Below are positions 1 through 64,000 of a stretch of 64,000 nucleotides of DNA, one piece after another. Both the position numbers and the translations under genes were made by a program. Position 1 is the stretch's first letter. Each line of letters begins with the position of its first letter. Below the pieces are notes generated by a model. That model was given only the letters and a program-made list of their open reading frames with translations. It had not been told where the DNA came from and ran no database searches. This DNA is from Histomonas meleagridis 2922-C6/04-290x (Eukaryota; Protista; Parabasalia): NCBI GenBank assembly GCA_020184695.1, contig JAANOX010000156.1, positions 58,855 to 122,854 on the forward strand, in the 5' to 3' direction.

Positions 1-1493
1 AGGTCTCTATATTTTTTCACAAGAAAATAAACTTTTGATAATGGAAAAGATGAAGAAAGTTGTGCACGACGAATTGTTGTTAATATTGTTTTCATATCAT
101 CAACTTTATCATTGAAATTAGATACAGTAAGACATATTGTTGTTATTGATGTAAATACTGCATTAACTTTATCCAATACTGGTTTAAGATTTAATTCATA
201 ATCTTCATCGCCAATACCTTGTGAATCAATGAAAAAAATTGCTGTATCCTTATCAATATCAAGTGAATTACATTTTTCTTTAAGTTGACAATAGTCATCA
301 TCAAGCCTATTAATTAAATCAGAAACAATATATGGACCATCAATTAAAATTCCTTGTGTTTGACTTTTTATACCCTTACCTGCATAAAATGCCGCGTTTC
401 CAGTAAGTGTCCGAAGAAATGTAGATTTTCCTGATTGATATGGACCAAATAGCATCACTAAAACAATTGATCTATCTCCTGCTTTTTTCAAAACAGACTC
501 AAATACATCTAATAATATTGGATAAGATCCTTTTTCATTCCATGGGTGTTGTTTTCCAGGAAGTTCAATTAAAGGTGTTGGAATAATAAAATTATTTAAT
601 GGACATAATGCTGAATCCAATAATTGATTTTTATATGTGTCAAGAACTGATCTATTAACTTTTAAATCATCAAGGCCATTTTTTATCTTCTTAAATATAT
701 CCTTTGATTTTGGCCTTTCACTTGGATCCTTTTTAATGCATTTCATAAATATTTTTTTAAATAAATTCGGTATTCCAGAAGCAATTTGAGGGGGATTACC
801 ATCCGCGATGTTCTCATTAATTTGTTGAATACTCAAACCTTTATAAGGAGGAGATCCAGAAAAAATTTCATTTACAAGAAGCCCAAATGAATATACATCA
901 GTTTTTGGTGTATATTGTCCTCCTGATAAAACTTCAGGTGCAATATATGGAAGGGTAGACATTAGTTCTCCTTGAGGATTTTTATGTGAATCACCAAAAC
1001 CTGCAATAATTGGATGAAAGTTATCATCAATGAGAATATTATCGACTTTAAGATCATGATGTATTATTCCTTTTTCATGAAGATACTTTAAACCAGTAGC
1101 AATTCCGAAGATAATCATAGTTTTTGTGAGTAAATTCCATTCTGAAGGAGGTGAATTAATGATGTTACGTAAAGTACCATTAATATAAAACGGGGTAATA
1201 AGAACTGCCTTTTTGTAATCAGGATTGGGATAAAAACCAACCAATGATTGGACTGCTGGATGTGATAATTTACATAACGTCTTGAATTCATTAACAAGTG
1301 ATTTATATGAATCTTCTGTTAAGGCTCTTTTCATTGCAACGATTTGACCTGTGTATTTGATGATTCCTTTATCAATACAGAATTCTCCTTTATGTATATT
1401 TTTTTCTGAAATTTCGAACAAGTCAAGAGAATCAATGAAACGACGCTGTTCTTCCTTAGTGAATTCGTGCTCATTTCTTTCTAAAACAAGCAT
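1..1493 (-). CDS. Protein pseudokinase (TKL-like) fused to a GBP/atlastin-like P-loop GTPase; 3' end runs off the window
   Basis: Hand translation of the minus strand from ATG 1493 stays open to base 1, which probably explains its absence from the ORF track. Kinase motifs: IVAMKR, IIHHDLKVDNILI, IAGFG, YIAPE, DVYSFG, ERP. GTPase motifs follow: GPYQSGKS (G1), SQTQGILI (G2), FIDSQG (G3). Confidence 0.8.
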   Translation of the reverse strand, partial: MLVLERNEHEFTKEEQRRFIDSLDLFEISEKNIHKGEFCIDKGIIKYTGQIVAMKRALTEDSYKSLVNEFKTLCKLSHPAVQSLVGFYPNPDYKKAVLITPFYINGTLRNIINSPPSEWNLLTKTMIIFGIATGLKYLHEKGIIHHDLKVDNILIDDNFHPIIAGFGDSHKNPQGELMSTLPYIAPEVLSGGQYTPKTDVYSFGLLVNEIFSGSPPYKGLSIQQINENIADGNPPQIASGIPNLFKKIFMKCIKKDPSERPKSKDIFKKIKNGLDDLKVNRSVLDTYKNQLLDSALCPLNNFIIPTPLIELPGKQHPWNEKGSYPILLDVFESVLKKAGDRSIVLVMLFGPYQSGKSTFLRTLTGNAAFYAGKGIKSQTQGILIDGPYIVSDLINRLDDDYCQLKEKCNSLDIDKDTAIFFIDSQGIGDEDYELNLKPVLDKVNAVFTSITTICLTVSNFNDKVDDMKTILTTIRRAQLSSSFPLSKVYFLVKKYRD

Positions 1494-4145
1494 TCGTTGT
1501 TAATTTGAAGTGAGATCCAAATCCCCAAAAATTCTATCAAAATGTTCTGAAAAAATGCCAGTTTACATTGCTGTATCGTGTTAATCAAATTGTATACTTT
1601 ATCAAAGTTTGATGAAAAAGTTCCTTTAAAACTCCGCACTCTCAAATTTATTTGTTGTGAATTATCGGCAGCATAATTCAAAAAAAATGAAAAATGTCAT
1701 TTTGTTATTGTACGATTATTTAAACACAATAATGCGAATGATAATGCTTTATTAATGGTTCGCTAGACATGTCTGTATTAATAATAATTCAATTTGATTT
1801 CGAAAATGTATTTGATTTAGAAAACTTATTCGATTTACTAAATAAATATGTTTGTGTTAAAGTGTGTGTTGGGTAAATATATTGGGTACTTTTTTTATTT
1901 ATAATCACCTGCCCTTTTCATTCATTCATCTCCGATATCATCTAATAAATGAACATTTATAAGTTTTTTAAGTGTAAGATAAAATATTTGTACATTTTTA
2001 CTTTGTAATAACCCACATGAAAGATTCTCGAAAAATCCTGAATTATGATCATATGGGAAAACTTCATTTCGGATCAATTTATTATCAGATCCTATTAGTG
2101 AAACAATCGCAGATTGTAAAAATGAAAATTTGATATTTAAAGATAATTCTTTATCATGTTGTGTTATTTGATTAACATTTAATTCTTGATTATTATCGAA
2201 ACGAATGTTGTTATTATATGAATAAAATTAATCGTCCATAAACATTTGGAATACAATCACATTAGAAATCAGAAACAATAATGTTACTTTCATAATTAAT
2301 AATGATTCCAATCACCTTGTCGAATTTTACTTAAAATTTCGTTCTCTGAAAGGAACCAGTTTGATTAAATAAATTATTTTTTGATTTATTATTATAACAA
2401 TCTATATAATAATAATGAGTAAAAGGTCTTGCTGTTTTTACTGTTTCATCGATTGGAAAATCAATATTTTGTTCAGAAATATAACGAATTCAGGTTTGAA
2501 TATATAACTTGATTAAATATATATTATTATATTCCATATAAACACTTTTTAATTTGATGACATCTCAGAATTTTGTCGATTCATCTGCAGCAATTATTGC
2601 AAAAATAAGGACAAGATAATACTAAAAAAAAATCATTAAAAATTGTTAATATAATTTCTTTAGTTAATTTTTTAATTATCAAATTAGAATTCTGATTTAA
2701 TATGTTTCTAAATCCATAAATAATTTGTGGGAATGTTGGAATAATTGAATGCAATTGATACTGTGCAATTAACATAAAATACTTTATAATGAGCATGAAA
2801 TACTTTGGAGATATTCATTCGTGATATATAAGCGTTTGTGGGGACCTGTTTACTTATTAATGCTACTAAATCTCAAAATTTAACAATAAGCAAATTTTTG
2901 CAAAATATAAATTTCTAGAAACACAATAAAATACGATAATTATACCCAAAATTTAAAGTTTAGGAAATTAATGATTACATAATTTTATTTATATCAATTA
3001 AAATATAAAAACCTAATTAAACTTCAAAGATCATCAAAATAATTAATCAATTTTTTTCGAAAACACCACTCATGAATGTATAATTGATATGAATATTGAG
3101 TATAAATCGAACGTCTGAAAGCTATTGAATAGACTCTCAATTTGATAGAGTAAATTTCAATAAATATCTTCCATAGTGTTGATTTTATCGAGAAAATTTC
3201 TCAAAGACAGGGTCAACCAACTTTCCCTCTTATAGATTTATTTTTAATTTTAAAATTATTTGTAATATGCTTAGTACATTCTAATATATAACATATAATG
3301 ACAGCAGACAAATTTTTATGAAGATAAAATAATTTATTAAAAATTTCATTTCCTTTGAATTTATTCACTTTCCATTTAAATTTGTATACAATACAATACA
3401 GTTTTTAAACCCAAAATGATCGTCTAGGTCAAAACAACACAATCAATCAATCAGCCACAGCTAAGCCAGAGGCTGCTTTAATCAAATCTGATTAAAGAAA
3501 TATTAAGAAGTAGTTTTACTTACTGTTTAATTTCGTATAATACCTGGAAGCAATGTTTCTTCCAACTTTATTAGTCGATCTGTGTTTTGAAGCAGTCAGA
3601 ATCCAATTTTGATTCGAAATCCCATTAATAAATGTCCCTTCTTTGCTTTTAGATTGGCCTCAATTGAATTACAGACTGGTAAATTCCTGTTTTGGAATCC
3701 TCTTGTACACGGATACGAAAAATTACTCATAAATGAAATAACTGGTTAAGATTTTGACGATGAAATTTACCTCAAAAGGCAACAAAGTAACGTGTTTTCA
3801 ACAATTTTTCAAATATAAATACCTCAAAACGTTATGCGGAAAATCCTTAGATATGAATTTTTGATTGATAAATATCATATTATAAAGTATTATTTTAAAT
3901 TTATAAATAGATTTTCAAGGCCATTTTTTTTGTCCCATGTTCTGATGTTACAACCAACTGGCCATATATATAAATTTACAAACTCCGATTTATATAGTTA
4001 ACTATAAATGAAATTTACAGGGCGCCCCTTATAACAATTTATGGCAAATTATTGTCAAAATAAGTCAAATCGTTTTGCAGCTTGATCGGTTTTGACTGAA
4101 AAAATAAATTTCACTTATGATTTCATAATTTTTGCTTGTTGGTAC

Positions 4146-4827
4146 TCACCATCTGATGCATGGTGAACGAATAAAATATGGTGATGAAAAGAGAAGTTCT
4201 CTGCTTTGATTAGGTTCTGTTAATTTCCAGATAGTGATCGATTGTTCAGAAGATGCAAGAAGATATCCTCTCTCATCAGAAACTTGCAGTGGAACAAAGC
4301 TAAAATCTGTGATGTATGATAAATTTTTTTCGTCGTCATCAAACATATCATTAAAAGAAGATTTTTTGCTAGGAGAAGTAATAGTTGTGTATTTGGGAAC
4401 AGAAACCGATACGTCCGGAGGTTTAAAGGCAACAGGACGAATTTCTTCTAAAGGATGAAATAATGTAAATAAAATTGGAAAATCCAAATACTGTGACATA
4501 GATGATTCAGGTGACCTAAGTAATAGAAGTGATTTGTGGAGTGGAAATATTTTTGCAATTTGAAATGGAAGAGGAATTAAAAATTAAGCCGCTCTTGTGA
4601 AGCACGGCCAAGAATTGGTCATTACCAATCACACATAAGGTTGCATCGATTGCTTCGTTTGAAACTGTTAAATGATGAAGAAGACAGCGATGCTTTGACC
4701 ATATCAATTGATTACTGAACCATAATAACTCAAAACCATCACTGTTAACTTTGTAATGATGTTTTTGTGTTGGATCTGGTAATTTATTGATTCCAAATGG
4801 GGAATAAACCCCAACATTTCGAATCAT
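4146..4827 (-). pseudogene. Anaphase-promoting complex subunit 1 (APC1) N-terminal fragment, frameshifted and truncated
   Basis: ORFs 4516-4827 and 4146-4499 join through a frameshift at a T-run near 4580. The other frame reads LIPLPFQIAKIFP. Motifs YSPFG, ELLWFSNQLIWS, LPFQIA and LFTLFHPLEEIRP resemble the APC1 N-terminal WD region. Stops follow downstream. Confidence 0.65.
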
Positions 4828-6112
4828 TACCAGTTAAGGATCGAATTTTTAAACGGTCGCTGGTTTCGAAACATTGTTTTTAATGAAATATTTTTAAATA
4901 TGTCAAAAAAAATTGTGAATTTTAAATTATGCCATAATGACCAAACTGAATAACGTAAATTAACGGTCATTCTATGAATAAAAGATTCACAACGCATTTT
5001 ATTTGATGGGTTTCTTGATTTTTTATTTTTAGAACTCAATCATAGAGGCCTTCTATGGGAGGTTGACATTTTTTTCCCAATTTATTTCTCATGTTTCATC
5101 AAACATTGAAGTAAAACTTTTTGATTGGAGGTTTTCGGTGTATCTTTGAATACATTGTCTTGAATTGCTTGTAATTTAAATATCAATGTAATTACTCGGA
5201 TCCGAGCATCGATCGATGCTTGAGTTCTCCTTCATTGGAAAATTGTTGTGAACGGCTGATTATTTTGTAATACGATTCGCTTTTTTTTTTTTAATTTTAA
5301 CGTTCATCTCCCACTTTTTCCGAAAAATTTTAATAATGTTTCAAACCTTAATAATATTTTAACAAATCAATATATAAAAAAAATTTATATGACAAAATTT
5401 ATGTTCAATGTGTGTACAATTATTATTTAAAAATTCCAATCAGAACTGGAGATGCTACACCTCAATTGCAACACCCTGTCCTTTATCAAATGAATAATTC
5501 TTTCTTGACTTTCGAACATCAGATTTATACTTTATATTTATCAACATTATATTTGCTCAATTTGTGGTGCTGAAACTAATTGCTGTTTCAGGAAATCTTA
5601 TCCAGACGGTGTCGTATTTATAAATAGCTATGGACTGATAAGTAGGCACAAATCCTCTATAAAGTAAAATACAATTTTTGAAAATTCAAAATAAACCTAA
5701 AAGAAAACGGGATTAATGAGCTTACCATGGTAAATGTTTGTCCTAAAAATGTTCCCTTGTTAACCCTATAACTTATTTTGCATTTGTAATATCTTTAATT
5801 TGGGTAACCAGGTTTACAAGGTAATACGCATAGCAGACATGGTTTATTTACATCAATTAGATAATTTAAATAACAAGCTTGTTATTTATCTTTTCTCCAT
5901 TACATTATCTGGTTAGTGTGGGTATTCCTTATTTCATTCGTAAGTGCGGTTCGAGTCAACGATACAATTGTATCTTTGTTGTGATTTCAATGGGGCGAGG
6001 TTGTAAAATTTGATCGAGGAAGAAATGGATCAATCGAGAAGAAAATATTGCCCATGGACAAAAAAAGAAGAAAAAAACTTATGTGGATTTAAATAGTGAC
6101 TTTGAAGGAGAT

Positions 6113-6850
6113 CTAATTAATTGATGAAATATTTTCCTGATATAATTGTGGGTGAAGCTGTGGAGCTGATTTAGAGCGCGGTACATCCTGTTTTGGCTCA
6201 ACCTTCTCAAAGACACGAACCTTTTCAACTTCAGCTTTAGGTATTAAGCTTGAATCACTTTCATCATCAATGTAATCTTCATCGAAATTATATATTATGT
6301 ACCCGCTAGAAATGAAAAATTCCCATATATGAATATGTTCGGATGGTTCAGTAACAAATGGATTTTCTTTAACCATAAGAATACCATCTTCTCCTTTTCC
6401 ATAGTAATCTTTAATCACCTTAGTTTGGACAAAACCTAGTTTTTTATAAAGATTTTGTGATTTCTGGTTTTTGATTTCTGTATGAAGATAAAAACATACA
6501 GCATCTGGTGATGAATTGATAACATGACTCATCAGGACTGTTGCTACGCCTTTTCTCCTGTATTGTTCCAAAACACTGAGAGTTGAAATATATAATACCA
6601 TCTGATTTTGTTTTACATTCCAACTGACTGTTATCTCTCCAGCTGCTTCTCCATCTATAAGTGCTATAAAACCATACATAAGAAATCCTTCACAAACTCG
6701 ATTATAATAATTATCTTCATAATTCATATTGAAATTAGCTTGGTGCATAAATCTGACTAGATCAATGTTTCTTTCGTCTACATATGCTAGTTCTATTTTG
6801 GGTGCTGGAATGAATTCTTGTTTCTTTCGGATTTTAATTACATCTGGCAT
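6113..6850 (-). CDS. GNAT-family N-acetyltransferase (NAA50/RimI-like)
   Basis: YISTLSVLEQYRRKGVAT acetyl-CoA motif A; YLHTEIKNQKSQNLYKKLGF...DYY motif B. Confidence 0.85.
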   Translation of the reverse strand: MPDVIKIRKKQEFIPAPKIELAYVDERNIDLVRFMHQANFNMNYEDNYYNRVCEGFLMYGFIALIDGEAAGEITVSWNVKQNQMVLYISTLSVLEQYRRKGVATVLMSHVINSSPDAVCFYLHTEIKNQKSQNLYKKLGFVQTKVIKDYYGKGEDGILMVKENPFVTEPSEHIHIWEFFISSGYIIYNFDEDYIDDESDSSLIPKAEVEKVRVFEKVEPKQDVPRSKSAPQLHPQLYQENISSIN

Positions 6851-7035
6851 TGGGGCTCGTTCGAATTTGCCAAAATTTTACCAAATTCAGACCTTTACAT
6901 GCACTTTTCTGTAATTTTTGAATTCAAATAACCGATTTCATACAATTGTATGAAATTGTTCAGAATATCAATCAAATTTTTCACTCGTTTTTAATCGATT
7001 TATACTGAATTTTGATGTCATTGAAATAGTTTTTC

Positions 7036-8296
7036 ATGAGTTCTTATCAAATATTTCATGAAATTACTTCAACACTTACAATCATAAATTTAAATGAATT
7101 TAATGAAATTTCTCAATATAAAAATATTGTGAAATATAATTATATAATTATCAGTGAAAATATTTATTCAATTCCAAGCAGTTCATTTTCAGAATGGCCT
7201 TCAGTTGTTTCAGTTGATTTTGGTAACTCAGTCACAACTATTGGAAGTTGTTCATTTTCGTCATGTTCTAATTTAGTTACGATTATAATTGGAGAAAATG
7301 TTACAGAAATTGGTGGTTCAGCATTTTCAATGTGTTCATCAATCAAAAACATTACAATTCCAAATTCAGTTACAACAATTGGAAATTATGCATTTTGCAT
7401 TATGTTCTAATTTAACTTTATTAACACTTGGATATGGAATAAAAAATATTGGAAGTTCAGCATTTGGTAATTGTTATAATCTTCAATGCATTTATTATTA
7501 TGGAGATTCAGAACCAGAAATTGGTGAAGGTGCATTTTCTAATGTTTTTACAAGTGTTATCACATATCCAACATATGTAGGAAGTAAATTTGGAAATTTA
7601 GATGTTGATAAAGAAAACACAGAAGGAACATGCGAACCACTTCCAACACATTCATTTAGTCAATCGAATACATTTATTTAATCAAATACTTATGCACATT
7701 CAGATTCAATATCATTCTCAGAATTATACTCATTTAGTCAATCGAATACATTTACTGCATCACTTCAAAGTGATATTACATATTCATTATCATTTTCATA
7801 CACATTAACAGTTACATTATCAACTACACATTCATTAACTATTTATGAAACAAAAACGAAATCAATTTCATTATATATAAATAATTCGACATTTTCATAT
7901 ATTGAAACAGAATTTATTTATTACAATTACACGATTGTTATTTATTCGACTTATTGTAATTATTATTCCAATTTCTTTACAATGTTTTATACTGATAATA
8001 ATGATAATCAAAATAGCGATAATAAAACAACGATTATTATCATTTCAGTTTGTGTAATAGTTATAGTAATAGTCATTATCATATTCTTAATTAAATTAAT
8101 GAAACATATTCGAAATATCTTTAATACATTCAATATGATGAATAATGAGGTACAAACATCAAAGAACACATGGCTTATTTACATCACAGATTCAGTTCCA
8201 ATTGAATTAGATCAAGATGATAAAGAAATGTTGACTGAAGCGCGAGCACGTCTTACCAAGGTAAGAAAGCGAACGTCAATTAGAAGCATTACGTAA
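7036..8296 (+). pseudogene. BspA-like (TpLRR) surface protein pseudogene: LRRs, Ser/Thr-rich stalk, transmembrane helix
   Basis: Repeats of the type IPNSVTTIGNYAF and IGENVTEIGGSAF. An extra T near 7395 shifts the frame. An in-frame TAA at 7679-7681 sits inside the SQSNTF repeat, and the frame continues into TM IIIISVCVIVIVIVIIIFLI (ORF 7982-8296). Confidence 0.85.
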
Positions 8297-8540
8297 TATT
8301 ACATCATTAAAGAAGAAACGTGAACAAGCGAACCAGGCATTATTATTGAATAGAAAAATGAAGTTTGAAATTGATGTTATTAGCACGCGCAAAGGGAAGA
8401 ATTCAAAATATGATACTAAAGACGACGACAAAATAGCGAAACTTCAACTAATTGGACTCATTAGGAACAATATTCAAGAGAAGAAACAACGGAAAGAAGT
8501 TACAATTACCCAACTTAAGTTAACAGTGACATATAGTTAA
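8189..8540 (+). pseudogene. CDC5/Cef1 (Prp19 complex) internal fragment joined to the BspA tail
   Basis: PIELDQDDKEMLTEARARL, then after a frameshift ERQLEALRNITSLKKKRE. These match the CDC5L segment PIDMDEDE-EMLSEARARL...EKQLEEARRLAALQKRRE. No Myb repeats are present. Confidence 0.65.
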
Positions 8541-9225
8541 TTAATCAGCATTTTTTGGATCGGTTAAATGTTTTAAATTTTTACTTATGAATGGTGCAAA
8601 TGTAGAAAATACTGTATTTTGCACTTGCAGGTGGAAATGAAGAAATTATACATTTATGTGAACAAAATCATTCTTCATTTAAAGAATTATATGAAGCAGC
8701 AATTATATATCATAAAAACGAAACAGAAAATATTTTCCATAATACTTAATAAAAATTCCATAATATATTTTTAACGAAAATAAGAAAATTAGAAAATAAC
8801 TCATAGCTAAAATTTTAGATTTATTGTTGAAAAGGTATCATTTGCGCAAATAGTTCTTTATTCCCATAATTCCTTGTAATTTTATAAAAGGATATTGTTA
8901 TTGGGGTTTTTTCAATGAAATATAGTCCACTTAATAGATTTCCTGTTTCTATTAATTCATTGATCATTAATTCCCAAACCTGTTTCATATGATTCTGAAA
9001 ATGTTTTATGATTTTGTTCACATAAATTTCATTACGTTAAAACTCAAGCAATTACTGTCACTTTTGAAAATAGAAGGAACTTTATGTCATAAGGTTCGAA
9101 TTTTATTTACAAATTTATAATGAAAATATTTACCATCATGCATGATGACTTTAAATATATATTTAAAAAATTGAAATCAATTTGTAAGTAGCTAATTTTG
9201 TTGGTAATTATCTTCTATCCAACAA

Positions 9226-9235
9226 GACCGTTTAT
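9226..9235 (+). promoter_or_regulatory. M3/Myb-recognition-like core promoter motif GACCGTTTAT
   Basis: Lies 11 nt before the ATG of the RRM gene. The CCGTTTAT core recurs before other starts in the window. Confidence 0.55.
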
Positions 9236-9246
9236 TCCCGAGCTAA

Positions 9247-9888
9247 ATGAAAAAGAATGTATTTGGTGTTGTAGTTGCACCAATTGGACATATAGATTCA
9301 TCGTGCATTAAACCTCTATTTGAGCGATGCGGTGAAATTGAAAAAATTGATTTTAAAAAGGATAATCATAAAAATGTCTCTTGTCAAATATTTTTTAAAA
9401 CGGTAAATGCAGCAAATCTTGCTGTAAAGGAATATGATGGTGAAGATTTCATCGGAAAACGAGTGTCTGTTATTCGAAGTGATGAACCAATTTTGCAATG
9501 TTCATCAACTGAACAGGAAGTTCAACCAAAAAATCATAACAATAACCAACTAAAAAGTCCTCCTTTAATTAAAGCTATTACAAAAAATTCAAATATTGAT
9601 ATACAAAAACCAACCCAAATAGACTCTAATCAATTACCTCCTGAACAAGCTCCAATAGTTGAAGAGGTTGACATACCTAATAACATCACAGCGGAAATAA
9701 AACCTACAGATTCAAATAAAAAAGAACAAATTTCAGATTCAACAGAAGAATACTCAAACTCATCTTATTCGTCAACAAATTCATCAGATGAGAGAAAGAG
9801 CTCAAGAAAAAAGTCAAGAAAAAAACATCATAAACCCCATCATCGACATCATCATCATCACCATCATCACTCTAGACGTCGCCATTAA
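9247..9888 (+). CDS. RRM protein with Ser-, Lys/Arg- and His-rich C-terminal tail
   Basis: RRM-like IKPLFERCGEIEKIDF...CQIFFKTVNAANLAVKEYDGEDFIGKRVSV; tail HHRHHHHHHHHSRRRH. Confidence 0.75.
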   Translation: MKKNVFGVVVAPIGHIDSSCIKPLFERCGEIEKIDFKKDNHKNVSCQIFFKTVNAANLAVKEYDGEDFIGKRVSVIRSDEPILQCSSTEQEVQPKNHNNNQLKSPPLIKAITKNSNIDIQKPTQIDSNQLPPEQAPIVEEVDIPNNITAEIKPTDSNKKEQISDSTEEYSNSSYSSTNSSDERKSSRKKSRKKHHKPHHRHHHHHHHHSRRRH

Positions 9889-10010
9889 AAATATAAATTT
9901 TAAAATATTATTAAAATATGTTTTGTTAATTAATTGATGAAAACTAATTTTGAGACGAGTCTTGTGTACTGTATCGCTACGGTTTTTCGGTTATTTTAGC
10001 ATCTGGTGAA

Positions 10011-10286
10011 ATGAACTTTAACCCAGAAATCGATAATGAGATGATGTTTCCTGAAGCTACATTCACTAAAATGGCCAGGGAATATGGAAAATCTACGAAA
10101 GAAATGCGGCGTGCAGTCAGACAATCAACAACTTTGTTTATTCATTATATTATTGATTATGCTGCTCAAAAGCATCAAGGAGATGACGAAGAGAGAGAAG
10201 TAGCTATAAAGCCACTTGATATTATCAAAGCAATTCAAGAATTAGGATTTGATTCTATTTCAAGAAAGCTCAAGAACCAAAAATAG
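10011..10286 (+). CDS. Histone-fold protein, POLE3/Dpb4 (CHRAC17)-like
   Basis: FPEATFTKM...AVRQSTTLFIHYIIDYA...DIIKAIQELGF matches the H2B-like histone-fold pattern of POLE3/NF-YB/NC2beta. Confidence 0.6.
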   Translation: MNFNPEIDNEMMFPEATFTKMAREYGKSTKEMRRAVRQSTTLFIHYIIDYAAQKHQGDDEEREVAIKPLDIIKAIQELGFDSISRKLKNQK

Positions 10287-11103
10287 AACTATTTTCATAA
10301 ATGATCTGTCTTATATATCAAATTGATTCTACTTTTTCATTTTATTTTGTTGATATTGACTAATGTGTTATTTTTTCCTGAAAGTGATATTGATGTGATA
10401 TATAGTTTATCAAGAAAATGGAAAAAGATTTCATTTTTCAAAAAATACCTCTTGCAAAAATATTAAAATACTTGTATAATTAAGCAATTAATATCTTAAA
10501 AATAATCAAGACCATATGTTTGATAAAATATAATAAAAAAAAATATTAAACCCATGAAATTTTCATCCAAATCTGTAAATAATGCTTTTTTATATTACTT
10601 TCTTCAATAATCACTTAAACCTGAAATCAGATTTTCCAAAATTTATAAAAATGCCAAAATCTAAATAAGAACAAAAATGCCCCATCATGAAATCAATATA
10701 TCTTCTAGTATATTGTATAATATATTTATATGAATTTTTAATACTAAATAAACAAAATAATATCTTGAGTATACTTTGAATGATATCGATATGGAAATTT
10801 GATAACTTTATTTAAAATCTACTTTGGTAATTACATAAATTATTTAGAACAGCACTAATGATAGCATCGTTAAATGGTCACACAGAAATAGTCAAATTCC
10901 TCCTGAAAAAGAAGGAAATGCTATAAACACCAAATAAAAATATTTATAGTCGCTCAATGGTTCCTCAAAATTAAGTTCTATATGTATTGATTTTTAAATA
11001 TTTATTAAGTCATAGTACAAAAATATGAAAATGTATAATGAAATAATTCTAAATTTTTTTTATTTTGAGAGAACAATTTTAAAAAAGTTCACAAACAATC
11101 ACA

Positions 11104-11700
11104 TTACACAAAGAAAAAAAACAGTCCTTGGAATTTCACTAGGAAAATTAATTTTTGGTTGTTAATGAGATGATCGTGTTTGAATGCATTTTCATTTTTT
11201 CTCTGTTCAATCCTAAAAACAGAAAATATTGCAAAGCAAATGATAACAACTTCAGTGCATGATAAACAAATCAGAAGAATCTCAAATAAATTTATCATAC
11301 TCTCAGATCCCTCAAAAGAATAATTCACAGATTCGATGATTTATTCAGGAATATCAAATACTTTACTTGTATTTTCCAAATCGATATTCTTTTCATCAAA
11401 AACGAACTTTCTTGTAAAAACGTTTCGATCTGGTTTAAAGAATGCATCTTCTTTTGTGTATTTATAATGTGGTTCTTTTATACCAAGAATACTAAAAAAT
11501 TGCCTTGGATTATACGCATATTGATTATGACTAAATGGAATACTTAATTTACCAGATCGAAAGTGATATTTCGATTGTATCGTTTTTGTGTGATTATTCT
11601 TAAATTAATTGAATCTGGTTGAATATTTTTCTCAATTATTTGAATGTAACCGACCCAATTTTTTGAGTTAAGCTTAACTCCAATTTGGAATTCAAGTTAT
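11104..11700 (-). pseudogene. Degraded single-pass membrane protein gene
   Basis: Protein-like reading (FRSGKLSIPFSHNQYAYNPRQFFSILG...) continues upstream of ORF 11104-11328 through an in-frame TAA near 11340 and a frameshift near 11560. It ends in hydrophobic ILLICLSCTEVVIICFAIFSVF. The 5' limit is approximate. Confidence 0.35.
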
Positions 11701-11855
11701 ATTACAATCGATAGTCCTATTATTTTATTAAAGTATGTATTCATTTATAAATGAAAATTATAGATTTCCATTTTTTTGATATCACAATCACTTTCAGGAA
11801 AGAATAACACATTAGTTAACATCAACAAAAATAAAATGAAAATGTTTAATCAATT

Positions 11856-14800
11856 TTATATATAAGACAAATATTTAATTCTCCACTTATAACAACATTT
11901 TTCAACATCAATTGAAACAAATGTATCATTTTCATATGGCAGAACATCTCTTATTTTTTTCTTGTGTGGCGAATTTAATATTTTTTCTTTTATTACATCT
12001 TTTTCTAATGTAATAATGGAAACATTTCCATTTTCATATCCGCAAACAACAAATTTATCATTAATATTACTTAACGTTGACATATTATTATTATTATTCT
12101 TTAATTCTAATTCAATTTCTAAGTTGCCTTCTAAGTTACTATAAATAATTTTATTACTTTCTTTAACAGAAGCAAAAATTCCATCTTTAAAAAATGCAAC
12201 TAATTTAATATCATTTTGATACACATAATTCTTTATATATAATCCATGGCAAATCTCATTGATATATACTTCATTTTTATGGTATGATGCAAAAATTAAA
12301 TTTGTATTTGATATCACTGATTTTATTTTGTTGGGAAAATTAACTTGTGACATCAATTTAAGCGTTAAATCATTTGTATCTAAAGAATATATTTGTGATA
12401 GGCCAAATAGATAATCAATCACTAAAAAGTTTTGGTTAGATAAGGTGATTTTTACGATATATTGATATATGAATTTTCGTTTTGTTTTGTTTTTATGTGA
12501 ATTTATTATTGTTAATGTACATTCAGTTGGATTACATGTGATAATTATTGGAAATGATATCGTTATTAATTGATCTATTTTTGTAAATGTGAATTTTGTT
12601 GGAATATAATTTAAATTAGCGTTAGAAAATGTTGTTTCATTATTTTCAAAGTCATAAAAATTGCCCGTTTGGTTTCCACTTTTTGACTTACGGTTCGTTA
12701 CAATTTTGTATTGGTTGTAAATGTAATCCGTTTGTTGTGATTCAATTATAAACCGCCCGTTTTTTATCGTCAAAAATTGAACGAAATCCGATGAAATTTT
12801 CTGACATTCGATGATTGAATCTTTATGAACAATTACATTAATATGTGTATCAATCAAAGCAGTTTTACCCCAAGCATAAGATAAAACCGATTCCAAGAAG
12901 TTCGGAGAAATTGATTTCTTATCCAAAATTAATTCGTTTTCAGATCGATTTAATTTTGCATAAGTTAAAATATAAATATAATTTGGGAAAGCGATGAAAA
13001 CAGAAGGAATTATCATTGTAAAACGAATTAAATTACAATTTAAAATTTTAACAAAATCACCAAAAACATTTGTACATATTATTTTTTCATCTGTATTTAT
13101 ATTAATATTATTATCGTTAATGAATTTTATCGATTCATTTGGACTAGAAAATATCGACGGAAGGTTAACAATAGGTTTAAAGTTACCAATTACATAAGGA
13201 TATAATGAATAATTTTTAGGATCAAAAGGTTTCATTAAATTATATTTTAATTTTAATGTTACATTATTCCAATTATGATATTGTACATAAATAACATCAA
13301 TTTGATTTTTCATATATTTATATATAATACTTGAAATATTATTACAATTATTCGTAATGAAAATCGATTTATTATAATCATTTAAGATATCAGTTAAAAA
13401 TTTATTAATAATTTCATTCAATTGATCAAAATTTGTATTGTTCTTAATAATTTCATTATGGAAAATTTCGAATTGATTTTGATATTGAGTTTTACTTTTG
13501 AAATTATGATTTTGAAATTGTTTAATTTTTGAGGAATTTTTTTTAATATTAAAATCTTTTATTAATAATTTAATAAATTCATCGAATTGATTTGATGCGA
13601 AGTTATACATTAAAGTAAAACAATATAACCAACAATCAATGTAATCTTTAAAGAATATATAAAATGTATTAATTTCTCTTTTAAATAATGATAATATTAA
13701 TAATGTATACGGAGGATTTGATATTAAAAATAATTCACATAAAACTAAATTAATTAAAGGGATTAAAGGTTTATATTTTTCTTGAGAAATTTTAATGTTT
13801 TTTAACATGATAAAGATATCTGATATTATTGATGAAGGATTTGTTATTAAGTTACTATATATTAAATAACATATATAATTTAATATAATCGAAATTTGAT
13901 TTTTTGTTTTAATCGATATTATGATTTTATGTAAAAAATATGTGATTAATATCGTTATGATTTCTTTGTCATATTTAAAGTCAACAAAGAAAAATGATCG
14001 AATATAAATTTCTAACTTTTCATCATCAATATTTAATAATATATTTAATATAAAATCAAATATTGTTGAATCCGATATAAATTTAATTAAATTCGATGTA
14101 ATAATTTTTTCATTTAATGTTTTCGTTTTTAATTTACAATTTGTAAAAATTTCTTGAAATATTTCTTTAATAAATTGATATGTTGTATTTATAGTTTTTG
14201 AGTTTGTTATATTAATTTCATTGATTAAATCTGGATTAATTTTGAAATTATTAAAATATTTTTCTAATAAATATGAGATTTCAATGTTATTATTATTATT
14301 AATATTTTCATTTGTATTATAATCTTCATTTAAAATTATTATATAATTAAACACATATGGAAGAAATGTAACAAAAAATTGTAAACAATTTTCATTTTTT
14401 GTAATATAATTTATATTTTTTGTTAAGAAAATTATTGATAATTGAATCTTTTCATTTATCTCTTTGATATTTTCAGGAGTTTCATTCTCATATAGCATCG
14501 AATGAAGATTACATAATAATCCACTTAATATTAATGATATTAAATATATAATAAAGTTTTGATGTTTATCATCACTTAATAATAAAAGTGTATCGCCCCA
14601 AACACTATCATGATTTATCATCGTGGAAATTAATGTACAAAATAAATTGTCGACTTTGAAAAATTTGGTTGTTATGGTCTCAATTAATATTATTAAATGA
14701 TATATTTTACATCGGAATTTGTTCGATGAATTTATAAATAATAACTTCAAATCATCAAATGTTAAATATTTAATTAATTCAAATGCTCCGTTTGGATTTG

Positions 14801-17800
14801 TTTCGACGAAGTAAATTAATTCCTTTACAATATAATATTGGACATTTACATTTTCTTTTGCGTTTTTACCATTTTCGTTGTTATATTTTTCTTTAATATT
14901 TTCGTTTTCATTGACAGTAATATTTGTATTAGCATTTACATTATTATTTTCGTTGCTATTATTTATATTTTCATTATTTTCATTTACATTATCATTTACA
15001 TTATTATTTTCGTTGTTGTTATTTATATTTTCATATACATTATTATTTTCGTTGTTGTTATTTATATTTTCATTTACATTACTATTTTCGTTGTTGTTAT
15101 TTATATTCTCATTTTCATTGACAGTAATATTATTTACATTACTATTGTTATTATTATTCGGCGGATGTATTAATAAAGATATAATTAATTTCATTACTTG
15201 TGGTACATGATTTAAATAAGTTAAAAGTGATCGAATTATTATTGTACATTTTTCCTTTCTTAATATTATTTCTGACAATGCGACAAAGAATTCTGGGAAT
15301 TCCTCGAATTTAATTGAATGAAATGTTTCGAATATTGAATGTAGTAATAAATCGTTTAAATTTTCCCATAAATTTATATTATATAAAATTTCGACAATTA
15401 TTTTTCCTATTTCAACTTCATTAATATTTGATTCTTTCATATTTATTAACACTTTCATAATTAAATCATTTGTCACGAATTTATATTTCTTTTTGAAGAC
15501 ATATAAAATTCCATTCCATAAATTCTTTAATAAATTATTACAAAATTTATTAAATTTAAATATCCAATTTAAAGTGTTAACAAATTCTTTTTGATTTTTG
15601 GAATTCTTTAAAAATTTAATTAAATATTTACCATCTTTAATTGAAGTTAAATAAAAACTTATACTTAAATAAGGTACTACACATATATTATTTAATTTTG
15701 TAGAATTTGTAGGTATTAAATAAAAATCTTTTGCATCACTTATGAAATGTGATCCAAATTTATAACAACTTTCTAAATTATTTGTCGAAAATTGTATTGC
15801 TGAGATCAATAAAATATTTTCTTCATCAAAACCTCCGAAATTTGAAATGTTATAATCATTTGATTTAACTTTTAAATGTTCAATTGTATTAATAATTATT
15901 GATTGACAATTAATTAAAAAATAATTCCATTCAATTGGATTTATCGTTAATTTTGTTTTGTTTCCAGAATAATTTATTTTCATTTTATCTCTTTTTATTG
16001 ATAAAGTAATTAAATTGTTTTCGAAAATTTGTATATTTTTGTTTGAGATTTCAAGTAATTTAAACCAAAATGAAATTGATTTATATTCTTTTTCGATGAA
16101 AAATTGTTTATTATTTGGATATATTTGAAAAACGCCAAAATTATTTTCATTTAAATCAACAAATTCTTTAATATTTTCATTCTTTAATATATAATTAAAT
16201 AAATTTTGTGATATGTATTGACTTGAAATTTTTTTCATTAAATCATTTGGTAAATTATTAATAGAATTTGATCCAAGTAAATATAAATTATATGGATCAA
16301 TGATATAAATATTATTAATATCTTTTAAATATTCTATTAATGATATTATTCGAATTGGTTTATATTTCATTTGATTTTTACCAAATATTAAATTTTTCAT
16401 ATCTTCTTGAGAGATATTAAATAATGGATGATCTTTTGGTAATGATTTAATAAATATTTCGATTTCTTTACGTTGCTTTAATACTACTAAACTTGTTAAA
16501 GTTTTAGTTATAATATTAACATCGAATTTTTTTATCCATTCTAAACCATTCATTTTTATAAATTGTTTTGATATTTCATTTGATTTTTCAAATCCATTTA
16601 ATAATATTTCGAATAAAGTATTATTATTATCATTGTCAATCAATTCCAATATCTTCTTAATGTTTTCGTTGTTAGGATCAATAATTAAAAACCTTGAAAT
16701 GATTTCAATATAATTTGGAATTTGATTACTAATAATTAGTTTATTAAATATATCTTTTCGTAAATCAATTGATTCATTAAATGAATATAAATCAATTATT
16801 AATTGTCCGAAGAATAAATTTTCTTTTAATAATTTTATTAAGAGTTCCGATGGTAATTTAATAACAAAATTATTTAAAAAATCAATTTCGAAAAAATAAT
16901 TTAATGGAAAGTTTCGTCGCTCAAATACCTTTAAACAATATGAAAATAATTCAAATGTATTTTCATTTTCATAATTATTTAAATCAGATATTTTTTGAAA
17001 TAATGTTTGATGGTATAATTTACTTAAATGTGGTTGATATTTGTCTAATAAAGAAATTAATTGTTTTACTTGAAATGAATCAATTTCTTTTGTTTCAAGA
17101 AATTTATCAAATGGAATATTATTAATTGATGTAGGATAATCATTTATAAGATTTAAAATCATATTAAAAATTGAGTGACGTAATTTTTCATGAACATTAA
17201 AAATATTATATATTAACTTTAAGACAGTATTATTTGGTGGTGATGTTAAATCATCATTATAACTTCGTATTAAGACATCATAACATTGAACAAATTGATT
17301 TGCTTCTAATACAAGCAATAAGATATCAATTGAGACAAAGCCTTTTGCTGCATTGAAAAATGAAGTGACATTCGGTTGGAATTGTGATGTGAAATTGAAA
17401 AATAAAGATACAAAAGTGGCAGCTTCTTCAGCAAATTCGTCTGGTATAGATAATGAAAATATTGTTGGAATTGATTCAGTAAAAAAATGTTGATAATTAA
17501 CTTGTTTAAAGAATGGCTTGGTTGTATCATTGAAAATAATTTGATTAACTGATTTTAATGTGGAAATCGAAACTGCACCAGTAAATAATGCTTTAAAAAT
17601 ATCACTGAATTTGTTGTTATTGGAAAAATATATAAAAAAATCCTCATCTGAAAAAATAGTGGAAAAAAAATCAACATCAAGGGTATTCATTAGGCATAAT
17701 TTCATAAATAAAATAATTAAGTCCGAATGGGAGTCCAAAAAATTTATTACTTTCCTGAGAATCTCATAAATATTAATATGATTCCCAAAATTATCAAAAT

Positions 17801-18005
17801 TTTCTAAAATTTGCTTTAAATATTTTGGTGCATGCTCTGATATTTTGGTTTTATTTGTTTCATTGTTGATAAAATTTTCAAATGAATTAACAAATTTTTT
17901 GAAGTTCTCTAAATTAGAGTTCGAATTGAAAATATTAAAATCTTGGGATAGTGTTGATAAACATTCAGTCCTTTGTTTATTTTGCTGAGTGCCTTCGTCA
18001 CTCAT
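11856..18005 (-). CDS. Neurobeachin/BEACH-family-like protein (ConA-like, ARM, PH-like, WD40) with no recognisable BEACH domain
   Basis: About 2049 aa from ATG 18005. ConA-like SISFWFK...WNYFLI; a PH-like block (WGKTALIDTHINVIVH...FLTIKNGRFIIE) resembling the BEACH-associated PH; C-terminal WD40 (VVCGYENGNVSII, HKKKIRDV, FVSID...W). Confidence 0.55.
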   Translation of the reverse strand: MSDEGTQQNKQRTECLSTLSQDFNIFNSNSNLENFKKFVNSFENFINNETNKTKISEHAPKYLKQILENFDNFGNHINIYEILRKVINFLDSHSDLIILFMKLCLMNTLDVDFFSTIFSDEDFFIYFSNNNKFSDIFKALFTGAVSISTLKSVNQIIFNDTTKPFFKQVNYQHFFTESIPTIFSLSIPDEFAEEAATFVSLFFNFTSQFQPNVTSFFNAAKGFVSIDILLLVLEANQFVQCYDVLIRSYNDDLTSPPNNTVLKLIYNIFNVHEKLRHSIFNMILNLINDYPTSINNIPFDKFLETKEIDSFQVKQLISLLDKYQPHLSKLYHQTLFQKISDLNNYENENTFELFSYCLKVFERRNFPLNYFFEIDFLNNFVIKLPSELLIKLLKENLFFGQLIIDLYSFNESIDLRKDIFNKLIISNQIPNYIEIISRFLIIDPNNENIKKILELIDNDNNNTLFEILLNGFEKSNEISKQFIKMNGLEWIKKFDVNIITKTLTSLVVLKQRKEIEIFIKSLPKDHPLFNISQEDMKNLIFGKNQMKYKPIRIISLIEYLKDINNIYIIDPYNLYLLGSNSINNLPNDLMKKISSQYISQNLFNYILKNENIKEFVDLNENNFGVFQIYPNNKQFFIEKEYKSISFWFKLLEISNKNIQIFENNLITLSIKRDKMKINYSGNKTKLTINPIEWNYFLINCQSIIINTIEHLKVKSNDYNISNFGGFDEENILLISAIQFSTNNLESCYKFGSHFISDAKDFYLIPTNSTKLNNICVVPYLSISFYLTSIKDGKYLIKFLKNSKNQKEFVNTLNWIFKFNKFCNNLLKNLWNGILYVFKKKYKFVTNDLIMKVLINMKESNINEVEIGKIIVEILYNINLWENLNDLLLHSIFETFHSIKFEEFPEFFVALSEIILRKEKCTIIIRSLLTYLNHVPQVMKLIISLLIHPPNNNNNSNVNNITVNENENINNNNENSNVNENINNNNENNNVYENINNNNENNNVNDNVNENNENINNSNENNNVNANTNITVNENENIKEKYNNENGKNAKENVNVQYYIVKELIYFVETNPNGAFELIKYLTFDDLKLLFINSSNKFRCKIYHLIILIETITTKFFKVDNLFCTLISTMINHDSVWGDTLLLLSDDKHQNFIIYLISLILSGLLCNLHSMLYENETPENIKEINEKIQLSIIFLTKNINYITKNENCLQFFVTFLPYVFNYIIILNEDYNTNENINNNNNIEISYLLEKYFNNFKINPDLINEINITNSKTINTTYQFIKEIFQEIFTNCKLKTKTLNEKIITSNLIKFISDSTIFDFILNILLNIDDEKLEIYIRSFFFVDFKYDKEIITILITYFLHKIIISIKTKNQISIILNYICYLIYSNLITNPSSIISDIFIMLKNIKISQEKYKPLIPLINLVLCELFLISNPPYTLLILSLFKREINTFYIFFKDYIDCWLYCFTLMYNFASNQFDEFIKLLIKDFNIKKNSSKIKQFQNHNFKSKTQYQNQFEIFHNEIIKNNTNFDQLNEIINKFLTDILNDYNKSIFITNNCNNISSIIYKYMKNQIDVIYVQYHNWNNVTLKLKYNLMKPFDPKNYSLYPYVIGNFKPIVNLPSIFSSPNESIKFINDNNININTDEKIICTNVFGDFVKILNCNLIRFTMIIPSVFIAFPNYIYILTYAKLNRSENELILDKKSISPNFLESVLSYAWGKTALIDTHINVIVHKDSIIECQKISSDFVQFLTIKNGRFIIESQQTDYIYNQYKIVTNRKSKSGNQTGNFYDFENNETTFSNANLNYIPTKFTFTKIDQLITISFPIIITCNPTECTLTIINSHKNKTKRKFIYQYIVKITLSNQNFLVIDYLFGLSQIYSLDTNDLTLKLMSQVNFPNKIKSVISNTNLIFASYHKNEVYINEICHGLYIKNYVYQNDIKLVAFFKDGIFASVKESNKIIYSNLEGNLEIELELKNNNNNMSTLSNINDKFVVCGYENGNVSIITLEKDVIKEKILNSPHKKKIRDVLPYENDTFVSIDVEKCCYKWRIKYLSYI
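14870..15150. repeat. In-frame minisatellite of about 39 bp encoding Asn-rich NVNENINNNNENN units
   Basis: Plus-strand unit TTTACATTATTATTTTCGTTGTTGTTATTTATATTTTCA repeated about 4-5 times with variants; TTTTCATTGACAGTAATATT occurs near both ends. Confidence 0.85.
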
Positions 18006-18225
18006 TGTCTGATATTTTGTTTTTGTATTTAACACAATTTCATATTCTCTCAATTTTCAAATTTAAATTGAAATTTAAACGTCTCGTGAAAATGGGGTGG
18101 TCCCACCATAATACATGGATGTTTCAACCTTATCATATTACACCCAAAGAAACTTTTCACCTAAATGCAATACTGTGTACAAAACATTTTTTTTAGTATG
18201 AAAAAAAATTATTTATTCAAAAACT

Positions 18226-19182
18226 TTAGGATTGATTTCCAGTCAATAAAGCAAAAGCTTCAGCTGCTGTATCTATTGGGTCTTCTTTCTTAAATAATTC
18301 TATTAATGGCTTTCCTGTATACTGAAAACATTTGTTTGATATTAATTCCATAAATTCATCGAATAATTTGTCTTCATCAACTTTAGTTTCTGTATTATTA
18401 ACATCAAATGTGAACGATGCACCTTCGTTTATGTCACTTTCACTTGGGAAGTTGGCAAATGAGAAATTAAATTCGTTTGAATTTGGTTGATCAAAATTAA
18501 ATGTAAATACCGCATTGCTATTTTCATGAAATTCTTTGTCAATGTCAGTTGAAAATGAAAAATCATCGGGCTTTTTAGCATTGTCTTCCGGAATTTTGGA
18601 TTTATCGGGTGTAAGAAATTTATTTGGAAATTCAAATTTTGTTGGTTCGGATTTGCTTTCTTCTTCTTCGATTTCGTCTGCAATGTTGAGGTGGATTTCA
18701 TCATCTTCTTCATCAGTTTTGTCAATTGTTGGAAATTCAAATTTTGCTGGTTCGGCTTTGTTTTCTTCTTTTACTCTACTTTCAGAAGTGTTATCTTCTT
18801 CGATAATTTCTTTGGAACTTTCTACAGTTTCTGTATTTGATAAATTATTTTCTTCTATTTTTTCTGTATTTGATTCCAAATTTTCTTCCTTTTGTTTGCT
18901 GCTATTATTTTCTTGTTCCGTGTTCGTTTCCTCTTTTTTTTCATCATTATGAATTTCATTCTCGCTTTTTGTTTTTTCTTTATCATTAAGGCTTTGATCA
19001 TGAGATGCATCTTGGCCAGAAATCTTTTCATCTGACTCATTTAAAACATCTCCTTCTTTGTCTTTTATTTCTTCTTCATGATTCTCTTCATTTCCATGTT
19101 TGTTGTCATCATTATTTTTATCGTTGGATTCTTTAGCTTCCTCTTGTAAATTTTCTTCGTTTTGTTCATTATTTTGGCTCAT
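18226..19182 (-). CDS. Acidic low-complexity protein with Phe-x-Phe motifs and a short helical C-terminal domain
   Basis: 318-aa ATG ORF, E/N/K-rich; EPAKFEFP and EPTKFEFP, FSFS, FTFNF, FNFSF, FTFD. Confidence 0.7.
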   Translation of the reverse strand: MSQNNEQNEENLQEEAKESNDKNNDDNKHGNEENHEEEIKDKEGDVLNESDEKISGQDASHDQSLNDKEKTKSENEIHNDEKKEETNTEQENNSSKQKEENLESNTEKIEENNLSNTETVESSKEIIEEDNTSESRVKEENKAEPAKFEFPTIDKTDEEDDEIHLNIADEIEEEESKSEPTKFEFPNKFLTPDKSKIPEDNAKKPDDFSFSTDIDKEFHENSNAVFTFNFDQPNSNEFNFSFANFPSESDINEGASFTFDVNNTETKVDEDKLFDEFMELISNKCFQYTGKPLIELFKKEDPIDTAAEAFALLTGNQS

Positions 19183-19597
19183 TTTTATCTACCCGACCGT
19201 TTATTTAAACGTTCAAAACGAATTTTTACATTTAAAATTTTATTCAAAAAAACGATAAAATCTTGAATAGGTAAATTGTTTATGATCGTTTAGCAATCAT
19301 AATGCTTTTTTTATATTTGATTTTATATTGATATCAAATATTATTTGAGTTTCATTTGTAGATATTAATTTTTTATTTAATACTCTTTATAGTAAATTTC
19401 ACGACGTACTTGAACATAGATATTTTACACGTTTTTGTTAAATTTCAATAACAATTGCTATAAAGTCCTTCAAAGAAGGTTACTCCATTTTGATCGTTTT
19501 TAATTGTAAATTGAGCTCAAAAATCATAAACCTCAAAAATGATGAAGTATCTTTATTTGATAGGTATGCATTCAATTTTTATTCATAAAAAATCTAT

Positions 19598-20330
19598 TTA
19601 GTAGCCACAAGAAAAAACATTGCTTTGTATAACACCAATTAATCTGTCATGCATTGAGTTAATGAGGTTATGAATTTCTAAATAACTAGTTAACCATCCC
19701 ATGTATTTTCAATTAATGAAATTAATTCATCAATTGATTGTGGCATAAGTTCTTCTACTCTCCTTTCCAAAATTCCCCATAAATTTTCGATAGGATTTAT
19801 ATCTGGATAATTGGCAGGCCAATTAGGAAGAACATTCCAAAACTCGTTCAAATAATTCATTGTTTCATTACATGTATGAATGCGAGCGCCATTTTGCATC
19901 AAATACCAATTTTTAGCACCATTCGCCTGATTAGTGCTTGGAATAAGAACTCATCAATATAATCTATCGCATTCAAAGTTCCACAAATTGAAATTAATGG
20001 TGTATTATATCTCTCAGATATACCACCACCTTTTTGTTGTAATTTGGTTTTCATCTCAAAAATGTTTTCACCATTTCTCAATTGGTTTCTGATTTTCCGA
20101 ATAAATGATCTTGAAATGCCTGGTTTTTGCGTATATTTGTGTATCTGTACACCCGCGGATTATCTTGGCCATTACTTTTTGACTTATTTCTACCATGTAC
20201 TGTGGCATTACCTGATTTTAAGAGTTGTCTATTAAAAAGTGTTACTTCCATGTGGTCAGAGCTGTTCTATCGTTGAAGTAACCTTTTTTGAAAGACTTTA
20301 TAATAATAAAGCATATTCAAATAATCTCAT
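19598..20330 (-). mobile_element. Tc1/IS630-family transposase relic
   Basis: QNGARIH...WPANYPDINPIENLWGIL, then a shifted tail NLINSMHDRLIGVIQSN...Y*. Several frameshifts; second catalytic Asp appears as Asn. The upstream limit is approximate. Confidence 0.85.
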
Positions 20331-20805
20331 GAAATATGTTGTTACAATTTCATTCGTAATTCATTCACGTAAGCCAACCCAGTCGATATTAAAACGATAA
20401 ATTAAAATCATTACATAAATTTAAATGGTTAAATTGAAAAACTATATGAGCTATATGGATAATGATCTGTTTATTTAATCAAATATAATATTCATTTAAT
20501 ATTTTGCGTTAAATACTTTTTGCACGAATAACGATTATCAATAACTTAATTAAAATTCAAAATTAAAGTATATGTATATGATTTAATTATTGTTATCATA
20601 ATATAAATAGGGTGGTTAAAAAGACCTTGCCTATCAACTTTTCATGTCAATATAGACTCTTTCATTCTAATAAAATATATTCTTTTAAAATTTAGGAAAT
20701 ACACTTCATATTGATGTATTAAAAGACAAACATGATCGTTCATGTATCAAACATTAATTTTTTGTTTAGTTGTACGTTAAAAATGCACGTTAAAACAATA
20801 AATAA

Positions 20806-21595
20806 ATGAATTACAAGTCGAAATTCGCTCAGTAAATCACTTCTTATGGATGAAAGGCTTTCAAAATCGAACTATATATCATGAAATCTGCAATGTATAT
20901 GGAAACAATGTTATTCCTCTCAGTTCAATACAGGATGGAACGCAGAGGATGAAAGAAGGTGTTCATACAATTTCTGATCGTATCCGAACTGGGAGATCTA
21001 AAAAATTAGAGTTAATTCTCAAAATTAGAAAATACCTTGAAGGAAACCCCTATGCAAGCACAAGAAAAATTGCAAAACACTTAAATGTAGACAAAAAAAC
21101 TGTTAAATTCATTTTGATTAATGAATTAAACATGAAACATGTGAATATTAAATGGATACCTCATATCTTATCCGCACAAAACAAAAAAAATACCGTAAGA
21201 AATTTCTTTCAAATGCAGACAGGAACAAGCTAAGAAATATACTCACACAAGATGAAAGTTGGATTTATTTTTCAAATCTACGGAATTCAATGTGGAGCCA
21301 CGAAGAAGAACAGGTTCCAAAAAGAGTTTCAAGGAAAATTGATTCAAAAAAAGTCATGATCTCGGTGATTTGGTCGATTACGAGCATAAAGTCAAACACA
21401 ATGTATGGAAAAAATCAGAAATTTAACCGTGTGTTTTTTAGTGAAACAGTTCTATCAGATTTATCAAAAAAGATTTCAACTAAAGGTTACTTCTTGCACA
21501 TGGACAATGCTCGACCACATTTAGTCCCAAACAAACGAAAAGAATTAGGCATCCAAAGACTATCACAAAAACTTTCCACAATATGTCATACGTAA
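20806..21595 (+). mobile_element. mariner (DD34D-type) transposase pseudogene, 3'-truncated
   Basis: HTH region (RTGRS, STRKIAKHLNV), WIPHIL, TQDESW, KKVMISVIW, LHMDNARPH. Frameshift near 21210. The YSPDLAPSD motif with the third Asp is absent. Confidence 0.9.
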
Positions 21596-21753
21596 ATACT
21601 AATTTACTAATTATTCTTTTTCAGTTTTGAGCTTTCGTTGGCATTGCACAAAAAGACTTTATAAAGTCAAAAATGACATGTTTGTTAAAACTAATAGATT
21701 TTCTGGGAAAAAATGTTTTTGACACTTTCGGTACAAAATTATTCAAATAATTA

Positions 21754-23061
21754 TTATTTTATATTATAAAAATGCATTTGATCATTTAGTATAACAACCC
21801 GATCTATGTGTTGTTCTATTATAAAAGATTTCACGAAACCAATTAAAGCTTTTCTTAAGTCATAGAAAGCGCCCGATAAAACAATGCAAAACAATGAATC
21901 AGTGACTTCTTGTTTTGAGAAAGATAATGGAATTATATTATTCCACTGTATGTTGTTACATGATGGGTCAATTACACCTGCAGAAAATATCGCATTTTGT
22001 ATGTTGATTATATCATGCGGCGTACGCCAAAATCTATCAGAAGCTCTTGAACTCATTAAATCAGACGCAAAGGTTTGATAATACATAAGTGGATCATCAT
22101 CATTCACTGCTATATCTGTTGTAACAGAGAAAACAGCATCAGATGAATACAAATATGTTAAGTCGACAATTGATTTCTGTGCACGATGTATAAACTCACA
22201 TATAAATGGGTCACTAATAGAAATGGGACGAAGTGGATGACGAACAGCTTCAATTTGTTCGATTTGTTCTGTTACATACTCAGGAACATCATCGGAAAGT
22301 GACACTTTGATGTGTTGATTAATCTCTAAAAATTTAATGTCTTGATTTGACTTAAGATTGATTCCTTTTATGCTTAATTTTTCGATGCCAGGGAAGTAGC
22401 GATTTAGTTGATCAAAGGAATCAAGAGTCGTAATGTTATTGTTATCTAGAATAATCGATCGAATAACATAACGATTTTGCTTACAAAAAATCGAAAAGTT
22501 GAAAAGTAAAAATTGGAGAACATTATTATTGTCATAATCAAGAAGCATGCCAACCTCATGTAAAACAATTTGTGATAAAATTTCTAATTTGGGTTTTGAC
22601 AAATCAAGAACAAAGGAATGTAAGCCATTGTGGAGAAGTACATGTTCTAAAAAAATGAGTTCATGATTAAAATCAACAAATTGTTCGAAATTATCTGCAA
22701 TGTACGAATAATTCCTATCATCTGCTCGAGAGAAAATCAAATCATCTGCAAAATAATGAACTGGCCCATAAGAAAGAATTTGCTGAATCTGGTCTTCCTC
22801 TAAACGATGAAGTGCAAAATAAAAAAGATTTGAATTTATATCATCATTTTTTATGTTTTGCTTCTTCTTGTTATCAAAGATTTTTTCAGTTACAAATTTA
22901 ATGCAATGATTTTTCGTTTTTGGATCAGTTCTCCTAAGTGGACCAATCGCAATTAATGAATGAATAATTTTTTCTGGCGTTTTTGATTTTTTAGAGAGAT
23001 TTTGTTGGTTCCGAAAATCGACTTTGCGTTGGTTGGTCAATATAAAAGGGTTTCGAAACAT
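21754..23061 (-). CDS. mRNA export factor NXF1/Mex67-like (LRR + NTF2-like)
   Basis: LRR IRSIILDNNNITTLDSFDQLNRYFPGIEKLSIKGINL; NTF2-like YSSDAVFSVT...FCIVLSGAF...FVKSFII...ILNDQMHF. Confidence 0.7.
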   Translation of the reverse strand: MFRNPFILTNQRKVDFRNQQNLSKKSKTPEKIIHSLIAIGPLRRTDPKTKNHCIKFVTEKIFDNKKKQNIKNDDINSNLFYFALHRLEEDQIQQILSYGPVHYFADDLIFSRADDRNYSYIADNFEQFVDFNHELIFLEHVLLHNGLHSFVLDLSKPKLEILSQIVLHEVGMLLDYDNNNVLQFLLFNFSIFCKQNRYVIRSIILDNNNITTLDSFDQLNRYFPGIEKLSIKGINLKSNQDIKFLEINQHIKVSLSDDVPEYVTEQIEQIEAVRHPLRPISISDPFICEFIHRAQKSIVDLTYLYSSDAVFSVTTDIAVNDDDPLMYYQTFASDLMSSRASDRFWRTPHDIINIQNAIFSAGVIDPSCNNIQWNNIIPLSFSKQEVTDSLFCIVLSGAFYDLRKALIGFVKSFIIEQHIDRVVILNDQMHFYNIK

Positions 23062-23847
23062 ATTAATCCATGAGAAACCGTTTTATGAGATGGAAGGGGT
23101 GCCCCCTATATCTGGTCGAACAGATATAATTTAATTTTAATACATTTGGAAATGAAATAAAATTCATGAATGTACAATTTACATTTTTTTATAGCAGTAA
23201 AGTGTATTATATTGTTTTGATGAAATTAATAATTAAACTTGTTGAATTCGATAAGAATCTGATGTTTGATATGCAAAATACGCAAAATACTCTTTGAAGT
23301 CAAATGAACCAAGATTAATATCTCTATCAGGCAATCCAATCTTTCTACTCTTTTAACTTCGAATCTTGATTTTTATTAGTTGTTTCATTAAAATTTAATT
23401 ATCATAATTTATAAAGAACATTATTAAATAATCGAAAATTAATTTATGCTTTTATTCAATCTAGGATTTATTTTTGCCTAAGACTATTCATTTAAAATGT
23501 TCTGAGATTGAACAAAAATATATTCATAATATTTTTCAATTCGACAAAAAATTAAAAAAAAATTGTGTACATAAATTCCCAAAAATCAGTGAGCTCACTG
23601 AGCGTATTTGAATAAACCATTCAATTTCAAGAATTAAATGAAGGAAGAGTGAAATTTTCTTGATTCAAATAGTTATTGATACCAAAGGTGAATACATCCA
23701 CTAAAGAAAGGTCATCAATAATTGGAAGAAGAATAATGAATAGAGCAGCATGAGTTAGTTATGCTCCTTGCATTCAATCGTTATATTTAACGATATAATT
23801 TCAGCTGAAAACTGATACAATATTTAGCAATACATTTAATATTTTAC

Positions 23848-25113
23848 TCATTTTTTGACAAAAGCTTTTCCAGTATAAAAGTCATATACTCTCACGAACG
23901 ATCCCATATTTGTTATCAGTCTTTCTCCGTCGAATACGACTTGTTTCACGGGCCCTATTTCGCCTCTTTTTCTCTGCGCTATTGAGCCGCACAACACATT
24001 TCTCACTTCGCTGACGTTTGGTTCGTTCTCCGTCGGCGCCTTCAAAATTTTCACGTTATAATCCGCTGCTACAGCCACGTAACCATTCATTGATGATGAG
24101 TCGATACTTTTAATTCCTTCGTGCTCAGTGAACATAAACGTTGCGACTTCTTCGTGTTTTTGATAATTATAAAACAGTAATGAACGTCGTTCACTTCCAA
24201 TTATTGCGATTTTGTTATCATAAATAGATCCGCAAACTGGATTATAAACATCGGATTTAGATACACATTTCCCATTCATTAAATTAATTATATGATTACC
24301 ACAAAGTGCAAATTTTTCTTTGATATTAAATGAACAAAATGGAATTTCTTTGTTGGTGGAATAACTCCATAAAACTGGACCACGAGGATTACGAACATCA
24401 TGAGCAGAGATATCTTCTGAGCCGGCAATGAATATGGTGGAACCTTCATGTGAAGTTTCGAGAATATTGGAATTATGATAAAATTCACATCTTGTATCAC
24501 AGCCTTCACGAATGTCATAAACACAGCATTTGCCTTTGTTGATGATCGCAAACAAATCGGATGAAATTGGCTGAATATGTGGATGTGATCCGGTTTCAAT
24601 ATTATAAAATGTATTTTTTTGAGTTTGAAGATCTATAATGGCTAAATTGTTAACGCCTACTGAAAGAATAGATTGGGAATCTAAAAAGACAAAATCTTGA
24701 TTTTCAATTGGGATGTGATACAATTCTTCATACTTACATTCATTTTCTTGATATTCATAAGCATTAAGGAAAATAGAACTACTGGTATTATATGCAAAAG
24801 CATTCATTAGTGATCTAACTTTAATTATATCTTTTTGAACAAAAGATTTAACTTTAGGTTTATGAGTTCGTATATTATTTATAATGGAATATCGTTTAGA
24901 AAATATTGAAATCCAATTTGTGGTGTGGTTGGGCTGATGTAGTTGAAAAGTTGTTGGTGGAAATTGATGAATATAAATATCTTTCCAAAGAGCCTGTGAT
25001 GTACACGTTTTAGACATATCGTTATTTACGTATGACAGTGATGATATCTTATCTGGGGGAAGCATTGAAATTGTATCGAAAAGGCAAACAGGTGGTAAAT
25101 TCCCAAGGTTCAT
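23848..25113 (-). CDS. F-box / WD40-like propeller protein
   Basis: N-terminal LGNLPPVCLFDTISMLPPDKISSLSYVN...SQALWKDIY F-box; C-terminal VYDIR, HDVR, VRVYDF propeller strands. Confidence 0.75.
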   Translation of the reverse strand: MNLGNLPPVCLFDTISMLPPDKISSLSYVNNDMSKTCTSQALWKDIYIHQFPPTTFQLHQPNHTTNWISIFSKRYSIINNIRTHKPKVKSFVQKDIIKVRSLMNAFAYNTSSSIFLNAYEYQENECKYEELYHIPIENQDFVFLDSQSILSVGVNNLAIIDLQTQKNTFYNIETGSHPHIQPISSDLFAIINKGKCCVYDIREGCDTRCEFYHNSNILETSHEGSTIFIAGSEDISAHDVRNPRGPVLWSYSTNKEIPFCSFNIKEKFALCGNHIINLMNGKCVSKSDVYNPVCGSIYDNKIAIIGSERRSLLFYNYQKHEEVATFMFTEHEGIKSIDSSSMNGYVAVAADYNVKILKAPTENEPNVSEVRNVLCGSIAQRKRGEIGPVKQVVFDGERLITNMGSFVRVYDFYTGKAFVKK

Positions 25114-25726
25114 TTTTTAAAAAAGTGCCAAGAATTAATTTTCTAAAAAATAAACGGTGTCAAACAACATTTGCTCGATCAATTTTTAAAAATTTGGAAA
25201 TTATCATAATGTTCCATGCATACTTCAAGTAGGAATATTATATGCTGTTTAACTGATAATTTAGATTTTTATCATTTTCCATTATAACACATTTAAATCC
25301 TGCTAATTTATACTGAAATTTATTCTAAAAAACTTTTATTTTTACATAAAGAAAAAAATGAGATTGTATACTATAAAAATAATAAGTGAAACAAAATAAA
25401 ATTACTAAATCATTATATTAATTTTATTTTAATATCTCATTGTAAAAAAGAAAAAGAATTTCGAAATATATGTTCACAGTTTGTATAAAAATCCATTCTG
25501 GAATTTTGGTTCCATTGTAAATGGAATTTCGAAGATTCAATGATTAAATTTGAACAAATTTTTTCTAATATAAAACATGTTGTGTTTGTTATGTTTTGTA
25601 GTACCCGCAAATAAATTGATATTTGGTATAGTTTTTAAGGTAATATATTGATATTTGGAAAAAAAAAACGAACAGGCTTTCTAAATTTTGAAAGTACGAT
25701 CAAATTTTGGGGCACCCGGTATACTA

Positions 25727-28700
25727 ATGGAATTAACAGATGGTCTTTTGTTTAATCTTTATTCTCAACTTCGCGATCCAAGTGGCACAAGGGCCAGCAT
25801 AGCATCACAACAACTTGAAGAGATATATAAAATTCCAGCTTCTATTAATAATTTATATTCAATTTTAATGAATCAAACAGACATTATATTACAACAATAT
25901 GCCATTTGTGGAATTGGTAGTTATATAGCATTTCATAAAACTAATATATCAAAAGAAATTATTGATGCAATTATAAAACTTTCCATCATGAAACTATCAA
26001 AAGAACCTACAAGTAGTACCAGTAATCTTCTTATCAAATTAGTTGTATCAATTTCCAAAATATGGAATAATGAATGGTCTGAGTATGAAAATTTTATTCT
26101 TAATTCATTACCATTAGAAATTTTAATTAAACTTCTAACGGAAATTATTCATGAACTTCCTTCTTCTAACATTGCGCAAAAGATGACAGATTATTATCCC
26201 TTAATTCAAAAAGCATTTTCTACAGATAGTATCGAACTTAATCTAATTGCGACCACATTTTTATGTCAATTAATAATTATTAATCCCAACGAACAAGTCA
26301 TTGAAACTTTTCGACCACGTCTTATACAACTTTTTGAGCAAATTGAGTCATTACAAAATTATGATTTTATCAACAGATTTTTATTATCAATTTCTGATGT
26401 CTTAGAGAAAGACATTGTTTTAATTCCATTTTCCAATGTTCTTAACATTGTATTAACCATTTTATCCAGTAACACATCCACTAACATCAAATATCGAAAC
26501 AATTCATTTTTATCGATATATATCACAAATTTTAATGAAGAATTACCATTTGATTTTTTAGTTAATTTACTTAAATTAGAAATGGACTTAATAACACAAT
26601 TTTGTGTCTTTAATAATGAAGATCCAGATTTATTATGGATCATCGAATGTGAACAAATGTTTCATGGGATATTTCAACGATTTTCGAAAGAGAACATAAT
26701 TAATATTTCATTAAGTTATTTTAATGAATTTTATAAAAGTGAAATAGCAGAACAACGATTTGCTATTTTAGAGATGATGATGTGTTCCATCACAATAATT
26801 CCGACTGCATTTGAAGATTATATTCCAAATATATTATCTCTTTTTGTTGCACTCTTAAAAGATCCATATAAATATACTCGAATAATTTCATGTTTAAATT
26901 TAACAGATATTATTAAATTTTATCCTGAAATAATTACAGAGAATATACAATTCTTAACACAAGAAGTTATGCAATTTTGTATGAATGAAGATTTAAATTT
27001 AGGTTCTACATTATTAAAATCAATTGTTTCAACATGTTTAAATTCAGATGAAATCTTTGAAATGATTTTACCATTTATTCTTGAATTAACAAAATATTCT
27101 GATTCGATAATATCAGATAATGCGATAACTATTATTAAGAAATTAATAGAAACATCACAAACTAAAATCGAGAAATTCTCAAAAAATATATATTTAATGT
27201 TTTATCAACGAATTATAGAAACCAAATTAAATCAACCAGAATTATTAAGTATATTAAGTAAACTTTTAATAGTTGATAATGAACAACTTAAAGAATTTAT
27301 ACCAAATTTCATTAATTTAGTTTGTGAAGGATTACAATTACATCAATATACAATATTATTTTCTATCTCTAATCCAATGTTAATAATTTTCCGAGATTTT
27401 CCAGATGAATTATTAGAACAAAAATTATTTCCATTATTAAATGATATTTCAAACATTAAATATGATGAAACTAATCAAGATGAAATTATATATTCAAGTA
27501 ACGCATTATTTATCATGTCATTAATATATCAAAAATTAAAGAAAATCGAATATTTACAAATAATATTAAATACATTAATGAAACATATCTTTTATCCTAT
27601 TCCTTATTCATTAGTATTATGTGCACAAACAATGCAAGTCATACAAAAAGAATCGCAACATATTTCTCAATCACAAATTTATATGGGACAATTTGAGAAG
27701 ATAATTGAAATATTCATTGATAAATTATCTAATTTTCATCAATATGATTATTATGTATTAATCGAAATATTAAAATCATTATCATCGATATCAAAGAATT
27801 CCGGAATTATATTATTTCGGAAAGAAGTATTTAAACTTATCAAAATTTTTGAAGAAATTATTAATGATCTTATACAACCAAATGGTGAAACATTTTTAAC
27901 ACATGAAAAAATATTAATACCAATTTCTGAAATTATAATAAGTATTTCATTTTCACCTGATTATAATCCAAATGAAATATTAGGAATCATTTTACCATTT
28001 TTAAATAATTGTATTACTGATAAATCAATACATTTACAAGCATTCTCGATAATTATATATGGAGAATTAATATCGAAAAATCAAATTCCTGATCCACAAA
28101 AAATGGAAATTATTAAATTTGTGTTTTCTCGTATTCTGAATGAAATACCAAATGTTTCACAAATATCAGTTGACTTTGTATCTATTTTATGTTCGAATGA
28201 AGAAAGTCGTTCTATCATTGAAGGGTTTGAAATCTTATCGATGTTATTACAACGATTAAAATTAATAACGCAAAACAATGCGTCGAATATTAAATTAAGT
28301 GAACATATCATTAATGCTATAGTATCTTTAGGACAATTTGTTCTATTGGAAAATTTCCCATTCGATATTGTATTACCTGAAATATTTGCACATTTACCAT
28401 TAACTTTCGAATATAAATTTAACAAACGAATTTATAATTATATAATTTCAATATTCCATAAAATTCCTCAAAATTTGTTGGAAAAATTCGTAATAATATT
28501 CGTGAAGTTGTTGGCAAGATCGGAATACCAATTAAGGAATTTGGAAATTAATGACGAAATTTTAATAACGTCAATCATTGTGAAGTTGGAGGAATGTTTG
28601 TCAAAAATTAATAACAGAGAAAAAGTTATCGAACAAATTTTGGGAGGAGACCAATATAAAATCGAATGCTTCTATAACACTTGTCAAATGTATAACTCGT

Positions 28701-28774
28701 GGAAAGACTTCTTGTCGGGTGCAGGGCTGAATATGATGCAGTGTATAGATATGACACCGATCGAAATAGATTGA
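25727..28774 (+). CDS. Importin-beta family HEAT-repeat protein (importin-4/Kap123-like)
   Basis: About 1015 aa from first ATG. IBN_N-like start (ASQQLEEIYKIPASINNLYSIL...QQYAI), HEAT repeats, late AIVSLG and HLPLTFE motifs. Confidence 0.65.
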   Translation: MELTDGLLFNLYSQLRDPSGTRASIASQQLEEIYKIPASINNLYSILMNQTDIILQQYAICGIGSYIAFHKTNISKEIIDAIIKLSIMKLSKEPTSSTSNLLIKLVVSISKIWNNEWSEYENFILNSLPLEILIKLLTEIIHELPSSNIAQKMTDYYPLIQKAFSTDSIELNLIATTFLCQLIIINPNEQVIETFRPRLIQLFEQIESLQNYDFINRFLLSISDVLEKDIVLIPFSNVLNIVLTILSSNTSTNIKYRNNSFLSIYITNFNEELPFDFLVNLLKLEMDLITQFCVFNNEDPDLLWIIECEQMFHGIFQRFSKENIINISLSYFNEFYKSEIAEQRFAILEMMMCSITIIPTAFEDYIPNILSLFVALLKDPYKYTRIISCLNLTDIIKFYPEIITENIQFLTQEVMQFCMNEDLNLGSTLLKSIVSTCLNSDEIFEMILPFILELTKYSDSIISDNAITIIKKLIETSQTKIEKFSKNIYLMFYQRIIETKLNQPELLSILSKLLIVDNEQLKEFIPNFINLVCEGLQLHQYTILFSISNPMLIIFRDFPDELLEQKLFPLLNDISNIKYDETNQDEIIYSSNALFIMSLIYQKLKKIEYLQIILNTLMKHIFYPIPYSLVLCAQTMQVIQKESQHISQSQIYMGQFEKIIEIFIDKLSNFHQYDYYVLIEILKSLSSISKNSGIILFRKEVFKLIKIFEEIINDLIQPNGETFLTHEKILIPISEIIISISFSPDYNPNEILGIILPFLNNCITDKSIHLQAFSIIIYGELISKNQIPDPQKMEIIKFVFSRILNEIPNVSQISVDFVSILCSNEESRSIIEGFEILSMLLQRLKLITQNNASNIKLSEHIINAIVSLGQFVLLENFPFDIVLPEIFAHLPLTFEYKFNKRIYNYIISIFHKIPQNLLEKFVIIFVKLLARSEYQLRNLEINDEILITSIIVKLEECLSKINNREKVIEQILGGDQYKIECFYNTCQMYNSWKDFLSGAGLNMMQCIDMTPIEID

Positions 28775-29591
28775 TCGAATGTTTGTAACAGTAAATGTGA
28801 AATAACTAATTCCGTTTTGTATTTGAACAGAATTATAATGAACAAAGTTAATCATTTAAAATTCATTCAAAATATATCGGAGCATAATGACATTAAAATT
28901 GGCTTTGCAGAAAAAGTTTAGTGAAATGATCATTCCATAAAAATATTTGTCCTGAAGAGGGAGAGGTGGAAAACGTCATAGGAAGGTTATGGGTGAAAAA
29001 TTTCGATAAATGAAATCGGATTTGAGAGGAAAAAGTTGATAGAGATAGATTTAATAAACTATTCAATTTTTCGAAAAAATAAGTTCAGGCCCGGGCTTAA
29101 ACATGAAGTATATGTATATGCTATAGCAAAATTGGCAATATTTATAAAAGTAAAAATGATGAAATAAACGAAAAAAAATCAGATAATTGTCAAATTAAAA
29201 CAAAATATTCAAGAAGTGCAAGAAACCATTTATAACATTTCATTGAATAATGATGTGTTACAGCAAGAAAATATTGACCTTCGAGAGATAATTCGGTTAA
29301 TTAAATATCAGTCTTCAATTATCAATTCCAATCTTGCTTTCACTAAAGAAAAAAATTTATCGTTCAGGTGACGAAAAATTATAAATCGAAGATTCTATAA
29401 ATAATATAAATTTTCAAACTTTTTTTATAGAATCTAAATTCTCATTGTAAAGTACTTCTTGATTGAATTCTTGAAGTTTGGATCATACACTAAGCTTAAC
29501 GTGTATAAGCAAAGTCTAGTGATCAAAGAAAATGAATTATTCTAGTGAACTCCATAATTATTCGAATGGTCAGACCGTTTATTAATTTTCA

Positions 29592-29880
29592 ATGTACTCC
29601 CAACTTAATGGCCTCTTATTACATGAATAATATAATAATATTCTACTAACTCTGGATCAAATTCCAGATTCATTGAACCGAATTTCAATAGCTTCCAATA
29701 TTTTAGGTTGTACAAAACAAACAATAAGGAATGCCATTCGTTGGAGATCTAACCCAGCGGTGCCAACCGAAGATGGATTTATATATAACCTGGTGAAACT
29801 AGTATCGATGTCACTCGACCAAGCACATCCTCCAAAGGTAATGATTTGGGGAGGAATTGGTTAACCAAAATCTTCCATAT
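29592..29880 (+). mobile_element. Internally deleted Tc1-family relic
   Basis: HTH-like ISIASNILGCTKQTIRNAI lies close to HPPKVMIWGGIG, a Tc1 DDE-region motif; multiple disablements. Confidence 0.55.
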
Positions 29881-30326
29881 TTTTTTAAATCGATAATTGA
29901 AATTTCGAGGAAAAGTGAGAACGATGAAAATTTTGAAACCTGTAAAACTTTCGAATTGAAAGTATTTAATTCAAATAAATTTGGAATCCATCATAGAATT
30001 ATCGGCAAAGTGTCTTACACAGTAGACCCTTGCTGTCAAGCAGTAACATTCACGAGTCGATTCAACTACTATAAAAATTCAGTATCAGGCCTTCCATAAA
30101 TACAACATTAGACATAAACTGGTTGTAAAAAAATTAGCAGCACTTTTAACGAATTGTTTTATTATTTATATTCTAAAAATTGTGAATTTAAGCAAAATTA
30201 AGATATGCAGCCATAAAAAAATAAATAAATTTTGTTATTATGAACATGTTGTGAAAGGCTGGTCTTTTGTGAATTTTTGTTTTTATTGACCGTTAACTCT
30301 GTCATAACTGCTCAAAATTTTCTATT

Positions 30327-30788
30327 ATGTGTAATTGCTCCAAAGATGGCACTCAATTAGAAAATATCGACAGAACAATAATGTCACAAAGCTCGGAGCA
30401 GATATTTGACTTATTTAAGAATGACGTCTTTATAACAATTTTCGATCCTGATTGGGATTCAATTTGGGAATCTGCAACATCTGCCCAAATTCTAAGTGAA
30501 TATAGAGAACAAATGGCGTCGGTCAGTAGGCACATCGAAAATAGCGAAGAATCAATTCGTCAACTCAATTCAGGCTGGAGAATTGATGGATTAGTTTCAT
30601 ATTGTCTTACTTGTCATTCGAGTCGTATTTATGTTTATCTCTTGGATGATGCACATCGTCTTGTTATTATTAACCGATATACCGACAGTTCATCTCTTTC
30701 AGATGATCCGAATTTCGATAAGACACTCAAATCAATTGTAAATAACATTCGCGAATCTATACTTTCACTTTCTAACTTTGAACAATAA
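30327..30788 (+). CDS. Hypothetical protein
   Basis: 153-aa ATG ORF with globular composition and a GACCGTTA motif at 30288-30295 upstream; no family recognised. Confidence 0.65.
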   Translation: MCNCSKDGTQLENIDRTIMSQSSEQIFDLFKNDVFITIFDPDWDSIWESATSAQILSEYREQMASVSRHIENSEESIRQLNSGWRIDGLVSYCLTCHSSRIYVYLLDDAHRLVIINRYTDSSSLSDDPNFDKTLKSIVNNIRESILSLSNFEQ

Positions 30789-31014
30789 ATAAATATTAAT
30801 ATGTTTCGAATTCATTTTTCCAAATTTTCTAGAAAAGCGTTTTTCTAATGTATACATTAATGCATTAATGCTTAGGTAGTTTATTATTGGTGGTAATATG
30901 TACTTATTACCAAAAGACTTAATTGGGCAGATACAATGTTTGTTGTATCCTGTGAACGATAATTTTCAATTGTTTACATAAAAATTGCTTGTTTAGTTCA
31001 ATTTTTTCTATGAG

Positions 31015-32064
31015 ATGTATGAAATTTTGGGGTGCACCAAACCATCAAAAGTAATGAAAACTGAAAGAGAAATCATGCAAGCAGGAGATACTTTCGATGA
31101 ATTTACAATCATTCAGCACGTTGGTAGTGGTGGCTTTGGTGATATTTATAAAGTCAAAAAATCTACTGATGAAGATTTTATCTGTGCTCTCAAAATCGAG
31201 AATAAAAAAGCTGGATATAAAAAGCAAGCCCTCCTTCATGAAGTTGAATTGTTTCGCAAAATAAACTCACCATATATTCCAAAATTCATCAAATTTGGTG
31301 AAAACCCAAAATATCGATATTTCTTCTTAGAACTTTGTGGGCCATCTATTTCTTCTCTTCGAAAAAAGCTTCCAGATCATAAGTATAGTTTATCCACAGT
31401 ATTACGATTAAGCATTGAAATGGTTCGTTGCATTGAATCCTTCCATTCATTTGGACTTCTCCATCGTGACATCAAACCCGGCAACTTTCTTATTCGCCCA
31501 AGTCTTTCATATCCACTTGCATTAATTGATTTTGGTCTTAGTCGGCCATATATCAATTCACGCACCAACGAACCCATTCCCCCGCGAATAAAACCCGGGT
31601 TTGTAGGCACTGAGCGGTATGGTTCACCTTATGCGCATCAAGGAATTGAACTTGGTCGGAGAGATGACATGTTCAGTTGGTTCTATTCCGTTATGGAAAT
31701 GTACAATGGTTCGCTTCCGTGGACAGAATTAGATGGCCAAGAAGTTGTTAAAGCGAAAGAGCATGCAAAAGTACTTGAAGCAATTGTTGGAATGCCGAAG
31801 CAAATGACAGAAATTTATCGATTAATACGAAGAATGAGAAGACAAGACAAGCCGAACTATGAGCTTATCATCTCGTTTTTGGTGGATGCAATGAATGAGT
31901 GCGGTGTGAAATGGGACGAGCCGTTCGATTGGGAAACGAAATTACAAGAAAATGAATTAAATGAAATTTCGTCAATATCTTTGAAGCCACCAGAAAATGA
32001 AGTCCCAAACATACCGAAAGATTTGCCTCCTCCAGTGCTACCACCAGTACAATCAAAGAAATGA
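31015..32064 (+). CDS. Casein kinase 1 / TTBK-family protein kinase
   Basis: GSGGFG, ALKIE, HRDIKPGNFL, DFGLSR, GFVGTERYGS (no APE), RRDDMFSW. Confidence 0.93.
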   Translation: MYEILGCTKPSKVMKTEREIMQAGDTFDEFTIIQHVGSGGFGDIYKVKKSTDEDFICALKIENKKAGYKKQALLHEVELFRKINSPYIPKFIKFGENPKYRYFFLELCGPSISSLRKKLPDHKYSLSTVLRLSIEMVRCIESFHSFGLLHRDIKPGNFLIRPSLSYPLALIDFGLSRPYINSRTNEPIPPRIKPGFVGTERYGSPYAHQGIELGRRDDMFSWFYSVMEMYNGSLPWTELDGQEVVKAKEHAKVLEAIVGMPKQMTEIYRLIRRMRRQDKPNYELIISFLVDAMNECGVKWDEPFDWETKLQENELNEISSISLKPPENEVPNIPKDLPPPVLPPVQSKK

Positions 32065-32569
32065 TTTTATCTAATAAATATTTTTTAAAGTTGTAAATAT
32101 TTAATAAACGACAAATTCATGTGTTCATATGAAAAAAATTTTTTTGGATGGATATATCATCATTCAACTTAATTTTTGCGTATAACTTTGTTATGGAAAA
32201 GATTAGACTTAATAGATCAGTAGAATAGAACTTTACTTGCTAGCAAATTTCAAAAGTTCATGCCTTTAATTCTAAACATAAATAGATATGGCGTTCGCTA
32301 AGAAAAAAGAAATAATAATCTTCTTAATGTTAATCTATTCACATGGAAAAAAATCAAAATAATTGAATTTTAAGAAATAATATATATTTTTAAACGTGAT
32401 TTGAATACATAAGTTTATATCATTTAATTATATAATTATAAAGCGTCTTACAGTGCGATTGTAATATTATAGTGATTTTTTATTCAATTAATTGAAAAAA
32501 TGTGTTAGAGCTTTACTATAGTATACTTTATTATTTTGAAATTTTTTTGCAACATCATTTAAATAAATA

Positions 32570-33064
32570 ATGAGTCAAAGAAAAGCAAAACCTCATATAC
32601 GAGCTAAGTTCAGTCAAGAAGAAGATGAACTTTTACTCCAACTAATTGGAGATCAAGAATACCCTGATTGGAGTCAAATTGCAAAACATTTTCCTGCTAA
32701 GAGTCCAAGACAATGTCGAGAAAGATATAAAAATTATATTAATCCTTCTTTAAATCGGACTCCATGGTTACCAGAAGAAGATGAAATTTTATTAATGAAA
32801 CATAGTGAAATAGGTCCAAAGTGGGCTCAAATAGCATCGTTTTTGCATGGTAGAACAGATGTAAGTGTTAAAAATCGTTATCATTCATTAATCCGCCATA
32901 AAAATCAATTAACGACAAAAGTTCCAAAAAGAATATCAACGAAAATCGATACTGATATTATTGAGAAATTTTTTCAAAGTATTTCTTTAGAGGAATCATT
33001 GTTTTCCTTTATTTCAGATTCTGATTCTTATAGTGATCTAAGTCATAAAAGATTTCCACAATAA
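32570..33064 (+). CDS. R2R3-type Myb DNA-binding protein
   Basis: FSQEEDELL...W...RQCRERYKNY; WLPEEDEIL...GPKWAQIA...RTDVSVKNRY. Confidence 0.93.
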   Translation: MSQRKAKPHIRAKFSQEEDELLLQLIGDQEYPDWSQIAKHFPAKSPRQCRERYKNYINPSLNRTPWLPEEDEILLMKHSEIGPKWAQIASFLHGRTDVSVKNRYHSLIRHKNQLTTKVPKRISTKIDTDIIEKFFQSISLEESLFSFISDSDSYSDLSHKRFPQ

Positions 33065-33151
33065 AATGAAACATTAATTTTAAAAATTTTATATTAAAAA
33101 ATGAATAAAAAATGAATTATTTATTTATATTATTATTACTCACATTTTCAT

Positions 33152-34606
33152 TCATTCTTCTAGTGCTGATTCTTCAATAGACATTGAGTAAAAAGCAGCT
33201 GCTATTTCTCCTTTCAATTTGAAAGCCTTTTCTTTCACTGCGTTATATTCGGACTCAATGCAATCATCGATGAGGTTTGTGATGTCGACATTATTAAAGA
33301 ATTGTGCCACGTGTTTCCAATGATTTACTATCACAGTTTTCATTATGTTAATCAAACAATCCAAGCACTCAGTTGTGGTGTCATCTTCACCAGGGTCTAT
33401 CGAGTCAATTATATTACAAAGTAGCGACGGCTGTATGAATTCAGAAAGAAATTCCAAATCGCCATATTCAAGAACTTTTTTCATTATGCGAAGAGATGCG
33501 ACTTTTACTCGATGGCTTCCCTCAAATGAGTCTTTTATGATCTGTTTAGGTAGTTCTTGATCAACAAGAGCTGGAACTAACCAATCGCGATAAGGATCAA
33601 AAAGTTTATATAATAGTTTATAAAGTGCAGCCTTTGTAACCTCTGAGTTCACGTTATCTTGTATCCCTTTAAATACATTCTCTGGAATGATACTATTAAA
33701 AAGATCTTCACAAATATCTTTTTGATCATTAGTACTAAGGATTTTGGTGAAAAGTTTAGCAACATAATGCGTAACTTCCGAAAGAGCTTGTTCATTTAAT
33801 CTTCCACGTATGGAAGGAGTGGGATTTATATATTTCATACAGACATCAGTCAGAAACTTAGAATCTTTCAAAATAGAAAAAATTATTAATGTGTACTGTT
33901 TGAGACCGTTTATTAGCATTGAAAATAAATATTTTGGATTGGTGAAATAGGGATCAAAATGGTTCATCGCAAACAAGAGAAATGATTGATTATATTCATC
34001 ATAATTGGAGTTAGTAACAATGTTAAAACATATCGTATGTGAAATGTTGAGGAATTCATCCTTCATTTCAACAAACGATTCTAGCATATCAGTATTTATA
34101 TCAAAACGATAATAAATACCAAGCTTGGAGAGATCACACATAATGTAACCAATTGATATTAGTAGGTTTTTGGTTATATTTTGTGATATGGGATTTTGAA
34201 TCATTTGATTGAGACATTGTACAACTCCATTTTCATAAAAGAACTTTGTAATAAATGTATCATCACATGAAAGAAAAGAAGAAACCAGACTAACAATCTT
34301 GGATAAGGGCTGAATACCCTCAAATGAATTAAACATTTTTAATTTTGTTGAGATAAAATTAACAAATCCGTTTTGCATTATATGACAAAAAAGCTGTTTT
34401 ACATTTGCATCTAGCATAACTTTGATGATTTTTGTTGATTCTTTTAAAAGGTTTAAATCAAAGTTTTCAAAAGATTGGTAAATATTTTCAATATTTTGAT
34501 TAACAACATTAATACAGTCATTTATATTTAAGTTTGAAGTGTTTATTATTGAACCGATTCGTTGTTTATGAGAGCTTTTGCTCAGGGCTTTGTAGCTGCA
34601 TTCCAT
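33152..34606 (-). CDS. ARM-repeat protein (importin-alpha-like fold)
   Basis: 484-aa helical ORF with ARM-like segments (ENGVVQCLNQMI, LLISIGYI, KVASLRIMKKV). Confidence 0.5.
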   Translation of the reverse strand: MECSYKALSKSSHKQRIGSIINTSNLNINDCINVVNQNIENIYQSFENFDLNLLKESTKIIKVMLDANVKQLFCHIMQNGFVNFISTKLKMFNSFEGIQPLSKIVSLVSSFLSCDDTFITKFFYENGVVQCLNQMIQNPISQNITKNLLISIGYIMCDLSKLGIYYRFDINTDMLESFVEMKDEFLNISHTICFNIVTNSNYDEYNQSFLLFAMNHFDPYFTNPKYLFSMLINGLKQYTLIIFSILKDSKFLTDVCMKYINPTPSIRGRLNEQALSEVTHYVAKLFTKILSTNDQKDICEDLFNSIIPENVFKGIQDNVNSEVTKAALYKLLYKLFDPYRDWLVPALVDQELPKQIIKDSFEGSHRVKVASLRIMKKVLEYGDLEFLSEFIQPSLLCNIIDSIDPGEDDTTTECLDCLINIMKTVIVNHWKHVAQFFNNVDITNLIDDCIESEYNAVKEKAFKLKGEIAAAFYSMSIEESALEE

Positions 34607-34667
34607 AGAACATGTTTAAACAAAGCTTCTCAAAAATCTATTCGAGTTAACGTCTTAAGTTCTCACA

Positions 34668-35666
34668 ATGATCCGAACAGAGTCTGTGAATTTATGGTCA
34701 TTGGTAAAAATGGATAATCAAAAGCCAATGGATGCCCAAAAAATTGAAAAATTAGTGGCTAAATTCCAGGAAAACCTCAGTAACTCAAATAATTCTGTTG
34801 GTGTCGCTGTAATCAAGACTCTTACAAATGCCATTGAAGAGTCCACAGCCGACACATTTATGGGCGTTGATATCCAAATTAGTGATGTTATTAAAGCTAT
34901 TAAAATGGCCTATCCTAAACTTCCAATTCATTTTTATGGTGCTGCACAAGTTTTCCGTGCAGGTATGTCAAAGGCCAGTGACACGCATTCTAAAGGCAAT
35001 TGGAAAGCTCTTTTTATTGAGCATGCTCGACAAACAGCACTTGAAGCTGAAAAAGTTCTTCGTTTAATTCCACAAGTTTCAACCGAATTTCTTCAACACG
35101 GGATGACTATTCTTACCAACGGCTATGATCAAATGGTACAATCAGCATTAAAAGTTGCAGCATCAGATGGACGAAATTTCCATGTTGTCATAACCGAAGG
35201 TCGACCACGGGATGATGGTGTTAAAATGGCGTTATCTCTTAAGCATCCAAATCTTAAAGTCACAGTCATACCCGACTCAGCTGTTGGATTATGGATGAGT
35301 AAAGCACATGTAGTCCTTGTAGGAACAGACTTAGTTCTTGAAGACGGAGGGCTCCTTGCACCCGTTGGCACATCTAATCTTTGTACACTTGCGTATACGC
35401 ATCGAAAACCTGTGTATTGCTTATGTGAAACATTTAAATTCATGCGAAAATATATCATTGGCACAGACGACATCCAAGAGTACCAAAGGCAATGCGACTA
35501 CAAGCCAACAGGCGCTGGAAATGAGTCTTTGCAAGATATAGAAATAGACGCACCGGAATTCGATTTTACGCCCGCAAAGTTCATAACTTTGTTGCTGACA
35601 GAAAAAGGGCCAATGCCTCCAAGCGCTGTTACACATGAATTAACGAAGTTACTCGGTGTGTCTTAA
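34668..35666 (+). CDS. EIF2B1: Translation initiation factor eIF2B alpha subunit (IF-2B family)
   Basis: TILTNGY, VVITEGRP, VIPDSAVG, VLVGTD...GGLLAPVGT, PVYCLCETFKF, FDFTPAKFITLLLTEKG. Confidence 0.85.
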   Translation: MIRTESVNLWSLVKMDNQKPMDAQKIEKLVAKFQENLSNSNNSVGVAVIKTLTNAIEESTADTFMGVDIQISDVIKAIKMAYPKLPIHFYGAAQVFRAGMSKASDTHSKGNWKALFIEHARQTALEAEKVLRLIPQVSTEFLQHGMTILTNGYDQMVQSALKVAASDGRNFHVVITEGRPRDDGVKMALSLKHPNLKVTVIPDSAVGLWMSKAHVVLVGTDLVLEDGGLLAPVGTSNLCTLAYTHRKPVYCLCETFKFMRKYIIGTDDIQEYQRQCDYKPTGAGNESLQDIEIDAPEFDFTPAKFITLLLTEKGPMPPSAVTHELTKLLGVS

Positions 35667-36121
35667 ATAAAATTTCTGATTTGATTAAGTAATTTAAAGT
35701 TTTAAGAATAATAATATTTAGTTAATAATAATTCAAGAATTACAAAATTGATTCTTTATATATTCCAATAAATTTGAATTTCTTCTTTTCGATAATGGGT
35801 TATTTTAATATGTTCAAGAAATCAGAGGAAAAAGAGATGAAATTACAAAGCTTTTCTGCAGTTTGTCATTATTTTTTCATGGATGGTAGAAATCATTATT
35901 ATTAAAGTACAAAATTTTATATCAAGAAAGCAGCAGAATAATTATAGAAAAATCAAATCCACATTAAAAAAAGTTAAAGAAAAAGATTTTTACAATAAAA
36001 AATTATTGAAAGTAATCTCGGAAGAACTTTCATTCTTGTAGTTCAAAACTTGAAGTTTTCTTGAAAGTTCAAGTATCTTGAAGTTTAAAACTTCAAGAAT
36101 GAAATTTTTTTCTGTTCAAAA

Positions 36122-36772
36122 TTATTTTGTGAATGTCCTTTTGCTGATTTTTTTCCTAAGCATTGAAAGTTCTTCGGAGATGCTTTTAATCTCATTTCTG
36201 ATGGAATCTGAATCCGAATTTTCTACTAATGATTCATCAAACTGTTCTTCTGAAGTTAATTTCCATTTAGTTTGAGAAATTAATTGTTGTTGTTGCTTAA
36301 GCATAATTGTGCGATCTTGATTATGAAGCCTTTGAAGCCTTATATTACTCTGAATTAATTCATTTACTGACGATAAGAGCTGACCTCGTTTACACTTAAG
36401 TAAGTTAAGTGTATCTTCATAATCTTGAGAGTTTGACTGTATTTCTATCATTGACTCTATAGATTTTTCTATATCTGATTCGTGGACTTTTAGAACTTTT
36501 GCTAAATGTTTCATTCGGACTTCGTATTCATTAATTGATTTTTTATTTTCACGTTTTATTTTGGTGGGCGCTTTATTTGGTACTAAGTTAATGTTGCTGA
36601 TGAGAAAATCACAAAATTTTGATAAACGTTTGGAAATTGATGGTATTTCTTTAATATTTTCTAATATGTCAATACTTTTTTGATCATCAGAAAATATTGT
36701 TTCAATTGTTTGATTTATTTTTGCATCTAAAGTTGATTCAATATAGTTATTTGCTGAGAAAGCAAGATTCAT
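36122..36772 (-). CDS. Hypothetical coiled-coil protein
   Basis: 216-aa ATG ORF rich in E/K/Q/L heptads; divergent from the phosphatase gene. Confidence 0.65.
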   Translation of the reverse strand: MNLAFSANNYIESTLDAKINQTIETIFSDDQKSIDILENIKEIPSISKRLSKFCDFLISNINLVPNKAPTKIKRENKKSINEYEVRMKHLAKVLKVHESDIEKSIESMIEIQSNSQDYEDTLNLLKCKRGQLLSSVNELIQSNIRLQRLHNQDRTIMLKQQQQLISQTKWKLTSEEQFDESLVENSDSDSIRNEIKSISEELSMLRKKISKRTFTK

Positions 36773-36818
36773 TTTTATTTATGATGGAATTGCTTAACGT
36801 ATGTAAAGGCACCCTTTA

Positions 36819-36828
36819 AACCGTTTAT
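36819..36828. promoter_or_regulatory. M3-like motif AACCGTTTAT in a short divergent promoter
   Basis: Between divergent ATGs at 36772 (-) and 36860 (+); fits the M3 consensus on both strands. Confidence 0.55.
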
Positions 36829-36859
36829 TTTCCATACTAAAAAGTGTTAGAAATTGCAA

Positions 36860-37780
36860 ATGGAACAACTTGATCTCGACGCTGTTTTATCTTATCTTCA
36901 AGAAGGAAAACATTTGGACGAAAAGTCCGTAACAATGATCTTAATGAAATTGTTGGAAGTTCTTTATGAAGAGCCAACACTCCTTAATCTTCATTCACCA
37001 ATTACAGTATGTGGAGATATTCACGGTCAACTTTATGATCTTTTTGAACTCTTTGAAACAGGTGGCGATCCGTCAACCACTCAATATCTTTTCCAAGGTG
37101 ATTATGTTGATCGCGGGTATTTCTCACTTGAAACTTACTTATACTTAGCTACACTCAAACTCAAATATCCAAACAACATCTGGCTTTTACGTGGCAATCA
37201 CGAATGTCGGGAAGTCAGCAAACAGTATGGTTTTTATGATGAATGCATGAAAAACTATGGCCATGCCGGTATATGGAATCTTTGTCAAGAAACCTTTGAT
37301 TTATTACCTATGAGTGCCCTTATTAACAAACGTATTTTCTCTACACATGGAGGTCTTTCACCAGATATTGCATTAATTGAGCAAATTCCATTGATTGAAA
37401 GACAGACTGAACTTCTTACAAAAGGTCCCTTCTGTGATCTTGCATGGAGTGATCCCGAGCCTACAATCGAAGGTTGGGGAGTTAACACTCGCGGAGCAGG
37501 GTGGTTATTTGGGAGCACCCCAACTAACGAATTTTGTCATAACAACAAAATTGAATTGGTTACACGAGCCCATCAACTTGTTATGGAGGGTTACCAATAT
37601 AACTTTTCTGAAAAAGTTCTAACCGTTTGGTCTGCCCCGAATTATGGATATGTGTCGAAAAATGTGGCATCGGTTTTGAAGCTTGACCAGAATCTAAACA
37701 GAGATATTAAAATCTTTAAGGAAAGACCTTCTGATAAGAGAAGAAAACCAGATGATTTTGTTCCTCATTACTTCACCTAA
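36860..37780 (+). CDS. PP2A-family Ser/Thr phosphatase catalytic subunit (PP4/PP6-like)
   Basis: GDIHGQ, GDYVDRG, LRGNHE, HGGLSP, RAHQL, SAPNY. First ATG is at 36860. Confidence 0.95.
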   Translation: MEQLDLDAVLSYLQEGKHLDEKSVTMILMKLLEVLYEEPTLLNLHSPITVCGDIHGQLYDLFELFETGGDPSTTQYLFQGDYVDRGYFSLETYLYLATLKLKYPNNIWLLRGNHECREVSKQYGFYDECMKNYGHAGIWNLCQETFDLLPMSALINKRIFSTHGGLSPDIALIEQIPLIERQTELLTKGPFCDLAWSDPEPTIEGWGVNTRGAGWLFGSTPTNEFCHNNKIELVTRAHQLVMEGYQYNFSEKVLTVWSAPNYGYVSKNVASVLKLDQNLNRDIKIFKERPSDKRRKPDDFVPHYFT

Positions 37781-38725
37781 AAAATTCAAATTGAATTCAT
37801 ATTTGTTATGTTATTTTAACATAGATATGTGATTCCTTGATAATTGTAATTCATTTTATAAATTTTATTGGTTAAAATTAATAATAATCGGAATTGCAAT
37901 TAAGAATAATTTTGTTTCTTTTTCTCGGATTTCGTAAGGTTTAATTGCATCTTAACTTGTAAATTCTTCTACATTTAAAGTTTTTTATATATTTTTATAT
38001 TTAAAATCATTGTTACAACTATGTTGAAGATGAATATCAATAGAGAACTGAAATTCCATCAACTCTTATTCTTAAATAATATTATTTAAAAAAAATTGTA
38101 ATGAATATAGCCCCATTAACATGAGAAATAAAAACACTAATATCAAATATTACAACTAAAGTATATTGACTAATGGTTAGCTTGATACAAGAATCAATAT
38201 CAACAGAATTATAACCAACAAAATGTGTACCATGTGTTTTTACAAAATTACATATCATTCAAAAAATTAATATTATGCATAATTGTAATTGATTGTAAAT
38301 TTGAAATATCTCCATTAAATAATGAACTATATATTTTATATAGTTATTGACCTTTTTATATATATTGTCATAATGTTATTTCAATCATACTCCAACATCA
38401 AGAAACTGAACGAGGAAACATATTAAATCATAATATGATCAAAAGCTGAAAACAAAAATTATTCATAAGTAAATTTTCTTGTTTTTCATAAGTAATATTG
38501 ATTAAGATTTATATATATTATTATAATATAATATTCTCATTTATATAAAAAGAAAATCTTCAAAAATTTGATAAAATCTTTTCATGTTACCAACAGCTGC
38601 ATATGAAATTATTTAATTTATTAATAAATTCATTCGTAAAAAGAAAAGTTTGATAAGTTAATGCTTTTTTTACTAAAACATTTTAGTTAACGTTAACTAG
38701 AAAACAAAAGAATTCCAGAAAATGT

Positions 38726-39193
38726 TTAGAAGACTCTGAATTGCTTCTTGTCGGCACCAACTGCACATGGCTTGACAGAAATTACGTTGAAATGAACTGT
38801 CTTTGAAAGTGGACGACATTCACCAATTTGTACGATATCACCTTCCTTAACAATAAAGCATGGGCTGCAATGAGCAGGGATTTTTGTGTGGCGCTTTTCA
38901 AAACGCTTGTATTTACGGATGTATTGAAGATAATCACGACGAACGATAACAGTTCGCTTCATTTTAGTTGAAACAACAATTCCACGCATTACACGTCCGC
39001 GGATTGATACATCGCTTGTGAATGGGCATTTATGGTCGATGTATGTTCCTTCAATAGCAGTTTTTGGAGTTTTAATTCCAAGGCCTATGTTCTTTGTGTA
39101 ACGTGGTTTTTTGTCGGAACCACGGTATTTCTTTGATGCAAGACATATTTGCTTTTGTTTTTGGAAAGCACGCTCGGTTTGAATATCAGACAT
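38726..39193 (-). CDS. RPS11: 40S ribosomal protein S11 (uS17)
   Basis: [53 protein letters not shown]. Confidence 0.97.
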
Positions 39194-39394
39194 GAAAGGT
39201 CGACCAAACCGCCCAAACCCCCGTCAGCCGATACGCACAGAGGAACCGTTAAAGTTTGATTTTATTCAATTTTTGCCAAGAAATAACCGTTTTCTAAATT
39301 TCCTTCATGATTGTAAAGCTGATAATTCTGTTGTAATGGTTCTGAAATTACTTTTTGAATCAAATAACTGACTTTTTTTTTCTATAAAAACTAA

Positions 39395-40012
39395 ATGAAG
39401 AAAGTGAAGGCAGTTCTTATAGGAAATTCAGGTGTTGGTAAAACGTCAATATTCCAAAGAGTAGATACTGGCGAATATAGTGATGACCATGTTCTAACTG
39501 TTGGTGGTGCTTACGCAAAAGTTACTAAAACAACAAAAAATGGACAAGAAATTGACATTGGTCTTTGGGATACAGCTGGCCAAGAGCGCTTTCGAAATGT
39601 GATTCCTATGTACTTCCAAAGAGCTTCTTTCATTCTTGTTATCTATGATGTTTCTGACCAAGAATCTTTTGATGCTCTTCCTGGTTGGATAGATATAGCT
39701 AAAGAGAAGGCTCCAGCTGACGCAAAAGTTTTGATTGTTGGGAACAAATGTGATCTTGAAAATACACGCGTAATCGATTTTACACAAGCTCAAAATTTTG
39801 GAATGAAGGTGGGGGCTGTTTTAACGCTCGAAGTTTCAGCAAAAACACAATTTGGGCTTGATGTTTTATTTCAAGAAATAGCTAATCTTAGTGAAGAATC
39901 ATCTGAAAATAAGCAAGAAGTAGAGGAAGATGTGAAACTTGAACCTGCTGATCCCAATGAAAGGAAAAACAAAGGAAATGATAATACTCGTACACGGCAG
40001 CAATGCTGTTGA
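39395..40012 (+). CDS. Rab-family small GTPase
   Basis: GNSGVGKT, WDTAGQERF, NKCD, EVSAK, and C-terminal CC prenylation motif. Confidence 0.95.
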   Translation: MKKVKAVLIGNSGVGKTSIFQRVDTGEYSDDHVLTVGGAYAKVTKTTKNGQEIDIGLWDTAGQERFRNVIPMYFQRASFILVIYDVSDQESFDALPGWIDIAKEKAPADAKVLIVGNKCDLENTRVIDFTQAQNFGMKVGAVLTLEVSAKTQFGLDVLFQEIANLSEESSENKQEVEEDVKLEPADPNERKNKGNDNTRTRQQCC

Positions 40013-40567
40013 ATTAATCTTTCCATGGCTATTACATCAAGTACTTGATACCAAAAACTATCTCTTAAGCTAAACTGTTTAACTAATTTTTGTAGCTTCT
40101 TTTTATAAGATGGAGTTCGTTTGTTATCGTATCTATCGTTATGATTTTACTCAGAAATTCAATAAACATTTGAATTAAATTTGATCGTTTTTGCCAGGTA
40201 AAGTCAAAAAAAAATTGATGCAAAAAATCATTTTCATCATTAACTTCTTCAAAATTAAAAAGATACTGTTTACATAGAAATTATATTTAATGATTACTTT
40301 TAAGTCAATTCTATATTTCAATAACATAAAAATAAATATGATCATAATTAAAAAAATTTTATTAATAAATCGCAATGCAGATTAATATCAGAATTTAATA
40401 ACAATATGTAACATATGACAATATCATTAGACATTTAACATGTTTTGCCTAAAAATTTATAAACGTTAATCGTTGCCAACTAACTTTTTATCTTCATTAG
40501 TACTATCATTTAAGCAATTAACAAAATGTTTTGTTCTTAAGGATAAAGTTGAAATTTGAAAAAAGAT

Positions 40568-41164
40568 TCACCAAACATATCCTCCAAAATTTGGAAATGT
40601 ATTTGTCATTAGACTAGGTTGATAAAACGATGAATAGTCCGTTGAGGTGTTATGAAAATTCAGAACTTTCGTTGGTAATTGATTATTTAACATTTTATCA
40701 TTTGGATTAGGAGGGTCAAAACTAGATATAGGTGGGAGCTTTGGTTTTGATAGTGCGCTCTCTTTGAGTGCTGTGTTTTCTTGAAATCCAAATTCAAGTT
40801 TTGCAATGGGAATCGAATTTTTAGACTTTAATTTGGTCCACCTATTTTTCATGCTGACGTAAGACCTAGAAGGGAAGAAAGTTTTGATTTGAGCCCATTT
40901 TGTTCCAAGTTCATTGACTTTTTGATAAAGAAGTTGATCTTCATCTTCTGTCCATGGATCTTCCTTAATTTCTGGTGAAAGGTAATTTATATATCTTTCT
41001 CTGCATTGCCTTGCTTTTCGATTTGGAATAAATTTGGATATTATTGACCATTTTTGACCGTATTTTGAAACAAGAGAGATTAATAGAGAATCTTCAGCTT
41101 CTGTGAACTTTTGGTGTTCTCCTGGAAAAAGAGGTCGCGTTGTAAGGCCTGGTGCTGGAATCAA
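40568..41164 (-). CDS. R2R3-type Myb protein; no in-frame ATG at the 5' end
   Basis: KFTEAED...W...RQCRERYINY; WTEDEDQLL...KWAQIK...SMKNRW. The ORF opens at TTG, with an in-frame TAG 8 codons upstream. Confidence 0.75.
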   Translation of the reverse strand: MIPAPGLTTRPLFPGEHQKFTEAEDSLLISLVSKYGQKWSIISKFIPNRKARQCRERYINYLSPEIKEDPWTEDEDQLLYQKVNELGTKWAQIKTFFPSRSYVSMKNRWTKLKSKNSIPIAKLEFGFQENTALKESALSKPKLPPISSFDPPNPNDKMLNNQLPTKVLNFHNTSTDYSSFYQPSLMTNTFPNFGGYVW

Positions 41165-41551
41165 AATAATGATAAAATGAAACTTGAACTAACGACTTTT
41201 TCAAAACATAAAATCGGTCATTTTCTATCGGACTCTCTTTTTGAACGATTCGAAATTTATAAATTATTCAATCATTTTAACCTTGAAATTCGGTTGCATA
41301 ACATACAGCACATGAACCAAAAATTAATCAATTAGTTGCATTTGATTTAATTAACTTGCGCTAGGCTTTTTTTCGGCATGGTTAAACTCAAAATTCTTAA
41401 AAAGTTAATATTGAGAGCAACAAACTCCGGTGGGTCATGAACCCGTTCATTAAAAACCTCATATCAGTATTGAAATTTTCAATTGAAGCAAGTCAGAAAA
41501 ATCCATTTTTATGGTAGCTTTTTACACAAAATTTCTACACCGGGTGTTCAC

Positions 41552-42376
41552 ATGAAAATTGTCGAGTTCCGGATTTTCATGCCATTTCAGCTTCCTTGGT
41601 GCCGTGCAGCAGCCAAGTATGCAGTGAATAGGCGAACTACAGAAGAATCTGGGAATGGTGATGGATTTGAAATCATCGAAGCCGGAAATTTTGAGGAAAA
41701 TGGACAAACTGGACGTTACGTGCATCGTGTTCTACATTTTAAAAATCAAATTCCTTTTGCTATTCGATGGGCAATTCCAGAAAAGTATACATCTATTCAT
41801 GAAGATAATCGAAATTGCTTTCCTCACTACAAAGCCAGCTTTAGAATGCCCAACCTTGGCGATGATTTAATTTTTGAAACTGAAACAAAACACTTTGAAT
41901 GCAAAGAAGGAGAAACAATTGAAGAATTTATTAATAATAAATTAGTCAACGTAATGAACTTCAATGAAAAAGAACTAGCCGAGAGACAAATTGTTTATCT
42001 AGACATTTTAGATGGGAAAGAATCCAAAAATAAGGAATTTGATATTCATGGTTTTTCATTTGAAGAAGGTGGAATACCTCCATTTCCAACAAAAAAGTCA
42101 CCAAGTGACCAAACTAAGCCACCTAAGTGGCTTGATGGTTATCACGGACCTCTTGTTTGCATTGTCAAAACAGTTAAATTCCATCTTAAATTCCGCGGAA
42201 TTCAGTCATTTGTTGAAAAGTATGTCACACAGTCTGTGATTCCTCAAACATATCTCGATACCCACCGCTCAATGCTAATATGGATAAACGATTGGTTCCA
42301 TATGACAGAAGAAGATTTAGTAAATCTTGAAAACCGTACAAAAGAATCACTAGCTCAAAACACATACGAAGAATGA
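41552..42376 (+). CDS. Phosphatidylinositol transfer protein (PITP/START-like)
   Basis: MKIVEFRIFMP, GDGFEII, GRYVHRVLH, NCFPHY, KTVKFH...GIQSFVE, HRSMLIWINDWFHMT. First ATG is at 41552. Confidence 0.9.
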   Translation: MKIVEFRIFMPFQLPWCRAAAKYAVNRRTTEESGNGDGFEIIEAGNFEENGQTGRYVHRVLHFKNQIPFAIRWAIPEKYTSIHEDNRNCFPHYKASFRMPNLGDDLIFETETKHFECKEGETIEEFINNKLVNVMNFNEKELAERQIVYLDILDGKESKNKEFDIHGFSFEEGGIPPFPTKKSPSDQTKPPKWLDGYHGPLVCIVKTVKFHLKFRGIQSFVEKYVTQSVIPQTYLDTHRSMLIWINDWFHMTEEDLVNLENRTKESLAQNTYEE

Positions 42377-43172
42377 AGAATCATATAAAATAAAAAAATA
42401 ATTTTATCTTTTTTGAAGATATTTCTTTTTTGAAATATACTCTCAACTGAACCATCTTTGGATCAGAGAGCATTACAGCTTCATGTTTTTGGAAATCCAA
42501 TAAAAGGATGAACCGTATGCGGCTCGATGTTCTCTTACAAATTTTAATATATATAAATATATCCCTACATTATAGTGTAGAGCATTTGAATTGCATATGG
42601 TTCAAAATCAATTTTGTAACTAGAAATTCATTTTTAAGTTTAAAGAATTTTACAATTGACAAAAAGTGGCAGCACAGCCAAACTTCACGTGAAGTGACTT
42701 AACTTTTTCTGTCTTTATCCAGAATTTATTAATTAAGTCTATATTTATAAAATATACAAAAAAAAATGTAGTAAAGAAACAAAATAATGATTAGAAAAAA
42801 TGATATATTATGAAAAACTGAAATTTTGGCACCTCAGCACCCATTCAATTGTAACGAATTTCATTATGTAAATATCAGAACCTGGTTCAACATTAATAAT
42901 TTCATTTTGTTCTATTTCTTTGACATGAATTCAATCCAATTTTTAACATTTTCAGTATTATTTTCACCGATAATTGAATTCATTTGTAGTTTGGGTTTAG
43001 TTCATATGCAATATAAAATAGGATTCCAACAATTAAGAAATTGAAGCCATTTTTAAATTATATGGAAACTTTTTCAATGTGACTTTTTCAATTAATTTTA
43101 AACGTCGACCATGGTCCATCGATCATGGTCATTAATATTAATGCAAAGATATCTTAACAATTCTAACTTATT

Positions 43173-43654
43173 ATGACAATCTATTCTCTTTGTTATTATG
43201 TATTGTTAAGAATTAGTGAATGTTTAAACATTCGAAAAAAGAAATCATCAAAGATGAAGAAGGGAGAATTGTACTTATGATTCCAGTCTCTAAAACTGAT
43301 CAAACTGGAAGAAGAGTTCAAGTTTTTATTGTAAATTCGAATACAAATTATTCACCCTTCCAATGGTTAGAATTATGGTTTTCAACAAACAATTTTAGTT
43401 CAGATGATTTTATCTTCAATATAACAGAGAGATCTGTTCGTTACAACCTAAAATAACAATTAACAAAATTAGGCATTAATGCCACAAATTACAGCACACA
43501 TTCATTTCGGAAAGGTGCTGCACATCAAGCAGCTAAAGCAAAAATAAATGATTGCCAAATAAAGGCGATGGGCCGTTGGCTTTCAAATTGTTACCAAACA
43601 TATCCATCGGTTCTAATTATCGAAGCTAAAACCAATGTAACCCCGTTCATTTAA
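43173..43654 (+). mobile_element. Tyrosine recombinase catalytic-domain relic (DIRS/Crypton/phage-integrase-like)
   Basis: LLRISECL (43203-43226), frameshift in an A-run near 43238, VSKTDQTG, in-frame TAA 43454-43456, then HSFRKGAA, IKAMGRWLS and CYQTY. Confidence 0.85.
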
Positions 43655-46600
43655 TGAACGAATTTGAGTTATTTTTGTTTATATAATTATATTTAAGGTT
43701 AAAATTAATTGAAAAAGTCACATTGAAAAAGTTTCCGAGAATTGTATTATATGTCAATATAAATGCACCTTTTACTTTCTAAAATAATTCGGTATTTTTT
43801 TAATCTCTTCAATCATAATATTCATGTAGTATAAAACTTTCGTGATTGTGACTATTTCTTGACTATCTGATTCTAATATAGTATTTTTGTGTTTGCTAAA
43901 TGATTTTCGAATGCATTGTAATTTGATAAGTATAATTGCGTCTGTTTTTTGAAAAAATGAGAATATAAGGAAATGTAGTTACTGAGGCATTAATCATCAT
44001 ACAATTAATTGTCCAACGTGCCTCTGAATCTTTTGGTATTTTTTGAACAATTTGCTAATATGAGAAACATTATAAGTAAGGAAGATTTAAGCAATTTGAT
44101 AGAAAAATTCAAAAGCATCATTTGAGTAAATTCCACTTTTTGAGCAATTGCCATTCGAATTGTCTCCATTGCTCGGAGCAAGTGATACAATATTATATAT
44201 CATGGAAAACATTTAACTAAAAAGCAAGTTGGTTGTGATGTAATAAAAAAATTAAAAATCAGATATTTGAGAAATACTGTGAAAGCTTGTGGTGTAAGTT
44301 TGTATGGAATATCATTTACAACGATCAATGTAAGAAAATCATACCTAGTTTTTTGTGGGTCATACAAGATATTTGTAAATATTTGTCTGCATTTATGTTT
44401 TTCTATTACATGTTTATTCTCATTAAATCTATTATAACAAATTGAACATTGGTAAAATTTAATGATTTTTGTTTAAACGGACCTGCAAACAAGCAGCCAA
44501 AGTTGTTTAATAAATATTGTTAATTTGGAGCTTGTATCGCAAAAAAATTGAGGAAACGAAATACCCACAACAATTTAATAAATAATTGAAAATTTTTTTA
44601 TGTGATAACACCGAATTATTTTCTAAATTAACGCTCTCGATTTTGATTGGGGTACCTTGTACTCCTTCGACGGTTATTAATTATTTTTCACTATGTGACG
44701 ATCAATAATCGTCAAGTAGCATGTCAAGCTTTTTACAAAGAGCCCGTCGTGATGATTCAGAAATAAACGGTTTTGGTACAATTAAACGCAAAATTAGGAA
44801 TCAAAGATTATAGAATAAATACTATGGGTTGCTGGATGAACTCAGAATATCAAATACAGCTGTTACGATATTTTTATAGCTGCTGGTCAGTCCATCACCA
44901 AAAAAAATTCAAACATAAACTCATTTATTGCTCATTTCCTTATAATTTTTTTTATGTCGACATAAAGAAATATGTTATTGACAATTTCAACTTTTTGAAT
45001 TGGGCAACAAATAAGATCTAACTCATTAATGAATCACTTATTAGTAATTCATGTAGAAAATTAATTTGTAACACATCTTGAGTATAGGAATAATTTGATG
45101 ATTTATCATACATTGTGGCCTATGAATGGTCTAAGCTTCAGTTGTCCACGTGGTTTTCAACCATTCTTAACCTACCAAAAAGATCCCCTGGAGGTTCATT
45201 GATTAACTGAAACGCAACATTTAATTTTGAATGAATCTTCCCTCAACTGTAGTTTTAATTGAAGCATTATTTGGTTCAATGAAGTTATATAAATCGATCA
45301 AAAAGATGAGTTGCACTGGATACAACGTTATATTATAAATGGAAGTTATTTGTATGCAAATTCGCCAAAAATTCAGCTGTTGCATTCAATTTGATGTATA
45401 GCAATATTTAATACATCAATTCACTTTACCTAAATAATTTTTGATGGTATTAATCGTATTTCAGCTTTTTCTGGTGAAAACTTTTAACTTTGTGAATCTA
45501 ATTTACTGAGTACATTCAAACACACTCAAGACTATTTGATAGACTATACTGTCATACCGCTGCCTCTATACATTAAAAAATAAATATCGCTTATTATTTA
45601 CTGTACTGTCTATTAAAATATTTTGCTTTTGTTAAAGAAAAATGAAATAAAATCGAATATTCAAATAATTTTATTTTTAAATATTTTTAAATTCTCCTTC
45701 TGGAGGACAAAAAAATGGCCACTTTTTGCTCTATATTTACTATTTGCCAAAATCAAGATGAAGAGGTGTATAAAAATTAATGTTTCTATCTGTTAACGTA
45801 TAACTAAATTGACGGCTGACACCTGCTTTATTTAAATGAAATGAAAATGCTAACATAGCTTTCTGGTTCATTTGTTACTTGACCATATAAATGATGCAAT
45901 AGGAACAATAGACATATTTTCTTTAGAGTTTTGAATTTTCTGGTGGTAAGTATTCTTCTAGAATTATGACAGTTTTCCTAATTTAAATAAGGATTTAGAA
46001 AAGGTGCAACCATTAAAATATTCAAATAATTGTATCTTTTATATTTATCTAATTTTCTCAAAATACTATTTCTAAAAAATGAAGCAACTTCCCATTAATT
46101 ATTAAATTGTTTTGATATATTGTAAAGCTTTCTTCGAGTTCTATCATAATGAAAGCCTTCGCTAAGGAGATTTTGTTTATTTGAAAAAATTACAATAAAA
46201 TTATACTTCAAAAGTTGATAATTCGATCAAATTATATTCAATTCACAATATTTTGCAAAAGAAATAAATGCTTTAAATGGTTCTATCTGTAGATTTTTTT
46301 TTATTTTTAAATAATAGTCATATTATGTATACCATATAGAAATATTGGCACTGAAATGTCAAACTCACTGCTCAATCTTTCTATCAATTGCTCTCTTTAT
46401 CAGCAATCTTTCCTGGGTTAAGCTTTTGATTTTTTTCTCATTTTAATATATTAATTAATTACACACAATATTCTCAAGTAAGCCTCTAATAATATTTAAA
46501 AAACTTGAAAGCACGACGAAATTTGTCAAAATTAAAAATGAAAAAAGTGAGATTAAAAAGTCTTCAAATCTTAACATAGTTCAAATTACAGATTCATTCT

Positions 46601-46974
46601 AGATGACATTGCTGTTCATCATCATCCAAACAACTTTTTGCGGAGTTTTTGATCGTTTTAAAAGTGAATAAATTTTAAAAAGGTGATTTTTAAAGTTAAC
46701 ATAGTTCAAATTAAATTTCTAATGTTTCACAAGTGAAGAGTGAATATTCTAAAAGCTCTACAAGCTCAATTATCTCGAATATTCAATTTTCAAATTTCAT
46801 CAATTTTTCCGATTATCATTTACATACAAAACAGACGAATAAAAGCTGGTATCTTTTAAGCTCCTCTTCCTCTTGTAAGGAACTATTACCTTAAATTGTG
46901 TTTTTTGTTTAGATTTGCTTCTTGTTACAAATTTATATCAAACAAAGATAGTCAATTCTCTGGTTCGAAGTTTA

Positions 46975-49900
46975 ATGGATGAAACAGAAAATAATAAAGA
47001 TCCAAATAATTCAAAACAATTAAACTTGCCCAACGGGAAAGAAGAAGGGACAGTTCGACGTCTTCTTTCTAAAATTAACATTAATCCAATTTCGTCTGAT
47101 ACATTATTAGAATTAAAAGAATTTGTATTCAAATACCCCATTTCAGATTTAGAATTACGAACAAAATCAATCAAGTCTAGGGTTGTAAGTATATTAACAG
47201 AACTTGACATTTCACAAACAGATCCAGAAATTAATCAATATCGAAGTAGTTTATTAGAAATATTAATTATCATTAATTACAGACTCACGCGCGAAGGGAT
47301 TAACAATGATTTTCTTAGAGTTTTCTTTGATTTGATTTCAGAAGGTTCATTAATAGATATGACCAAAGCAATTCTTATTTTAAGAAATTCGTTTGAGAAT
47401 CCAAAAAGCATTGATAAATCCACTCTCCAACGCCTTAGTAGTCTAACAATAGAATCAATTATCAAACGAATTGATTTTTTGAAAATCAATTTCCGATCCA
47501 TTAATCATTTATATCATTTTCCATTTTCGAACATTTTTACGATTATATCGTATTGTAAGAAGACATTTAAAACGCAAAATAACGCAATTGAGGGTCAATT
47601 AGATTCATGTAATGAATCACTTTCAAATGATTTTTTTGATGGAATAAAACATTTTTGGGAATATATTCCAATTCTATCAATTAAATCACGAATAATTCAT
47701 TCATTAATGTTATGCACTGACACGTCGAAACGTAATTTAATTGATTTCTATGTTCAGTTATTTCAAATCTGTCCGAAAACTTATAACACATTGTTTAATG
47801 ATATATTATCATCTTTTTATATATATTTATCTAAAGAAAAAGAAAATTTGGAAGTAGAGAAAATAACTTCAAATATTTCTTTCTTTTTAGAAACATTAAA
47901 TTCATCAATTGAAAAACAAATAATTTTAATTCCGATTAAATTCTTAGAATTTGTTTTTCAAACACAAAAATTTACAGAACAAATTATAAAACAAATGACA
48001 AATTTTTCATGTAATATTCTTTATAAAAAAAATAAAATTACTGTTAATAGAATTCAACAATTTTGTAAATTTAATACGTATTTAATTAAAAGCTTTATAT
48101 ATTCACAAAATTCATTTCAATATTTTTTCGATTTACTTCAAACATTTTCATATATTTTTGATTTCTTATCAAAGAAGTCAAAAGATTTAAAAGTCGAAAC
48201 AAATATAAAATATAAAAATTTGTATTCTTTTTTCGATAAAATAATTTTAATATTTGATACATATTTTAAGATTTTGGATATATTTCATCGATGTAATTGT
48301 TCACTTAAGATTTTACAAACAAAAAATGAAATGAATAATTATCAAAATCCATTTAATGAAATCGAAACCAAAAAAATTCATAAAATTTATATTAAAATGA
48401 TAATAACATATTCACATATAAATCAATTATTTGAATATTTCAAATCGATTTTTACCATAAAAACTAAACAAATTCCAAATGATTATATTCATATATTAAA
48501 AATATATCATTATCAAATAAAAATAAAGAAACAAATCGAACGAATTTTCATGTATAATCAAAAAATTCATAGTTTTATCATTGATTTATTTAATGAAATT
48601 AATCCATTTTTATTAGTTAATATTTGGGAACAATTATTTCATTATATTTTGAAGACAAAAGAAAAAGAAATTTTCGAATTTACAATTTTTTCAGATATAT
48701 TAACTAATTTACCATTAATATCAACATTTTTTAGTAATTATTTTTGTTTTTTTCATGAAAATTTATATTCAACAAAACATATTCATAAATTATTAGAGTT
48801 TGGTATAATTTTATTTGAAAGAATACTTCAAAAGAATGAAACGAATAATAAATTATTACCTGAAATTATTATCAAACAAATAATAAAAGAAATACAAAAA
48901 TTTTTTAATATTATTAATCAATTTCTTACTGTTTTTATTGATATTCCATCATTAATAATATTTTTGACTAATTTGGTTAAATATATTGTAATAATATTAA
49001 AAAGAGAAATAATACTTCAAACAATAATTACATATGAATTTATTGAAAATCTTTTTTTAGTTTGTTATAATTGGCCAACTTGTTATAAATATTTAATAAA
49101 TTTTATTTCATTTATATGTAAATATTTAACAAATAAAAAATTTATTTCTGTTTTAGTTTCAATGTCATATTTCGAACCAAAAAAGTCACTTAAGTTAATA
49201 TACTTAATATTAAAGAATAATCCAACACTTAAACTAAAAAAAGAAATAAAAACTATTTCCGAAGTTTCATTAAATTCGATTAATTTTATGAATGATAAAG
49301 AAAATAATGAAATTTTTCTTAAATTTCTTCGAAAGAATCCAATCAAAACTTATAATAAATTTCCTAAATATAAACCAATTTTTATCTTTAAATCAAAAGA
49401 TGGAATTAATCAAATTGAAATTGATTCACAAGATTTTATGAATGCAATAAATAAAGTGATTAATGATTCGGATGAATCTTTAATTAATTTGATTATTACT
49501 TGTTTAAAATCAATCATTGATCCAATGAATTCATTAAATATTTTCTTTGATAACAATTTTATTAATCCAAAAATATATTTTCAATTAGTTTTAGCTGATA
49601 TTTTAAATAATTGTACGAATATAAATAAAATTTCTAATTTATTAATAAAACTTCAATATGAAATTGGAAATAATTTATTAACAAATGCATTGTTCTTCGT
49701 TTCAATTCTTCCTTTTAAAGAAATACTTCCAAATTCATTGTTTAATATTTATTATATATCTTCAAAAGAGGATTTTATACTTTTTTTTGATTCTTGTATA
49801 ACTAATATCGAATTGAATAAAACTTGTCAATTCTTAAAAGGAATTTTACTTGTTCAACATTGTGTTAATGAATTAGATTTTGATTATTTAGTATTATTAA

Positions 49901-52900
49901 ACATAACTCAATTTTTAATAAGAATTTTATCTGAATTTCAAATTAAAGAAGAAAATGAAAATTTATATTCATTTGTTTTTGATGAAATATATTATTATCC
50001 AAATTTTTATCAAAAATTAATATTTGATGTTAAACATTTAATTAAAGAAACTAATGAAAATTTACAAGAATTATTAAATAGTTTTTTATTTAATTCAAAT
50101 AAAATGACACAAATTTTAATTGCGGAATTTATATCAAGTTCAAATATTTCTATTAAAGTTATTGATGAATTTATTAATAAAATATTTAATAATGAAACAA
50201 TTAATGATTTTATGAAACTTCAAATGATATCAATTATATTACAATGTTATCCAGAATTAACATTAAATATTATTAATAAAATTGATAAAATTTTAAATCA
50301 TTATAAATCAAAATCTAAGAAATTTGATGATAATGAAAAACAAATATTAATATCAATTATATATAATATATCATCATCTGAATTAGTAGAAATCAACAAA
50401 TATTTTACATTTATTGAACGTATTATTGATAAATTTTATGAAACTAAAATATCATCAAAAGTTATACCATATTTACGTGATTTATTATCGAATAATAAAT
50501 ATCAACAAATATTAAAAACTTTATATTATAAATTAAATAAAGATGGAATTGATGATATTAATAATAATCAACAAATAAATTTAGCAAATTGGATCGAAAT
50601 TGTTAAATATTGGAAAGTTATATTTTCAACAATTCCTTATAAATTTGTACAATTTACGAATAAACAATTTTCACTTTTTTGTAAAGGAAAAATAGAAATT
50701 AAACAAAAAAAGATACTTAAATATATTAAATCTTTTTGTATAATAACATCGAATATTAATTATGTTCAATATTGTCTTGAAAATGATTTTTTTAATTCGA
50801 TCATTGAATCATATTTTTTAATGTTCGAAAGTTTTAATTCTTTAATACCAGAAAAATATTATAATTATTTGATTAAGTTATTAGAAAATTGTGATTGTGA
50901 AGTTATAAAATATATAAAAAATTTTATTACAAATGAAAAACAGTTTTCAATAATATATTTTGCGTTAAAACAAAAACAATCAGAAAAACTTTTAAAAATC
51001 ATTTTTTCTAATAAAGAATTCATTACTGAAATTTATAATAATGAGAATAATGATAAATTGAAAATAATATTTTTTCTTTTAATTAAATATTTAACTAATT
51101 TAGATTCAGATATCATTAAATTATTTATTAATATAATAAAAATTTCTTTTGATTGTCAATTTCAATTTTATTATGAAAAATTCATTAAAATTATTATGAA
51201 AAGATTTAATTTGTTTTATGAATACATATATGAAATAATTTTAATTGGTATTAATTCGGAAGATATAATTAAAATTAAATCTTTAAAACCTTTAATAAAG
51301 AAATTCATAAAATATCCAAACACACAAATTACAGAAGTTTTAAATCAAAATTTTACAAGCAAAACAAAATTAATAAAATATTTTGAATATTTTTTAATTC
51401 CTTATATAAAACGTCATCAAGAATATCTTCAATTAGTAATCGAATATTATCAATATGATATATCGAATTATATCCAATTAATATATTTATTTACATTAAA
51501 TATTAATGAATATGAAATTACTTCATTAGAAATTTCTTCATTATATAATCAATTAGATGATGATTTAGATAAAGATTTAACTTTATTCATTTGGTCGAAA
51601 TCAATACAAAATGGGAATTTCGATGAAATGTTTATAAATTTAATGGATAATATTAATGTTCATATATCAATACATATACAAAACATTTTTAACAATTTTA
51701 AAATTCCTTTAGGTGTAAACATTGAACTTATAGCAGAAAAACTTGAAAATAAAATTAATGAATATATTAATCAGCCAACAATTATCATATTTTTATGGAA
51801 ATTTCTTAGGAATAATATGTTAAGTTTTAAAAACTTTATGAAACGATTTTGGTCATTAATTATAACACAAATTACATATTTAAAGTTTTATATAAAGAAA
51901 AATAAATTTCAACAAGTTGTTGATATTATTGAAATATTTACATATATTTTCACTAATAATAAATTACCAAATAATCAAGATCATATAATTCCTTATTTTT
52001 CGGATTTAATAATTTATTCGATACAAATATTCGATGAAAATTTTGAATCACAAAAATATTATTTATTAATTAAATCACTTATAAAATTAACTTTAACTTT
52101 TGAATCACAATTAAATACAACGAAAAAATTTTTTGATCTTTTTATCGAATATTATGAAAAAATTGACAGAATTCATCAAAACTTATCAAAAACTAAAGGA
52201 AAATCACAAAAAATATTAAATCAAATTAAATCATATCAATGTTTATTTGAAAGTTTTATCCATTTCATACCAAAAATGATAAAATATTCAATAACATTAC
52301 CAAAGACATTTAAATATCAACAAATATATAATATATTAATACAAATTGCACATAAAACTAAAACATATTCACATCCAATCGCATTAATATGTTTATATTA
52401 TTTAGGAAAATCGAATCATTGCCTTAAAAAAATCAAATTATTACATGAAAATGCTAAAAAAGGTGAATTTGAATTAATATTTTTTCCATTTTTTTGGAAT
52501 ATTTCAATATTTTCTGATTTAAAAAATAAATTTTTAATTTCATATATTATACAAAAAACAAATAATGAAATTAATGATCAAATATATCAATTTATATTAA
52601 ATTCTTGTTATCAAATAATTTTTCTTAATCCAACAAATCAAATTATACAAAAACTTTTTTTTGAAATTGATATATCAAAAAATTCGAATTATTGTAAAAC
52701 TTTATTATATAATACATTTATATCAAATCCACAAAAAACTTCAATTTTGTTCACATATTTAAATAAGATATTAATAAATCCAAAGTTTTCCGAATTTATA
52801 CCAATTAATATAAATGAAAAAACATTAAATTTTTCATTACCAAATATCACAAAACTGATTTTTTGCAATAAGAAAAAGTCTTCACCATATTTAACTGATT

Positions 52901-54828
52901 TTATCCAAGTAAACATTGAAACATTAATCAATGAAACTAAACTAATTAATGGAAATTGTATTCCTTTATCGATATATTTTCATCAATTTTTACCTGATGA
53001 AATAACATATGAAAAAGTTTTATTAATTGTCAAAAATCTTCGAAACATTTCATATTATATAAATGAACTTGAAACAAAATTTGAAGTAATAAATGAAACG
53101 CAAATTAATGATTTATATTCAGGAGAAATATATTTTACGAAAAAACAATTTTTACATCCATTCGAATTATATTTACATCATGGAATGACTTATCATTCAT
53201 TAATATCAGCAAAAGAAAAAATAAGTTTAATATGTAAAAATGATTTAATGAAGTTACAAAGATATGAAAATTTATTTCCACATTTTGATCAAGAATTTAT
53301 TTGTTCTAATAATATAACAAATTATGAACAAACAATAAAAAATGCAATAAATTATTTACCATCAAAACAATTAATACCTTTTACGGAAAGTTTTGCATAT
53401 TATTTTTTAGTAATGAAATATATAAAAGTTATTAAATCATTAAACAAAAATAAAAATATTACATTTGATACACAACTTTCACATTTTTATTCGCCTGAAA
53501 CACATAAATCATATTTAGAATTACGTAATTCATGTTATACATTATTTAAAATTAAGCCGAAATCTGAACTTGAAACAATTCATATGAAAAATTATATGAA
53601 ATCATTACATCAAAACTTCATCGAAAATAGACCACAATTATCATCTGCTGATGAATTACTTTCTAAAGACAATGACGTAATTAATTATACCCAAATTGTT
53701 CTTTGCTTTTATAAGGAAATTAATAATAAAAATTGGAGAAATATATTCGAAAATATCGTAATTAAAGCTTTAAGGAAATGTCCGAATAATAATTTGTTCA
53801 TTTGTTTGTTATATTCGCTCCTAAAAAATAAAAGTTTTGATTTTAATGATTGCTTAGGAAAAATTCCTTTTAATTGGACTTTTATTTTCATGAAATTAAA
53901 TAATAAAAATATAAATTGTTTGTTACCAAAAACATTTTATATTTCAAATGAATTTTCTTCTTTATTGAATTCGTTAAAAAATAAATTATTAACAAATAAT
54001 AATTCAAAGAATTTTTGTGGTAATGTAAATATTAAAAATTCGTTGGCTCCTCTCTTGAAATATAATGAAAATATTTTATACATTTTACCTTTCGCTAAAA
54101 TTATTTCGAATTCAAAAATTTCTTTTTCAGTGATAACAAATAACGGTAGAAAAGTGACATACGTGTTAACCACTGAAAAAGTTTCGAAATTAACTTTTTC
54201 ATCGCTCGAATATTGCTTGGATTCTCTATTAAAAAATTTCGTGGATACGCATAGAAGAAATCAAAGAATTGGAGTCATCCATTCAATAGAGATAGAAAAA
54301 GGTTTATGGTTGACACAGACAGACTTTAAACCTTTTGGTAAAATTAATATTCAACATAACTCAAAAAAAATAGCAATTAATTGGAATACAATGTTAGCAT
54401 ATAGATATGCTTCACTATGCACACTTCAAATCATGCTAAATGGTCAACCTTTCAATAAGAAATCTTTGATGTTCGAAAAGAAATCGGTCATTTTCTCAAT
54501 TTCAAACATCAAAAGAGAAAGGCAAAAGAAAGCAAACCTTTATTTAGCAGACAAAATCAGCGATAACATGGGCAAAGTTCTCCTTTTTGGACCATTTTGT
54601 TCAGGGATAATTTCATCGTCACTTTGTTTTAGTTACCAAAAGGAAAAAGTTGATTTTTACCTTAAAATGTTACTTAAATATAGCGAAAATGAGATAGAAG
54701 AAACTAATTCAACAATTACAAATTTCTCGATATCTGACAACCCAGTAGAAAAAGTATACGAACAAGTTGCTGAACTGATAAAGAATAGTACTACGGGAAA
54801 AGAAACTGATTTTACATCATTTTTTTAA
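46975..54828 (+). CDS. TRRAP/Tra1-like PIKK-family pseudokinase
   Basis: About 2617 aa from first ATG; long HEAT-like body. C-terminal LLKNFVDTHRRNQRI, GPFCSGIISSSLCF...VDFYLKMLL and a FATC-like end (VAELIKNST...FTSFF). No DRH/DFG catalytic motifs. Confidence 0.65.
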   Translation: MDETENNKDPNNSKQLNLPNGKEEGTVRRLLSKININPISSDTLLELKEFVFKYPISDLELRTKSIKSRVVSILTELDISQTDPEINQYRSSLLEILIIINYRLTREGINNDFLRVFFDLISEGSLIDMTKAILILRNSFENPKSIDKSTLQRLSSLTIESIIKRIDFLKINFRSINHLYHFPFSNIFTIISYCKKTFKTQNNAIEGQLDSCNESLSNDFFDGIKHFWEYIPILSIKSRIIHSLMLCTDTSKRNLIDFYVQLFQICPKTYNTLFNDILSSFYIYLSKEKENLEVEKITSNISFFLETLNSSIEKQIILIPIKFLEFVFQTQKFTEQIIKQMTNFSCNILYKKNKITVNRIQQFCKFNTYLIKSFIYSQNSFQYFFDLLQTFSYIFDFLSKKSKDLKVETNIKYKNLYSFFDKIILIFDTYFKILDIFHRCNCSLKILQTKNEMNNYQNPFNEIETKKIHKIYIKMIITYSHINQLFEYFKSIFTIKTKQIPNDYIHILKIYHYQIKIKKQIERIFMYNQKIHSFIIDLFNEINPFLLVNIWEQLFHYILKTKEKEIFEFTIFSDILTNLPLISTFFSNYFCFFHENLYSTKHIHKLLEFGIILFERILQKNETNNKLLPEIIIKQIIKEIQKFFNIINQFLTVFIDIPSLIIFLTNLVKYIVIILKREIILQTIITYEFIENLFLVCYNWPTCYKYLINFISFICKYLTNKKFISVLVSMSYFEPKKSLKLIYLILKNNPTLKLKKEIKTISEVSLNSINFMNDKENNEIFLKFLRKNPIKTYNKFPKYKPIFIFKSKDGINQIEIDSQDFMNAINKVINDSDESLINLIITCLKSIIDPMNSLNIFFDNNFINPKIYFQLVLADILNNCTNINKISNLLIKLQYEIGNNLLTNALFFVSILPFKEILPNSLFNIYYISSKEDFILFFDSCITNIELNKTCQFLKGILLVQHCVNELDFDYLVLLNITQFLIRILSEFQIKEENENLYSFVFDEIYYYPNFYQKLIFDVKHLIKETNENLQELLNSFLFNSNKMTQILIAEFISSSNISIKVIDEFINKIFNNETINDFMKLQMISIILQCYPELTLNIINKIDKILNHYKSKSKKFDDNEKQILISIIYNISSSELVEINKYFTFIERIIDKFYETKISSKVIPYLRDLLSNNKYQQILKTLYYKLNKDGIDDINNNQQINLANWIEIVKYWKVIFSTIPYKFVQFTNKQFSLFCKGKIEIKQKKILKYIKSFCIITSNINYVQYCLENDFFNSIIESYFLMFESFNSLIPEKYYNYLIKLLENCDCEVIKYIKNFITNEKQFSIIYFALKQKQSEKLLKIIFSNKEFITEIYNNENNDKLKIIFFLLIKYLTNLDSDIIKLFINIIKISFDCQFQFYYEKFIKIIMKRFNLFYEYIYEIILIGINSEDIIKIKSLKPLIKKFIKYPNTQITEVLNQNFTSKTKLIKYFEYFLIPYIKRHQEYLQLVIEYYQYDISNYIQLIYLFTLNINEYEITSLEISSLYNQLDDDLDKDLTLFIWSKSIQNGNFDEMFINLMDNINVHISIHIQNIFNNFKIPLGVNIELIAEKLENKINEYINQPTIIIFLWKFLRNNMLSFKNFMKRFWSLIITQITYLKFYIKKNKFQQVVDIIEIFTYIFTNNKLPNNQDHIIPYFSDLIIYSIQIFDENFESQKYYLLIKSLIKLTLTFESQLNTTKKFFDLFIEYYEKIDRIHQNLSKTKGKSQKILNQIKSYQCLFESFIHFIPKMIKYSITLPKTFKYQQIYNILIQIAHKTKTYSHPIALICLYYLGKSNHCLKKIKLLHENAKKGEFELIFFPFFWNISIFSDLKNKFLISYIIQKTNNEINDQIYQFILNSCYQIIFLNPTNQIIQKLFFEIDISKNSNYCKTLLYNTFISNPQKTSILFTYLNKILINPKFSEFIPININEKTLNFSLPNITKLIFCNKKKSSPYLTDFIQVNIETLINETKLINGNCIPLSIYFHQFLPDEITYEKVLLIVKNLRNISYYINELETKFEVINETQINDLYSGEIYFTKKQFLHPFELYLHHGMTYHSLISAKEKISLICKNDLMKLQRYENLFPHFDQEFICSNNITNYEQTIKNAINYLPSKQLIPFTESFAYYFLVMKYIKVIKSLNKNKNITFDTQLSHFYSPETHKSYLELRNSCYTLFKIKPKSELETIHMKNYMKSLHQNFIENRPQLSSADELLSKDNDVINYTQIVLCFYKEINNKNWRNIFENIVIKALRKCPNNNLFICLLYSLLKNKSFDFNDCLGKIPFNWTFIFMKLNNKNINCLLPKTFYISNEFSSLLNSLKNKLLTNNNSKNFCGNVNIKNSLAPLLKYNENILYILPFAKIISNSKISFSVITNNGRKVTYVLTTEKVSKLTFSSLEYCLDSLLKNFVDTHRRNQRIGVIHSIEIEKGLWLTQTDFKPFGKINIQHNSKKIAINWNTMLAYRYASLCTLQIMLNGQPFNKKSLMFEKKSVIFSISNIKRERQKKANLYLADKISDNMGKVLLFGPFCSGIISSSLCFSYQKEKVDFYLKMLLKYSENEIEETNSTITNFSISDNPVEKVYEQVAELIKNSTTGKETDFTSFF

Positions 54829-54949
54829 TTTTTTTTTTTTGTAAACAAATTTGTTAATATCAATTTTTTTAATATTTTCGTTAATATTAAAATTTGTAAA
54901 ATAGTTTTTTTATATATTAAAAACTAAATAAATATTAATTATACATTAA

Positions 54950-55849
54950 ATGGTTAATAACATAGGACAACTTAGAAGAATGGTTGATATGCCATTAAAT
55001 GATTTATCAGATTCAAGGAATGAAAAAGAAGTAAGTGATTCCATTTCATATTTTTTGGAAAAATATAATCAAACACAATCAAAAATTACAAATATAAATT
55101 ATACACTTGATTCTATTTTAAAATTAGATGAAGAATTAGGAGGATGTTATGATCAAACACGTGCAGGGGACATTCGAACAGAAATAAATAATAATTTATC
55201 AATGATTGCAGCTACAGCAAACACTATAAAAATTGATCTTGAAAGTATGCAACTTGAAGTCGAAACAAAAAATAAAGAAGATCCAAATTCACCTGAAGTT
55301 AGAATACAAAAAAATCATTTATACTTATTAACAAATAATTTCTCTGATACAATACAACATTTTTCAAGTGTTCAAACAGAAATTAAAAATAAATTTGTTA
55401 GACAACTAATTAGACATTATAATATTGCTGGAATTCCATTAGATGAAGAGAATGCAAATGATTTACTTAATAAAACAGATTCACCCGAAATGCTTCAATC
55501 AAATATTTTTGTGTTAGCAGGAGGAACACAATCTCAGGAAGTTGCTAACGTTTATAATAAAATTGCTTCTAGACATAAAGATATTTTAGAAATTGAATCA
55601 CGTTTAAATGATTTGCTTGAGTTATTTGTTCAGTTTTCCATTATAATAAATGATCAAGGTAAACAAGTTAATAACATATCAAAGAATATTCAATATGCAA
55701 CAGATTATGTTCAAAAAGGTTCAAATGAAATTGAGAAAGCTAATGAAGCTCATAAAGGATCTGCAAAATGTCATATAATTATTTTTGTTGCATCATTTTT
55801 GGTTTTAGTTATTGTAATAATTATTGCTATTTTTATAACTAAAAGATAA
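54950..55849 (+). CDS. Syntaxin (Qa-SNARE)
   Basis: Habc region, SNARE helix (RHKDILEIESRLNDLLELFVQFSIIINDQGKQVNNI), C-terminal TM. Confidence 0.92.
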   Translation: MVNNIGQLRRMVDMPLNDLSDSRNEKEVSDSISYFLEKYNQTQSKITNINYTLDSILKLDEELGGCYDQTRAGDIRTEINNNLSMIAATANTIKIDLESMQLEVETKNKEDPNSPEVRIQKNHLYLLTNNFSDTIQHFSSVQTEIKNKFVRQLIRHYNIAGIPLDEENANDLLNKTDSPEMLQSNIFVLAGGTQSQEVANVYNKIASRHKDILEIESRLNDLLELFVQFSIIINDQGKQVNNISKNIQYATDYVQKGSNEIEKANEAHKGSAKCHIIIFVASFLVLVIVIIIAIFITKR

Positions 55850-56191
55850 TTTAAGTAAAAATGAATCATTTGAATAATAAAATAAATAAATTTTAGTTAA
55901 ACTTTTCATTTTTTTATATAAAATCCAAAATTATAAAAAAAAATTTTAAATAAAAGAAATAAATATTTATAGCATTAACATTACTTTCTTTTTTCCAATA
56001 ATGAATTTAAAAGTTTTTAAATAAAAACAGATTTAAATGCAAACATAAGCGCTGTTCAAAATATTTTAAGTAATTTCCAAGCATTATTTTCCTTATTTAA
56101 AGATAAATTTTATATATGTTATTAATAACGAATTTTTTTCATGTTTCTCATATTAATGGTATATTATATATATTGTAAATAGAAACAGCAA

Positions 56192-56264
56192 GGTCTCGTA
56201 GCTCAGTCGGTAGAGCGTTGTGCTGATAACGCAAAGGTCTAGGGTTCAAGTCCCTGCGGGACCA
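56192..56264 (+). tRNA. tRNA-Ile, anticodon GAT
   Basis: Cloverleaf: acceptor GGTCTCG/CGGGACC, D-stem GCTC/GAGC, anticodon stem TTGTG/CGCAA with loop CTGATAA (GAT at 56225-56227), T-arm TAGGG-TTCAAGT-CCCTG, discriminator A. Confidence 0.93.
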
Positions 56265-56272
56265 TTTTTTTT
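56265..56272 (+). terminator. RNA polymerase III oligo-T terminator
   Basis: T8 run immediately after the tRNA discriminator base. Confidence 0.8.
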
Positions 56273-56319
56273 CTTTTTATTCAATATCAATACGTTTAGT
56301 TTAGAACAAGAAAAAAAAA

Positions 56320-57834
56320 ATGAAAAGCCAAGTAATTCATCGCGAATTTGCTGCATACGGACTTATGTTACAAAAAGACGCATCTATTCTTTTGTTAGAA
56401 ATTCTGAAATCTTCGTCTAATCCAGAAGAATTACTTCAAACAATCCTTCAAAGAATTCCTAATATCACAACTGATTCTTTAATTAATAAGCAAATCATCG
56501 AAGAAGTCATAAGTTCTATTAAAAAATCTGATACACCAACACATCATATTTTTGGTTTTCAAAATGCCTTTGAAATACCCAAAACGACCTTTGATTCCAC
56601 AGAACGGAGCATTACATTTACAGAAACGCCAAAGTCACTTCTTGGCAAACCCAAAGACAAACTTAATGTATATTTAGAACGATATCAAATTCTTAAAACA
56701 TGTTTATTTCACACACCTCTTTTCCAAGCGTCCACGATTTCATTTGGGCTTGGGAGTAGTAAATCTCTCTCACTCACGAGCATAGCATCACTTATCAGCC
56801 TTGAAGATTCTGCTGTTATTATCCTTGGGTTTATAGATTGCGATGGTGACAACTTAACACTTGAAGATCCGACTGGTATAGTTTCACTAAATATATCCAA
56901 CATTAATCCTGCCAATGGAATTTTCGCTGTTGGGACAATAGCACTTGTTCAAGGAGATTATCACGATAACACTGTTTTTTGTTCACTTATTGGGCATACA
57001 CCAGCAATCGATTATAATACATACACCAACTTGTTTTGGAAGCTTCCAACAGATCCTTTTGGGTGGGATCTTACGAAAGATGCGATTACTGAATTAGATG
57101 AACTTTCACATACAGAACATGCAGAATCACTTGTTTTGGTTTTTTCTGATGTTTGGATTGATGTTCCATCCGTTGTTGATTCATTTAATTATGCATTATC
57201 ACAATATGATCAATCACCACCAAATATTTTGATCATTTGTGGATCATTTGTTTCACGCCCAATTGTTTTTGATCAATATCAAACATTTGTAAGGCAATTT
57301 TCTAAATTTTCTGACGTGATTAAAAATCATCAAACAATTTATGAAAATACACAAATTGTAATTATACCATCACTAAACGATGTTGGCTCTCCTCACGTGT
57401 TTCCAAGGCCTTCTTTGCCTGATACATTCGTTTCAATGCTTCCAAACGCTCATTTCATGTCAAACCCGTGCCGAATCCGCTTTTTGAATCAAACGATAAC
57501 CGTTTACAGGGATGATCTACTAAAAAGGTTCTTAAATTCAGCAATCATCCCTGTACCAGATACAGAATCACATAAAAACATGTTGACAACTATAATTGAC
57601 CAAAGGCATCTTTGTCCTGTGGATTTAGAACATGCACCTATTTCTTGGCCATACGATTATACAATGAGATTGTTCCCACCTCCTGATGTACTTGCTGTGT
57701 GTGACGCAACACCTTCGTGGGTGGAAAAGTACGCTGGTTGTTGCTCTTTTAATCCTGGACAATTTGGAAATGATGGAAGTTTTATTCAATATTTCCCTTC
57801 AACAAAGAAAGCAGAAGTTGTAGTATTAAAATAG
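56320..57834 (+). CDS. POLE2: DNA polymerase epsilon subunit B (Dpb2)
   Basis: LEDPTG, GIFAVG, FSDVWID, IIPSLNDVG, FPRPSLP, SNPCRI, IIDQRHL.P, DYTMRLFPPPD, FNPGQF. Confidence 0.9.
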   Translation: MKSQVIHREFAAYGLMLQKDASILLLEILKSSSNPEELLQTILQRIPNITTDSLINKQIIEEVISSIKKSDTPTHHIFGFQNAFEIPKTTFDSTERSITFTETPKSLLGKPKDKLNVYLERYQILKTCLFHTPLFQASTISFGLGSSKSLSLTSIASLISLEDSAVIILGFIDCDGDNLTLEDPTGIVSLNISNINPANGIFAVGTIALVQGDYHDNTVFCSLIGHTPAIDYNTYTNLFWKLPTDPFGWDLTKDAITELDELSHTEHAESLVLVFSDVWIDVPSVVDSFNYALSQYDQSPPNILIICGSFVSRPIVFDQYQTFVRQFSKFSDVIKNHQTIYENTQIVIIPSLNDVGSPHVFPRPSLPDTFVSMLPNAHFMSNPCRIRFLNQTITVYRDDLLKRFLNSAIIPVPDTESHKNMLTTIIDQRHLCPVDLEHAPISWPYDYTMRLFPPPDVLAVCDATPSWVEKYAGCCSFNPGQFGNDGSFIQYFPSTKKAEVVVLK

Positions 57835-57866
57835 ATTTGAAAGAATTTTATTAAAAACAAAATCTA

Positions 57867-58181
57867 TTAGTTTTGTGGGAAATTGGGCGTAGTATTTTGA
57901 ATTTGGTTGAAATAGTCTTCTGTGAAATATGAGGAATATGGAATTTCTTCATCCAGAGCTTTCTTTTGTACACTTCTAGTTAAATTAATATAATTCATGT
58001 ATGATTCATATACTAATTTTTCGCTTTTTGTTTGAGATCGCTGATAATTTCTTTGATTCACAATCATATATGGGTAATGGTTAGGTATTTCTGATGGTGA
58101 GTACATAGGAACTTTAATGGAAATATCATGAAATTCCAATTTTTCCATTTGGAGATTGTCTTTAACGTTCATAACAGCCAT
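57867..58181 (-). CDS. Small protein, possibly RNA polymerase III subunit C31/RPC7-like
   Basis: 104-aa ATG ORF. PMYSP..P, SEKLVYESYMNY and LDEEIPYSSYFTEDY loosely echo C31 blocks; no acidic tail. Confidence 0.4.
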   Translation of the reverse strand: MAVMNVKDNLQMEKLEFHDISIKVPMYSPSEIPNHYPYMIVNQRNYQRSQTKSEKLVYESYMNYINLTRSVQKKALDEEIPYSSYFTEDYFNQIQNTTPNFPQN

Positions 58182-58184
58182 TGG

Positions 58185-58194
58185 AACCGTTTAT
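58185..58194. promoter_or_regulatory. M3-like motif AACCGTTTAT in an 18-bp divergent intergenic gap
   Basis: Occupies most of the gap between ATG 58181 (-) and ATG 58200 (+). Confidence 0.55.
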
Positions 58195-58199
58195 AACTT

Positions 58200-58574
58200 A
58201 TGGAAGACAGAAAAAAAGATTTCATTCCTTTCCGATCAAGAGAAACTCACTGGGGCCCCATCAACTATCGCCCTCTAATTCCAAATGTTGCAACTGTTCT
58301 TCCGCCAAATTTACCAGAACCTCTTCTTCAAGCATTAATGCTTAGAATGCAATATGAAGAAACTCAATATAAACTTGACCACTTAGATGAAGAAGCAGAT
58401 TACGTTGTATGGAAAGAAAATTCTTTGGACATTAGTACATGGTCTGGGAATGTTGCAGATGCAAAAGAATCTAGAGCAAAAGAAGTTCTTTTCGAAGAAA
58501 CTAGAAAATATGCAAATTCCTTTGAAGAAATGTTTCCTACATTTCTTCCTTCGCCAAATGAACAAACTGAATGA
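58200..58574 (+). CDS. Stand-alone SF1/BBP N-terminal (ULM + helix-hairpin) protein
   Basis: RETHWG (ULM-like Trp), LIPNVATVLPPNL...LRMQYEETQYKL, SRAKEVLFEETRK...MFPTFLPSP. It stops where the SF1 KH domain would start. Confidence 0.65.
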   Translation: MEDRKKDFIPFRSRETHWGPINYRPLIPNVATVLPPNLPEPLLQALMLRMQYEETQYKLDHLDEEADYVVWKENSLDISTWSGNVADAKESRAKEVLFEETRKYANSFEEMFPTFLPSPNEQTE

Positions 58575-58778
58575 TAAATGGACTTCCCTATATATAAATA
58601 AGAAATGCTTTAAAATACATAAATAGGTTAATCGTTGTGAGTTACGCGTTAAAGTTTTTAAGGTTGATCATAATGTTCAAAGCATGTTGAGTGAAGTTTG
58701 AAAATAATTTATGAAAATTTGTTATATAAATAAAAATATGGGGAAAAACATGTTTTTCAGGTAGCTCATGTTTAATAG

Positions 58779-59309
58779 TTATAACTTTTTTGCTAAAACA
58801 ATAATTGTAATGATGATTCCATAAAAAATCAAAAACGGAATCCAAATTGAAAAAAAGTCTTTAATTGAAATAGACCTTCCACTCACGATCAATTTCAAAA
58901 TGAGTTTTACCGTTGCACATGTTGTCCAATTTTTCCAGCAACATGGTTTTTTGAGATTAATACGATCTAAAATAGTACAAACAAACAAATGACAATTTGA
59001 GCACAGCATGCTATAATGCATATGGCCAAACTCTTCTTTAACTTCTTGAATTGCATTATCAAGAACATTGGCTTCAATTTGTAATTTGAATTTTTGTTTT
59101 GGATCACCAAAAAGCATTTGACCTTTTCCTACTGTGCACTCTCCTTGGAAATCATATGCATCCCCATTTGAATCACAAATTCCCACGTGTCCTATTGCAG
59201 GACAAATCCAAGACAGCATAGGAATTGTTGTCCATACAACACAACAAGATAGATCGGATATTGTTTTGTCGTTTAATGGCTCATCAATATCATTATTCAA
59301 TTTTTCCAT
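58779..59309 (-). CDS. TMEM222/RTE1-like (DUF778) membrane protein
   Basis: CCVVWTTIPMLSWICPAIGHVGICDSNG..YDFQG, YSMLCSNCHLFV, C-terminal TM. Confidence 0.88.
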   Translation of the reverse strand: MEKLNNDIDEPLNDKTISDLSCCVVWTTIPMLSWICPAIGHVGICDSNGDAYDFQGECTVGKGQMLFGDPKQKFKLQIEANVLDNAIQEVKEEFGHMHYSMLCSNCHLFVCTILDRINLKKPCCWKNWTTCATVKLILKLIVSGRSISIKDFFSIWIPFLIFYGIIITIIVLAKKL

Positions 59310-60093
59310 TCCTAGAGGATAAACTACTGACCCCTTTTACACTTTTTCAGAAGTTTTTAACCGGCATTTTATTCAATTTCCCATGACACTTTTCGAAAAA
59401 TGGTAGCTATCGGATTTGTATCAGTCAATTGCATTCTAACTCACTAAAAATTGAATTATTATCAATTGATAACATGTGCAGAACGTTCTTAAGTAAACTT
59501 GATCAAAAATTCGCAATATATATTTTTTCCCTGTGAGATTAGCTTTATCACTTCTAGGGGCCTCTGGATCATAGATAACTCATATTAAACTCAGATTGCA
59601 TGCAACAATTAATTATAAACGATATCCATTCAATTATGTGGGGTATCTTTTTTGATCAAGTTTATATAATCAGTTTTGATGCCTTATCAAATTACTCCAG
59701 CTGATTAATGCCAAAAATTAAAAATGGCTAATAAACAAAATTACAACAAGTGACTTCCAATGTTTATGTTCATTTCAGAAGATGAAAATGCAAGAAATCA
59801 AGTTATATCTTTGGCAATATAGGCATCAAGAATGAAATCATTATTCGTATATTATATTACTGAACTGAACATTATAGGGTATCCAACCCCAATTATAATC
59901 ATTAGATTATTATAAATTAAAATCTTATAAGGACGTATTTGTGGATGAGATCCGATAGATGACCATTGGAAACTGAAGTCACTTTTTTTCAACACTTTTT
60001 CAATACTTTATATTAAGTTGTGCACGATTTGGATTTGATAAGTTTATACCGGCCGTTTATTTCATGAGCAGTTATTAACAAATCAAAGGCCAA

Positions 60094-61212
60094 ATGAAGA
60101 CGAGACCCCGAAAAAAGAAAATGGATCCTCTATACTACGCAGCATACGCAAGAGATGATGAACCTCCTGAAGCAATTGAACGAAAATTTGCCATATTGGA
60201 ACAAAGAATTCAGGAAAATAGCAACACCTCTACGGTTCAGGATATCGCACGAAAGTTACTTGCCGAGGAAGCATTACCAAACCAGCTGCCAACCGACATC
60301 TGGTTTGATCTTGAGGATGAAGTTTATGGTCCAATTGATAGTGATGAGGGTGATGCATCTTTTCTACCTTCATACGGTGGGGGTGATGATGAAGAGTATT
60401 ATGTTGAACGTAGTCTTCGAACAAAAGGGAAAAAGAAGTCCAAAACTTCACATCCCACACTTTCAACCTCAACACAAGTTGAACACCTTGGTTCAGGGGT
60501 TGATCTGTGGCCTCTCTACAAAGTTCTTAAGCTTCACAGTAATGTTGGGATGATTCCCCATCGCGATTTTGTCAATAGAGAAACATTTCGAACACGAGAA
60601 GAATTTGTTGAAGAGCTTACCACGCCAAAATATGTTGTTGATAACATTGATGTCCATACATTTGTTGATATTGTTGGTACTCAAGTTGATGCCATAATTA
60701 TGGATCCGCCTTTTGGACACAATGGTTGGGATGGCAATAAGTTATACAAGTTCATCAGTGGTCTCATGCCTCATCTTTCCCGTACTTTTATTGTCATATG
60801 GGTTGATCCAGATACGATATCGGATATTGTTGCCTCCTTCAAAAAGGCCGAATATGTGTTTTGTGACTCAATCTCTGTCGAACTACTTGATCCTTTTGGC
60901 CGCCCATATGTGATATATACTGATTCGTCTGGATTTCCAAGAGATTCACGAATGGCGATCATGTACCGAACTAATGATATAATACGTTCTGACCTTAAGC
61001 AACAACGCGTAAAAGATACTGGATATGGCATCGTGTGCGAGAACGGGAAATCGTACGGAAGAATATCAATGCCACTTACAATACACAACATCTTAAAGAT
61101 AATGTTGCCTGATAGAAAAGAACAAAAGAGAGTGTTCGTGGAACTTTGGCCGTCGTTTTATGCGAGACCAGAGAACTGGTTGTATATAGACGAAAAAGAA
61201 GTCGACGATTAA
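60094..61212 (+). CDS. MT-A70-family adenine methyltransferase-like protein
   Basis: VDAIIMDPPFG (DPPW-type motif IV), FIVIWV, QQRVKD, IHNILKIMLP...VELW; acidic N-terminal extension. Confidence 0.65.
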   Translation: MKTRPRKKKMDPLYYAAYARDDEPPEAIERKFAILEQRIQENSNTSTVQDIARKLLAEEALPNQLPTDIWFDLEDEVYGPIDSDEGDASFLPSYGGGDDEEYYVERSLRTKGKKKSKTSHPTLSTSTQVEHLGSGVDLWPLYKVLKLHSNVGMIPHRDFVNRETFRTREEFVEELTTPKYVVDNIDVHTFVDIVGTQVDAIIMDPPFGHNGWDGNKLYKFISGLMPHLSRTFIVIWVDPDTISDIVASFKKAEYVFCDSISVELLDPFGRPYVIYTDSSGFPRDSRMAIMYRTNDIIRSDLKQQRVKDTGYGIVCENGKSYGRISMPLTIHNILKIMLPDRKEQKRVFVELWPSFYARPENWLYIDEKEVDD

Positions 61213-61686
61213 TAACAAATCTGATTTTATAAATATTAAATTAAAATAAATTTAAATTTCATTTTCATTTCATTTTTGGTCCAAACTATGGACAACAATA
61301 AGTTATCGAATAATTACGTGATGAAATAGGGACAAAAGGTCGTATTGCAACTAATGCTGCAGAAGGAAGTTTAGGTATTTTGATAAAGTAAAGAAATCAT
61401 CTGAAAGACATTATTTCAAGTTCATTAAGGAAGCCGAAATAACTAATAATTTATCTAATGAATTCATTAGATGATATATAATATATTCATTATATGAATT
61501 CTTATATCATGATATATCATGAATGATTTTTAAAATTTCTTTAAAATTTATTTTAAAATTAAACCGGTTCAAATAATTACGATTTGTAATCTAGATTGAA
61601 AATTGACATGAATTTTTGTAAACTTGTTAAAATTGACAATGAGATTAATGTCGAAATAGTTTCTAAAATCTCTTTTATGTTCTTGT

Positions 61687-62928
61687 TTATTTATTTATAT
61701 ATTTCATGCAACTTTTTAGTTCTCTAAGAAGGTAATCATCTTGTCTTCTTCTTAATGAGGTAAACCATCTGTTTTTACACTGTAAATGATCTCTTTCATC
61801 AAAATACTTTGAAATTATTTTCCAATGGTGACCATGAGAACGCACTAATTTATATAAGAGATCATCTTCTTCTTGTGTCCATAGTTTCCTTGTTCTTGTT
61901 TTACGCATAGCTTTAATTTCACCTGTCATATCTAAAAATCAAAAAATTGAATCCCCATCCATTTCCAAACACAGTTCTAAACGTTCACGAAATCTCAAAC
62001 AAAGTTTGTTAATTAGGTCCGACGATAAATTATCCCAAACTTTTTTGATGACATCTATCAACTCGTTTTTGGTTTGTGGGTTCGCCTCGGTAACAGCTCT
62101 TTTCATGATAGCCCATAGTAGTTCTATCGGATTGAGATCTCAATCCGGAGAATTGGCGGGCCAATCCGCAATTACATCCATAAATCTTTCCAACCAATCC
62201 ATTGTTGCAGCAGAAGTATGCGAGAGTGCTCCGTCCTGCATGAATAACCATCCATATTCACCATACCTTTTGTTCATTTCTTCGATAAATCCAGACTCAA
62301 GAATATTCAAAATATAAGTATCAGAATTTACAGAACCATCAATAATTACCAAATTGCTCTTAATATCAACAGAAATAACACCAAAAATCATTACAGAAAC
62401 AAAAAATTTCGTTTCATTAATTACTGAGTTTTTTGTAAAATCACCTTTTCTAATCCAAACCCATCGGTTATCATTCCCAAGGACAAACCTGGATTCATCT
62501 GAAAAGGCAATTTTGTCAAGATAAAAATCTTCATTCAACATTCTTTGGCAAAATTTTTTACGATTATGTATTTGCTCTTCTGTCAGATCTTGTTGATGTT
62601 TTGGTGGTTTAAAATGAAAATTCATATCATTTCTGAGTTTCAAAATATATTGTGGTGTTACTAATATACCAAAATTATTTTTAACATCTTCTGGCAGCAC
62701 TCTTGAAGGCTGTGCTGCATCTAGTAATGTATTAATCTCAATAAATTTTTTAATATCTTCTGTAATTTTTGGTTTAGCACCTCTTTTTACTGGTGATAGT
62801 ATTTTACCAGTTTCATTGTATTCATTTATTACTCTTCCTACCCTATGGCTACCCACATGTAGGATTTGAGTTATTTGTTGGTGCGTACAACCATTTTGAT
62901 AAAGATCAACAATGGATTTTTCGACCAT
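61687..62928 (-). mobile_element. Tc1/IS630 DD34E transposase in frame with a C-terminal Myb repeat; two internal stops
   Basis: From ATG 62928: HTH, GAKPKIT, FSDESRF, VMIFGVI, QDGALSH, WPANSPD*DLNPIELLW...GDSIF*FLD MTGEIK...WTQEEDDLL...W...RDHLQCKNRW. Stops at 62140-62142 and 61939-61941 are in the same frame. Confidence 0.85.
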
Positions 62929-63224
62929 TTTTTTAATAAACGGTATTAAATCGAAATATTCAATGACTTGACTCAATGTCGAATTATTTGAACAAGTTTA
63001 TATATAATTAAATTATATAATGAATGATTATTAAAAAAATCATGTGACATAAGAAAATAAGAAGTATATAATTAAATATAATCACATTTAGTCCTATTTT
63101 CTTATACCTGTATCTTAATTTTTCTATGAATTTGAATTAAAATGAAATTTGAAAACACATTAAAATATATGTAAACTGAAAATGAAAAGTCAGAAGCATT
63201 CAATCCGAAAAAGTGCCAATATCT

Positions 63225-63971
63225 ATGAGTCAATACTCAAAATTGCAACAGGTGAAAGATTTCAATTGCGCTAAAATGCTTGAAGCCGGATTCTCATACG
63301 AGAGAATACAGCATTTATTAAGCCCAAAAAGAATTGCCTCAATCAAAAAGGGATTATCATTAGAACACAGGATGGGGCGTCCTTCAAAAATCACTTAATC
63401 AATGATTGATTATACGGAAATGCTTTCATTAACAAATGCCAGGTTCACTGATGGTGATATAGCTTCGGTATTAAATGAGAAATTTTCCACGAATATTTCA
63501 AAAACAATCATTTCAAGAATACGAAGAAAATTAGGTTTTATTTACCGATCTCCTCTTGTAAAGCAAAAGCTCAATGAATTATAAAAGCAGACAAGACTAG
63601 AATTCTGCATTTGGGTTCTTCAATATAAATTTCAATTGGACAATATTGTTTTTTCTGATGAATCGAGGTTCGAAAAATATCCAGACAACACATGGAGGAG
63701 AATAAAACGATAAATGTGGAATGAATCATGTTTCTGTGATACACAGAAATTCGTTCCGAGTATAATAATCTGGGGAGCGATTGGTAAGGGGTTTCGAACG
63801 CCTTTGATGAAGTGTTCAGAGTTTGTCAATGCTGAAGAATACATCAATATCATGATGGAAAGAAGTGATATGTTCACAACATGTGATAAGAAATTCGGTC
63901 ATTTTAAATGGGTATATATGCAAAATGGGGCACCATGTCACATCTTAAGCTTGATATTTGAATCAACTTAA
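63225..63971 (+). mobile_element. Tc1/IS630-family transposase pseudogene, truncated
   Basis: MGRPSKIT*, IRRKLGF, *KQTRLEFC, VFSDESRF, IIIWGAIG, YMQNGAPCH. Three in-frame TAA stops; ends before the third catalytic residue. Confidence 0.9.
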
Positions 63972-64000
63972 AATACAGTTTTAATCTCAAAAATTCAACA

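Follow-up and report, generated by a model that had tools for sequence, protein, structure and literature searches.

The segment at positions 61560-63000 (minus strand) of the window, that is, of the whole 64,000-nt stretch of DNA analysed here, is very probably a decayed, non-autonomous Tc1-like DD34E transposon belonging to a large clade whose transposases carry a native C-terminal repeat of the c-Myb type. This conserved extra C-terminal DNA-binding domain is what is new about it; in all its other defining features it is an ordinary Tc1-like transposon. The Tc1/mariner transposase, the textbook example of a minimal cut-and-paste enzyme, underlies such tools as Sleeping Beauty. A lineage that is natural and widespread and whose transposases have a second DNA-binding module C-terminally shows that the Tc1 scaffold tolerates, and apparently benefits from, such a domain. 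No report of a Myb-bearing Tc1/mariner transposase turned up in the full-text literature covered, which leaves aside the subscription journals and Repbase, where an earlier description may exist; the text of a 2020 paper on Tc1/mariner phylogeny contains neither the word Myb nor the word SANT. Literature matches to "Myb" were abbreviations of Myotis brandtii or referred to the Myb-like protein of Harbinger.

Reading frame and ends of the window element

The window holds one Tc1-like element of 1441 bp, running from 63000 to 61560 on the minus strand. Its reading frame extends from the ATG at 62928 to the TAA at 61687-61689 (413 codons), is broken by exactly two in-frame stops, both TGA (62140-62142 and 61939-61941), and encodes, in this order, a paired-like HTH, a DD34E core, a short linker and a single Myb repeat. 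The first-pass annotation of this DNA had claimed that the Myb ORF at 61687-61929 shares the frame of the transposase and that reading through both internal stops would yield one HTH-DDE-Myb protein of about 413 aa. Both claims hold, and the Pfam domains agree with them: the N-terminal piece of the transposase matches PAX (25.6 bits, cutoff 22) and HTH_23, the DDE_3 match is interrupted by the first TGA, and the last piece of the frame matches Myb_DNA-binding (PF00249; E=1e-13, 51.6 bits, cutoff 24.4). In the ancestral protein of about 410 aa, a poorly conserved linker (about 15-20 aa) joined the paired-like HTH and the RNase-H-like DD34E core to a Myb repeat of three helices, which was followed by a short tail. 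The features of the element, from its 5' to its 3' end, are as follows.

62974-63000, minus: 5' TIR (element orientation), TA flank followed by AACTTGTTCAAATAATTCGAC...; this terminus is common to the related loci L001, L008, L002/3, L009-12, L007, L015 and L017
62936-62945, minus: TACCGTTTAT box, 8 nt before the ATG, holding CCGTTT, the reverse complement of the Myb-core AAACGG
62143-62928, minus: N-terminal 262 codons of the transposase, with the paired-like HTH (aa 2-60) and the DDE core as far as ...ANSPD
62497-62499, minus: catalytic D144
62233-62235, minus: catalytic D232
62128-62147: perfect 20-nt palindrome containing the first in-frame TGA (62140-62142)
61942-62139, minus: end of the DDE core up to the usual Tc1 C-terminus (DLNPIE... 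to ...LEMDGDSIF)
62122-62124, minus: catalytic E of NPIE
61939-61941, minus: second in-frame TGA, within the linker, a sense codon in 10 of 10 aligned intact homologues
61690-61938, minus: linker, single Myb repeat and short tail, followed by the TAA at 61687-61689
about 61759-61890, minus: Pfam Myb match
61879-81, 61822-24 and 61765-67, minus: the three spaced Myb tryptophans
61619-61643, plus: second, incomplete copy of the terminal repeat (TAAACTTGTT...), lying some 59 nt inward of the 3' tip
61560-61586, plus: 3' TIR, reading CGGTTCAAATAATTACG from 61565

TIRs of about 25 nt, beginning with AAC(T/C)(T/G)GTTC and each adjoining a TA, mark both ends of the element; the 5' end of the window element reads TAAACTTGTTCAAATAATTCGAC. 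Degenerate inverted repeats had been noted at first pass as flanking the unit (61560-61582 versus 62979-63000), and they are confirmed both by the 81% complementarity of the arms (61553-61578 versus 62982-63007) and by the same termini in relatives. Over the first 23 nt the two TIRs of the window copy differ by 2 mismatches and 1 indel. A pattern made from the two originally reported arms, searched with up to 3 mismatches, gave 5 matches in the window versus 1.08 expected from shuffling, the two exact ones being the element ends; since this pattern was derived from both ends, the count alone carries little weight, and the decisive evidence is the occurrence of the same termini around homologous elements on unrelated contigs (see below). 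The second, partial copy of the repeat that had been reported at 61619-61643 is also real, its GTAAAC core being present in L001, L008 and L002 at the corresponding distance of about 57-60 nt from the tip. The same is true of the Myb-element-like motif placed just upstream of the transposase ATG: CCGTTT is kept 15-33 nt before the ATG in the window copy, L001, L008, L007 and L015, which makes the TACCGTTTAT box at 62936-62945 a conserved feature of the family and a candidate promoter element or a candidate transposase-binding site. Overall, the sequence statements of the first-pass annotation were checked individually and all of them were correct.

Intact relatives and the inheritance of the Myb repeat

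Uninterrupted HTH-DDE-Myb ORFs of 404-450 aa (31-64% identity) are present on metagenome contigs, the sources of the intact copies being metagenome and Logan contigs. The N-terminal piece of 262 aa, used as a query, retrieved intact ORFs of 404-439 aa having both the DDE_3 and the Myb Pfam domains and 37-64% identity to the query. In an alignment of 10 intact members the residues D144, D232 and E267 are invariant, and the 34 residues between D232 and E267 define a DD34E enzyme; the invariant residues of the Myb part are W349, W368, W387 and K384. The intact members continue past the canonical Tc1 stop position (where, for example, the protein P0017 ends with ...GGPIKY) through a linker motif S-I-S-R-x-L into the Myb repeat, and the window copy aligns with them column by column, linker and Myb included. 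Mean pairwise identity amounts to 40% in the Myb part, 35% in the N-terminal DNA-binding part and 20% in the linker and tail.

The AlphaFold2 model built on the ten-sequence alignment (mean pLDDT 81) is confident in the catalytic domain and dips to 54-62 in the linker (330-350), with three predicted helices within 351-408, at 351-364, 368-374 and from 380. Its best matches among solved structures are full-length Mos1, the catalytic domain of Sleeping Beauty, SETMAR and paired domains (Pax5, Pax6 and Prd). The full-length transposases matched are 335-342 aa long and align to the 411-aa model over at most 346 columns, which is about the length that precedes the Myb tail. By sequence, the Myb repeat is nearest to c-Myb R1-R3 and to Myb2 and Myb3 of Trichomonas vaginalis (structures 1H88, 3OSF and 3ZQC).

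The Myb repeat also lies within the mobile unit. The window element can be aligned over all of its 1441 nt with L001:490-1921 (68% nucleotide identity), the two sharing their TIRs and having unrelated flanks; L001 encodes the intact protein P0001 (411 aa) and is bounded by a perfect TIR of 26 nt, TAAACTGGTTCAAATAATTCGGCATT. A TA followed by AAC(T/C)(T/G)G tips also bounds L008, L002/L003, L015, L016, L017, L004 and L007, the last, on a contig with 48% GC, encoding a protein whose identity to P0001 is only about 31%, and a TA is present at every element end examined. In another subclade, the element encoding P0027 (426 aa) occurs with at least 3 different 5' flanks at an identity of at least 99.9%, the sequences diverging exactly at TA|AACTTGTTC. 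Assemblies break at multi-copy repeats, and three contigs with the P0027 element stop exactly at the tip. The presence of this element at three or more sites, with flanks diverging at TA|AAC, is direct evidence of recent movement of Myb-bearing elements and of their use of a TA site. Intact DDE_3 plus Myb copies with shared TIRs and TA flanks, for which the first-pass annotation had proposed to look, occur in L001 and others. In the L009 element, whose 5' region is long, ARAGORN did not confirm a tRNA-like stretch within that region, and the 8.2-kb locus L018 (on a contig of 8.5 kb) offered no informative neighbour genes.

When the Myb piece of the window was used as a query, the Myb tails of the nearest transposase relatives came first, with 72-86 bits and roughly in the order of the core tree, as compared with about 42 bits for the cellular Myb genes of the window (around 32588-32902 and 40838-41107). 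This ranking implies that the Myb was inherited together with the transposase and not captured at this locus. The presence of those other Myb genes within the window is what could be said for a chance juxtaposition, in which a cellular Myb gene came to lie beside a Tc1 relic in the same frame. We regard this account as refuted, its probability being practically nil: dozens of divergent clusters have the same fusion as one unbroken ORF, the alignment extends column by column through the linker and Myb, the Myb is located inside TIRs shared with L001, and the cellular Mybs score far below the transposase tails. The earlier view that the Myb belongs to the element and to its transposase is therefore upheld by the intact HTH-DDE-Myb ORFs and by the position of the Myb within shared TIRs. 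Three observations that the first-pass annotation had named as contrary to this view turned out the other way: related Tc1 copies do not end at the GDSIF-like position, the Myb clusters with the tails of its transposase relatives, not with cellular Mybs, and the inverted repeats are common to the copies.

Extent of the clade and comparison with known systems

A profile of the ten intact members was searched against 1.84 billion protein representatives and returned 2241 proteins at E <= 1e-30, a number that includes ordinary Tc1 relatives. The core is followed by the family Myb within 80 aa in 69 of the 164 proteins examined, and at least 57 of the best 150 listed clusters (at 50% identity) carry the Myb tail; many of the proteins scored as having no Myb possess degenerate Myb/SANT-like tails or are truncated just past the linker. 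None of the Myb-tailed clusters among the best 150 matches originates from an annotated reference proteome. In a second database, Myb and DDE_3 occur together in 41 of the best 120 matches, all 41 of them from ENA, Logan or JGI assemblies, and the ESM Atlas returned only canonical Tc1 clusters of 330-370 aa.

In a quick maximum-likelihood tree of the core, which is unrooted, the Myb label is strongly clustered (16 changes versus about 39 in shuffles). The clade of the window copy (99% SH-aLRT) has the Myb tail in 15 of its 16 members, and a separate block comprises 30 proteins without a Myb by the family HMM, canonical Tc1 proteins of about 340 aa and several long-tailed ones being among them. 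A sister lineage (P0067) carries a bromodomain at the same C-terminal position. One early gain of the Myb with later losses is a plausible history, but with the tree unrooted and at least 8 changes of the Myb label needed, it is not established.

The family shares with Tc1 and Sleeping Beauty (DD34E, ITm superfamily) the paired-like bipartite HTH, the DDE_3 core with its 34-residue D-E spacing, the SPDLNPIE motif, TIRs, the TA flank and a single ORF, and its fold matches Mos1, Sleeping Beauty and SETMAR. Unlike in the Tc1 group, the protein extends about 70-110 aa beyond the usual C-terminus (G-x-x-I/T-x-Y stop) into the linker and Myb, so that intact members reach 404-450 aa in place of the customary ~340 aa ending just after the catalytic domain. 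The TIR tips of Tc1, Tc3 and Sleeping Beauty are CAGT, and those of the Myb family, AAC(T/C)(T/G)G, are unlike them. The best profile matches with NCBI or UniRef names among the best 120 are Tc1-like transposases of Anaeramoeba flamelloides, which have DDE_3 and an HTH and are 29-40% identical to the first query sequence (30-32% for the longer alignments); in contrast to the Myb family, they are 222-342 aa long and show no Myb among their precomputed Pfam hits.

The closest functional analogue is found in PIF/Harbinger elements, which likewise encode a Myb-type DNA-binding module of their own. There, however, the Myb-like protein is the product of a second gene and the transposase is of the DDE_Tnp_4 type, while in the present family the Myb is fused into the ORF of a DDE_3 transposase. 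Two reports cite the Harbinger Myb-like protein as binding subterminal sites and bringing the transposase into the nucleus (PMC3158080; PMC2836001). The cysteine-rich domain of piggyBac and the CENP-B-type domains of pogo/Tigger provide further cases of cut-and-paste transposases with an extra DNA-binding module, although these belong to other folds and superfamilies and have no Myb repeat. In piggyBac, the cysteine-rich domain is C-terminal and binds repeats in the element ends. With c-Myb R2R3 and with Myb1, Myb2 and Myb3 of T. vaginalis the family has in common three tryptophans spaced 19 residues apart and the K-N-R-W motif of the recognition helix. Those transcription factors contain two or three tandem repeats, in contrast to the one repeat carried here by a transposase.

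Possible role of the Myb tail and fate of decayed copies

The classical Myb site has AAC(G/T)G as its core, and most members of the family retain the K-N of the recognition helix. In the non-coding ends of 9 elements (2872 nt, both strands) AAAC[GT]G occurs 20 times versus 2.5 in shuffles, none of 2000 shuffles reaching 20; this enrichment of about 8-fold is due in part to the shared tip, and related elements are not independent observations. The density of the motif is 6.96 per kb in the element ends versus 0.96 per kb in the coding parts. Its copies sit at the tips and also, in the form CCGTTT, at 15-33 nt before the ATG, the strict motif being absent from the non-coding ends of L002 and L004. 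On the basis of these motif counts, the Myb tail may recognise AAAC(G/T)G boxes at the tips of its own element and in the box preceding the ATG, a reading that we favour at slightly less than even confidence. The tethered Myb would then act as a second DNA-binding module, and its binding would help to assemble the transposase on the element ends and/or regulate the element's own promoter, a part that falls to the separate Myb-like protein in PIF/Harbinger elements and to the C-terminal cysteine-rich domain in piggyBac. In other Tc1/mariner elements the TIRs are bound by the N-terminal paired-like domain, so the enriched boxes may instead be read by this domain or by a host promoter factor.

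The main competing explanation, which we consider unlikely though by no means negligible, is that the Myb tail serves in target choice (host Myb or M3-type promoters), chromatin tethering or nuclear import rather than acting on the element's own ends. It is consistent with the ordinary c-Myb type of the repeat, which, being near c-Myb R1-R3 and T. vaginalis Myb2/Myb3, could read host sites, with the flexible linker, and with the bromodomain that occupies the same position in the sister lineage and suggests the presence of chromatin-reading tails in this group. On the other hand, 19 insertion flanks (28-60 nt), a small sample of low power, contained 1 AAC[GT]G versus 2.5 expected, that is, no enrichment. 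With the motif enriched in the own ends and not in the insertion flanks, binding to the element's own ends or promoter is favoured over target steering. The earlier proposal of a targeting or autoregulatory module thus stands in part: the conservation and enrichment of the motif in the own ends and before the ATG agree with binding of those ends or with autoregulation, and the suggestion that insertions fall near Myb/M3 sites gained no support from those few flanks.

A still broader picture can be offered only tentatively, as somewhat doubtful in its entirety: an undescribed, large Tc1-like clade of metamonad-type and other uncultured protists would have internalised a Myb that reads AAC(G/T)G at its own tips or promoter, a one-protein version of the Harbinger pair, and decayed copies would feed the inflated Myb counts of such genomes. 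The lineage would lend itself to testing how extra DNA readers affect end recognition, autoregulation or target choice, and to asking if the Harbinger and Tc1 arrangements arose by convergence.

As judged from its sequence, the window copy is a dead, non-autonomous pseudogene, a conclusion that follows from its two TGA stops, one of which belongs to a +6 nt change affecting the catalytic SPDLNPIE motif. By comparison with the codons of all intact relatives, this first TGA is no simple substitution but sits in a net +6 nt change, which converts a short quasi-palindrome like that of L008 into the perfect 20-nt palindrome of the window copy. The D-E spacing is consequently 36 residues instead of 34, owing to a 2-codon insertion that holds a stop. 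Apart from this, 63 of the 65 invariant alignment columns are kept and two invariant residues are changed. Sequencing runs of DNA contain 73-77% of the sampled words of the element stretch. RNA-labelled runs of the same organism (their kind being guessed) contain 36-42% of the sampled words of the whole element and 15-54% of those of the Myb part, a share comparable with that of the whole element, and thus the word content of these runs gives no sign of a Myb-specific transcript.

That the window copy might still be functional, with both TGA codons read through or recoded, seems very improbable. Both breaks are indeed TGA, and the remaining frame retains nearly all of the invariant columns; however, TGA terminates 7 of the 19 window ORFs of at least 200 aa, ORFs of 2617 and 2049 aa are free of it, the first TGA brings two extra codons into a motif that is length-invariant in all intact relatives, and two otherwise invariant residues are altered. 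In fact, TGA as a sense codon in this genome can be rejected, since it behaves as an ordinary stop. We likewise find it improbable, if less so, that the ATG-initiated Myb ORF at 61687-61929 (80 aa) persists during the decay as a small stand-alone Myb gene, which would be the first-pass idea of seeding new Myb genes applied to this locus. This ORF is intact from ATG to TAA, retains all invariant Myb residues, and some of its words appear in the RNA-labelled runs (with the above reservation as to their kind); yet the similar share found for the whole element leaves nothing specific to the Myb, and an 80-aa ORF left behind by a recent stop is what chance decay is expected to produce. The window element is best regarded as a dead copy of a Myb-tailed transposon.

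This bears on genome annotation: where AT-rich protist genomes have Myb genes by the hundred, their short "Myb" ORFs probably include tails left by dead transposons, and decayed copies, if the above picture is true, would add to the inflated Myb gene counts of such genomes. A second Tc1 relic in the window, near 19600-19900 (minus strand), is of the other kind: as the first-pass annotation had stated, it has a typical Tc1 C-terminus (...SCGY stop after one frameshift) and no Myb.

Immediate surroundings of the element and its first stop codon

The element (a decayed Tc1-like DD34E transposon at 61560-63000 on the minus strand, whose transposase ends in a single Myb repeat) is flanked by a 23-nt direct repeat, the two copies of which (61513-61535 and 63014-63036) are 91% identical and lie outside the element, 25 nt from one end and 14 nt from the other. 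This direct repeat is itself surrounded by AT-rich palindromic sequence, and a local repeat seems to be the setting of the element. Within the transposase, the first TGA (62140-62142) falls inside a perfect 20-nt palindrome (62128-62147), while relatives carry at the same SPDLNPIE codons a quasi-palindrome shorter by 6 nt. The perfect palindrome looks like the product of a template-switch or hairpin-type mutation.

Other Tc1-like and Myb sequences in the window

The window holds two further Tc1-like relics and two Myb genes of cellular type, the latter located by tblastn:

32588-32902, cellular-type multi-repeat Myb gene
40838-41107, cellular-type multi-repeat Myb gene
63182-64000, plus strand, second, different Tc1-like transposase relic with several TAA stops
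about 19600-20200, minus strand, third Tc1-like relic, with one frameshift ahead of its canonical ...SCGY stop

Both Myb genes have only the domain in common with the element. The second relic, separated from the element by a gap of 180 nt and continuing past the window end, is ~30% identical to the element's transposase. The third, which ends at its ...SCGY stop, carries no Myb; a TIR-like 19-mer within its coding part (19839-19857) is probably a chance match.

End structure of other family members

The inverted repeat of one family element (locus L017, 221-285 / 1987-2051) spans 65 nt and reaches 30 nt past the TAAAC tip (TA plus the start of the TIR), indicating either a longer TIR or an element nested in another inverted repeat. 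In a second locus, L009, which holds an element of the type encoding P0027 (an intact 426-aa Myb-bearing member), the region from the 5' TIR to the ATG (270-991) is ~720 nt long, whereas elements of the window's group have ~70 nt there. Part of this long region resembles a tRNA; ARAGORN called no tRNA in it.

Other C-terminal tails and tandem-Myb proteins

Six proteins of 605-1000 aa (P0052, P0122, P0132, P0136, P0148 and P0153), each made up of 9-13 tandem Myb repeats, match the family profile via its Myb part; the transposase core is absent from all six. Finally, in P0067, a 497-aa metagenome Tc1-like transposase from the neighbouring clade, a bromodomain (PF00439, 24.7 bits versus a cutoff of 21.7) takes the C-terminal position occupied by Myb in the Myb-tailed family. 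Long tails that match no Pfam domain are present in several further members.
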